DNA from: Dimorphilus gyrociliatus
Lineage: Eukaryota > Animalia > Annelida
DNA: 64,000 bases
Reading direction: 5' to 3'
NCBI GenBank assembly: GCA_904063045.1
Contig: CAJFCJ010000001.1
Span: forward strand, 3,472,001 to 3,536,000
This document shows, one piece after another, positions 1 to 64,000 of this stretch; position 1 is the stretch's first letter, and the number at the start of each line of letters is the position of its first letter. Both the position numbers and the translations under genes were made by a program. Below the pieces are notes generated by a model that did no database searches, had not been told where the DNA came from, and saw only the letters and a list, made by a program, of their open reading frames with translations.

Positions 1-207
1 TTGACAGAATAGGTAACAATTATTGTTGTCAACCTCTACTCCGAATCATAATAGTTGGTCATTTTTTTTTTAATTAGTTAAGTAATTAATTAATTAATGC
101 CAAGTACTCATTCACTGTTTTTATTTCCCTTTCCTCCTTCCCCTCCTCATGTTCCCAATCTTCCTCCTCTGCCTAGAGAGTTGCCGTTTTTAAGTTTGAT
201 TTTATGC

Positions 208-325
208 TACAGGGACAAATTAGGCAATTTTTCCGCTACATATGCCGTGAAAGAAAGATCTGGAAAATTTCCAGATAGGATCACAGTGCTTTTGGCATGT
301 TAATGACACTAGATATTAAGAACGC
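208..325 (+). pseudogene. Highly decayed cullin-3 exon-3 fragment
   Basis: tacag|ggacaaattagg...gaaagatctgga...atgttaatgacact aligns to Cul3 exon 3 (3355 on). RDKLGNFSATYAVKERSGKFPDRITV vs [26 protein letters not shown]. Acceptor AG retained at 211-212. Confidence 0.8.
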
Positions 326-720
326 AAAGTCAACATGATTGAAACTGAGAAAAAGTTTATGTAACTATTTACATAAACCAGATTTTTTGCTTCTTCTACG
401 TTAGATCTATTTAACAAGATATATAAAAACGTTATGGGTTTACTTGTTCATTATTTTTTAAGTTTATACAAGATGAGAATGCAACTGTCAGAAATGACGT
501 CTTGCTATGACAAACCGTCGAGGAGCTAGCGCTTTTTTTCAAGCAAGTAGAATATGCTGTACATTATCTTGCTTACACTATCAATTAAGTTCTCTTGTAA
601 TTCTTTATCAAAGAGTTTTCATTGTCATTTACCTTTTATTTCTTACTCTTCCTTCAAGAAACGTATAGGAGAGTTGTGAGCTACTACCAAGAACCCCTTA
701 CAAAGATCCCACATTACATA

Positions 721-1440
721 GAAGAACTCTATCGAAATGCCTACACAATAGTCTTCAATGAAAATGGTCAAAAACTTTACGACGGATTACAAATTCGAGT
801 TCTACAAGAACATCTCGTAAACAACAGCGATATAATCGAATCGCTCAGCAACAATTTTCTATCGTCCTTAAACATCGCATCGTTAAAACATCAGACAGCA
901 ATGATGACAATTCGAAAGATTAGTCTTTCTTTTATATTCCTTTCAGAGACAAATTAAGGAATACCCTACTACAAATGGTTGCCAAGGAAAGATCTGGAGA
1001 GGTTGTTGATAGAATCACCGTGAAAAATGCTTGTAATATGCTAATGACACTAGGTATAAATCAACAAAGATGTCCGTGTATTAGATTTTGAAGATCCATT
1101 TTTTGAACAATCAACAGGGTTTTATCGTACAGAAATTCAAAAATGTTTGTCAAGAAAATTGGTGAAACGTTGACAGTTACATTAATAAGGCGAGTTTGAA
1201 CATGAATTATTATTTACATACATAATTTACGGCAATGTAAGTCGTTCGGGTTGTCTTTGAAGAGGTTTACAAATGTTACTTTCCCTATCTTCCTGTTTAT
1301 TTGTATTAAACCGAGAACAGTCTATTCATATATTTTAATTTTCTGTTCTTTAATAGATTGGACAATAAATGGATGATGAAGTATCCAGTACAAATAACTA
1401 CCTAGATCCCTCTACTGAACCTGCAATAATTCTTCAAGTT
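721..1440 (+). pseudogene. Decayed partial cullin-3 duplicate (exons 2-4 with intron remnants)
   Basis: [24 protein letters not shown]...HQTAMMTIR matches Cul3 exon 2. Exon-3 copy at 947-1189 is frameshifted and its donor is mutated (aag|gcgagtttgaacat vs aag|gtatgtttgaacat). Exon-4-like sequence at about 1358-1440 (tacctagatccctctact). End of exon 2 and most of intron 2 are deleted. Confidence 0.9.
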
Positions 1441-2148
1441 ATTCAATACCAACCGTCCTTTTGGAGGTATTAAAATAATTAATTTGAATAATTCATAATA
1501 ATAGTCTTTGATTTATTTCTCTTGTCAATAAATATAACTAATTTTAAAATGAAAAACAGGATTACGTCAAAAAGAGGAAAATACAGGATACTACGAAAAT
1601 AATGAACTCAACAAAAATTAACACAACTATCGCTTTAGTGGATGTCAATTTGTCTTAGCTGTTTCTTTTCTTATGCGAAGAGTTATATACTTTTCTCTTC
1701 GTTTCATGTGTGTTTCACGGAAATATATATTGATGTATTATCAAATCTCAGGGCTATATTAGCAGTTCGGTATCGTCTACACTTCTGTCAGCTGATAGAT
1801 TTGTACTACCAAATTGTTTATAACAATGTTAGGATTTTGATAAGAAAACCAATTTTTATCTCTTCAAAAGGATAAGTAAAATGCAGTTTCTTCCTAGAGT
1901 ATAAATGTAAACTTAATTTTCTAACAAGGTTGTTAGGTTCGTATTTTCTGCTTAAATCTCCAGATGACAACCGCCATGATTAATAGACTGGTTACCTGGT
2001 TACTTTGGAAAATATTGGCAAAAAACATTTAATCAAGTTTTCAGTAAAATATTAATAAATCATTGAATAAAACGAAAGTTTTAGTTAAATATTTGTTGAC
2101 GTATTTTTCGTTTAAAAGAAAAATAGTTTTTGAAATAAAATAGTTGGA

Positions 2149-2157
2149 GCATGCGCA
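2149..2157 (+). promoter_or_regulatory. NRF1-like GCATGCGCA motif upstream of cullin-3
   Basis: Seen about 170 bp upstream of the ATG. A near-identical CGCATGCGCA lies at 48450-48459. Function is inferred. Confidence 0.35.
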
Positions 2158-2325
2158 ATAAGGATAGCTATGATGGCCGCGATCGTAAAGCAGTTAAATT
2201 TTTCATAGAGATATAAAAGAAATTGAAGGGGAATCGTTGGCTACTGAAGACGTTTACATATAAATAATTCTTTACTTTGAAATTTAGCGTTTAATTATAT
2301 TGTAGTAAAAACATTTCAAGTGATT

Positions 2326-5300
2326 ATGTCGTCCATGTGTGGAGGAAGCAAAAAGAAAGAATCATCAAAAATGAGAATTCGAGCCTTTCCAGTAAGTGAA
2401 TCTGCTAATAATTTAAATATATATTATCCTGTTTATATTATTTATCAATAGCAATTATTGTTTACTTAAATTTCGATTCAAAAATTAGGATTTTTCCTTT
2501 ATTTATTAAGATTTTTATTTACAAACATCTAATCGAATAAAAAATTTCTTCACTCATTAAATCCACGTAGTTTAAAGAATATAATAATATTGTAACATAA
2601 CGTAAAATTCCTGTGTAAAGGCTTAGTCAATTTTCTGGAGAAAAAAATTTGAAACATTCTCTTAATTTTGTCATTTCCATTCAATAAAATGAAGAAATCG
2701 TATTCTCAATTAATAAATTACCTTACCTATTCACTTATTGTTTCTTTCTTTTTTCCTACTCATCCTCATCTTCCCTTCAACAGACTAGTATGGATGAGAA
2801 ATTTGTTGAAAGTATATGGGCTCTCCTCAAGAACGCTATACAAGAAATTCAAAAGAAAAACAATAGCGGTTTAAGTTTTGAAGAACTCTATCGAAATGCC
2901 TACACAATGGTCCTCCATAAACATGGTCAAAAACTTTATGACGGATTACAAATTGTTCTACAGGAACATCTCGTAAACAAAGTTCACAGCGACATACTCG
3001 AATCGCTCAACAACAATTTTCTATCGTCCTTAAACACCGCTTGGTCAGAACATCAGACAGCGATGATGATGATTCGAGATATACTAATGTATATGGACCG
3101 AGTTTATGTTAAACAGAGCGGCGTAAAAAATGTATACGATTCCGGAATAGAGAAATTTAAAGATTGTGTAGTTTATTCACAACAAATTAGGTGAATATTC
3201 AATCATTTTTTCTCCGTCTGCTTCTCCTCAGCTACTCTTAATTCTGTTTTTCTTTTAATCTCTCTCTATCTATCTCTCGTTTTTCAGCCCAAAACTTTCG
3301 ACTACTTAATTAGAAGTTATTTTTCATTTCCTTCCATTTTGTTTCAATATACAGAGATAAATTAAGGAATATCCTGCTACAAATGGTTGCCCAAGAAAGA
3401 TCTGGAGAGGTTATTGATAGAATCGCTGTGAAAAATGCGTGCAGTATGTTAATGACACTTGGTATAAATCAACGAGGGGTCTACGTATCAGATTTTGAAG
3501 ATCCATTTTTGGAACAATCCAGAGAGTTCTACCGTACAGAAAGTCAAAACTTTTTGTCTGAAAATTGCGCTAGCGTTTACATTAATAAGGTATGTTTGAA
3601 CATTTAATTCGCACTGTTAAATATACCGATAGATGCAATTTCCTTATTGTTTTCTAGGTTGAGCAAAGGATCAACGAAGAAGCAACTAGAGCTGAAGTTT
3701 ACCTAGATGCTTCTACTAAACCTAATATAGTCAAAGTTTTAGAAGAAGAGCTAATTTGTAAGCATATGAAGACTATCGTTGAAATGGAAAATTCTGGGGT
3801 AGTTCACATGCTTAAAAATGATAAAATAGACGATTTACAATGTATGTACAAGTTATTCGCTCGAGTTCCTGACGGTTTAAAGACAATGATGGAGTGTATA
3901 AGTGGATACTTACGGGAACAGGTAAGATAAAAACTACAATTTTTTAATACTAAAAGTATTTGATTTAATTAATTCATATATTGAAAATTTATTATTAATT
4001 CATTTGTATAGGGAAGAGCTTTAGTGAGCGAAGAAGAGACTGGAAAAAATGCTATTGCTTTCGTTCAAGCACTCTTGGATTTGAAAGACCGTTTCGATAA
4101 TTTATTAAAAAGAAGCTTTGCTAATGATGTCCAAATTAAGCAAACAATTTCAAGAGACTTTGAATATTTTATTAACTTAAATACGAAAGCACCAGAGTAT
4201 TTGAGCCTGTTTATTGATGATAAACTGAAGAAAGGTGTTAAAGGAATGACCGAGAATGAAATTGAAAACATTCTTGACAAATCAATGGTTTTATTTAGGT
4301 AGGGAAATTGTTACAATTTCTTTTTATTCTGTGCTTTTTAATTTTCTATATAAATCTTTTTAATTATTTTCATATAGGTATTTACAAGAAAAAGATGTAT
4401 TTGAACGATATTATAAACAACATCTCGCCAAACGACTCCTACTCGATAAGAGTGTTTCGGATGATAGTGAAAAGACAATGATTACAAAGTTAAAAACTGA
4501 ATGTGGCTGTCAATTCACCTCCAAATTAGAAGGAATGTTTAAAGATATGAGTGTTTCTAAAACAACAATGGAAAAATTCCGTGAAGAAGTTCGAACAGAG
4601 TTACCCTTAGATTTATCTGTTAGAGTTTTAACAACTGGTTTCTGGCCCACTCAGGCTGCCACTCCCAAATGTCGAATACCAGAAATGGCTAGTCGAGCAT
4701 TCGAATGTTTTACAAAATTTTATTTAAGCAAACATTCAGGAAGACAATTAACCCTTCAACCTCAATTGGGATCAGCTGATTTACATGCACAGTTTTATGG
4801 GAGGGAGTCTTCTGAAAATGCTTTGGGTAAATCCGCAATCCGAAAGCATATTATACAGGTAATTTATTTACTTGCCTCTTTTACAGATTGGCTTTCAGTT
4901 GCTAATTTTTATTGTTTATTTTTTATTTATATAAAATGTAAAAATATACGATAAGGCGCATACTATTATTAAATGTTGATTTTTTAGGTCTCCACATACC
5001 AAATGGTCGTATTAATGTTATTTAACGAACGCGACGCTTGGACGTTTGATGACATTAAAAACGAAACTTACATTCCCGATAAGGATTTAATACGAGCTCT
5101 TCAGTCACTCGCATTGGGAAAGATTGGTCAAAGGATTTTGGTTAAGGAGCCGAAAAGTCGAGATATAGAGGGAACTCATGTATTTTCGGTCAACGATGCG
5201 TTCACTTCAAAGTTACATCGTGTTAAAATTCAAACTGTAACAACAAAAGGTGAATCGGAACCCGAGAGGAAAGAAACTCGTAACAAGGTCGACGAGGATA

Positions 5301-6349
5301 GGAAACACGAAATTGAAGCTGCTATAGTTAGGATCATGAAAGCTAGAAAGAGATTGCAGCATAACGTTTTAGTTGCTGAGGTGACTGAGCAGTTGAAAGC
5401 AAGATTCTTACCAAGCCCCGTCGTAATCAAGAAGAGAATAGAAGGATTGATCGAAAGAGACTATTTGGCGAGGACACCGGAAGATCGGTTAGTAAAATTT
5501 ATATTACATATTATTATCTATAGCATTAGATGTAATGAGAAAAGATAAGCTTATCAACTTTTATACGCAAGTATAAACATCGATTTATTCATCTGTCCTT
5601 CAGCGAAAGTGTAGGTTAAAAATTAGGTATCAAAGGAGTTTTATAACATTTATTTTATTCGATATTCATTTATTTAAATTCATGGTCATGTTATATATAA
5701 CCTTGCCATTCGGACATATTTCAATATTGTATTGCATATATATAGATCATCTAGGTTTACAAATTTAATGTAGTTGCCACTAGATGGCTCTTATGCTAGA
5801 TTTTTTTAAAATATTTTCCAAAGATAAATGATTCTAGTGTAGTTAAATAGAAATTCTCGTTTTCTATCTTAAGAAATATACATAGGTCACATTGAGAGAA
5901 AAAGAGCAAAGCGATTTTTTATTTCTATATATATATATATACAGTATATCTTGTATAGACAGTATATATAGAATATATATATATATCTATATATATATAC
6001 AGTATATTAGTATATATATATTGCTCAATAGAAACTATTTAGGATTTTTAAATAAAGTTAAAAATTCGTGATGTAGTTTGAGTGAACAAAATAAAATCTA
6101 TTCAATAAACTTAAATTAAATAATCGTGCAGTGGAAAATTTTGTATTTTATTTTTTTTTCTCAAAGTATTTTCATTGAAATGGGCAGTTGGTGTATAAAC
6201 AATTAAAGAAAATAAATATATAAACTAATATAAGTAAAGAATATAGGACTAATTAAAATTTATAACGATAGATATTTTAGTAATAATATTATAATGAATG
6301 TTATTTTCTTTTTATCCTTTACAGAAAAGTGTACACGTATGTCGCCTAA
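2326..6349 (+). CDS. CUL3: Cullin-3, 754 aa, 8 exons
   Basis: Exons 2326-2391, 2784-3190, 3355-3589, 3658-3921, 4012-4298, 4378-4858, 4988-5487, 6325-6349; all GT-AG; sum 2265 nt. Motifs [37 protein letters not shown] (neddylation site) and C-terminal RKVYTYVA. Confidence 0.98.
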
Positions 6350-6725
6350 AACAAACAAAAAAAGAACTGATAACTCATATATACATTTAATATAATGTAT
6401 TAAATAAAGCATATATATATATATATATAGATTGTTTGTATATAAATATATGGTTTATATATATATACATATATATATATATGTATATATATTTATATGT
6501 ATTTATATATATATATATATATAAATAATAAAAACGATAAATGCAAGATGTGAAATTTCCTTTTATTTAAAAAAAAAAAATATTATTAATGGAATGAAAA
6601 TAAATTTATATTTTTTGTTTAAAAGAAAAAGAAATAATCAAACAAATTTTAAAAAATTATATAATTAAAGAGATATAAAGAAGGAAGGAAGGAAAGAAGG
6701 AAAGGGAGAAACAATGTAAAAACAC

Positions 6726-6758
<33 letters not shown>

Positions 6759-7272
6759 CGATACACAGTATATATAATATAAAGTGTTTTATATTAATTT
6801 TCCTTTCTATTCTTCTCTCCTCTTCATTTTTGTGTTCCTTCTTTTTTAAACTTTGTTGTTTTATATACTTTTTTGACTTATTATTTTTTTTATCTATTCT
6901 TTTTAAAGAGAAACTTGACGAGCAAATTATTTTTTTGTTTATTAATCTAATTGGGAAAATATAAAAAAGAGAAAAAGAATGTTTCGAAGGAATTTGCTTC
7001 CTTCTCTTATCCCTCTGCTCCCTCCTCCCCCCCCTCTCTCTCTCTCTCTCTCTTTCTCTTTCTCTGCCTCCATCTTTTTCTTTTTTTTTTACGAAAGAAA
7101 AAACTTTCTTAATAGAAAGTCAGTTTTTTTTTTTGATGCAATGGAAAGTGTAAGGGTAAGGAATAGCAAAAAGCAGAGTTGAAACGGGATCCAGATTAAC
7201 CTAGATTAGATACTGATAAAGGCGGTTTGCAGTACGCTGTGTACTGGAAAAAACACTGCAAAACGCCGAGCT

Positions 7273-9112
7273 ATGACGACCGATATATCGGCTTCTGATC
7301 TGGAAGGTTTGGTTTTAATTATTTTATTATTAAATAAAGACTAAAACAAAGTAAAAGTAATTTACATAGGAAAGAAACTCGAAATGTATAAGTTTTTAAT
7401 GAATTTTCTTTACCAATACATTACTTGTATATGCCTGTGTATACGTATAGGTCTGTTTGCGTGTGTGTGTGTGTGTATGGGCTTCGTTATTTCCTCTGTA
7501 ATTAACGAAGAACAGTTAAGGATAAAGATGAAAATAAGGAAAGAATAAAGACGAAATAAAAAAAAACCGGATTATTTAAAATCGTCTATCAATACGAAAA
7601 ATTAATTTATACATACTTTATAATTAACGTAGAGAAAAGAAAAGATCTTATCTTTTAACCTCTTTAGCCTATTCTTCATTCTTCCTTCCTTCCTTCCTTC
7701 CTTCCCTCCCTCCCTCCCAACCTCTCTCCCTGAATATAAAAAGAAGAAAAAAACTATCGGTGGATAGGAGAATTTAAAAAATTCAATTATCTTCGAGTAT
7801 AGAATTAAAGTAGTTGTATGTAAAGACTTGAAGTTGTAGTAGAATGGAAAAAACGATTTAAGCTGTTTATTTATATTACTACTAGTGTAATGGCGGGGGA
7901 TCTTTTGCAATTATTATATTACATTATCGTCTATAAAAACGAATTAAGAGTAGGATGGGAGTTGTAGAGAAGAGAAGGTGAACAAAAATATTTACTTTAA
8001 CCTTACGATCGAGTTGTTTAGTAAAAAACAAAAGTTCCCTTTAAAGAAAAGAAGGCTATGCCAAGGTATCTTAAAAACAGTAAGGGAAGAGGAAGTGGAA
8101 GTAGATGCAATTTATAGATTGAGAACAAGCAACTTTTCAGGTGTTGGGTGAAAGGCGTTAAAAGGTTATATAAGTGGGAAAAGGTTTCAAATTAACCAAT
8201 TAACAATTATTAAATCAGTCTATGCTGTTTTAGAAGAAAATAAATTTTTCCCCTTTTCCTCTCCTCTCCTTACCTTTGCCCTTTCCACCCCAGCCCATGA
8301 TCATCTACTAATTTCTCTCTTCGTAGGGAAAGTATGAAAAAACGATTTAGAAAAACTTGTGGCCTATCTATATATAAAACATAAACAAAACTGCAACGTT
8401 CCGACAGCAATATGGTTCGAATTTTTGCAGTATTCGCACGCGGTAGAATATACAAACATTCCATTAGCACCTGTTTTTGTTATACTAGCCTTTTTTGACC
8501 CGGTTTAAACCGTTTGAAAAAAATTTTAATTCTTTTCAAATAAAAATTTTTTCAAATAGAAACTTTCTACTGCAAAATCTAAATGCAGTATATGTGATAT
8601 ATACACACACGTACACACTTATATATACAGTATATATATATATATATATATATTAGTATATCTATTTATATACCTATATCTATGTAATACTCTTCCTATT
8701 TTTATTCTCTTTAGATGTCAAAGAAGTTTTCGACCTCTTCGACTTTTGGGACGGTAGAGATGGTCTGGTCGATGGAGCCAAGGTTGGCGATCTTTTGCGT
8801 TGTATTGGTTTAAATCCCACTAAGCAAGCGGTTAACAAACAAGGAGGATGCGAAAAGTTTGGTAAGAATTATACTAACATGTAACTGCATAGCAATCAAA
8901 TACCTTAAATAATCGACTACTATAAGAACAACAGAAGGAAATCTTAGACGAATATTTTAGGTAATTCGACCCTGTGTTATTATTTATTATTCGTTCATCC
9001 TTTCCATTTTTTGTATTTATTTAAAAAAACAATTCTCCATTTTATATAAATAATATAGAAATATTATTTTCGTAGCTGGAGATTCAATAGCTTGCATTAT
9101 TTACTCTTTTTT

Positions 9113-9158
<46 letters not shown>

Positions 9159-10274
9159 CCCTGCCCCTATCCTATTTTCCTCCTGAAACTACTCCCTTCT
9201 TGCATCTGTCTTTATGTGCATATGTCTCTCCTCTTCCAGTCGCTCACTCTCTCTTTATTTATATTATCTCTCTTCCCTCTTTCTCTCTTTCTCTCATGCT
9301 TTCTCTCCTACTCCTCTGCCTTCTCTTCCTCGCTCACCATGTCCTATTTTTTAAATTTCATTATTTTTTAATCTCTATCCTTTCTATCCTTTACTTTCTC
9401 TTTCTGGATTTTTCTTTTGACTTTTCTTCATCTTCCCCCCTTCCCTCTTGTCTGTAGACTTGTCGAATACATTTTTTTATCCTTTTTTCCCCTCCGCAAT
9501 GATGCAATAAAGTTAAATTGATGTAGTGTTATCTAATCATACTCGAGTTATCAGGTTATCATTGCAGTCAGATGCGGATTTACAGGCCTAGCAAAAATGC
9601 AGTAACGATTTTGTTTACACGTAAAAGAGTAGATGGAAGCAATTGATAGTTAAAGTAAACTAGTAAAAAGACTGAATTTAACAAACCAAACGCTGATCAT
9701 CGAATAAAAAATTTCATTTCAAAAAGAAGTTTTGTTCTTAGTAGAGAGAAACAGATAAATAGAAAGAAAGAAAGAAAGAAAGAGAGGGGAGGAGGAAGGG
9801 GGAGTATAAGAAAAAAAACTAATGAAAGATAATATCCCAACATCTTTCACCATGGCATAGGTATACAGCCTACAATTATAGTTCCTTCCCTATAGCCTTG
9901 TACTTGGTTTCTTCGTCCTATTTATATTATTAGACGAGACTTGCTTATAATCCTTGATATTTCTTTCTACTTGAACTATTTCTTTCATTGCCCTATCTGT
10001 TTACTCTTATATAAAGTTTTTTTTTCACCCTATACAAGTCCTCTCCTAGTTTACAATGTGTTTTACGATCAATTCTCATTTTTCTTTCTAATAGCGACAT
10101 CTAGGGGTTTTAAAGTGGATTAGGAAAACAAGGCAAACTAATTTTTGTCACCTATTTGATGAAAACCGAACCCTTTTGGTTTTCACAAGGTTACGATTTC
10201 CAGGGAAATATGTTATAAATATATCAAATATATTTTATTCTATATTCCTTTCTGTCCTTGTCTCTGTCTGTCTA

Positions 10275-10320
<46 letters not shown>

Positions 10321-10937
10321 TCTTTATATATAGTTTAGTTTATGCTGAGCTTGCAAGGTAAAGTAAAAGAAAAAAGGATCAAAAAAATAGAATGGAAAAT
10401 TAGAATATATAGAGAAAGAGAAAAAAGATGGGAAGAGAATTAATGAAAGGAGAATATAGACATACAGAATTAAACACAAGTTTTAATGGTCTTGACAAAT
10501 TATTACTTTTTTTTTATTCGTTTTCGTATCTTTACAGGTGAAAAGCAATACAAATTTGAGGAAGTATTACCAGTTTATACATCCTTGAGTAAGGATACTG
10601 ATACTGGTACTTTTGCCGATTTTATGGAGGCATTCAAAACGTTTGATAGAGAAGGGCAAGGCTATATTTCAGCTGCTGAAATGAGGCATGTTTTGACTTA
10701 TATGGGAGAACGTCTGACGGACGGAGAAGTAGACGATATTCTAAAGTTTACTGAAACTGAAGAAGATTTGGATGGAAACATAAAGTACGAAGGTACGTAA
10801 AAGAGAGAGAGAGAGAGTGAGAGAGAGGAATAAAAACAAATTTAACAAATTAGAAAGGATTAGTTTATTAATTTATATCATTTTTCTTTTAAACAGAATT
10901 TATCAAGAGGGTTATGAAAACTGAGAAGACTATTTAA
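7273..10937 (+). CDS. Muscle myosin essential light chain, 158 aa, 4 exons
   Basis: Exons 7273-7306, 8715-8861, 10538-10792, 10897-10937 (477 nt). [28 protein letters not shown]...[18 protein letters not shown]...[13 protein letters not shown]. Confidence 0.95.
9117..9152. repeat. (CT)n microsatellite, representative of dozens of (AG)n/(CT)n and (AT)n tracts
   Basis: Seen directly. These tracts explain most of the SLSLSL/YIYIYI ORFs in the track. Confidence 0.95.
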
Positions 10938-12250
10938 AGGCTAGTTATATATTGGTCTTGTCACTTTTGTTTCCCTGCTTTTTCTCTTGTCCGTTTGTTT
11001 CAATATAATTCATCATCTCATACTTTTATTATTATTATAATTATGTTAATTATTAATATATTATCATATATAATCTGTTCCTCGCATCATCGTCATCATC
11101 TTCATCGTTATCGTCAACAACATCATCATCATGATCATCTTCTTCTTCTTCTTCTTCTTCTTCTTCTTTTCGTCTAACTATTAATGATTGGATATATTTT
11201 CCGTTTGGAAATTTTAGGAGTGGAAAAAGACTATCTAACAGTTTTGACAATAAAACTGAAAATAGATAAAATTAACGGTAATTAATGGGAAAATGCTCAT
11301 TTTATCAATAAAGAAATGAATATATGTATGCATGTATGTATGTTTACACAACGCAAGAAGATGATAGTAAATACAATTTGTTTATTTAATCCCAATCTTT
11401 TGGCTAAAGACTCTTGAAATGTACTAATCACTTTTTGACTCTAAAAGTGACGCTTAACAAAAGTAAAAAACGAAGAAAAAAAACAGATAAAAAGATAAGA
11501 GGAAGCGAGACAAGACTGATAAAAACAAAATCAATCTAAAAGTCTAAAAGAGTAAAGTCGCCTTCTTTCCTTCTTAGCGTTCCGTTATTTTTGGTTGTCA
11601 TTCCCACAATAATTGCTGCCTTTAATAGAAAAGTGGAAGGGTTAAACGTCTTTACGGTACGTTTACTGTAATGATTTTATTGTCAAAATGTACTATCCGT
11701 ATGGTCGTATATACACCAGGATTTTGAGTATAAATACAAAAAAGACATGCACTGGAAAATTCTTACAATATGCATAGAATCGTATTCTTTAATAAGCTAA
11801 CCGTAACACGTGAGGATATTGAAAAGATTATAGTTTTACAATAAGTTAAAAAGGCATCAAAAACGATTAAATTATTACTTCAAAGACGCCTTTCATCTAT
11901 CTAATAAAATCGTTAATTTTTACCTTTTGTATTCAATAACAATCAGAAACTTTTTTCCACTAGTTTAATTGTTTTTCTCTTTTCCAGTTAAATTCACTGT
12001 TTTAGATGTATTCTTAACTATTCAATTCTCTATCTTTCCTCCTCCTCCTCCTCTCTTTCTCTCAACTCTTCTCTTCTTCGTTCCCTTTCAATAAAAGAGA
12101 TAGTTCAAAAAGTTCGCGAAAAAAAAATTTACGTTACCAATCAGAAAATCATAGCCAGAAGTATATCGACGCCTCCTCTTTTCGATTTCTCCTCTACGCT
12201 AGGTGTCCTCCCGGTTGGCGACTAATCATCACTTTTCCAGATGACTTTCA

Positions 12251-15200
12251 ATGGCATTAATGTATGCATTAAATATTTGGATAGTTGTTTTTAATATAAA
12301 TTTAAATGGTATGGTTTGCTACGACTTGTTGCTCGTTCTTCCTTTTTCTTGTTGGGATGAGAAATCTTTTGTACTTAATTCAACAATAAGCTCAGCCTTA
12401 GAACGTCTGCGGAGAGAAGCAACGGCGGAAGATATAAGAGACAAGAGAATTATTAGACGCTTTGATAATTGCCATGACAATCTATTCAATAATCTACATT
12501 TGATAGACGAACTAGACATAACCACTCGAACGGTAATGGTACATAACGACTACGAAGATTGCGCAACTTTTAAGAGATTTCAACGTTGGAAGAATGAATT
12601 AAGGATATCTTCAACATGCGATTTAGTACCGAAAGCGGAGCAAACTTTTCAAATATTTAACGTAATTTTATATAGATTCCAATGGAAATATTTGACAATT
12701 ATCTATTCGCCGAATTCACCTTTTTCCAGCCAATCTAAAGATTTATTTATTGAATTACATAACGGAGGATTTATTATCGAAAAATTCATTCCAACTTCCC
12801 TAAACAATTACCAACAAGTTACCGATTCTATTGAAAATTTAAGATCAAACGGTAAGTAGTTTAAAAGTGGGATTACTTTAGTTTTCATAAAGAAACGCTT
12901 CTTTGCCTACGTGACGTTATTGGCGGAAGAAAAAAATTTATGACGCCGAAAACGTCACGTTCTTCATTAGAATAAAAGATACCGAAATTTTTTGCTAGAT
13001 TAAGCGTCACCGTTTCCTAGCTCATTCACCTCTTTCAGAGATGAGAGAAGAGGTTGAAAAGTAAAAAGAGTTAGAGTAAGATGAAGAGTTATAGAGATAT
13101 AGAGAGTATTAGCACGAGACGCGATAAAGAGAAAAGAAAAAGACGACCTCTCTATTCTTCCCCACCACCCCCTCCCTTTAAACTATTAGTTCTTATTAGA
13201 CGGTTGAGCTTTGAAAGCGTTACACGTATCAAAACACGGCAAATTTCTATAATTTTCTGCAATTGTCGTTGGATAGATAGACACGAGAATAGTTTATAAA
13301 TATACAATACAATATATAAATTCTTCAACGAAGTTAGCCTTTGACTGTCTATCCTTTTTTTTCTTTTATCAACAAATCTAAACATCTAAAAATCTACCAC
13401 GCAATCTATCGTGTATGGGGAAAAACAGTTTTATTACAACCTTTTTTTCCCAGATACCCAGGTCAATTGCCTTATATATATATATACAGTATATTACTAA
13501 TTAATCATACAATATACGTACGAAATTGTACGTTAAACGTGGCAGAGACGAAGAGAGAGAGAGAGGGAGAGACAGAAAGGGAGTGACAGACAGACAGAGA
13601 AAGCGCGTAAATCTAGACACTTTTTTGTCTATTAATCAAATTACATTAAGCCATTTGAAAGCTTTGAAAATGAATTTTGGAAAGAGAAAAAAAAGACAAA
13701 AAGCCTTTAAATTTTCAAAAGATCTATCAAATTTTAATTCCAAAAGAGGTGATCAGATAAAGCCTTTTATACTTTTTCAGTTTTTATCGTAAACCTTCCG
13801 ATTGATCTACTTGGAAAAATTCTCAATCGAACATCAAAATCATTATTGGAAAAGAAAGCATTCTTCTATTTGCACCTTCATCAAACTTTCCAACCGAAAA
13901 GATTCCATAAAAGTCTCTATTGTTTCCTATGTAACCAAACGGACATTAAGCAGTCGTTAAGAAGCCTATTTGTTATCTCTCATACAGCAGACGACGCCGA
14001 CGCTTTCAGCAACCGAGACGTTAGTTCTTAAAAGATGAAAGAATATTTATTGATAAACCCTTCTCTTTTGCTTTTCCTTTCCTTTCCTTTCCCTCCCTAT
14101 CCCTTCCCTTCCATTTACTCTATTTATTGACCCATTACTAACCAGAAATGATAATTGCATTTCTTTCATTTTTTCATTCTTTTGTACTCTGGCATAAGTA
14201 TATATCTTGTTTAAAAAAAAAGTTGACTTGTGTAAACAACAACAACAACAACAACAACGAGTACTTCTTTTAGATTCTTTACTCCTTTTACGCATCCCTT
14301 CCCTACTTCCCTCTGATTCTCTTTTGGAAAAAGTATTCTTTCATCCTACATTTTCTCTTATCATTTTAATATACACCTAATCGGTTAATTAGTTAATTAA
14401 GCATGAAATTAATTAACTGTTTTTTTTTTGTTTTCTCCTCCTTTAGGACATTGATCATTTACTTTTCGTGGCTATAACTCAAACTGACCAACTACTTGAA
14501 AAAGGCCATATTCAAAATACATCCATTCCGACTTATCGATCAGCCATCTTTGTCGACTCTAACTCAGTTTATAACTGGACTTATTTCCTTTGGGATTATC
14601 AACCATCTCAAGATAATTTTCTTCCAGTTCTCAAGATTACAAACAACAATCCCGCCTCCAAAAGTTTTCACATTGCTCAATTAAATACAACCATCGATTG
14701 GCCCGATCCATCAATTCTTCGATCGGATAGATGTTACTTTGAAAATTGTGATGATGGTGAGTAAAAAGAGAATTAGTCGATAGTTTCCAAGTCAAAGACA
14801 AAAAACAAAAGACCTAGTAAAACTAAGAATAAGAGAAATGATAATCATCCAAATGATAATGAAGGATAAAAAGAAAAGAAGAAAAGATTAGGAAGAAATG
14901 TTTAATCCTATTTTCATCTAATAGTTTTACAGTGTAAAAACTGCACTAAGAGAGTAATGAACTATCCATACTTATATAAGAAATTAGGCAGAAAGAAAGA
15001 AGAGAAATAACTAACAGATTGTTTTGACTGACTAATTTTCTTTCCAACCAAAGAATCGTAGTATTTGATCCCGGAAGATAGTAATTTCCCTCATTTTTCT
15101 TTCTTTAATATCTCTTTCTTTTTTCTTTCTTTCTCTCTTTCTCTCTCTCTCTCTCTCTATCTCTCCCTCTCCCTTACTATTAAGAGAAGGTTTTTTGCTC

Positions 15201-16212
15201 AAAGATGAAATTAAGATTTAAGATTATATTTATCTAAATATTGGAAATTTGCCAACTTTTTTCCATCTTTCTACTTTGTTTTAGAATCAAATTTGGCTGT
15301 TATTTTGGCTGTTTCAATTGTTCTCTTTTTAGTTGCCATATTTGTTACATCCGTTGTTATTTATATTGCAAGGTTTGACATTCAAATTTCCTTTATATAA
15401 TCCATCATTTTATCATTCCTTTTCTGCCCTTATAAATATTAGACGACACGTCACTAAAAGTGCTCTGGCTAAGGGACCGAATAAAATAATTTTATCGGAC
15501 GATGACCTAATTTTAATTAGCGCCAAAGTTCAAAAAAATTCAAGAGTAAGCTGAGAAAAGTTGTCTTAAAACTTAATAAACTATTCATTCATTCAATCAA
15601 AAAAAAGCCTAGTACAAGCTTCGACAAACCAGAAACGGTAAAATCATCTGCAGCGTCAATTTCTGTAGCAAGTGGACAGGATATGGATATTCCTCAAACA
15701 GCAAGATATAACGTAAGTCATAAATAGAGAGGTTTCATTCAGGTTTGCAAAATAGGTAAAAGAATGATAGATAAATAAACAACAAATGATTTAAAGGGTG
15801 AACTCGTCTACGTTAAAGAACTTCATATTAAAGCTTTTGAAATGAAAACTAAAGTTTTTAAATATTTAAGACAGGTAAGATCAGTCTCATCTTAACTTAA
15901 TTAACTTATTCATCATTATACTCTTCTCTTCACCGTCTCTCTTTCTGTTTCGTTTTAGCTGAAAGAATTGCGGTATGAAAATGTTACAACGTTCATCGGC
16001 TGCTATATAACCGTTCCATGCGTTGTATGGGAGTATTGTTCACGGCACAGTTTACAAGATGTTATTTATAATGATAATATGAAATTAGACTGGACTTTTA
16101 AAGTTTCTCTTTTAACTGATTTAGTTAAGGTAATTAACGTTATGTTACTTTTATCGATTTATCATTTATTCTCTCCGTCCATCCGTCTATCTCACTCACT
16201 CGCTCACTCACT

Positions 16213-16245
<33 letters not shown>

Positions 16246-19200
16246 TTTCTCTTTCGCTCTAGTTTCTTCACTAAATCTCTTTCATACATTATTCGTACCT
16301 GTCAGGTACTTAAAAGCAATTTTCTTAGTAGAGGGAGCTGTGATCATAAATGAATTGGGCTACTTGATTGCTTCCCTATCCAATCCTAAGTTATAGTCTC
16401 TTTTTTCTTCCACTTTCCATCATCATTTTGGGGAAAGAATCAAAGACTAGCAATGAAACGCCCAATAAATTCTGCTCATTTGCAGTTGAATAGAAGAAAT
16501 GATTACTTTTTTATACGGTTATTATCAATTATATACTATTTTGATATCGTTTAAAATCCCAAGGAGAGGAAACTACTTTTCTTTAATAGATGCAAAAATG
16601 GAATATTAGTGGGAATACATAAGAATCCTTTTTAGTTTCATTTAGCTATCTCTGTTTGAATTAATGATTTACTGTAAAAGTTTTAATGGTAAAGGCAAAA
16701 TCTATGTAAAAAGAAATAGAAGCAAGAAATATTTTTTACAGATTATTGGGGTAGCGAGAGAGAGAGAGAGGGAGAGAGGTGCAGAGTTGTTAGAGGGCGA
16801 ATATAGAGAATGCACGCTTGAATGAGAATACATTAAAGATTAGAAATTAGCTATTATTCTCTCTACTGATACATGTATTTTTAGGGTATGCGATATCTTC
16901 ATTCAAGTCCTTTAAGAATGCACGGAAACTTAAAATCTGGAAATTGTGTAATAGATAGTCGTTGGGTGCTCAAAGTTACTGATTTCTGCATATCGACTCT
17001 ATACGATGCTCATCAATCAACTCGGTATCTATTATCGAAAGGTTTGACTTTTCAATCTTTCCTTATATCTGTGTGTGTGTTTCTTATTTTTACTTCAATC
17101 GAATAAGAGTTGATTTTAAACCTTTTATAGATTTATTATGGATTGCTCCTGAGCATCTTCGCGAGGAGAATCCATCGCAAAAGGGCTCTCCAAAAGGCGA
17201 TATATATAGCTTTTCTCTTATCTTGCAAGAAGTTATTGTACGAAAACCCCCATTTGCTATGCTAGATCTAGACGTTGACGGTTCGTTTTCTCTTTTAATA
17301 GAATCCTTAAATTGCATCCTTTTATACTTCCTCTTATAGAAATCATTAAAAAGTTGAAAAAACCACCACCCCTTTGTAGGCCTTCTGTAAGTCAGAATGC
17401 CGCTCCACCCGAATATATTCAGTTAATGAAGAGGTGTTGGGCGGAAATGCCAGATATGAGGCCAGATTTTGACTTAATACATCAACAATTTAAGGATATG
17501 AATAAGGGAAAGTACGTTATATATTTAAAATTTTTCCCTTCACCTGACATTCTTCCTGATTCACCTTTCCTCCCTGGAAATACACTCCTTTACTATTTTA
17601 AAATTATCTCTCGCTCCTTATCTCTATACAACCACCCCCTCCGTCTATTATCTGTTTTTATTTCTTTTCTTCCATACACACGTATAAAGGTTACTTTCAG
17701 GAAGACGAATATCGTGGATTCCATGTTTTCGATGCTTGAAAAATACTCGAATGACTTGGAAGATATCGTTAGGGAAAGAACAACTCAATTGGAGGAAGAA
17801 AAGAAAAAATCTGAGCAACTCTTAACTCGTATGTTGCCTCCGAGCGTTGCTTCAAGCCTTCTTTCAGGAACGACAGTCGAAGCGGAACAGTATGACGAAG
17901 TTTCCATTTATTTTTCAGACATAGTCGGTTTTACAACTATTTCTGCAATGTCTACTCCTATGCAGGTGAGTGAACTATGTTAAAAAACGGATATATTGAT
18001 AGATAGATCTGTGGATGGCTGCATGGTTAGTTAGTCAGTTGAGAAGAGAAAGAGGAAAAGGGAGAAAAAACTAGTTCAGTATATGCAACGTGCATCTTTT
18101 TCTCTTCATTTATAGTTATGATTTCGCTCTCCTCTACATATCTACCTAACTATTTATCCATTTATCATCCTCATTAATTAATTAATTATCTTCAAATAAC
18201 AGAATTATACTAATTAATTAATATATTTGTTATATGCGTTAAGTCAAAGACAATTTTAAGGAATAAATGAACAAAAAAAATATCAATAGGTGGTTGATCT
18301 CTTGAATGACCTATACACGATGTTTGACGCCGTCCTTGATCATTATGACGTATATAAAGTGGAAACCATTGGAGATGCCTACATGGTGGCAAGTGGTCTT
18401 CCAGTTCGAAATGGCAATAAACATGCTGGGGAAGTGAGCACAGTTGCCTTACATCTTTTATCGGAATGCGGAAATTTTACTATTCGACATATGAAGCACG
18501 TCCCTATGAGATTACGAATCGGTATTCACACTGGACCATGCGTTGCCGGCGTCGTTGGCTTAACAATGCCAAGGTATATACACTTTATTCATTCTAGATT
18601 GGCGTTTAGTAACTTTATTTGATTCTTTCCTTAAGGTATTGCCTATTCGGAGATACTGTCAATACTGCATCACGCATGGAAAGCACCGGAGCCCGTAAGG
18701 AATTTTTGTTTGACGTACTTTTTCCCCCTTATTCACCTTTCTCCCCTACTTTTCATTCTTTTATAGCGTTTCGAATTCACATTAGCCAATCAACGAAAAG
18801 CATTCTAGATAATTTAGGCAGTTATAAAATTGAATTACGTGGTGAAACCGAACTAAAAGGCAAAGGCAAATTCAACACGTATTGGCTAGTAGGAAAAGAA
18901 GGATTTAGTATGCCACTTCCGGATCCTCCTTCCGTTGGCGGCAACAACACTCACGGGTAAGCAGTGGTAGTAGTAGTTGGAGCCACCTACAGTTTATATC
19001 AAACATTGATTTTTTTCCTGTCATTATTTTTTTTTTCGCATTCTTTTCTTTTTTCTTTCTTTCTTTTGTCCTTTTAATCGGCAGAATGAATAGACTAAAG
19101 AAGGGTGTTGAAAGTGTCTAAAAGGAAGAAAAAGGCAAAAAAAGAAAAAAAGGGGAAGGGAGGTAGGGGGTACATTGATAGGGAAGGGTAAAAATGAAAG

Positions 19201-20014
19201 AACATTAATTGATTGCTTCGTTTTTTCATCTTAAATCCTTTTTAACTCGAATTTATTTGAAAAAATTGTAAACCGATTAAAGGTTAAAAAGCAAGAAGGG
19301 ATTAGAAGAAAAGTATTAAATATAATAAGGCAAGAAAGCAAGAAGGAAAGAAATGGTGGAGGAAGGAAAGACAAGGAACTAGGAAGGAGTAGACGTGTTC
19401 CACGGGGAGGAGGAGGTGGAGGGAAAATATCTGATCTAAGATAAGAACAAATAAGCGAGAAAGAGTAAAATATTTTCGGGTGAAATGATCTATAATAAGG
19501 GATTCAGGAGAATAAAAGAATTAAAGAAAAAAAAACCGATTGAATGAATGAATGAATGAATGAATGAACGAATGAATAAAGGAAAAAAAAGCCAAGTTAT
19601 GAATATAATCATAAGTATTAACAATTAGTGTTTACCAGCTCCCAACTGTTTTTCTTTTCTCTCATTCTTTTCTCCTCTTTCAATTATTCAAAGAATTTTC
19701 GGTTAAGGAGAGAACAAGAATATTATATCTATTGTCTATTCTCTCTTCTTTTTGTTAGGTTGTCTTCTGTTATAAAACAATGTAAATTGGAGAAAAACGA
19801 AGAAGAAGTAGCAGAAGGAGGAGAAGGAGGAGGAGGAACAGTAGAAGAAATTGACGAACAACGAAAAAATGAAGTGGAAGAATTATCGTTAACTAATAAA
19901 CAAACAAAAATGACAATGATGGATGAAAGAGGATCAGATACTAATGGAAAAGTTTTAAATTCCTTCATATCAGCCAACGTAATGAAGATCGAAGAGAATC
20001 AAACAAAAATTTAA
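12251..20014 (+). CDS. Receptor (membrane) guanylyl cyclase, about 1075 aa, 16 exons
   Basis: Exons 12251-12851, 13781-14019, 14447-14756, 15285-15372 (TM), 15443-15545, 15608-15712, 15797-15874, 15959-16129, 16885-17041, 17131-17280, 17340-17511, 17701-17965, 18290-18573, 18636-18694, 18767-18956, 19759-20014; sum 3228 nt. Kinase-homology domain ([17 protein letters not shown]) and cyclase motifs [34 protein letters not shown], with the GTP-specifying E and C. Last exon is less certain. Confidence 0.93.
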
Positions 20015-21302
20015 TGTCCGCACAAAATAAATATTATCTAATGTACTCATATTCTGTAATATTGGTTTTTGCACATGATTTATTCATAATTTCATATTAA
20101 ACATATAACATATTTAACATTCATAAAATCGCACAACCAGTCTTTTCCTCCTTTATTAAATTATAATTATTAATCATATTGTTAATATCATATTTTTTTG
20201 TCCAACAAATTAATATCTTTACTAATGTTGTTTACATTTTAAGTGTCTGCTTTTCTGTCTTTTTCTTTATCTTTCCTACCGAAGATTGTCGGCTTTCTCT
20301 ACTCTCCTCTTAACAGATTTAACTATGTCTATTCTAGGTATTTCTTTCTTTAGCCCTTTCTCTCTTTTCTTAACAGATTTAACTCTTTTATTCTGGGAAT
20401 TCTTTCCGACAGTCTATATTTCTTTATTTCTTCAATATAGCTCTATATAAAAATCTTTCTTTCTCTCTCTCTCTTTCTGCCTCTCGATCTCGCAATCTGC
20501 TTATTTCTTAATCCACAAAGTCAACCTTCTTGAATCTTTTACTAATCTTTTCTATTATATATGAACTGAAAGAAACATGTATTACGTAACTTCCGCACCT
20601 CTTTTCACACGTGCAATCGGCAAAAAAAGCGGCATTAAAATAATACAATAATCCAAAAATTGATCCTCCTTTTAAAAGTTTGAGACGAACAATATATTTC
20701 TGACTTTATCATCATTAATTACTAATCAGTATATAATCCTTTTTGAAAAGTCATGCGCGAGAATAGGCCTAGCTAAGTATAACGGATTATTGAACAGAGA
20801 GCGCGCATTTCTATGAGCAGATATTTAGTTGGTTCGCGACATGCCATTAGAAACTCGGACGTTTTGCTTCAAATATTTCTACAACTATGATTTCTACTTG
20901 AAAAAAAAATTAATATTCTAAATATTATTTTTTTTTCTTTCAGTTGTATTCATTCAATTTTTCTTCTCTGTAATTGTTTATTTTTAGTCTCTATATATCT
21001 CTTTATTATCACTCTTTATCTCTCTCTCTCTCTCTCTCTCTCTTTAGTATATTTTAGTATTTTTGCCTTCTTCTCTTTCTCTTGCTTCAACATCAATCTA
21101 TTCTCCTCTTACACCTCTCTCTCTCTCTCTCTCTCTCCCTTTCTGTCTCTTTCCCTTCTCATATATCTTAATATTTTTTGTTCTTTGCTCTTTTCTTCCT
21201 CCTCCCTCCCCCTACACTCTTTCTCATTCTCAATCGCCGACCAAGCTATAAGAGATTTACTGGACACTTGTTTTTGAAACTGCACAAGAAAATTAGAGAA
21301 GA

Positions 21303-23032
21303 ATGGGCTCAAAATACAAGGAAATCCTGCAAGCTAACAAAACTTTGTTGACCAAGAACTTAGTTCTTTGCAGAGATCTCTATGACAAACTAGTAGAGAA
21401 TCACGTGATTGGTATAGCAACAATGAAAGATATAGAGGTAAGTACATGTGTACTGAATGAATGAATAGGAAGACTAATTAGAGGTAATTAAAAAATATCT
21501 AGTTTATAACAAACAAATAAGTCGACAAAATATTTCTCAGCAACTAATCCAGGAACGTCAATAAAATACTCATTCAAGGTGGAGTGTTTGCTTTGAATGG
21601 TAAAATACCTAATCTTCTCGCATTCCTTTCACTTTGTAGTTCTCTGATCAATCTCGTAAATCTAGTTAATTATACGAAACTAGATTATATTAATAATTTT
21701 TAAATCCTCCCCATTCTTTCAATTGTTAATGGGGTTTTTTTTTATTGTTTTTTATAAAAAACAAAAAATTTCTTTAAATAACAATAACAATAATAATAAA
21801 GGTAATAATTAAAGAAAAATATTTTTCACCCCGTTTTTATTGTTACAATAGTTATTATTTAAAATAACACCTAGTTATTTAGATATAAAATGAAAAGCTA
21901 TTAGCTCTCTACTCCTTATACTCCTTATCCTCCCTCACTCCCTGCCACCCACTCCTAAATAAACGCTTTGCCGTCTCTTTTTCCGAATCGAACTTTTTTG
22001 CAATAAATAATCAAGTAGAAAAGTAGAGGGAAATATAATATATATATATATATATATGTATAGAAAATACTCTTTATCTTCTTAGCATTGATCGGGCGTT
22101 AAGGTGTAGGAGTTTATTACTCCGTTTAAAGCCCTAAAATCTGACTGACTGAGTTTTTTTTAAAGAAATCTTTCTGGTAAATAAAATAGAATTGAAAATT
22201 TATTTTAGACTATTTTTGCATTGATTTCTACAAAAAATATTGCTATTTATAGTTTCTTTTTATAGTAAAAATAACAATTTTAACCTAAAAACATATATAG
22301 AATAAGGTAAAAATAATGGTGAAATTTTTCTCCTGTTTATAATGAGATTATCGAGTGGCTAAGGGCGATTCTGTTAAAAGTTGCCTTCTTTTGTTTCTTT
22401 TTTTTCCATTCAATATGGCCCTAACCACTCCTCTCTTCGCCCTCTTTTCTCTCTCTCTCCCTCTCTCTCTCCCCACCACCTCTCCTCTCTACATAGCTCA
22501 TTCAGGTTGACAAAAAACTAACTTTTCACCCTTTATGAATAGAGTAATTTGAAAAAAAATCATTAAATTACTATTACGTCTCCTCTCGTAGCTAGTTTTT
22601 ATTATTTCTAAACGCTCGCCGCGTCTAAATAGCTCGAGTAGATCGTAAAAAGAGGGGAAAAGTTAACGGATAGACGCCTTTACGATATTGTTTAAAATAG
22701 TTGCAAACATTAGCTCTTAATAAACTTGTATAAGGAATATATACGATCCGATAACGACGACAAACAAACAAGACAAACAAGGATACATTGTTTTCGAAAT
22801 TGATTATTGTATAAATCGTTGCTAAACGCAGTTTTGTTCACTTGGTCGGTCACGTGACTACTGTGTTTATTTTATAATTGTTCAAGTTAACTATGAATAA
22901 ATTAAAGATGTATAGAAAGAGAATTCAAAGGTAAACACGACAATGAAAGTAAGGAAGTGTGATAAAGTAGGAATTGCTAGAACTGAGAGAGTCTCTTAAA
23001 TAGATATAGAAACAAAAAAATGTAGAGAAGAA

Positions 23033-23085
<53 letters not shown>

Positions 23086-25349
23086 GGGAGGGAGGGAGGG
23101 AGGGAGGGAGGGAGGGAGGAAGAAAGAGAAAGAGAAGAAAGTAAAAAGAGTGAATAATTAAAAGAATGAACGAAAAGTAAAAAAAAAAAAAAGTTATGAT
23201 TGATTAAAGATGAAAATTTCTTTCAAACAGGAAACCGAAAGTCAGGTTGAAAAGACGTTGAAATTGATTGAACACGTGGGTATTAGAGGAGACGGAGGAT
23301 TTACAAAGTTTTGCGACAGTCTTAGTTTAACGGGACATTGCTATTTAGCAGACTTCCTTAGAGATGAAGGTTGAATAGCCATTGTTATTAATAATTTTCT
23401 TAGTTATTTTCTTTTATATTTATTGTTCTTGCTTAAATCCATTGTCCTTGACTTTTTCTTCCCTTTTTCTAGACAATATTTAAGCAGTTAGAAGTGTTGT
23501 AAATAAGAGAAATTGATTTCCATTTTTCCATTGCATTTCATACCTTTACCACTTTCGATCTAATTATTAAACCATCACATTACTTTTCCTCTTCATCACA
23601 TCTTTATTACGTAAATCCATTTTTATTAGCAATTTACTCAATAAATACAATATATAGAACATAGAAATATATATAATCAAGATAACCAGTAAATATAGTC
23701 ATTTTCTAATTAATTAGTTAATTAGAAATAGAAAAAAATAAGATATACATTGTTTCTTCTTCGTTAGTCTATTTACTATTAGTTCTCCTCCTCCTCCTTG
23801 CTTTCTGTTCTTTTGTCCTCAATCCATCCCACTTGCTCTCTCCTTCTTTCTTTCTCTCTCTCTCTCTATCCAACAACGTGTGTATACTTGATTGCATTAT
23901 TTCTCCACTTTAGCATGTGCATCTTTGGAAGAGAGAAAGAGTCAAACTGATCAAATTTCAAGTCATTTGCCAAAGAATTTCTTAAAAAATGTTACCGAAA
24001 AGCAAAAGGAAGAATTTATAGCTCTTATTAAAGATCTTATTAACGAATTAGCTTTGAAGCAAGCCTGGAAAAATGAAAATAAGGAAAAAGAAAAGGCGAT
24101 GGATGCTAAACAACAACAACTAGAGGATGCTTGGAAGTACAAAGAGATAATAGCCGAGAGGGATCTAACTATAAAAACACTCGAAGAGTCTTTAATTGTT
24201 GCCGTTAACGAGGCTTCTGATCATGAAAAGATTGTCTACGACCTCAATAAGAAGATCGAAAAGCTCAAAGAAGATCATGAATTGCAATTAGGAAAACAGA
24301 TGAAATTCAATATGGCAAATGAAAAATCCCTGCAAAGACTCACTGAAAAGCAAATGGAGAATGACAAAGCTTTTAGCGACTTGAATGATAAAATGGAAAA
24401 GGAATTAAATAGGTATAAAAGTTTATTGGAATTGCATAGGCCTACTTCGGCTGAAATACTCGATACCGCCGTCACACCGACTGACAAGGCGAGGAAACAT
24501 TTAGATTTAATTCTAAGAAGACTAAACGATTTTGAACAAGTACAATCGCAATTAGACGCTGTCATGGTGGAGAGGGATACCCTATTGAAACGTCTAGACA
24601 TTGATAAGAAAAACGTTCCAGAAATTGGTAAATTAGACGAAGTATGGCTTTCCTATACAGCTGGAGTCGAGAGTCGAATAGCTGAATTGGAGACGTATAT
24701 CGCCTCCAAAGACAATGATATTGTCAATTTGGAAAGGAAAAGGGAAGAGGGAATAATGCTAAAGCATAATTATCTACAATTGGAAGAGGCCATCTCGAAG
24801 AGAGATAAGCAAATTTCAGTTCTGCAGAATGAAATTATGAAATTAAAAAATGAGTTGGACAAATTTAGGGACGACGCTAAGAAGGATTCAATAAGAATCA
24901 AAAGGCCAAGAACTCCTATAAGGAAATTCTCGGCAAGGAGAAATTCTTTAGCAAGTAGCCTTCTCGACTTGGAGGAGGAGACTGGTAAAAAAGATTCCGG
25001 TTCACCCATGCCCATACGTTCTAGAAAGGACAAACTGCACAACGGCAACCTATTTGCATCGGATGATAATCAAAGAGGGTCTACAATGGCTCAAACAACT
25101 TACGGAGCTTCTAATGAAACGTCTATATCCCTCCCTTCTTTAACTAAAAACCCTCTGACAAAGTCTCATCACAAGGTTACCGCAGCCTTACCTAAGAATG
25201 GCCGACCGCTAGGTAGTTATTTGCAGCAAGCGCCACCTAGTAGCTTTCTACAAGTATCGGCTTTTCAAGGAAACGGAGGTATAACTAGTAACTATTCAAA
25301 GAGTATGAACACAGTTTCGGAGATAGCAAAAAGAAACTCTAGGTTTTGA
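21303..25349 (+). CDS. CARD-coiled-coil protein, 569 aa, 3 exons
   Basis: Exons 21303-21437, 23231-23369, 23914-25349; sum 1710 nt; phases 0 and 1 match. Exons 1-2 give a CARD (KEILQANKTLLTKNLVL...LKLIEHVGIRGDGGFTKFCDSLSLTGHCYLADFL). Exon 3 gives a long E/K/L heptad region and a Ser/basic tail. Confidence 0.85.
23036..23118. repeat. (AG)n-(GGGA)n compound microsatellite
   Basis: Seen directly in intron 1 of the CARD gene. Confidence 0.95.
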
Positions 25350-25867
25350 CTAAAGGAACCCAACTTAATATACACGAAACTATTGAGACAATCAATCATG
25401 CAGAGATAGCTCCTCTCCCTCCTCCTCCTCCTCCTCCTCCTCCGCCTCTCCTCCGTCCTCTCTTCCTTATAAGAAAAACTTTTTCTTTACATTTCGGTTG
25501 TGTTTTTCTGTTTTTTTTTTGAAGTTTATACGAATTTTCTTTACTTATTTTTTTGCACGGAAAACTTATTTTTGTATTATTATTTAAAATGTATTCTTTA
25601 TATTGAAGGTAATGTTTATTCTCTCTTTTTGACACACTAATTAACTACTAAGTATATAAGCGTATACTGTATATATACAGTATATAATATACTGTATACA
25701 ATCATTAATAAAATGAATAAAGTATATAAAAAGATTATTTAAGTCATTTGTTCTTCATCGTCATTGGGATAAAAATCTTCGGGTTTTACTAACAGTCTAT
25801 TTATAAGTATCTGCTTTCTATTCTGCCTCTGTTTGCTGCTGCTGCGCTACTTCTCGTTCTACTCCTC

Positions 25868-27512
25868 CTATAATTTCAACTTTAAAACTACGGGGTCGCC
25901 TAGCACTAGTTCGTCGTCATCTTCGAACCATTCAGTTCCGGCGATCTTATAAAAATCGGGTGTTATTTCGGTATTTAGACCACTGGGTGCAAATTCTACT
26001 TCGGAAGATTTTTGATGTTCGCCGATAACTCTTATCTCTGGATCTTTATTAACGTCTTCACTTTCTGTTCTTATTATCTCCGGTTTTTTTTCGACCGGAA
26101 AAGTGTCATCATCTTCTAAAAGGCTGAAGCTGTTTTAGAAAGATAAAGATATTTTTATACACATATTCTAATGTAATGGAATGTTATGCCTACTTGAATC
26201 CTCCTACGAACATATCTTCTCCTGTACAACCTTCGGGAAGGGGTCTTTGACTAGGGGTCTCGTTCAAAAGATTTTCCTTTTTCGCTGCTTTCGCCTTTCT
26301 TACGTAGACTATTGTAAATAGTAACGCGCACAAGGCCATAAAAGCTGTTATGGAACCGAAGACAACTGCCAAAGGAGAAACACCTAATCGAGGTATATTG
26401 TCATCTTGGCAAACGAAGAGATCGGGCTTCAACGACATAAGGATCTCTCCTTTCAAATGTTTTGGTGTACTGCAAAATGCTTTGTCCGTTTTATTGAGCA
26501 TAGTAATCCTTAAATGTTTCAGGTGACAATCGCAACAAAAATGATTATTAGATATGAGCAGGTTGGTTAAACTATTCCAAAATGGTAGATTAGGGGAGAT
26601 TTTTTCAATATTCGACGACGAAACGTCTAGATAAGATAATTTTGAGCATTTAATAAAAGCATTGTCAGGAATCTCCGTCAAGTTTGTGTTCGACATAGTA
26701 ACAGTTGTTAACTTGGGAAGATCACTAAAGGCAGACATAGCCATTGCCTGAATAGGATTCGAATCAAGTTTAACAACAGACAAGTTAGGTAAACTGCAAA
26801 AAGAGCAAATTGGGAGTTCAACAATAGAATTATTAGTTAAATCAACACTTGACAACTGTAGTAAGGAGCCTGCTTGAATTTCGGGTAAAGAATTAATATT
26901 ATTATCTTTCAAGTATAGCCTTTCCACGTATTTCATTTGTTGATTAAAGATACTTCCGGCGATATTGTCTATCTGACAATTTTCGCACTCGAACGTTTGT
27001 AAGATTTGAAATGATGCTGGAAAATTAGTAATGTTCCTCAGTATATTCCCGTTTAGTTTCAGAACTTTTAACGACTTGAAACTACTCCATACTGATTCAA
27101 AATTCAATGTTTCTTCTCTAATAGAATTTCCTCCTAAATTCAATTCTTGAACATTTTCAAGCCCTTTGAACAGTTGAATGTTTTCATTTAAACTTATTTC
27201 ATTATCCGCCAAGGAAAGTCTCTGTAAGTTCGTTAATTTTTTAAACGGAATTTCTTTGAGGAGAGAATCGTTTAATCGATTGCGTTCCATAATCAAATCC
27301 ATTAAATTATCCATACTTCCAATCTGATTAAAGTCTTGTTTACTAAGAGTTTTTCCAGTCAAATTCAATGATTTTCCCTGGGCCTGGGAATTATTGGCTT
27401 TCGGAGGCGTTTTTTCCTTCGGAATGACCATAGTTAATATACTAGAAGTTGGCAGATTATCCGTAGCCGAGAATAAACAGAACAAGACGAAAAGATAAGC
27501 GTAATAGATCAT
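25868..27512 (-). CDS. Single-pass LRR transmembrane protein without TIR, about 526 aa, 2 exons
   Basis: Exons 27512-26194 and 26129-25868 (64-nt intron AA|gtaggc...aaaacag|C). Signal peptide, typical LRRs, LRRCT (NNHFCCDCHL...C...P...C), TM PLAVVFGSITAFMALCALLFTIVYV and an acidic tail. Exact donor uncertain. Confidence 0.88.
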
Positions 27513-30500
27513 ATTGTAACAAAGTCAACGATTTTAGAGAAAAGTAACAAAACAAAAACGATAGATCACTATACAAAGAGGAGCATTAAAGTTAATTTCA
27601 AGCGATTATTAAGAATCATGCGATTATCAAATCACTAATTGATTTATATCTTTTCTTATTAAATTATCGTATAAATAACTATAAGATTAATAAAGTTTCT
27701 CCCCTTTTCTTTATGCTTTAGCTGTTGTTTTATAGACAACGTTTATTGCTCTTTCTTTCTCACTCTTCTTTCCTCCCTTTCTCTTCTTTAGCTTGCTGTC
27801 ACTGGCCTCTTTTTTTTTTCACTACTATTATTCTGTAACAATACTGATAAGATAAAATATCTAAGAACGCCTATTTTCTCACTTATCTTTAACGCGACAA
27901 TGTGTTATTTCAAATTTTTATCTGATAACCTTTTATTGCGATTATGATTCATGGTTCATTTCGAAATATTTTGTTAAATTGTCAAGCTAAGCTTTTGTTT
28001 ATGGCTTAAAATAAATACGGCCGGTTATATCCGGTTATTTTGTTATTGTTGCATCTGTTTTCTATGATTCTGTCTCAGTCATCTTCCCCTTGAAAGGATG
28101 GAGCGATGCTAAAGGCTTTTTCCTCTCTCCCTCTCCCTCCCGACACTTACATATGTAAATATTAGTATATACAATGTACAAAATGAAAGCAAAAACAAAA
28201 GAGAGAAAGGGAGAAAGGAAAAGAGAAAGAGAGAGAGAGAGAGAGAAAGAAAGAAAAGTTCTCTCTCTTTTTATTTTTAATAAATAATAAAGAAAGGTCT
28301 TCTTTTGTCTCATATTTTTACATTATTAGCTATTTAAAAATAAATGAAATAATAAGGCTTTTTGTCCGTCAATAGCCTAATATTTATTTTAATCCTTTTT
28401 TTTTAATATTAGAGCTATTTCTTCATAAACATAAATAGAATATCCTTTAATTGCTTTCCATGTTCAGTTTTACCCAAGTAGTTAATTATTCAGCTTCTTT
28501 AATCATTATCATACATTGTCACTTAATTGCGCAAAAATTATCGGCTTTTACAAGGTAAAATCTATTTCACTCTCCTTCTTTCCTTTCTCTTTCTCTCTCT
28601 CTCTCCCTCTCTCTTCCTATAGAATTATTATTATATACATTTCAACAGGTTGAATTCAATATTTTGTAATTAATTAATTGACAGATTGAATAAAGCCAAG
28701 GTCTCTAGAATAGTTTGCGCCGCCTGACCTATTGTAGATATTGATGGTATTAACTTGTTCCAATTTCATTGCAAACTGCGCCATCTGTAGTTGTTTTATA
28801 CTGAGAACTAAGAAGAAGAGAAAGAAAGATAGAGAGAAGAAGGACTAAACGGGGCAGGAAGAAAAAAAGGATTATGATCATTGAAATGATTTTGTCGTAT
28901 AGAGATGTTAAAAATTTCTAAATTAAGAATGAGCAAATATATAAAGTTGTCTTAAAGAAATGCAATTTAGTCAATGCATCTTCGTCAATGATTTGTATAG
29001 ACGATCAACTTAAATACATAACCTCCTGTAGAAGTTTCATTAATATTGTACAATTTGTAAACAATGAAGGTGGAAAGGATCGTTTAATTTTTTTTTCACG
29101 CCATCTACCGTTTTAGTCAATTGAACTGGAAAGAGAGAGGGGATGTATTCAATTTTTAGACTTTATCCTCTCATACTGATTATAGAAGCAAACAAAGGAG
29201 GATAGATATAGTAAGGAAGGAAGGATGGAACCGGGAAGGGAGGGAGGGAGGGAGGGAGGAAGGAAGGAAGGTTGGATAGTAAAATGGAAAGGGTTTATAT
29301 TTGGAGAGAGAGAGAGAGAGTTAGAGAAAGGAGAAAGAACAAGCGACGAATACAGAGAAATATAATTCCCATATGTTTTTAATGATACGTCTCTAGTCGT
29401 TAGAGTTTTGATGCTTAGCCTTGGTCTTATTTCCCAGGGTGATAAAAAGAAACAGTTCAAGCTCTAATGATTTAATCTGTTTATTTAATTTTGATGAGCT
29501 AGCTTTTCTATTTATGCTATCTTTAAATAGATATAACTACATATATGTTTAAAGTTAACGATGCAATGTTTTATACTTTCTATGATAAACAACAAGGGAA
29601 AAGTTCATTAAAATTTAAGAGAGAGATATATCTAAAGCAATTGGATTAAATTGGAGCGAAGAGTGAGTAATTGTCACGTATCAACTAGAATCATGGACGC
29701 TCCAATAATAAACGCTCCGAGATATTTTACCGATAGTAACGAGCTGTTTACTTTCATAAAAGAAAAGACGTGTTTGTAAATGATTTTATTAAAGTTTGCA
29801 GTAGAATGTTTAGTGTAGACTGACTTTCACAGCAACACATACACCTACACACATAACACGCGTGCATGCATATATTGTACATATATAAATATATATACTG
29901 TATACATATATACATACATATACAAACATGACGCATTCGATGAAAAGAAAGATTAAGATATATAGTTTAAAGAGACTAAAGAGACGCTCCGCACGTTGGA
30001 AATGGCTTAAAGCGGATCGGATTTGAAAGCAAATGTACAGTATATTATACATATTATACAGCATATACATATAATTCTGAACAAGTATCGACTATGAGCC
30101 ATTACTAAGGAAAATATTGATCATTATAAATTTATCTATGGTTCGATAAACCCTGAAGGAGCTCACCTAATTTTATTGATGAGATAAGAACAACATTTAA
30201 ATAAAAAGTTCTTTATTTCCTAAAAGTATAGAAAAGTAAATGTAGGCGGGAGAAGGAAGACAAGGAAGAAAAGGAAAACTATAACGATTATAGGATAGAA
30301 GGAGAAACGAGGAAAATTCTCAGCGGATTAAGGAATTATTAAGAAAAGGGTCTATTATGATACAGTGCTGTTTTTAATAATAAATATAATATAAATGCAG
30401 TTTATTGCATTCAATTTTCCTTTCTTCCTCTTTATTCGATTAACAAAAATATCGGTGATTATTTCTTTTTCCCTTCAATACAGTCCTTTGTATTATTTGT

Positions 30501-30660
30501 CCTCGACAGAACTAGATACTTAAGCCTATTGGCATAGCAGTCGTACGGTTTTGTTCAGAGGAAGACCTATTTAATGATCACAAATAAGAACATCTCTTAT
30601 TTTATTAGTAATTCGATATTTATTTTGTCTGTTAATGAGAATTTAACGTCATTGTTATTG

Positions 30661-31847
30661 TTATTGCAACATCATTTGACAGAATTCGTTATAGTCAATA
30701 ACCCCGTCGCCGTTTACATCAGCGGCTTCCAACATTTCTGATATTTCCTGTTCGGTCATCTTCTCGCCAAATTTAATCATTGCTTCTTTCAATTCTTCTT
30801 TACTTATTGTTCCGTCTCCATTCTTGTCAAACATTTTAAAGGATTTCCATAATTCGTCTCTGGTCTCTTCCGAATTTTTATAGTGTCTGGATAAGAGCTG
30901 AAGAAACTCTTCAAATTTTATTGTTCCGTTACTATCTTTACCTAAATCATTCATGATGTCCTGTTAGATGGAAGAAAAGAGAGAGAGAGAGAGAGGAAAT
31001 AATAGGTTTCGGATAGTGAATTTGAAAGAGAATCGATTAAAAGGTTAGACTTTAAATAAGATGACTACACTTATAATTCTATATGCTATATGCATTATTC
31101 AACATATTAGCGTTTATTAAAGGGCTATCTCTATATCTCTATGATTACGTTAAATAATATATACTGTATATACGTATACGTACATTGGTATACATGTATA
31201 CATACTTTATATCAAATATCCTACAATCATTTATAATTTATTCAATAGAGAGATACAATATTTCAATTTCACTATCCTTTATATCATGCTCTGTAGGATT
31301 TTGTCCTAAAGCTCTCATCACGGACGCAAGATCGGTTGTTGTTATGTACTTCTTATGATCCTTGTCGAAAAGGTTAAACACTTGTCTAAACTCTAAAGAA
31401 AACGAAGGGGAGAAGCGTTTAGAAAGATAAATAGATAGGAGAGATAGGGGAAAGGAATGAGTAGACAGAATGAGTAAACAATTTTAGAGAAAAGGGAAGA
31501 AGAGCTTGAAGAGTAGAGAGAAAGGAAAATGTTTTACCTTCGATTTGTTCGTCACTGAATGGTTGCGCCTTTAATAAATAAGAAAAGATAAATGAACAGA
31601 CATGAATGACTATATTCTATATATAAAATTAGTAAATAAGGTCGTCTAAAAAACACTGATATTTAAATTTAGCTATAGTAAAAATGAAAATTTAATGATG
31701 CATTGTATCGTTTGAGTATTTACAGTATTGCGGTAGCATTAGGAAAATGGAAAAGAAAGATGATAATAGTCACAAAAAAAAGTAGTACAATTGAGAAAAT
31801 TTGTAAAAATGAATATTTTATAGATGAGAAGATTGAAAGCTTACCAT
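30661..31847 (-). CDS. Calmodulin-like protein A, 149 aa
   Basis: Exons 31847-31845 (ATG only), 31568-31538, 31392-31277, 30960-30661; sum 450 nt. MAQPFSDEQIEEFRQVFNLFDKD...ALGQNPTEHDIKDIMND. Requires a GA donor at 31276. Confidence 0.88.
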
Positions 31848-32843
31848 AAATTCTAATATCTATTGCATTAAACACAACGAAAAGTAGACAACTGTTTTGG
31901 TTTTTACTCGGCGATTGGCCTCCCCCCTTTCTTTAGAACAACAACAATAACAGCCACAACGATAATTCTAATAATTACGATAATGGCAATAACAACAATA
32001 ATAACAACAACACCAAACTAATACGATCCCAACTGTTGAGGAGCAGGAGGAGGAGGAGGAGGAGGAGGAGAAAGGGTAAATGGTATTTAGTTGAACGATT
32101 GCTTAACGTAGACTATTTCGAGGAGGAAGAATTCTACTTTTGTTCCAACTGATACTGAATAGAGAAGGCGCACCTGAGAACACCTCACAACAACGTATCC
32201 TAAAGCCAAGAAAATATATAAATGCGGACCTAATCCTCTAATCCCCCGTATCAATAGTTAAAAAAGAAATAGGCTTAGGTAATCTATTTATTAAAAAAGA
32301 AAGAGAGACTAATAACAATAAGAAGACTGCCTTTATTTTTTCTGAATATATTTTTATATAACATTTGTAAGAGTATCGATCAAAAATTTACAGCATACTC
32401 ATTTGCAGTTCTTTTTCTCTCTTTATTATATTTATACTGCATTTATACTGTATATAGACAGATAGATATTAATATATTTGAAAGTTTATTTACTAGAATG
32501 TAAAGTATTTTGTATACAATGTTCCGCGGGTGTTGCATCCTCAACGTAGAGAGCGGAGTGTTGACAGAAAATCTCTGCAGCTTCTCCATGAATGTCTTCA
32601 TGTTTATTATATATATACAGTATATATGTGCACTTGTAGTACGATTCATATATATATATATATGAATACATATTCATACTTATATTTGTTCTAATATATA
32701 CACAGTGTGTATTATAAATTACACTTGTATTTCAAAGCTGCTATCGTAACAGGTGTCATTCAAATCTAAGTGTTTCCTACTCGCTTCACGAAAATATACT
32801 GTATGAAATTTATATTATATACATTCATATACTGTATATACAG

Positions 32844-32877
<34 letters not shown>

Positions 32878-32985
32878 AATATGTCTAATATAATTTTACA
32901 TCTACGTATATCTAATCAAATAAACACAATTGCACGTGTACCTAATCACATGTTCCTTCAGCTACGTATTTCACTTGTATATACA

Positions 32986-33025
<40 letters not shown>

Positions 33026-33151
33026 TTATATGTTTATATACGCATAAGTAACATGTGCTGCAAAATCAATCTACAGTTTATGGGTATTAAAATGAAATAT
33101 GAACAAGAATTCAACATTCTTCTCCTGTGACTTGGATTGGTATTTTATACA

Positions 33152-33198
<47 letters not shown>

Positions 33199-33261
33199 CA
33201 TAGAGATATATAGATATATTTATATAGACTTATACTAGTGTTGATATATTATAATTGGATA

Positions 33262-34578
33262 ATGAAGAAAAGTCTTTTGATTTGTACTTATATTGTTATT
33301 GGAATAGGCCTATACGTTTTATATAATCTCTTAATGATTGGTAAGAATGAACAGAATATTGTAGAGTTTGAAAAACTAGAAAAGCTAGCTTTTCAAGATT
33401 TAATAAATGGGGAATGGCAAACTTTAAAGAAGGATTCAAATATCATTTACTTTCATAGAGCAATTTACGATTCTAGAAAATTCGAAAAATGGTCAAGTCC
33501 TTGCGTTACAATGTTTGTTCTTAGTAATACGCAGGAAGTCAACGATCTAGAAGATCTTACCTGTGGTTATACATTCTTTAATAGGACAATTCGTAGAAAT
33601 ACTAATGTTATACTAACTGACAAGGCTTTCAGATGGCATGAAACGCATCTTCAGGAATTTGTTGTTCAGTGTCCGGTGGACGGTATCTACCCAATTCCTA
33701 CCTACATCTTCATAGAGAGAAATACTAATGATAGAGCTACACTCAAAATAGAGAGACCCTACGCAGGAAGTCACGATATAGGGATTTGCGTTCCAGTCAT
33801 ATACGGTTCATTCGACACGCATATGCTAATTGAATGGTTCGAATTGCATAAATTTTTCGGCGTAAATTTTTTCGATATAACCGTCTGGAATGTTTCGTCA
33901 GACGTTCTATCCGTTCTGAAATATTACGAATCACAGCAACAGCTTTTGCTAACGCTAGTGGATATACCATTCAAGGTGAAACTGGACCAGACTGCCTCCG
34001 GATTACAGCCTAGTAAGAAGCCATTTTTTCTTAAAGCATTTATGCCGATTGCTTTAAACGAATGCTATCTGATGAACTCGTTAAGGGCAAAATATATGCT
34101 ATCGTTAGATTTTGACGAATTTATTTATATCAATATGACTAAATATCGAAGTTATAACCAACTTTTACAAAATTTTCACCACGACGAGTATTTCGTTAAT
34201 CTTTTAATGGGAAAAGTTAAATTCGACATAAGCTGTCAGATGACCCTTAAAAGTTCCAGCTATATATTTCGACACGCTTTCAGACAACCACTAGAAACAA
34301 TGAAAATGGCCGATAATCCAAAATCCTTCTTTAGGCCTACAAACTGCCCTTACATGGGTAATCACTTTTGCGTATGGAATAAGGAAGTAAGCCAAAAGGG
34401 ATATCCTAGAGCGAAAACATCACAAGTTTTCGTCTCCCATTTCAGGAAGAGAGAAAAGTGCGAGGAATCTGTTAAACAAAAATATCAAATTGATAGAACT
34501 CTTAAATTTGCCGCACCTACATTATTAGAAAGATTTGCCAAGGTTAAAAACAAATTAAGATTAAAGAAAATAACTTGA
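33262..34578 (+). CDS. GT92/DUF23-family glycosyltransferase, type II membrane, 438 aa, single exon
   Basis: N-terminal TM after MKKS. Motifs IGICVP, LIEWFELHKFFGV, LNECY and YMLSLDFDEFIY (DxD). The track start at 33238 is GTG; first ATG is 33262. Confidence 0.85.
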   Translation: MKKSLLICTYIVIGIGLYVLYNLLMIGKNEQNIVEFEKLEKLAFQDLINGEWQTLKKDSNIIYFHRAIYDSRKFEKWSSPCVTMFVLSNTQEVNDLEDLTCGYTFFNRTIRRNTNVILTDKAFRWHETHLQEFVVQCPVDGIYPIPTYIFIERNTNDRATLKIERPYAGSHDIGICVPVIYGSFDTHMLIEWFELHKFFGVNFFDITVWNVSSDVLSVLKYYESQQQLLLTLVDIPFKVKLDQTASGLQPSKKPFFLKAFMPIALNECYLMNSLRAKYMLSLDFDEFIYINMTKYRSYNQLLQNFHHDEYFVNLLMGKVKFDISCQMTLKSSSYIFRHAFRQPLETMKMADNPKSFFRPTNCPYMGNHFCVWNKEVSQKGYPRAKTSQVFVSHFRKREKCEESVKQKYQIDRTLKFAAPTLLERFAKVKNKLRLKKIT

Positions 34579-35009
34579 AAAAGAAGACAACGTCCTAGTT
34601 TTTTCTTTTCTCTCTCTCTCTCTCTCTCTCTGTCTCTTTCATTCTTTCTGCTTTTGTTCTACTTTCTCTATTTAGCAGTTTTATTTTGTTTAAGTGATTT
34701 GTTTAATAAATAAAAATTGTTATTCAATCGCTTATTGAGTAAGATTGAATGAATCAGTAAATGAATAAATTAATGATCTTATATCGCAATATATTGTGAC
34801 ACAGAGAATAGACATTCTTCTTTTTGTGACCATACATATATAGATGTATACGTATATACTGTCTATACATATATTTAATGGTTGCGTAATTCTTTTGCGC
34901 ATATCATTCTAGTGCCCTGTACAAAAGAAATATGCAGTGTCACAGTGAAAACGAGAAAATTAATTGGTGTTTATTTAAATGAACAAAGATAAATTGAACA
35001 GCTGGAACA

Positions 35010-35040
<31 letters not shown>

Positions 35041-35940
35041 AAGATAAAAAAGGAAAGAGACAACATGAACACGTACTGTCATCGATTTAGAAGAAGAATA
35101 AGACGCTTGGTCGATCAAGTAAACAGAGACCTAAGCCATCCATTGTATTAATGAGAAAAAAGTGAAATTGGTCTGGCAATTAGTAGCATTATATTAAGTA
35201 AGCTATTAGCAGAAAAAAAGAGATGCTTGACAAGGCCACCTAATGCTACTCAATAGGTTTAAGAACTAGTTAAGTGAGCAATAAACTAACTAAACAAAAA
35301 TGAGGCCTATATACGAATGTTTTTCACACATTAAACTCTTAATATATATCCCGGATATTAAATAGTACATAATTAACGATTTACGTGCGCGAAGGGTTAA
35401 TCACCTATCTTTTTCCCTTACTAATTCGTTGCTTATATCTCATTTAGAAAACAGATGTTTGTAAAGTTGCTTAGACGTTAAAAGCACCCACTAACGCTAA
35501 TATTTAATAGGAAATAAAGGTCACATGTATATTTAATAATATACCAGTTGTTCATTTATATGTAAACCATATTATTCCCATATACTAATATTTATTATAT
35601 TTGTTATGCAAAGTTTCAAATATTCTCATTTTATAATTTAATATGCCATATCTTATGCTATTCTCTCATATTCTATTCAAGTTTTAGCCATTTTTTTTAA
35701 CAAATCTTTTGCGTTTATCTACATTCTTAATGGACAGAGAGAGAGAGAGAGAGAAGAGTGTAGAGAAAGGGCATTCACTAATATGGAATTGTTATATAAA
35801 TATTCAATCCTTTTTTTCTCTATATTCAATTATCTGAATTAAAAACCAATACATACAGTATTTTTTTAGCCTATTAGTTTAAAAAAAAACTGCAATATTC
35901 ATTTTTTAGAAGGAATAAGTGTAATAAATCTAATATTATA

Positions 35941-35951
35941 TCATCATCATT

Positions 35952-35987
<36 letters not shown>
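35941..35987. repeat. (CAT)n microsatellite
   Basis: Seen directly. Confidence 0.9.
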
Positions 35988-35988
<1 letters not shown>

Positions 35989-36378
35989 ATATTCATTATA
36001 ATCATCAAAGTTATCATCATTTCCTTTAACTAGAAGTATTGTTTAGAAAAAAAAGATGCTAATGAATTAGTTTATTAATTGATTTATCATCTTTTTTTGT
36101 AAACTTTATTAGAATTATTAATATTCATATTTTGTTGTTGTTGATATTGTTGTTGCTGTCATTATTATTCTTATTCTTCTTTTTGTAGTTTAGTAATCTT
36201 GTTATTCATTTACAGTTAAAATTATTCAAGGAGAAGAAAGTTAAAAAAACATTAACAGTCATTATAATAGACAGAGAGAAAGAGAAAGAGAGAGAGAGAG
36301 AGGAAAGAGTGTTTTGGAGAATTCAAAGGTTTACTACATAAATTATAAAATGTTCATATTTCTCCCAATCAAGATAGT

Positions 36379-38366
36379 TCAATTATCTTTCTTGTCTTGA
36401 TAGTTTGCTGGAGGACTGGCTTCATAATTTTTGTGTTCAATTATCATGCAACCGTCAACATAAAGCTCATAGATCGCTCTAGCATTATGCTCAATTCTTT
36501 TGATTCTACCGCTGTGCATTTGTGCTTGCTCAGTTTGATTGACTAGAAAGTTGAAATCAATCGCAATTCCTTCTTCAGAAAAGTACTGATTAGTATCCCA
36601 ATACGACCCATTTGCCCAAACTTCTCCAGTTTTCTCACCTGTAGAAAACCACGACTAATCGTTAGCAAACAGTAAACAGTTGTAAAATTATCTTGCGCTT
36701 TGTTTACATCTACTTTACATTCTCTCTCCTAAAGGGAGATCCAACTAGTCTCTCTCTCTCGCCCCCGTCTTAATGAAAAATTAGGCCTAATGAAACGAAT
36801 AAAAAAAATCTTTACTAATTATCCCACCGCTAATACAAGCGCCACAACCACTACTACCATTACTACCAACTCAATCAGGCTTCACTCCTAAAAGCAACAT
36901 TCTAAAGGGAAAAGGCAAAGTCGGGTCACATGACTTTTGAATAAAATATTCACAGCTACTTTTATTTCAGCCTTTCATGGTCTTTAGAATAGAATATTGA
37001 ACAAGTTGATTACTACATGCATATAATACATCTACGTTTCTGACTTGTAGTCAACATTTACCTCCTACGTTTTATAAGAGTTATAAAGGGTTATTTCTGC
37101 TATAAAGCCAATAGATATCTAATAATAAAGTATAATCATTCGTCCAAATGATTTCCAAGTGTAATAATTAATACATTTTCTAATAGAAAATGCCTAATAT
37201 ATGTACATTTTTAAATATGTTATGTCCGTTAATTATGGATAATACTATATTAATAATTTGATGTTAATATTGCCCTTTATATAGATTGCTATATACTTTT
37301 CAAACAGAAAATGAACAATCTCCCAAAGAGAAAGAAGAAGAAGATGGCTCTCCATCTTTTTATCATTAAGAAACTTCTCTTAATATTCTCTCCCTGTTTT
37401 TCGTCTGCTCTCGTCTTACTTTCCTACCCGAATATATCATTTATTTCTTACTAGTTTACCCAAATCAACTTACTATACATGACAGTTGTAGGTTCGTCAT
37501 CGCACATCCAATACCAGACTTTGGTGTTATCGGTTGACATCGGTGGGGTGGGATCACCTGATGGTGTTTGTAAGCTATGGAAACCAAAATATCATGTACA
37601 AAATGATTGATCAATGTAGAATATTCCTATATCGATTAGTTTGGCTTGTTTGTCAAGTTCTATCAACGAGTTGAGACTCGACCTTTTTTTTCTTTTTTTT
37701 TATTGTATTTCTATTTTTTCTCTCTTACGTAATTTTAACACTTTAATAGACATGTTTGCATGCTATATTTCAAACAGACTATATATCAATAGACGCTAGT
37801 TATTAGCAACATAACAAAATTCGTGTCAGTCTATTAACTATTCATTGAAAAATAAAATACTTCCAACGTAGTAGGGGAAGAGACAGAGAGAGATGGAGGG
37901 AAATAGAAGGAGATAATGGGAGAGAGGAGACAGAAGGACGATAACCAAACCACCGAACCCTTAGGTTTCCTTTTTCTTTCTATGACTAAGAAAGATTTAT
38001 ATATTCTCTCTCCCCGTTTATTTTCCCATTGCTCAAAACAAAACATGCAACTTGGATATTTATTTCAATGAAGAAGGAAGGAAAATCGGAAGAAATTTCC
38101 AAAAGGATTAAGGGAAAATCCCTTCTCTTTTCTACTTTTTCCCCCCGTTTTAGCTCGAATGCAAAAAGGAAAGAAAAAGTAATTTTTTTAATATAAATAT
38201 TAATAAAGTATTCAATGTTTTGAATGTATCCTTATTATTTATAAACTTTTATAATATTGTTGAAATTTCGTTGACATTATAAAACAAAAATTGATAGTTT
38301 TTAGTGAATATTTATGCAATAGATTCCTTGTATGAACTCGGTGAATAAGACAATAAATCTAAAAAT

Positions 38367-38414
<48 letters not shown>

Positions 38415-38614
38415 CATATATATATATATATATATATATATAGTGGTTCATCGCATTTATTTTATACACTATTCTCTCATTTTATTCTCTTTGTATGAAA
38501 AGTATCTCCTATTCAAGGTAAAACTTACTTTCTTGGTTGAGAAGCTTTCTTCTTAGGTTTGGCGCTTTTAGGCTTTGAGACGCCCTTTTTTCCTGCAGTC
38601 AACAGGATAGACAT
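36379..38614 (-). CDS. FAIM-like single-domain protein with Lys-rich N-terminus, 148 aa, 3 exons
   Basis: Exons 38614-38529, 37574-37474, 36638-36379; sum 447 nt; phases 2 and 1 match. TKVWYWMCDDEPTTVMYSEKTGEVWANGSYWDTNQYFSEEGIAIDF aligns without gaps to the FAIM C-terminal domain as recalled (TNTWVLHMDGENFRIVLEKDAMDVWCNGKKLETAGEFVDDGTETHF). Absent from the ORF track. Confidence 0.8.
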
Positions 38615-38675
38615 GTTCAGTTCTGTCGCTTGAACGGTAGAATGCCAAATACTTCAACTTAGATGATCAATTTTA

Positions 38676-38689
38676 GCACGTGACTTCCG
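38676..38689 (-). promoter_or_regulatory. Overlapping E-box (CACGTGAC) and ETS (ACTTCCG) motifs in the FAIM-like promoter
   Basis: gcacgtgacttccg lies about 65 bp upstream of the ATG at 38614. Confidence 0.4.
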
Positions 38690-39687
38690 TTATTGATCTG
38701 CTCATGTAGTGTTTGTCCGCTTGTCTATTGATTATCGTGTACAGTGACTGACTATCAGCATCTTGATTGCTGTCAACATTATGAGGGAAAGGGGATAAAA
38801 ATCGTTTTTGGCTGGTCGAGCCGCAAATATGCTATTAACGTTCAATCAGTCATTTTCCAGTTGAAAAGGTGACTTGTCGTTTAGGGGTCACCGGTTAATT
38901 TATTTTAATTTCCCTACTTAACGGGTATCTTACTTTATGGAGCGTGTAAACCAGACAAATTCTATCAACCTAAAACCTTAGTTCGCTAGGGCCGTCGCTC
39001 ATTCATTCATTCATTCATTCATTTTCCCGCTATTGTTTTTCTACGAAATAGAAGCACACTCTTCCCTAAAAGATAAGAAAACGAATACAAAGATTGGAAA
39101 TCTTCCGCGTTTGTTTTATTCTTTATATTCTGCTTCTTTGAGAGATAGAGGAGAGATATATAGTTCAAATGATCTTTCCATTTATATCTGTTTGCCTAAT
39201 AAACGATGACATTGGATTTTAAGAAGTTTGTATAGAATTGTTAAACGATTAATGATAATTTCAATTTTTTATCCGTTCAAAAAAGTTCAATAACAAAAGG
39301 AGAAAATGCTACCTTGATCCGTTTTTTGTGTTTTATTGATTAAGTTGCCTATAGTTTTACAGTAAGATTTTTTTTAAAAAAGTGTTGCATCATCAATTTT
39401 TTCTTTATTTTATATTTTTTAACCAGAAATTCTAACAAATAAGAAAAAAAAACACGTTATTGTCTCTGTTTCCATATACTTCTTCTTCTTCTTCTTCTTC
39501 TTCTTTTCTTGTTCATCTTCTCCTCATCCTCCTCTTTTTCCTTTATAAACAGTCTTTTCTTTATTTAAATCTTTAAAAACTCATCGACTAGTCTTTATAC
39601 TTTCAATGGAGAGAAATTGAAAAAGAAAAATAGAAACAGGTTTGTATTGTGTGTAAAGAGAGAAAGAGAGAGAGATAGAAAAAACAC

Positions 39688-42531
39688 TCAATCTTCATTC
39701 TCATAGTTAACTAGGGGTCTCTGCAAGGACGGAGGGGGGAATGAACATGTAGAATTTCGTTGATTGTCCAACTCTCTTATCTGTCCAACTTCCGTGGGAA
39801 ATTCTGAAAATGATCTGCATACGATAACGACAGAAGAGATCTGAAAAAAATGAAATTAATGAATATGTCAGAATCAAATCCGCCAGATGGCCGTTTATCT
39901 AAATAAAACTTACATTTGAGAGGAATAATACAATTAATATTCCCAATTTGATAGTTGCGATATTAGGATCAATTGTTCCGAGGATTCTCCTCTCTTTCTC
40001 GCAAGCCGATTTACTATGTTCAGCAACGCAGTGAACTATTACAATGACCAAAAAATATTTGATAACTATATTGAGCGATTTATTATAATTCTATATTAAT
40101 TAAGAAAGGTGATTGGCGGTGGAATGGGTGGGGTATTAACCCTAACCCTAACCCTACACTACTTTAATTTTCCCCTCTAATGATTGCAATAAGGGGACAA
40201 GTAAAAAAGAATTTCTCTTTATTTTACCGAGAACTCGGCAGCTTGCAATTATTGCAACGACGAAGAGCGGTAAGAGTAGACAAGTGAGAACCAACCAGGG
40301 AATGAGCAAAAACTGGATTTTCTGAAATGAAACGTCTTTTATTAATACAATAGATACGAAGAGTATTGCAAACAGAGAAGAAGCAGAAGAAGATGAGCAC
40401 GCAGAAGAAGAAGAAGAAGAAGAAGAAATAAAGGAATTGGATAGAAAGAAATATAATAAAAAAAAATAGTCGCCGTTTAGCTAATGGACTGGTTTTCATA
40501 TATATTTTTTTCCCATTTTCCAGTTTTACGATAGCTACAGTCGCAACTAGACTATTCGTAAACATGATTTTACCATTTCTCCGTTAAATTAAATTGTTGG
40601 TAACGTGCCTCGGGTTCGGACGTTTTTTTTTCCCACTAGTAACACACACACTCAGTCATTCTCTCTCTCTCTCATCTCTCTTTTCTCATCCAATCGAATT
40701 CTACGTTTTATTTAGATATTTATTTATATAAACGTATTAATAATATGTTGAACCTTTTTTCTTATTATTGTCTATTTGCTTCTCTCCCCGCTTCCACTCT
40801 TTTTCATCATTTCTCTCTCTCTCTCTCTTTCATCTTTTCTTTCTCCTATCTACATGCTATGTTTGTATATGTTAAAGAATTTTAGTTAGTACTTTAACGC
40901 TATAAACCAGTCGACTCTTTAATGATCCTTATCTAATTTCCAAGGGATTAATCCTGTTAATTTTATCCGGATATCCGTTGAGGCTATCTATTCTAGGTAA
41001 CAATTGATTTCCGATTGCCTCTTTAGAAGCTTTGAAATATAAATGCTTCTGTATGTATAAAAAAGAAGAGAGAAAATCAATGCAAATATCCCCAAATGGA
41101 ATTGGCTAAGTGCTGCAGTCGTTTTTGCAGATCAGTTTACCGTAGTCAAACAGTGTTTTTTTTGGTCCCAAATGCCTTCAGTACACGTCTTTCCCTCCCT
41201 ACAAGCTAATAAACAAGGAAAAAGACTTGAACGAGTTTTCTAACAAACAGGTTCAGCAGTGCTTTTAGTTTTATTAAGTGAAATACAAAGAGAGAGAGAG
41301 AAAGAGAGAGAGAGAGAAACTGATAAACAGAGAGGCAGAACAAATCGAACATAGAGAAAAAGGGCCTTGTTTTACCTAATATTTAATATTTTTTGTATAT
41401 ATATTTGTAATATAAATGGGCTTAGTTGGCGTAGCAAAGTTATTCATTGGTCCTTAATATTTCCAGAATACCTATATAATCTGATTATAGGAGATAAATT
41501 AACGAAATTAACTAATCAATAAAAGTAACGAATTAGAAATCAGGGCGCCGTCGGCGAATAACCAGCTAATCAATTTCTTACGTTCTCTTTAAATCGCTCT
41601 TAATAATCCCGCTTTAAAGGCAATTCATCTGATTTATCAAGACTCTTTTCTAGTTTTCCATCACTATGTCAAACTTGTAGTGCTAGACATATAATTATCC
41701 TGGCAAAAAAACAACGCTTACGCATCTCTTTTTAAGTCTGTGCTTTCGTTGAAAAAGGAGAAAAATAATAATCTTACATATAAGCCTATTCTGTATAGCG
41801 AAAAGGCCAAATAGAAAAGGAAAATATGGAGAGAAAGTGGCTTTTAGATTAGAGAAGCACAATCGCTCCTAATTAACGAATAATTACGATAGAAATCGGC
41901 CTATACATACCTTAACAATGGCAAGGAGTAGAAGAAAACTGACTATGAACCATACGATGCAAAAAGCAATTCCAACGTAGTTTCTCAGGTCAAAACCTCC
42001 CTCGAGAAAGATCTCATGAACGAGAATTAGAGTTGCCGATGTCTGAAGATAAAGGCTATTGAGTGAATGATACAATTGCTATAATTATAATTGAGCCTAT
42101 AGTAATGATTATGACAAACGATTATTATTATTATTATTGTTATTATCAACAACCGTTGTACGATATAGTAACTAATAAACAATAAACAGTATTAGATTTG
42201 TCACTTGTACGTATACGCTACTGTGAAGTATATATTAGAAATTTATGCGATAATTGTTCTGTAGGCCTAGTTTTTTGTTTAAAGCAAACAAATGAAAAAC
42301 TTAATCACAAAGTCATTGATAAAAGAAATGTATAGCTGGATGGATGAATGGATGAAATGAAAAAAAGAAACAATATATAAATAAATAACGTACCGTAGAA
42401 ACAGCAACGGCTATATAAGAACTTCTAACTGATTTGCAGCAATTTTGTTGCGGTTGTTGGCTGCCTTCGGCTAGACTAGTTGATAATTTACTGTAGCCTT
42501 TCTTCGAATAGGAAGAACGAACAACTAGCAT
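39688..42531 (-). CDS. Four-transmembrane LAPTM/DUF4728-like protein, 212 aa, 5 coding exons
   Basis: Exons 42531-42394, 42042-41911, 40321-40228, 40035-39914, 39840-39688; sum 639 nt; all GT-AG and in phase. CCKSVRS before TM1, LLIPWL in TM3, four hydrophobic helices. An acceptor at 42534 implies upstream 5' exon(s). Confidence 0.82.
40137..40156 (-). repeat. Short (TTAGGG)3 telomere-type tract
   Basis: taaccctaaccctaacccta inside an intron of the 4-TM gene. Confidence 0.6.
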
Positions 42532-44700
42532 ATCTGTAGGAACAATTTTCAATTGGTATGAAAAGCTATAGTAGGCGTCATAGACCGTTTGCAACTCGAT
42601 TAACGTTCCCCCTACTCCCTATACACTTTTTACTTTTGGTAAATAGAAAGCGTTTAGCATCATTCCACCTCATTGCCAAAACAAACTATCTTCAAAAGTC
42701 TCCCTCCACAATTGTATACATTCTTAATAATAAGAAAAATGCCATAATGATTACATCACGCTATTATTCTATTTACGATATACTTGTATATACAGTTTTT
42801 TTAATCATTTTACCTGCCTGTATGATCTCCTGCTTAGTCGATACTTTCTATACGAATACTTAGTAAGCTACCGCTTTCTATTTTATAACTATGCTGTCGA
42901 TTGACGTTCAGTTCGTACATGTTTATTTATAGAATAAACACCTATAGGCGCACGTCCTCTTCACGAGGTGATCCACTCATAAATAAACGAACACTTACAC
43001 TATCCATCATTCTATTTGTCTCTCTTTACCTATATCCGTCTCTCTTTCCCTATCTTTGTACGTTTCTTCACATTCGATAATTGTTTATCTTACTTAAAAA
43101 AACGTATAGACCTACTAGCTCTTAGATGACGCTATGTTACCTTGGGCGTTTTCTCGGCAATTAAATGTAAGAAGTTCCTAAATGGATCTAATAGTAATCT
43201 ATACTTAAGATGTTCTAACCATCACTAATTCAGATAATTCAGAGCAAATATTTTGGTACAGCTATATGTCTATGTTTGTCTATATACAATATATTGTATA
43301 TACTGTATATATTACTATATATACATATATGAATATACAGTACAACACGTAGGTTTTAATGCAGAGAGAGAGAGAAAGACCACGCGAACTAGTTGTTTTT
43401 AATTCAAATTCTTCGGAAACGCTAAGAAAAGATGAGCTATTCTTCCATCGTATAAAGCGAATGCAACGCAAATATTGTCAAGCACGACCAATTAAGCTTA
43501 AGTAGAACGTAGACTCCATTCAAGGGCAAGGACATTTCAAAGAGTAAAAAGAATAAAGAATTGCCTTATCTACTCGAATAAAGGTATAAACTCTTCAATA
43601 TAACCTCCTTGACCTTAGAAGAATGGGGTGAAATTGGAGTGACGTCATTTTTTAGACTTGTCCTAGTAAATCGGTATAATGAATACGAACGACTTGTACA
43701 TAGAGAACCGATAGATAAATAATAGTAGATCGATAATTTTTCATCATGCTTTTTTTACACAGCATACAAAATTTTTTTTGCAAGGGACTGGATAAATCCC
43801 AAATCCCTTTTGCTTATATTTCCTTCATCTTCTTTTTCTTTATTACGCGATTTAGAAGCAGCAAAGAGAAGAGAGAGAGAGACAAAGTGAAAGGGGGATT
43901 AAGCGAGGGGAAAAAACCCCCCTTTCCTCTCATAAACTCATTAGTAGTTAGTTCGATACCAATTTCTATTATACACTTAATGTTCGTAAACAAACGTACA
44001 ACTGCACTTAAAAAGTGTACACACAACATATAGCGTGTACATCAAAACAGGACAATATAATGTAGATTGTTGAGTCAAGGGATGACTGGATTTGTATATA
44101 CATTGCAGTTTTATTACCATTATTTATGCTATTCTATTGATTTTCATCGTTTTTCGTTTTACTTTTATAGTTCAATTCTTTTTTAAATGTTGAAAAAAGC
44201 TTCAAACTAAGAGAAAGCGTCTCTCCTTTATCGTTTCAATTAAGCTCATGAATTGGCAATAAGTCACAACGGAATTGCTTTGTCCATCCAACTCTCTTGA
44301 TCGATTTTTTTTTCTTATAAAAATTATTCCATTTCAAGATAAACTCAAATCGTCTTTTAATTTGCCTTTCTCTTCATTCCCTGTCACTCTTACTTTTCCT
44401 CTATCACATTCCGTGCCCCTCTTCTATCCCTAACTATCTGCTCCCCATCTCTCTAGTCTTCCTTTTTCCGATTCATCTTTTTTTGCTTTTTCTTATAATG
44501 TCTGTTTATATTTCCTGCTCTCCCTCATTCAGCCTCCTTCATTCTCGGTAGGCCTACTCTCCTTCTTGTCACATAGCCCTTTTTCAATGCCTGCCAAATT
44601 CTTACCCTCCCCCAAATCTACACCCATAGGAATACAGTCGTATCCTTATAAATATATATTATTTACTGTACATACATACACGGATAAAGAGACGGATATA

Positions 44701-44742
<42 letters not shown>

Positions 44743-44798
44743 TATATATAGATAAATACATATACATAAATACATGGACATGCGTCCGATTATGCCTA

Positions 44799-44836
<38 letters not shown>

Positions 44837-45119
44837 TACAGCCTTTAGCTATCTCGCTCTTTATTATGAGTTAATTTCTTCAATCTACCGTAGTGGCCAG
44901 TTTATCTTTCTGTTTTATTATTATGCTTATATTTTAAAGAAATAGATACGTTGCGTAACATGTTCTTATTATATAATCCATTTGTCAATTATTATAAATT
45001 AACCAAAAACTCACCTGATTCTTACATTTTCCCAAACAAATTTGAATGCTCGATTTCTACTACCGCGTACTACTCAGAGCTAGCAGAATGAAGCGACACC
45101 TTGTAGCGATATTCTCTCA

Positions 45120-45134
45120 GTAACCATTAGCAAC
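45120..45134. promoter_or_regulatory. RFX X-box
   Basis: GTAACC-ATT-AGCAAC matches the consensus GTNRCC(N0-3)RGYAAC exactly. Confidence 0.55.
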
Positions 45135-47090
45135 CTGGAAAAGTTTCGTTGGGATTTAACAATTTTGATAGAAATCTGAAAAATGAGAAAGAAAGAAGAC
45201 AATGAAGAGTTAATGGTCGGTTAACGGGAGAGAGAGAGGGGGACGTGGGGAGGGGAGAAAGGAAATATAGAGACAGATAGAGAAAGACGAAAAGAGAGTG
45301 AAAAAGAAGAAGACAGATAGACAGAATAAATAGAAAACGGAAAAGAAAATTCTATATGACTGTTGGGTTAGAGAAATATAATTTTTGCATAAATATTTTA
45401 TGAATTGTACTAGAAGAGTACTAGACCAAATAGAATATAATATATACATAAGCCTTATATATTGCCCTATATATTGTTTATGTTTTCTTTCATCTATCAT
45501 TCTCCTCATCTTCCAACTCTTTGAAAAGTTCCTATGCTTCTCTTTTCAATATTTGCATTTCGGCTATTTATTTGTTTGTTTTCAACATTTCCATAATTTC
45601 CCTAATGTAAATAGAAAGAAAGAAAGAAAGTGAGAGAAGCGAGAGAGATGGAAGGTAGAAAAAAATACTCGTTTTCTTGCATCGTCACTTCTTAATTAAT
45701 CGGGTATTTGTGAGTTGTTTGCAAAAGTAATGATTAAGTATGGATGCGGTGTCATCGATTAGAATAATCGTACAGGAGCTTTTTAAAAAAGAGGCTCTAG
45801 TGAAAAAGTAGAAAATGGAGAAATTTAAAAAGGCGGGATTGTTAAATTTCGATTCAATTGCAATACGATTTTTCAATTGTTTTTCAACTGGAAAGTGAGA
45901 AAGGAGAATAGGGATAAATGAATAAACAATGTAGTATATCTTCTCATCCGCCTAGCAGAATCGATCCAATGACAAAGTCGTTGCATTATAAGCAAAAGAT
46001 ATTGCGCTCTATCGTATGCCGGCAGGCCATTGGATAAATTCAAAGAGATAATGTTCGTCACGTCTCTCCTCTTTTCTCTTGTTAGTCCTTGTCTTTTTTT
46101 TACCATTTTAAAGATAAAACCAACCAAAAAATTAATAGCAAAAACAGAAATGTATTTTCTATCGTTCTGTAGTTATATTAGGTATTGTGTATGCAAACTA
46201 ATAAGCAAATACCGTACAATTGTACAACTAGAAGAATAGCATACCAACTAGGCCTATATACAGATGTTTTCATAGCTAATTAAATTTCTAATTTTCTCTT
46301 TTAAACATTTTTCTGTTGGCAAAGCGAATCTAAAAAATAACAGGCTACGTGACTCTTTTAAAAAAACATTAATTAGCTGGCCTTGATTCTCTTTTTCATT
46401 TTTGAATATCAGATGGCGCTTTCATCCATCGCATTTTATTCTTTTTATTATTTAAATAAATAAAAATATGTAGGAGTAGCGATAAGTAGAGGGAATAAAA
46501 GAAAAAGGAAAGGAGAAGAGAGAGAGAGAGAGGGGGGGAGGGGGCAGGAGGATAGAATAAATAAACCATAATAAAGTCAATAATAGGGGGAAATGTATAA
46601 AAAGAAGAAGAAAAATAAAAGTTTAAAATGTAGGAAAGATAGGAAAAACTGAACATTGCAATAGGATCCATAAGATCTAGTCAGTAAGGAATAGGCTGTT
46701 TAATAAATCATCCATAGAGAATATAAAAGCAATAATAAAGAAGAATCGACACCGTCCACGGACCTTATACGGGACTTAATCGTCTTACAGCTAGAACGAA
46801 CGAGAGAGAGAGAGAGAGAAAAAGAGAGGAAGATAGTTGAAAAATTAGGAAATCGATTTGAGAAATGCTGAAAACATATCCTCCTTATTACTTCAATATC
46901 CATTTGATTATCGTTCCGTTCAAAGCGAATTGGATCAATTAACAACGATTTTCTTGCAAACATTTTAAAGATTACATAATAAAAAGAAACGTATCAAAAT
47001 GTTCAATTTCCACTTTTTCCATACATATATCTTTATTAATTTACTCTTTCATTTATTATTCTCTTTAATCGCTTTGTCTTTTTCGCTTAT

Positions 47091-47129
<39 letters not shown>

Positions 47130-48988
47130 AGATTTTGTTGTTGTATCTCTCTTTAAGAGAAATTACTAGTAACAGTAATATTTTAATACTGTTTCCTATA
47201 GATCTCCAGTTGAGTTTACTCTGCTTCTCATTATCCTTTCTTTGCTCCTTCGCCTCTACTTCTTCCTCTTCCTCCTTTTTACTTCCAAATTGTTTCTACT
47301 CGAATTTCTCCTTCACGCTCCTTTTAGTTAAAAAGTTCAGGAGCTTATTGACGAAAACGTATTAATTACTCGAAGAGAGCGAAGAAGACGTTAATCAATT
47401 TATTCCTTTGTAAGAAAGTGTTCTTTCTCCGGTTTTTTCTCTTTGACTTTTAGCAAATTCTAACTTTTTCGCAAAACCTATCAAGGATGATAAAGCAAAA
47501 GAGCAGAGAATTAAGCGAAGCGTATCTTCTCCTCGCTTAATGTCTAGGCCTAATGAGAACGAAAGTGCTCTGGGATTATAAATTAATAAGGTAATGATAA
47601 GGGTAGCTATAAAAGCTAGATGAGGGTAAAGGGGAGAAGTTGATAGGGGGGAAAGGAAACGAAAGGGAATAGAACATAGAGAGAGAGAGAGAGAGAGAAA
47701 GAAACGTTGGAAAAGAGAGATGGAAAAAAAATAAAAGAGAGGGAATATGTATTCAATTTGTAATTTATAACGGATTATGCAGGATGGTAGCGCTCGATCT
47801 AAATCATTCTCTCTCCTCTTGCGAGAATTTTGCCTCAAGAATCAATTAAAAGAGAATACCATCAAATATTTTTATAAGGCTCATTTTATAAATGGGGCAT
47901 CGATTAGGTCTAGTTTACCTGACTAAAGACTTTTTGCCACATTATTTTAGATCCTGCCTCAAGGGCAATTGCTCTTTTTTTTCCTCTCTTTTCTTTTTTC
48001 GCCCCAAATAATCTTTAGACGAAATCTTTAAGAAGTCTTTCTCCTTTTTGTCTTAGAAAAAGGTCCTACGAATTTAATGGTCTCTGTAGGCCTAATTATT
48101 CAGGAATATTGTTAGGTAACACGATATATTGCATATTGAGCGAATCGCCTAGTCCCACATATATATATATATATATATATACATACAGTGTATACTATAT
48201 ATATATATATATATATGTATTAGTATGTAGGAATAAGTAAAACATTCCAATGGTATATAGGCGAAAAGAACCTGCGAACTCGAAGAGAAAATGGATGAAA
48301 TGTTATTAATGAGGCAAAGAAGAGCGATCGAAGCGCCATCTACGGTCCTCTTTTTCTACTTAAGGTTGTTTAAAATAAACTGGTGGTTCAAAGAAAAAAA
48401 ATGATCAATAAATTATAGATTGATTTATCCAAAATCAGGGCCTAATTTACGCATGCGCAAAGATTCGTTGACAACCATAATTCAATTATAGATTTTCTAC
48501 AACGTTCCCGTCCAGTCAATCATAGTTCTTTTTTTTTTTGTGAACACCTAACTACAGAGTCGACATAATTAAAAACACAACCTATTTACTAAAGAAAAGA
48601 ATTCAACACAACGGTTAGTTTTCTTCTGTGTTTTTTTTTCGCTCTTATCCTTCTCTTTTTCCCTTTTTCCCTTTTATTTATTTTATAAAATGAATTTATC
48701 AACAAACACGTTTATTTCTCTTTCTATCATCCAACTTAACTTCCATATATACAGTCGTCGAGAAGAGGGAGCGGCGCTTGACAGTTTCTTCGCTCCTCCT
48801 TTATTCAATCTATTCTACTAATCTCCTCCCTATTATCTATTGTTTTCCGCGCTCACTCCCTCCCTCGTTCCCTCCCTCCGTTTCCCACCTACTATTAGTT
48901 AAATAGACGGTGACGAAGATAGTAATTAGCCATATTCAATTAAGAGGCGGCTGAATTATTCACATTTCCACGTTATGACAAAAGCTTT

Positions 48989-49304
48989 ATGCCAATTAAT
49001 GAAAATGTTATAGAGAGTTTGTTTTCCTTGTTTTGTTTTAAAAATAAAGGAAAGGATAAAATTAAAAGAAAGATAGCAGGAGAACAAGAGAACGACGGCA
49101 TTTCCGCTTTGAGGTAAATACAGCTAGAATTACAGAAATGAAAACGTAACATAATGTACACGATATAGTAAAATTCTTATCTCGATAAATAAAGATCTGT
49201 ATAGGATTAAAGCGGAGCAAGGCGCCGAGTTTTGCAGTACTGCGAGCAATCTGCACTGTGAAAACAGGAAAAAAAGTCTTGCTGCCTGTCAAAATGAGTT
49301 TTAA
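48989..49304 (+). CDS. Candidate 74-aa orphan micro-gene, 2 exons
   Basis: 48989-49113 (AG|gtaaat) plus 49205-49304 (atag|G); phase 2 is consistent. No recognised homology. Confidence 0.25.
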
Positions 49305-51108
49305 AGGAGGATACATTAGTATGATAAAGAATAAGTACAAGAGTAGAATTAAGAGGTCCAAATCAAAGGTATAATTAGCTTGTTCTTGTCTTTAGCATCC
49401 GTGCTGATAATTTAATATCGATCGTCTATCAGTAGACTCATCTTGACGATTTACGTTTCTTCGCGTACTTTGCAATCTTTATTCTTTCTAGATAGTAAAT
49501 AAATTATCCAGTTTTATATATAAATATCTATATATAAAGTATATATATCAATATATATGTATATATCTTTTTTGTTGCTTATCTCTTCCTTTTTGAAGTA
49601 TTCAGTCTATTTTTTTTGTCTAAATCTCTCTATTTGTTCTTTATCTATGTTCTAGTAATTAAGTTTTCTCCTCTTCCTCTGTTTTTTCTTTTATTTTTCT
49701 GCTTCTCTCTAACCCCCTCCCCACTCTCTTTTTTCCCCCTCCTCTCCCCTCCCCTCTCCTTTCATTTTATCATAATCTTCCCTCATAACTGCTACTTACT
49801 TACGCTTATTTTCTTGTTTTCTCTCTCTTCGTCTTCTCATTCACTTTCTTACTCACCCACCCAAATCACCCGCTTCGACTTTCAACGTATTCGATCTTCT
49901 ATCTATACGGTCTCTCCCATACCCCCTAACCCAACCACTCAGCATAAAACGGATTCAATAGAAACCTAAATCTACGTAAATGCAACTAGAGAAGGAGAGA
50001 AATCTTCTTATCTTATCTACATTTGTATATAAAGTAATACAGCACGCCGTACCGAGTAGAACGGCTTAATTCTCTTTTGAATCTATAATAGATTTATTAA
50101 TTGCCAAAATGTCTACCGCCCACTTAGCATCCTAGAAGCTTGTTCTTTCTCTCTCTTTCTCCTACTCTTCTTCTTACTCTTCCTAAATTCACCTCGTATC
50201 GTTACTTGTTTGTTTTTGGATACGTTTCGAAAAACTTTTGGAGTAAAGCTTGATTAAGTAATTTTTTTTTCTTCGTTATTTCCCGCCTACTTTCGGTTCA
50301 GTCTCTTATAAGGATAAAAGAGCTTCTTAGACCGCCCAGTAAGAAGAAGAAAATCCATCCGTTTTACAACCTTTAATGTTGGAATTAGGATTTACTTCCT
50401 TAGATAAACTACTAAACTAATTTTGGCCTAACTCTTTAATCTGTCTAGAGCCTTTTTTTTTCATAAAAAAAGAGAGATTCCCTATTTCAAAGAGGAATAA
50501 CAACATCTGTAATATTAATAGGCCAAAATATGCTTTTTTTTCTCTTTCTTTGTTTTTTACCTTGTACTATTTTCTCTGTTCTTTTTTATATCATTCATTC
50601 ATTCGGTTGGTTTATTGCGTCATTGCTCGTTTTAGTACAAAGGAAGAGGGTCTTTTATTCAATAAATCAATCGGATACTATTAACAAGCATAAAAAGAAA
50701 AACTTGGAGCTAGTTTTAGTCTCGTCCTAATCTTCTTAGTATATCGAATAGTGTATTAAAAAAAAACAGTCTTACTATTACTATCATTATTATTCATAGT
50801 TAATCCACAATTCTTAAATATTCCCTTTGCGCTTTTTCTACTCTTTTCCAGTCTTCTTCTTTCGCCGCTCACTCCGTCGCTCCTTCATTCGTATTCAAGT
50901 TAATCCTTTACTATCTCTTAATTATATTTTCTATTATCTACTTCTGATAATCGGAAAGTGACACGTTTCAGTAATTTCTTTGAATCTATCTTCGTTCAAC
51001 TGCTTTCTAATTTCAAAGATACGAAACATTGTAAATTCATATTTTTTGAATTCATAATAAAAGATTATTTCAACTTTTCAAATACATTCAAATTTTTAGA
51101 ACAAAAAC

Positions 51109-52224
51109 ATGGAACAAACTGAACCGGAAGTTGATCAAAAAGAAAAGGATAAAGAGTGGATGGAAAAATATGACTTTACATCCGATCAACTAGCCGAATT
51201 GAAAGAGGTGTTTAATCTATTAGACGAAGGCGGAAACGGTACAATAGACGCTATGCAGATAGGGAATGCTCTAAGAGCTATAGGACAAAATCCTACTGAA
51301 CAAGATTGTAGATCAATGATAGAAGAATGCGAATGTAACGATGATAATACTATTGATTTTGAAGAGTTTATAAGGGTCGTAGGGGCAAGGGGATTGAAAG
51401 GATATTACGACATGCAAGAAGAACTAGAAGAGGCTTTTAAAGTGTTTGATAAACAAGGTACAGGCCTACTGGACGTGCAGGAATTAAAAGAAGCCTTAAA
51501 GAATTTAGGAGAACCAGTGCCCGAAGATGAAGTTAATGAATTATTGAAAATGGCGAATGTAGAAGGCGATGGGAAATTCGATTTTCACGGTAAGTTGCTT
51601 TTTCTTTTTTATCTCTTTACGAGTAGAAGTAGGATGAGTAGGCTGAGTAGGAGGAGTAGGAGGACGAGAAGGAGAAGAAGAGGAAGAAGAAGGAAATAGT
51701 ACGAGGAGGAGGAGGATGATGATAGGAGACTATTATTAATGATAAGGAATAAGGGAATATACTGTATATATATATACTAATATATACAGTATATACAGTG
51801 TAGATATATAGATATATATACTACTTGAAAAGAAGAAGAGAGAAGAGGGGGGATGTTTATTCTTTAGGCATATTATCATTGTAACAATTTTTTAAGAAGA
51901 AAAATTGAAAAGTAGCGTATTGAAAATATTTTGTCTGTTACCAACCCTTTTTTAGGTTTAGCGTAAGGTGTCTACTAACTATATTTTATATAGTGACCTT
52001 TTGCATAACTCTGATAAAAAGGCCATTTCAACAGGATAAGAATACAGCTGGATATATTTCAGCTGATTATATTTACGATTGTAAAAAAATAAATAAAATC
52101 AAAAAAAAAGAAATTTAGCCTATATAAATTTTTTTGGATTAACGCTGATTTAAAAAGACTAGCCAAGGAAACAGGAGTGAAAATATCGATAATTCCTTAC
52201 CTAAGTAATCGTATCTATTTATCT

Positions 52225-52255
<31 letters not shown>

Positions 52256-53253
52256 ATCTATCCTATCCTATCTATCTCTTACTCTCTTTTCTCTACCTTG
52301 ATATGTTTATAAACAATAAAGGTTTTTAAAGGACGGTATAATAGTAGAATAAGCTATAAGCAAATAGTAAATACCCTATGCGCAGAGAGAGAGACTTATG
52401 TTGGAATGGGCTGGAGAGAAAATATAATCTAAGACGGAGGTATATTAAAGAGTATATGTAAAAGTATAAAAAATATACATACAGGCATAGTGTGTCTATA
52501 TCTGTGTGTCTGTGTGAGTGAGTGAGTGAGGAAGAGAGAGAGAGAAAGAGAGAGAGAGAGGGAGGGAGAATGAATGAGTGAGTGAGTGAGAGGATAGGTA
52601 AGCGAAAGAAAAGTAAGAGAGAGAGAGATAGACAGAAAAAAGTTTCAATATAAAAATTGATTAAGCGATTTATAGCCAAACCACAACTGATATGATATAT
52701 AGATTGATAGAGAGAAGGAAGTAGAGAGGCTCAAAATAAGTCAACAAACGAGAAAGAGAGGAGGAAAAGAGTAATAGCTGATGAGAGTTTAAAGTCGGGC
52801 AAATATCAATTTAATGTGTATACTGTAAATTCGAATGTTTTGTTTATTTTTTACCTAGTACAGTATGTAATATTTTTGCATGTGCAACTAGATCAGGCGT
52901 GAATGTTTACACTCTTCCCACTCGAAGACTGTCGGATAAACATAAAAAGAATTTTGACCAGGCGCCTTACAAGACCTATAACAGCTCTTCTGACCAACAA
53001 ACAGTACCTTTATATTATTTTATTTGATGTTTTGTTTTTCTTCTTCTACAAAACTTCCTCCTTATCATTATTAACGTCATGACTGTCATTACTCTCCTCC
53101 TACTCCTCATATCTTTATCTTGTCTTTTATAATCTATTTTTTTTAAAAAAAAAAAAGGTTATTTTTTTACTCTTTACTATTATCTAATTGGACGCTTTTT
53201 GTGTTTTTTCTCTCTCTTTTACAGAACTCATCGCAAAATTAACTTCTAAATGA
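51109..53253 (+). CDS. Calmodulin/myosin-light-chain-like EF-hand protein D, 169 aa
   Basis: Exons 51109-51589 and 53225-53253 (G|AA CTC ATC GCA AAA TTA ACT TCT AAA TGA). QIGNALRAIGQNPTE; EF loops degenerate. Acceptor at 51099 indicates an upstream exon. Confidence 0.9.
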
Positions 53254-53412
53254 AAAATCGACCACTCGAAAGCCATAATTTTGCCGGATCAAATTAATTG
53301 TTTAGTTTTCAATTTTTGGGATGCGCTTACTCAATCACTTCGAGGTGCTGCACACACACATACACTGCTTTTTCTTCTTCCTCTTCTCTTCTTCTTCTTC
53401 TTCTTCGTCGTT

Positions 53413-53424
53413 GCCGACGCCGCT

Positions 53425-53454
<30 letters not shown>
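53413..53454 (+). repeat. (GCC)n tract flanked by (CTT)n
   Basis: About 14 imperfect GCC units just downstream of gene D. Confidence 0.9.
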
Positions 53455-53456
<2 letters not shown>

Positions 53457-54648
53457 CTTCTTCTTCTTCTCTCTTTCTACTTCTTTTTCGCCTTCTACAT
53501 TTTTCTCTTATGATTTCCTTCTCTTCCGAAAAGATGAAGAGGAGAATATATGTACAAAAAGTATTAAAGCCTCGTCCATCTTAGTTTATTTAACTTTTAT
53601 AATATCCTTCCTAATTGATTAACGATTGAATAACCTGAAGATAACGTAAACAGCATAAATGTGAACATGAACAACAACAAAAACAAGAAGAAAAAGCAAC
53701 CAAAGATTTTTTTAAAAGAAATATATCCTTCCATATAAATATATGTATTATAGATGCAGATTTATAATTAAATAAATTAATAGATATGTATAGATATATT
53801 AATATATAGATATATATACATATACAGTATGTATATATACTGTATATATTTATACATTTATATGCATACGTTTATTTATTCATTGATTATATATAAATAT
53901 ATATATATATATATTTATTAATTTATATTCAAATATGATTAATTACCGCTGGATAAAGGAATAGATAATACCCTTTTCATTCAAGCTATTTTCATTTCTT
54001 ATGTAAAGTACAGTAGGAGCAAAAAGAAAAAAAGGTTAATAAATTAAGTAATACCTTTTTTCTTTCTTTCCTATTTCTCTCTCTCTCTCTCTCTCATTGA
54101 ATTAACTGATTCATCTTTATTTATTATATATAAAGTATAATTCTATATGTACATTGAATAGTAACAGTTTAAAACATAATTGTCCTTATTAGTACGAACA
54201 CAATATTCAAATAAATAGATGATTTTTAATCAGTTTGTTTTTTAAAAAAAAACTGGTACGTCGGAATGGTGAAAGAAGGTCTTTGGTACTAATTAGGCTA
54301 TATATAAACAAAGAAGTATCTACAAAATGCTATACGGCATATAGTGTATAGGTTATTTGTTTGTTTGTTTTTTTCCACTGTTAAGTACAAAGAAACAAAA
54401 AGTTTTTTTTTTATTTTCATAAATTCGTTCAGTCGGGAAAAGAAAGCTTCTGGAAGAGAAAAGACTATTTCGGGAAACGAAATAAATGCCTGAATCGACT
54501 GACGTTGTGAAGAGTGTGTTGGGAGAGGAGGAAGAGGGTGAGATATAGAGAAACTGGGAGGGGAGAGAGAGAGACAGAGAGAGAAAGAAAGAGAGAGAAG
54601 AACGTAGAAAGAGAAACACGAAAAACAACTTCCGAGTAGATGACACTA

Positions 54649-55421
54649 CTAGTCGACTTCGATGTCCGTTTCGCTTTCTTCTGTGTCTACTTTTTCGACT
54701 TTCAATTGAGTTTCTTGACTCTTTTTTGAATGTTTTCCATGCGTTTTTAAATGTTTACTTAGATGATCGCTTCTGCTAAAACGTTTTGAACAAATAGAAC
54801 ACTCAAATCTCTTTTCTCCTGTATGAGTCCGAATGTGTCTTTGAAGTTCATCTGATCTAGTAAATGCTTTACCGCAGTATAACCAAGTACAAGTAAATGG
54901 CCTTTCTCCCCTGTGCCACCTGAGATGAGCTTTTAAATGAGATGTTTTTCCATAAGATTTACTGCAACCTTCAAAATGGCAGACGTGCATCCTTTTTTGC
55001 CCATTTTTCAAGTTTTTAGATGTTCCTATACAATTGGGACATTTACACCTCGAACAGCGTCTGGTTGTCGTTGACTCGTTTGACATTCTATTAGGCCACG
55101 GACTCCACATTTGATTGTCCTGCATTCAAGAATAAAAAAACATATAATGTTTCGTAATATTGAATCGTTCAAATTTGTAAGATATACAATAGAGAAAGAT
55201 TCGTAAGTTCAATACAAATATATATGAGACATCTAACATACGAATACTTAACGCAATAAACTAAATACTCTACGGGCTAGGTACGCAGGTAAGTAGACAG
55301 ATAGGTAAATGAATAAACAGCATTTAAAAACTCACACACGCACATACGTATACTTGCACACAAACAAACATATACAGTCTTTCTGTGTACCTGTCTGTCT
55401 GTCTGCCTGTCTGCCTGCCTG

Positions 55422-55469
<48 letters not shown>

Positions 55470-57910
55470 TTCCTTTCTCTTATAAGCGTAGAGAGAGAAA
55501 ACACGCACAAGCAATTATCTAATAAAGCTAAAAATAAAGAGAATCCACTAAACGACAAATTTATCAAGTATAGTTGTATTATACGTGATTTTTACACAAT
55601 TGTCACTTCCTATTCGCACCTTTCCACTATAGACACTGCACTAAACTATTTAAACGCTTTAAGAAGCGATTATTTTATTTACAGCGTCCACTTTCTACAA
55701 TTTCTACTCAATGTCCTAATAAGCTTTTCCAAAATCTCCTCCCGTAGGCGTTTCATAACGCCTGTCCTATTAAAATTCTATGGGATATAGAGAAAAAAAA
55801 TACTTCAAAGAAGCCGCCGCTTTTCTTAACTGTTTATTCAATGCAAACTTGTCTTGTGTGTGTAGAACGATTTTCGACCGATTTATGCCTTCGGGAAGAC
55901 TTTTGTCAAAAAGTACATTATACACGCATCAGGAAATTTTTTCAAATGTATAATTGATTTCTCCCTTTTCTCCCTTTTCTTCTTGCTCTTCTTCTCTCTT
56001 TTTCTTCTCCTACTGGTTTAATTCTCTTGTAACTTAAGCCTTAGTTTGCTTGTTAATTTACTATGCTCGTTCTAGCCAATAATATATAATTCCTCTACCC
56101 CACCCAAACACCCTTCCTATCAATTTAATCCTTTCTCTCTTTCAATCATTCATTCCCTCCCCCAATCCCCTCTCCTACTACCATATCTTTAAATCTATCT
56201 ATATATCTATACATCTATCTATTTGCTTGTCTTTCGCCTTCCACCATCCCTCTTTCCTCTCTATCCCCAACCCCTTTAAATAAATGAAAATCTCTTAAGA
56301 AAAGAAGTAAAAGGGGGCTCGAGTGGAAGAAATTCTCATACAGAAAAAAGGCGGCAATTAATTAAAAAGATAGCCTTATGTAATCAACTCTGGCCTTCTC
56401 GTTTCGTTGTTGGCTTAATTTTACTAATTGTTCACTTAAGAATACTTCTTTCTCTCTCTTTCTCTCTCTTTCTCTCTCTCTCTCCCTCTCTCTCACTCTT
56501 TCTATTTACTTTTATTTCCTTTCCCCTTCTCTTCTTAACCATTCCCCCTCTCCTTATCCTCTATAGCCTTTTATTTCTTTTACTTCTCTTTCCCTCCGTT
56601 AGTACATCTTCTTTTCTCCTTTTTTTTTCTCTGCTCTTTGAAATCTCCTACAACATCTGCGCTCTTCTATTATCTTCTTAAAATCTACTAATTTCCGATT
56701 CAGTCACGCGCCTTAACTGAATTGTCCAAGAGACGAATATGCTAATTAAATGTGACGTCATTTCCGTCGTAAAAAGGTGCGACATCGCCTCTGATATTTA
56801 GTTACGTCAACCGACTTTCCCTCCTAATACGTCATGTGATATGACATTTTGTGCCATATAAAGACTATAATGAGAAGGATTTGTGGCCAAGGGATTTTTA
56901 CGGTCTCGCCTAAACTGTGATAAATTGATAGATAAAGTATAAAGTTTGTCTCGGCAAACATGATCTTTTCTCATGGTGAAAAAAGGATCTTGGAGATTAA
57001 AAAAAAAGAACAAAATATATAAAAATACTATTATTTATATCTCTTTTCTAAAGCGTTTCCCATTTATTTAGACGGTTTTTAGAATCGTTTCTCCGTAGGA
57101 AAATCTCTGTTATGAAAGTTTAATTTGTTTCCCTTATCTCTTCAACAAAGGGCGTTACATGACCAAATCTAATTAACTTTTTTTTTTTCTTTCTTTCTTT
57201 TTCTTCTCTGTACCTCACTCGTTCTCTCGTTAGTTATCCACATTAAGGGTAACTATTGGTAACAACCCTACCATGTACAGTAATGTAAGTAGGAGAAGGA
57301 GAAGAAAAACGTCCGTAACGCTTCTCACGCTGCTTAGCTTAGCCTGTAGTCGAGTGCCCTTTACCTCAGTCTTTACAATGTTACAGTGCGGACTATGAAT
57401 GGTAAACTATTGCAATTATCCTAGTGGAAAGGTCGACTATAGGGTCATTGAAAAATTTACATAAAGTAAAAGAAAGATATATCCTTTACAAATAGAGGGA
57501 GGGAGGGAGAGAAAGAGGAGAAGAACCGGGGAGTGACGGAAGGAGGAAAACGGAAGAGAGAGAGAGAGAGAGAGAAGAGGAGGAAAGGTGAAAGGTTAAA
57601 GCTTACACACAATAAAAAAACAACAAAAAACAAAAAAGCAAAGATAGAAGAGACTTACCAGATTGGTAGACCAATATTTATTATAAACTCCGTAATTCCA
57701 CCATTGCAGATTTTCAACATCGGTGAACATTTTGATTGTCTTTTTGTCTTTCTATAAAAAATTCTTTCTATAAAAGAATAGAGTGGAAAACAAAAGAAAA
57801 ATGATAAAAATTAAATATTTAAATAATAGAATGGAAAATAATAAAAGACGAGTATCTTTTATCCTTACCGTAAAAGCACTAAAGACCAACTGACTCGATT
57901 CTCCAACCAT
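54649..57910 (-). CDS. Sp5: Sp5/buttonhead-type zinc-finger transcription factor, about 201 aa, 3 exons
   Basis: Exons 57910-57869, 57751-57659, 55119-54649; sum 606 nt; all phase 0. Btd box [11 protein letters not shown] (Sp5/btd type) and three C2H2 fingers HLKAH/ELQRH/HLSKH. The track's MQ start is intron end (tgcag|gac). The 5' exons are less certain. Confidence 0.85.
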
Positions 57911-57967
57911 TACTCACCCCCTACCAAGCCACTCCACCTTCTTCTCGACCGATTACGCTCCTGATCT

Positions 57968-58062
57968 CTTTGATCTCTGCCGCCGTTCAATCAGCTCTAA
58001 CTTCCAACTGCCAACCACCAATCAGCTAGCAGCGCGCCAAAACACAAGATTTGGCGCGGCGT
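57968..58062 (-). promoter_or_regulatory. Sp5 proximal promoter motifs: TCF/LEF, CCAAT, paired E2F-type sites
   Basis: CTTTGAT 57968-57974; CCAAT 58018-58022; CGCGCCAAA 58033-58041 and TTTGGCGCG 58050-58058. Confidence 0.45.
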
Positions 58063-58991
58063 CAAGTAGAAAAGGATTTTTTGTTGACTTTAATAATGGA
58101 AGTTGTAAAAGGCGTTTCAATTTTCTAATCTTTAGCGTATGTTTGAGGCGTGTACGGCGTTTCTTTTAAGTTGCTTTGAGAAACGCCCACCCTGATTTTC
58201 TCCAGTTGTTTGAAAATGCGAACGATGGAATTGCACTCAAAGATGTAGAAAGGAAAGGGTGGAGACGCCTTTTGATGATACTTCCCTAATAGTAAGTTTC
58301 CTCCAGGCATTCTGTCATTTCACCTCGAATTGAATAACAATATAAAGAATTAGGTGTTACTTAATTCAATGTACTCTCTCATACAGATAGTGCATTTCTG
58401 CTTGTGCACCTTTCTATGCCTTATACGTATTGTTTTATTCTTTTCCACACCCAGACAGGCGATTGGCAGGAAGAAAGAAAAGGAGACGAGAGCTTGAAGA
58501 ATGTAAACGGTGAGAGGGTGGTAAAGGAGAGAGCTAGACAGACAGAGAGAGAGAGAGACAAACACACACACACACATATATATATACAGATAGAAAGAAA
58601 GAAAGGTGAGGGAGATGGTAGGGGCGCGCTGAGGGTGAAGGGGGAAAGAAGGTGATAGAATGAGGGAGGTCGCAAAGGGCGGTAGAATTAAAAGAGGACT
58701 GGAAAAGTACTAAGCTATTTGGTTATAATGGTTGGGTGGTAAAAAAAAGGAAGAAAAAAGAAGGTGGGAGGAGAGAAAAATAAAGGGAGATTTGGAAGAA
58801 AAAAGGAAAGAAAGACTAAAAGAAATGATAGATATAAAGAAAGAAAGGACGAAGAATAAAAGAAAAACAAATTGTACTCTGTTCTTTTAAAAATTCTTTT
58901 TTAAAAAATCATCTTTCTCTTCTTTTCCTTTGTTTAGCTAATTTAAAGAGAACAAAATATAGACAAAGATAATAAATCATTCAATCTCTAT

Positions 58992-60231
58992 TCAAATTTT
59001 TGTATTTATCATTTGCTGAAATTCGCTAAAGTTCACTTTTCCATCGTTATCTTGATCAGCTTCTCTGATCATGTCGGCAACATCCTCTTCGTTTAAACTC
59101 TCTCCGAGTGCTAACATTACTTGTTGTAGTTCAGAAGCGGTTATATAACCATCTCCATCCTTATCGAAAACTCTGAACGCCTCTCTCATTTCTTCCTCGA
59201 TGTCGGTTTCTTTCATTTTCTTTGACATCATTATAAGGAATTCGTCGAAATCGATTGTTCCATTACCTGTTGAAAGTGATCGAACTAACTTTATTATACA
59301 TAAACATACCAGACCGTTGTAGGCTATAGAACTTTGAATAAAATAAATAAGCCGCTTTTAATCTTTATTCCTATTGAATAGCTAACAAAAAAGCAAAATA
59401 GAGAGTTCTCAAGAGAAGAGGAACTTTACCGTCTACGTCCACTTCATTTATCATATCTTGTAGTTCAGCTTCGGTAGGATTCTGTCCTAATGATCTCATC
59501 ACGATACCCAATTCCTTGGTCGTGATCGTTCCATCGCCGTCTCTATCGAAGAGTTTGAACGCTTCTTCGAATTCTGTTTGGAGGAGGAAAATGGTAGATA
59601 AATGAGGGAATCGAGAAATGGACACAGAGTGGATAGTGAGAGTTGATATAGTTGTATTAACGGCAGTGGTGGTTGCAAAAATAGTATTACTATATTATTC
59701 AACTCGGATTATTTGCACCTTTGTTTTCTTTATATTAAATCAAGTAAAATATTCTATTCTAGCTTAGTTCATTTAATCCACTCGATAATTATTTTTTTAT
59801 TATTTGTTATACGAATTAACGAAAATAGGTCAAAGGAAAGGGGAGGGATCAGGAGGGTGGGACGGGGAGGGGAAGATAAAGAGGATATATACTTATATGT
59901 TGTAAAAAAGAAAAAGGCTCCGGGAAAAAGAGAGATTAAGTTTTTATTTAATTTTTTTTCTCTTTATTTCTCTCTCTTCCCTTTTCCTCTCCTCTTCCAT
60001 TTTTACATCCTCTCTTCTTCTTTATCGCCACTGTCCTCCTTCTTCAAACCTCCTTTCCTATTCCCTTCATTCAATTATCGCGCAATTGCTAACCTGATAT
60101 TTGATCGTCCGTTAGTCCCAGCTCGGCCTGCAACAAAGGAAAAGAGGTCAATATGTTAAAGGAAACCGTAAATCGTGCTTGATACGATTTACAGGGAGGT
60201 GGAGAGAGAATGAGAAATTGTTCTTTACCAT
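58992..60231 (-). CDS. Calmodulin-like protein B, 151 aa, 4 exons
   Basis: Exons 60231-60229 (ATG only), 60127-60094, 59573-59430, 59266-58992; sum 456 nt. Four canonical EF loops. Confidence 0.95.
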
Positions 60232-60717
60232 TAATTACAGACGCTCCTAACTACCAACATTCGAACGGAAAGGAAAATATTACAAAGTAAAGCAGACACT
60301 CCAAACAAAACAGTATACCACCGCCTATTGATTGACAAAAAGTCTATTGACATTACCGAAATCCTCAAAGAGCATTGTACTGCAGCGGCCGAAACTCTTC
60401 GACTTAACCCCCCCTATCATTTTATTCTTTTAAACTCTTTTTTTAACAGTTTTTGCACTTTCATATTCATTTCGGCCTATATCATTTCTTTTACGTCTAA
60501 TTAGCCTTTTTTGTGATTCTTTAGTTAGCTATAAAGCATTTCAATAATTAATAATCTGTTGTTTTTAATACGAATTAATTGACAACGGCAGATGTCACTG
60601 CTTTAATTTCCGGTTTTATTCCACTAATACAAATTCATAGGGTCAGTCTTAGCGGCTAAAAATTTTCATGTATATATTGTATGTAATAAGTCTACTTTAT
60701 ACTCTTTTTTTCATCTT

Positions 60718-60748
<31 letters not shown>

Positions 60749-61418
60749 ATTCATCTATCTATCCATCCATCCATCCGTCCATCCGTCCGACCATCTATCT
60801 GTCTGTCTGTCTATCTATCTACTCACTTTCCTGTCTCTCAATACCTACTTCTTTCGACATTGCTCCCCCCCTCCCTCCGCCCTCCTTCCCCTTTCCCCTC
60901 ATCCCTATTGCTACCCCCGACGTCGCCGCCATTGTGGGCGCGCAACTAACAATTTTTAAATTGTTTATACTTTCCGCTTCTTGAACGCCCCTTTGGCTTT
61001 CGCTCCTTCAAATCTCTTAAACCTTTCCTATTAGGGTATAGTCGAATTGAAAGACAATTAAACGATTGAACGCCTGGAGGAATCGAAATAAATGTTATAT
61101 AACATTATTGTTTGAAAGAAGCGAACTAAGGGTGATTTATCACCAAGTGTTCGTATTAATATTTGGTATTGATTTCGTACAAGCCAATGTGTTTATTAAG
61201 CGTATAAAATAGTAAGATATTGCAATTTATATTGATTAGTTTTATATAAATATATATAAAACTAATATATATATATATCTATATTTATGCGTGTGTGTGT
61301 ATATATCTCTTCTCTCTCTCTCTCTCTCTCTTTCTTTCTGTTATTTCTCTTTTCTTCTTTTCTCCTTTATTTCTTTATTTCGCTATTCAGTTTTTTTCTA
61401 TTCTGCAAAGATTACCAA

Positions 61419-62305
61419 ATGGTAAGGCCGATAGCTGTAAGATATTAAATGCTGAAGAAGTAGAAGGATATTTTTAATTGTTTCTTCTTCTTCTTCTTCT
61501 CTTCTTTCTTCTTTGGATTAATTTTTAATATATGTAAACTTTTTCTTCACAGGAGAATCAAGACGGTAATTTAAGTCCTGAACAAATAGAAGGTATAAAA
61601 AACAAATACACTTTTTAAGCTAGAATCTTTATATCTGTTTGCTGGAAACAAGAATAATTTTACAGTTGGAAACCATCTGCTTTATTGCAGTTGGTTGAGA
61701 AATAACAAGAGAAAAAACAAAAATAACAATGATAGAAAGAGAATAAAACATAGATACTTGTACTCTTTATAAATATACTCATAATAAGATTCTGTTACTA
61801 TTATTATTATTGTTTTATATTTTCGTTCAGAATTTAAGGAAGCCTTCTCCCTTTTCGACAAGGATGGCGATGGCGAAATTACTACCAAAGAACTTGGTAC
61901 CGTCATGAGATCCCTTGGTCAGAATCCTACCGAAGCCGAACTTAAAGAAATGATTAACGAAGTTGATCAAGACGGTAACGGTTTCGTTGATTTCGACGAG
62001 TTTCTCGGTATGATGATGAAGAAGATGAAAGAAGCCGGATCGGAGGATGAAATTAGCGAGGCTTTCAACCTATTTGATAAAGATGGAGACGGTTACCTAA
62101 GCCATTACGAGATGAAGCAGGTAATGGCAAATTTAGGAGAGAAATTAACAGATACAGAAGTATGGGAAATGATAAGGGAATACGACGCCGACGGAGATGG
62201 AAAAATTAGTTACAAAGGTAACAAAAAATCATTTAAAAAAACGAGATAATAATAATAGAAATTCAATAATCATCAACAGAATTCGTTAATGCAATGACCC
62301 AGTGA
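61419..62305 (+). CDS. Calmodulin-like protein C, 151 aa, 4 exons
   Basis: Exons 61419-61421 (ATG only), 61553-61592, 61831-62217, 62280-62305; sum 456 nt. Four canonical EF loops. Confidence 0.95.
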
Positions 62306-64000
62306 ACGAAGATAAAAGCGAGAGAGAAAGAGAGAGACTCTATATATACAGTATATATATATTGAGAGAGAGAGAGAGAGAAAGATTATTCTATCATTGA
62401 ACATCCTCGTAAATCTATACAATTGTGATCACTTTAACAGCTTTTTTCTTTCTCAATAACCAAATTGATTACAAAAAAATATAGTGATTGTCGGTCTAAT
62501 AATGATGTATTTTACAAAATGAATTAGTAGGAAAAGAGATGATACTAAAAGATCTATTTATCGATTTATATGATTTATTCATATGTATATTTAAATATAA
62601 ACGGTTTACTGTTCAATTCTGGAAAGATTTGCAGTTTTGAACGTCTGTTTTCCTCCCCCTAGCATTCATATCTTTTATAGTTTATCATTAAAGTCTTTTG
62701 TTGAATAATATTCATTGAAATACAATCAGCTAAAAGGAAAATAACCTATAAATATTTCACAATTCTTTGATTCCTGTTAATCGTTCTTTTATTCTCTTTG
62801 TCGCCATTGTAATCGTTTCTTCTCCGAAAAGAAAACCAGGAGAGAAATCATATATTTCTCATTCCGTGGCGACATCTACAGTCTTTGACTGCGAAAACTT
62901 GGAGGGGGAGTTGGAGGGAGTATACGGACTACTTCTTTCTCTTTAAAGTATTACGCAAATTAAGAGGACGATTGATGAAAAGAATTGAAAATAGAACACT
63001 AGAAAATAGAATACTAAAATGTCAATGGAGAAGAAATGAAAAGAGACGCCGATTCGTTTTTTTTTCTTTTTAAAAAAAAAATATTAATCTTTTATAAAAA
63101 TTTTAAAGGATGGGAAATCTGTTAAATTATTCATTCAATTATTTGATAGTGAAGATTATCCGCTGTTGTAGCACCTATTCATGGATATTTGATATTATTA
63201 GATAGTTTTAAGAATATTGCAACACTCTTCTCTTTCCGCGAAAAGGGGGAAAAGACAAGTAGCAAAGCTACAAACTAAAAGAATTTCTATTTTCTAGGAA
63301 ATTTTATGGAAGAAGAAATATTTTCATCTTTTAGAGAGAAAAATGGCTTACTGATGAGTTTAGTTGAGAGACCTAAAACGATCAGACTCTCTCTCTTCTA
63401 TGTAATGGAAAACCGGACTTCAATTCTCTTAGGACTACTTCTGGAATATATCCAGTGGAATAATTGAAAAAATGGATCTTTATGAAATTGAAATACCTGA
63501 ACAATGTTTGCCTTTATCTATTAATTTGGATTTTTTTCCTTCTCTCTTTCTCCTTTTCTCCTTTCTTTCTTTCTTTCTTTCTGACGTATTCTCTTCCTCA
63601 CTTTCTCATTCCATCAACCCTTTATCATCAGTAATTCTATACTCGGCGCTGGTAGCATAAATCAAGTATTGCCAATATAATTTCTAAAAGGTCAATTGGT
63701 CTATACTCTTTTTACTAACAAATCGATATTTCAGACTATTTACTCGCTTATCCCCCGCAAAAACAAAAGAAAGAAATACAGGAGGAGCTTTCTCGTTTCT
63801 TTTTCATTTCCCTTTCCTTACTTCCTCCTAACGCTGTCTCTCTGCCCCTCGTCTCTCTCTCTCTCTCTCTCTTTCCGAACATCACAATTGCCCTTACGGG
63901 ACTTATTTAGTGCACTATCTAACAATTGCAAATAGCATAGCCAACGGTCATGATTTGAGAATTGAATATTTTTAAATGAGAGAAAATTTCAATTTAGTAG

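Follow-up and report, generated by a model that had tools for sequence, protein, structure and literature searches.

A predicted three-exon gene of Dimorphilus gyrociliatus from an unnamed spiralian family that joins a CARD to a long coiled coil

Analysis of a 64,000-nucleotide stretch of the D. gyrociliatus genome (the window; contig CAJFCJ010000001.1, positions 3,472,001 to 3,536,000) identified a gene for a predicted protein of 569 aa as a member of an unnamed, conserved spiralian family, characterized at the sequence level by a CARD, a coiled coil of ~300 aa and a disordered tail. The family had been hidden under misleading database names and has a second member, a paralogue of this gene, in the same genome. 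Taken as a whole, the evidence is best explained by a family gene whose product probably acts as an oligomerising CARD scaffold, with a role that we infer to lie in death or immune signalling.

The exons, read from splice sites and frame, join in frame into a coding sequence of 1710 nt (Table 1). The preliminary description had proposed that two small exons splice to the 485-aa ORF, and its coordinates and splice logic proved right with regard to sites, frame and conserved intron positions. The exon 2 donor (gttgaa at 23370) is the sole GT that avoids the in-frame TGA, and the exon 3 acceptor (tttag/CA at 23914), with its good polypyrimidine tract and AG, completes an Ala codon (G+CA) in frame with the 485-aa ORF, ending with the TGA at 25347-25349. 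Retention of intron 2 would yield a 93-aa CARD-only product according to the reading frame. No full-length product of D. gyrociliatus was present in the protein collections searched, and the exon joins of what we consider a genuine three-exon gene were predicted from genomic DNA and family comparison.

Table 1 Features of the CARD and coiled-coil gene, in coordinates of the window.
Feature	Position	Strand	Description
Exon 1	21303-21437	+	ATG start to GAG; CARD helices 1-3; 45 codons, 135 nt
Exon 1 donor	21438 (gtaagt)	+	Phase 0
Intron 1	21438-23230	+	1793 nt; AG/CT-rich microsatellites; position conserved across the family
Exon 2	23231-23369	+	cag/GAA to final G; CARD helices 4-6; 46 codons plus 1 base
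Intron 2	23370-23913	+	544 nt; on read-through, one Gly codon precedes the TGA at 23373-23375
Exon 3	23914-25349	+	Remaining CDS, 2 bases plus 477 codons plus stop; no further intron
Conserved post-CARD linker and family block W..N.KEKEKAMDAKQQQLE	23914-24100	+	Family alignment
Three long helices, read as coiled coil	23997-24887	+	Exon 3 residues 29-174, 189-227 and 238-325; AlphaFold2 pLDDT ~90
Family signature QMKFNMANEKSLQRLTEK within helix 1	24297-24350	+	Q129 and A135 invariant, N136 nearly invariant
Disordered basic Ser/Thr/Pro-rich tail	24891-25346	+	Exon 3 residues 327-478, ~150 aa; AlphaFold2 pLDDT <50; composition
Basophilic phosphosite-like cluster RPRTP, RKFS, RRNS, then acidic stretch	24903-24947	+	Motif reading
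Polyadenylation signals, two AATAAA	25707-25721	+	~360 nt past the stop

A model with two genes, a small one of exons 1 and 2 that encodes a CARD only and a coiled-coil gene that corresponds to the 485-aa ORF, is very improbable. The joins are predicted from genomic DNA and the exon 2 donor is weak, with read-through stopping after one codon, which would suit two genes. Yet exons 1, 2 and 3 match the same single proteins in this order (residues 1-45, 48-91 and ~97-490) in more than 20 species, the residue counts over both junctions fit the family alignment, and the intron positions are conserved. In the Owenia and Lingula genes exon 1 is also exactly 135 nt and is followed by GT, ORFs of other species consisting of exon 1 only or exon 2 only stop at the same residues, and both the phase-0 intron after codon 45 and the phase-1 intron after the CARD are found in the window's gene. 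Exon 3 has a good acceptor and is without a start codon near its 5' end, the first in-frame ATG lying ~70 codons in, within a conserved helix, so that it is unlikely to begin a gene of its own.

An HMMER scan of protein collections returned 66 hits, among them some 25 representatives, 490-675 aa long, in which the CARD is N-terminal, and thereby placed the gene in a conserved spiralian family rather than leaving it an orphan. The family is present in molluscs, the brachiopod Lingula, the annelid Owenia and a nemertean (UniProt V4BEU0, Lottia; A0A8J1UT10, Owenia; A0A1S3HT10, Lingula; A0A8S3RKL2, Mytilus), with a shorter rotifer relative of 438 aa. In small alignments MAFFT placed the beginning of exon 2 wrongly; alignment A3 was nevertheless used for the full scan, since the shifted residues agreed with the columns in which they came to lie. 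Word-index protein searches with exon 3 and with the family alignment gave essentially nothing, a blank that is uninformative on relatives as coiled-coil words saturate the limit of 8000 candidates. In a tree of the family, the positions of this gene and its paralogue were poorly resolved. Another locus considered as a CARD-coiled-coil paralogue (L002) was rejected, as it encodes a CARD and a C-terminal region without coiled coil (TPR-like by eye). A literature search of incomplete coverage retrieved no work on six family accessions or describing such a family, which bears out the earlier assessment of the protein as uncharacterised.

Relatives are deposited as CENP-E-like, CLIP1, CEP290, myosin-like, ERC2-like or AKAP9-like proteins. 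These names derive from coiled-coil composition only and are misleading: Pfam detected none of the diagnostic domains of the named families in the relatives, and the post-CARD matches were to coiled-coil families only. A mainly structural or trafficking protein (cytoskeletal, centrosomal or Golgi), whose CARD would be a general-purpose module for homotypic docking with no part in death or immunity, would agree with the pipeline names and with the restriction of post-CARD matches to coiled-coil families. Given the origin of the names, the absence of any diagnostic domain and the family-specific character of the post-CARD blocks, such a protein seems distinctly unlikely.

All searches with this gene were performed exon by exon, and the figures for the Pfam CARD model (PF00619) therefore refer to half-domains. 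Exon 2 alone matched positions 44-84 of 85 (E 0.0067), its 16.9 bits lying under the 23.9-bit cut-off, a shortfall expected of a half-domain, and neither half-CARD alone reached Pfam's own threshold. A CARD profile made from family members of other genomes gave 41.1 bits for exon 1 (positions 1-46) and 48.7 bits for exon 2 (positions 45-91). Among the family members, 21 of 24 matched PF00619 at E ≤ 0.01 (best E 1.1e-10), one of them (P0019) scoring 28.8 bits and thus over the cut-off, and the CARD of another, P0004, was predicted to fold with pLDDT >95. An HMM match to CARD, suggested earlier as a check, was obtained for exon 2 with PF00619 and for both exons with the family profile, while the predicted fold is that of the relative P0004. 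The caspase-2-type CARD proposed for the N-terminal ~90 aa thus stands as a CARD split over exons 1 and 2 by profile scores; the peptide pattern quoted for it was a caspase-2 sequence and not that of the window, which has only the skeleton RG..F..FC..L..T in common with it.

The family CARD is closest to those of caspase-9, RAIDD and Apaf-1 and of the apoptosome/PIDDosome type. Against the PDB, the family profile retrieved caspase-9 (38 bits, E 8e-9), RAIDD (35 bits, 5e-8), Apaf-1 (25 bits), NOD1 (20 bits) and CED-3 (19 bits), with no match to CARD9, CARD11 or BCL10 at E ≤ 1. Structural comparison of the P0004 CARD ranked procaspase-9 (TM 0.82) and Apaf-1 CARDs best (TM 0.82-0.86 for the pair) and also matched ARC, whereas CARD9, CARMA1 and BCL10 came no higher than rank 33; essentially all among the PDB matches listed were CARDs or CARD-based designs. 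The half-CARDs of the window's gene matched the PDB weakly, exon 2 with CED-3 as best match (E 0.26) and exon 1 with noise. CARD-caspases are among the nearest CARDs outside the family.

These results bear on whether the gene is a divergent true CARD9/CARMA orthologue, with Bcl10 and a MALT1-type paracaspase downstream of it, the position suggested for CARD-CC proteins of invertebrates. The CARD is directly followed by coiled coil as in the CARD-CC layout, with the same order of CARD, linker, coiled coil and Ser-rich region, Bcl10 is encoded in the genome, annelids and molluscs have both CARD-CC and Bcl10 (PMC5978004), and a protein language-model search gave CARD9 as the nearest named clusters, with a score (0.86) under the level that the tool calls informative; we took this last match as common architecture and no evidence of kinship. 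However, the profile that recovered caspase-9 and RAIDD at ~1e-8 failed to retrieve CARD9, CARD11 and BCL10, whereas in control searches of the PDB the Bcl10 CARD of this genome and a CARD9-like half-CARD exon (L014) did retrieve CARD11 and CARD9; L013, the intended CARD9-type positive control, had no PDB match by itself, and L014 and the Bcl10 CARD were used instead. The CARD of this gene ends in helix 6 with the family motif ..TGH.(F/Y)LAD.LR(D/E)E (TGH.FLADFLR(D/E)E in the family), and the CARD9/CARMA helix-6 motif LE..YP..(Y/F)...(V/I)TG is absent from it and from the family. Published CARD-CC sequences of Crassostrea, Capitella (two) and Helobdella carry YP..(F/Y)...(I/V)T in helix 6 instead, and separate CARDs with a similar YP motif exist in the D. 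gyrociliatus genome. Orthology with CARD9/CARMA is therefore unlikely. With a different CARD subtype and without the helix-6 motif, the gene copies the CARD9 layout, probably without belonging to that family, and the description of this layout as CARD9-like and possibly convergent was a fair reading.

The region after the CARD is family-specific. Scored against a post-CARD family profile built without this genome, exon 3 reached 97.2 bits (positions 15-218 and 299-380), and it carries the family blocks W....EK.KA..AK..Q.E and Q.KFN.AN....RL; W52 of its product is nearly invariant in the family alignment. The helical region of ~300 aa is without Pro or Gly, is ~45% charged and has a heptad signal in segments, and exon 3 gives weak matches to coiled-coil Pfam families; together with the long AlphaFold2 helices, this agrees with the coiled coil of about 300 aa described before. 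So does the tail with its basic, Ser-rich composition, predicted to be disordered, with RPRTP at exon 3 residue 331 and RRNS at 342. RxxS or RRxS, followed by acidic residues, recurs at the same point in the Lingula, Owenia and Mytilus members, a suggestive conservation in a tail whose alignment is weak. Exon-by-exon Pfam searches found no domain besides the CARD and, in line with the earlier description, no protease, NACHT or death domain; the genome scan had no Death match within the window's span. Peptidase_C14 was likewise not detected by Pfam in the gene, and what follows the stop codon is a neighbouring gene on the opposite strand (26190-27512).

As an oligomerising scaffold, the protein could work as follows. 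The coiled coil would hold at least two chains together and so place their CARDs side by side; release would plausibly come about through phosphorylation of the RRxS-type sites adjoining the last helix, or alternatively through loss of a contact with the conserved post-CARD linker. The released, clustered CARDs would then seed a helical CARD assembly that recruits a CARD partner. CARD subtype similarity is an unreliable predictor of binding partners. With a CARD nearest those of caspase-9, RAIDD and Apaf-1, a CARD-caspase or a CRADD-like adaptor would be favoured over Bcl10, and the genome encodes a candidate of the former kind with CARD and Peptidase_C14 (G000:C4:1823167-1824180), along with a CRADD candidate (G000:C1:1062874) and a CARD-Bcl-2 fusion; Bcl10 could still be the partner, since its gene is present (G000:C25:715038).

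An apoptotic-type CARD without an effector domain might also serve an inhibitor or buffer, by analogy with ARC/NOL3 or CARD-only decoys, in which CARD-caspases or adaptors would be capped or sequestered through the CARD and kept off activation platforms by the anchoring coiled coil. The structural match to ARC and the CARD-only product expected from intron 2 retention are compatible with such a function. Known decoys, however, are short or have acidic tails and not conserved coiled coils of 300 aa, and the strong conservation of the post-CARD blocks argues for an organised scaffold, so that we regard inhibition as rather unlikely.

APAF-1 has been reported lost from molluscs, annelids and brachiopods, where the activator of CARD-caspases was left open and CRADD was proposed (PMC11463336). 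A CARD-caspase gene and the lack of an NB-ARC match in our genome scan fit this published loss. Flatworms retain APAF-1. A bolder reading, to which we attach low credence, is that the family forms a phosphorylation-switched coiled-coil substitute for the apoptosome, the missing CARD-caspase platform of these clades and possibly of other spiralians with the family, its caspase-9/Apaf-1-like CARD seeding the activation of initiator caspases. If true, CARD9-type scaffolds would have been invented twice independently, here tied to cell death and not to NF-κB. The family is a concrete candidate for CARD-caspase activation, being conserved, effector-less, predicted to be prone to oligomerisation and present in clades reported without Apaf-1. 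A CARD, coiled-coil and phospho-linker design as in CARD9/CARMA, built with another CARD subtype, bears on the evolution of death-fold hubs, and even if the protein were a Bcl10 adaptor or a decoy, the correction of annotation would be useful in many spiralian genomes.

Compared with known systems, the gene resembles caspase-9/Apaf-1 and CED-3/CED-4 in its CARD, these being the nearest solved CARDs by profile and fold, with CED-3 the best match of the window's own half-CARD, but it has no caspase domain, NB-ARC or WD40, and its oligomerisation would use the coiled coil in place of a nucleotide-driven ring. The absence of Peptidase_C14 sets it apart from CARD-caspases (caspase-2 and -9, CED-3, Dronc). 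RAIDD/CRADD is an adaptor with a caspase-2-binding CARD that oligomerises via its death domain in the PIDDosome; the D. gyrociliatus protein likewise lacks an enzymatic domain and RAIDD is the second-best solved CARD match, but a coiled coil stands in place of the death domain. ARC/NOL3 also joins a CARD of the caspase-2/RAIDD kind to a low-complexity tail without an effector domain, yet it lacks a coiled coil, is ~208 aa long, ends in an acidic tail rich in Pro and Glu and functions as an inhibitor. In layout, the gene resembles CARD9/CARMA1-3 and the invertebrate CARD-CC proteins (Staal et al. 2018, PMC5978004), with an N-terminal CARD, a short conserved linker, a long coiled coil and, after it, a Ser-rich stretch that carries motifs of basophilic kinases, at a size of 569 aa close to that of CARD9 (536 aa). 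It differs from them in CARD subtype and helix-6 motif, in coiled-coil blocks that are not common to both and in having no MAGUK part, and annelids and molluscs encode the true CARD-CC orthologues in other genes. By descent the gene is probably not a CARD9/CARMA member, and the likeness would be one of working logic, probably common to both, in which a coiled-coil oligomer, CARD seeding and phospho-release are combined.

The CARD gene of the window, in AT-rich eukaryotic DNA (GC about 32%), comprises three exons with a coding sequence of 1710 nt (569 aa). The three pieces from which the preliminary description had assembled it were all present and joined cleanly in frame once donors, acceptors and reading frame were checked. 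The exon 2 donor is the GT at 23370, no other GT avoiding the TGA at 23373, and the codon split between exons 2 and 3 (G+CA) encodes Ala. The earliest ATG of the exon-3 ORF lies about 70 codons in. An alternative in-frame AG at 23930-23931, 18 nt downstream, may give a form six residues shorter. Two polyadenylation-type AATAAA motifs lie about 360 nt downstream of the stop, and the 3' neighbouring gene is on the opposite strand. Exon 1 of the relatives in Owenia and Lingula is exactly 135 nt long and followed by GT, exon-1-only and exon-2-only ORFs in short contigs of other species end at the same residues, and the residue counts at both junctions fit the family alignment; the splice model thus has strong but indirect support from comparative sequence.

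Read-through of the exon 2 donor (23370-23375) encodes one Gly followed by TGA, so that a transcript retaining intron 2 would encode the CARD alone (93 aa) and may represent a decoy isoform. GAGG/CT microsatellites occupy the introns (23100-23125 and 23860-23875) and a (CCT)n tract the 3' UTR (25410-25450, poly-Pro in the ORF list); these repeats account for the marked GC skew of the 20-22 kb interval. Convergent with the 3' end of the gene is a single-exon ORF of 440 aa (26190-27512, reverse strand), whose product has leucine-rich repeats, a Cys-rich cap at the C-terminus and a transmembrane helix.

Exons of the window gene and CARD loci elsewhere in the D. gyrociliatus genome (G000:C, contigs of the assembly; L, loci examined)
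Feature	Location	Strand	Details
Exon 1	21303-21437 (window)	+	ATG start, 45 codons, donor gtaagt
Exon 2	23231-23369 (window)	+	acceptor cag, 46 codons plus one base
Exon 3	23914-25349 (window)	+	acceptor tttag, in frame with 485-aa ORF, TGA at 25347
Paralogue	G000:C3:2940336-2942108; L024:1337-3109	+	four exons
Bcl10 homologue, clear	G000:C25:715038-715271; L001:1435-1797	+	CARD vs human BCL10 E 2.7e-12
CRADD candidate	G000:C1:1062874; L003:1414-2160	+	CARD, then divergent death-domain-like region, one 249-aa frame
Inverted pair of identical 296-aa frames (L010, L011)	G000:C1:2360052; G000:C1:2368982	+; -	
CARD exons with CARD9/CARMA-like helix-6 'YP' motif	G000:C7:3762753-3763442 (L005/L014)	-	
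CARD exon with CARD9/CARMA-like helix-6 'YP' motif	G000:C19:3266694 (L013)		then coiled coil

All analyses of the gene were run exon by exon. Searching the 77.9-Mb D. gyrociliatus assembly with its exons revealed a second family-type gene on contig 3, whose CARD is 38-52% identical to that of the window gene, is interrupted elsewhere, by a phase-2 intron after SLT, and precedes a shorter coiled coil with a basic tail at the end. A profile combining this paralogue's CARD exon with the two CARD exons of the window gene, scanned against 1.84 billion proteins, returned 66 matches, about 25 of them proteins of 490-675 aa with a CARD at the extreme N-terminus. The molluscan members, from gastropods and bivalves, form two subfamilies; the others come from the brachiopod Lingula (at least three genes), Owenia (an annelid) and Tubulanus (a nemertean), and the rotifer Rotaria has a shorter relative of 438 aa. 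Their database names (CENP-E-like, CLIP1, CEP290, myosin-9, JAKMIP3-like, ERC2-like, AKAP9-like) are artefacts of coiled-coil composition, and some members carry the UniProt label 'CARD domain-containing protein'. A literature search of incomplete coverage found no paper describing the family.

The window exons align in order with these proteins (exon 1 with residues 1-45, exon 2 with 48-91, exon 3 with about 97-490), the top match of exon 3 being a Lingula protein (78 bits). Profiles built on 24 family proteins, none from the D. gyrociliatus genome, scored 41.1 bits for exon 1 (CARD positions 1-46), 48.7 bits for exon 2 (45-91) and 97.2 bits for exon 3 (post-CARD profile), and other CARDs detected in the same genome scored lower across an entire domain. 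By these sequence comparisons the gene is real and belongs to the family. A word-index protein search with exon 3 found nothing, a blank made uninformative by candidates saturated with coiled-coil words.

A Lingula anatina member (LFEI02000355.1) has two similar 69-nt cassette exons (L026:10981-11049 and 12559-12627) in the stretch that separates CARD exon 1 from the following CARD exon; they encode an insert in the H3-H4 loop of the CARD, and the NCBI isoforms X1-X3 suggest that they may be mutually exclusive. Logan assemblies of public reads contain near-identical copies of exon 1 (P0006, 2/45 residues differing) and of the paralogue's CARD exon (P0001), an indication that sequence exists from a very close species or strain. 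Both copies run on into the intron and are thus uninformative on splicing.

The CARD itself was borne out by Pfam, exon 2 alone matching the C-terminal half of the domain (positions 44-84 of 85, E 0.0067) and 21 of the 24 relatives matching it (best E 1.1e-10); exon 1 alone gave no Pfam match and exon 3 only coiled-coil noise. Half-CARD searches of the PDB were weak, exon 2 matching the CED-3 CARD best. Against all PDB sequences, the family profile ranked the caspase-9 CARD first (38 bits, E 8e-9), followed by RAIDD (35), Apaf-1 (25), NOD1 (20) and CED-3 (19 bits), and did not find CARD9, CARD11 or BCL10 at E<=1. As controls, the genome's own Bcl10 CARD found BCL10 (E 3e-12), CARD11 and CARD9, and a half-CARD exon whose helix 6 has a CARD9-like motif found CARD9 and CARD11; CARD9-type similarity is therefore detectable where present. 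The database protein nearest to exon 2 (P0004), folded with the family alignment, gave a predicted CARD (pLDDT above 95) closest to procaspase-9 and Apaf-1 CARDs (TM 0.82-0.86; 26-28% identity to caspase-9), with CARD9, CARMA1 and BCL10 at rank 33 or lower, and outside the family the large scan came closest to, among others, CARD-caspases, multi-CARD proteins and a protein combining a CARD with a death domain. On these profile, control and model data, the earlier caspase-2/RAIDD-type label is reasonable.

Beyond the CARD, AlphaFold2 with the family alignment predicted long helices in the exon-3 product (residues 29-174, 189-227 and 238-325; pLDDT about 90) and a disordered tail (327-478). The helical part lacks Pro and Gly, is about 45% charged, has heptad periodicity in segments and contains nearly invariant family positions (W52, Q129, A135, N136). 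The tail starts with RPRTP, RKFS and RRNS, then acidic residues; similar RxxS/RRxS-acidic motifs occur at tail starts in Lingula, Owenia and Mytilus, where the alignment is weak.

The genome scan detected 18 CARD loci, among them a CARD-Bcl-2 fusion, a Roc-COR-CARD protein and a CARD plus Peptidase_C14 caspase within one frame, along with many caspase and death-domain loci. Pfam detects only the CARD of the CRADD candidate. The inverted pair combines a CARD with a coiled coil of a third kind that does not match the family post-CARD profile. NB-ARC had no match in this exon-by-exon scan, an absence that is suggestive only given that search mode. It is in line with the APAF-1 loss published for molluscs, annelids and brachiopods, in which CRADD was proposed as activator (PMC11463336). 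The family makes the question of an Apaf-1 replacement in these animals directly testable.

By analogy with CARD9, a coiled-coil oligomer would present clustered CARDs, and these, under phospho-control, would seed the recruitment of a CARD partner. The CARD subtype favours a CARD-caspase or CRADD-like protein as the putative partner; since subtype predicts partners poorly, the partner may instead be Bcl10, clearly encoded in this genome, or the role may be inhibitory.

CARD9 shares this layout, its linker and coiled coil holding the CARD until release (PMC11874512). A protein language-model search placed CARD9 clusters nearest to the window gene (0.86, a lead only by the tool's scale), a proximity we read as shared architecture. 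The invertebrate CARD-CC orthologues listed by Staal et al. 2018 (PMC5978004) for oyster, Capitella (two), Helobdella and cnidarians end their CARD with a CARD9-like 'LE..YP..(F/Y)...(I/V)T' motif, whereas the family ends with 'TGH.FLADFLR(D/E)E', and on this sequence difference the family does not appear to be the published CARD-CC. Other CARD exons of the D. gyrociliatus genome (L005/L014 and L013) carry a similar 'YP' motif and are candidates for its true CARD-CC orthologue.
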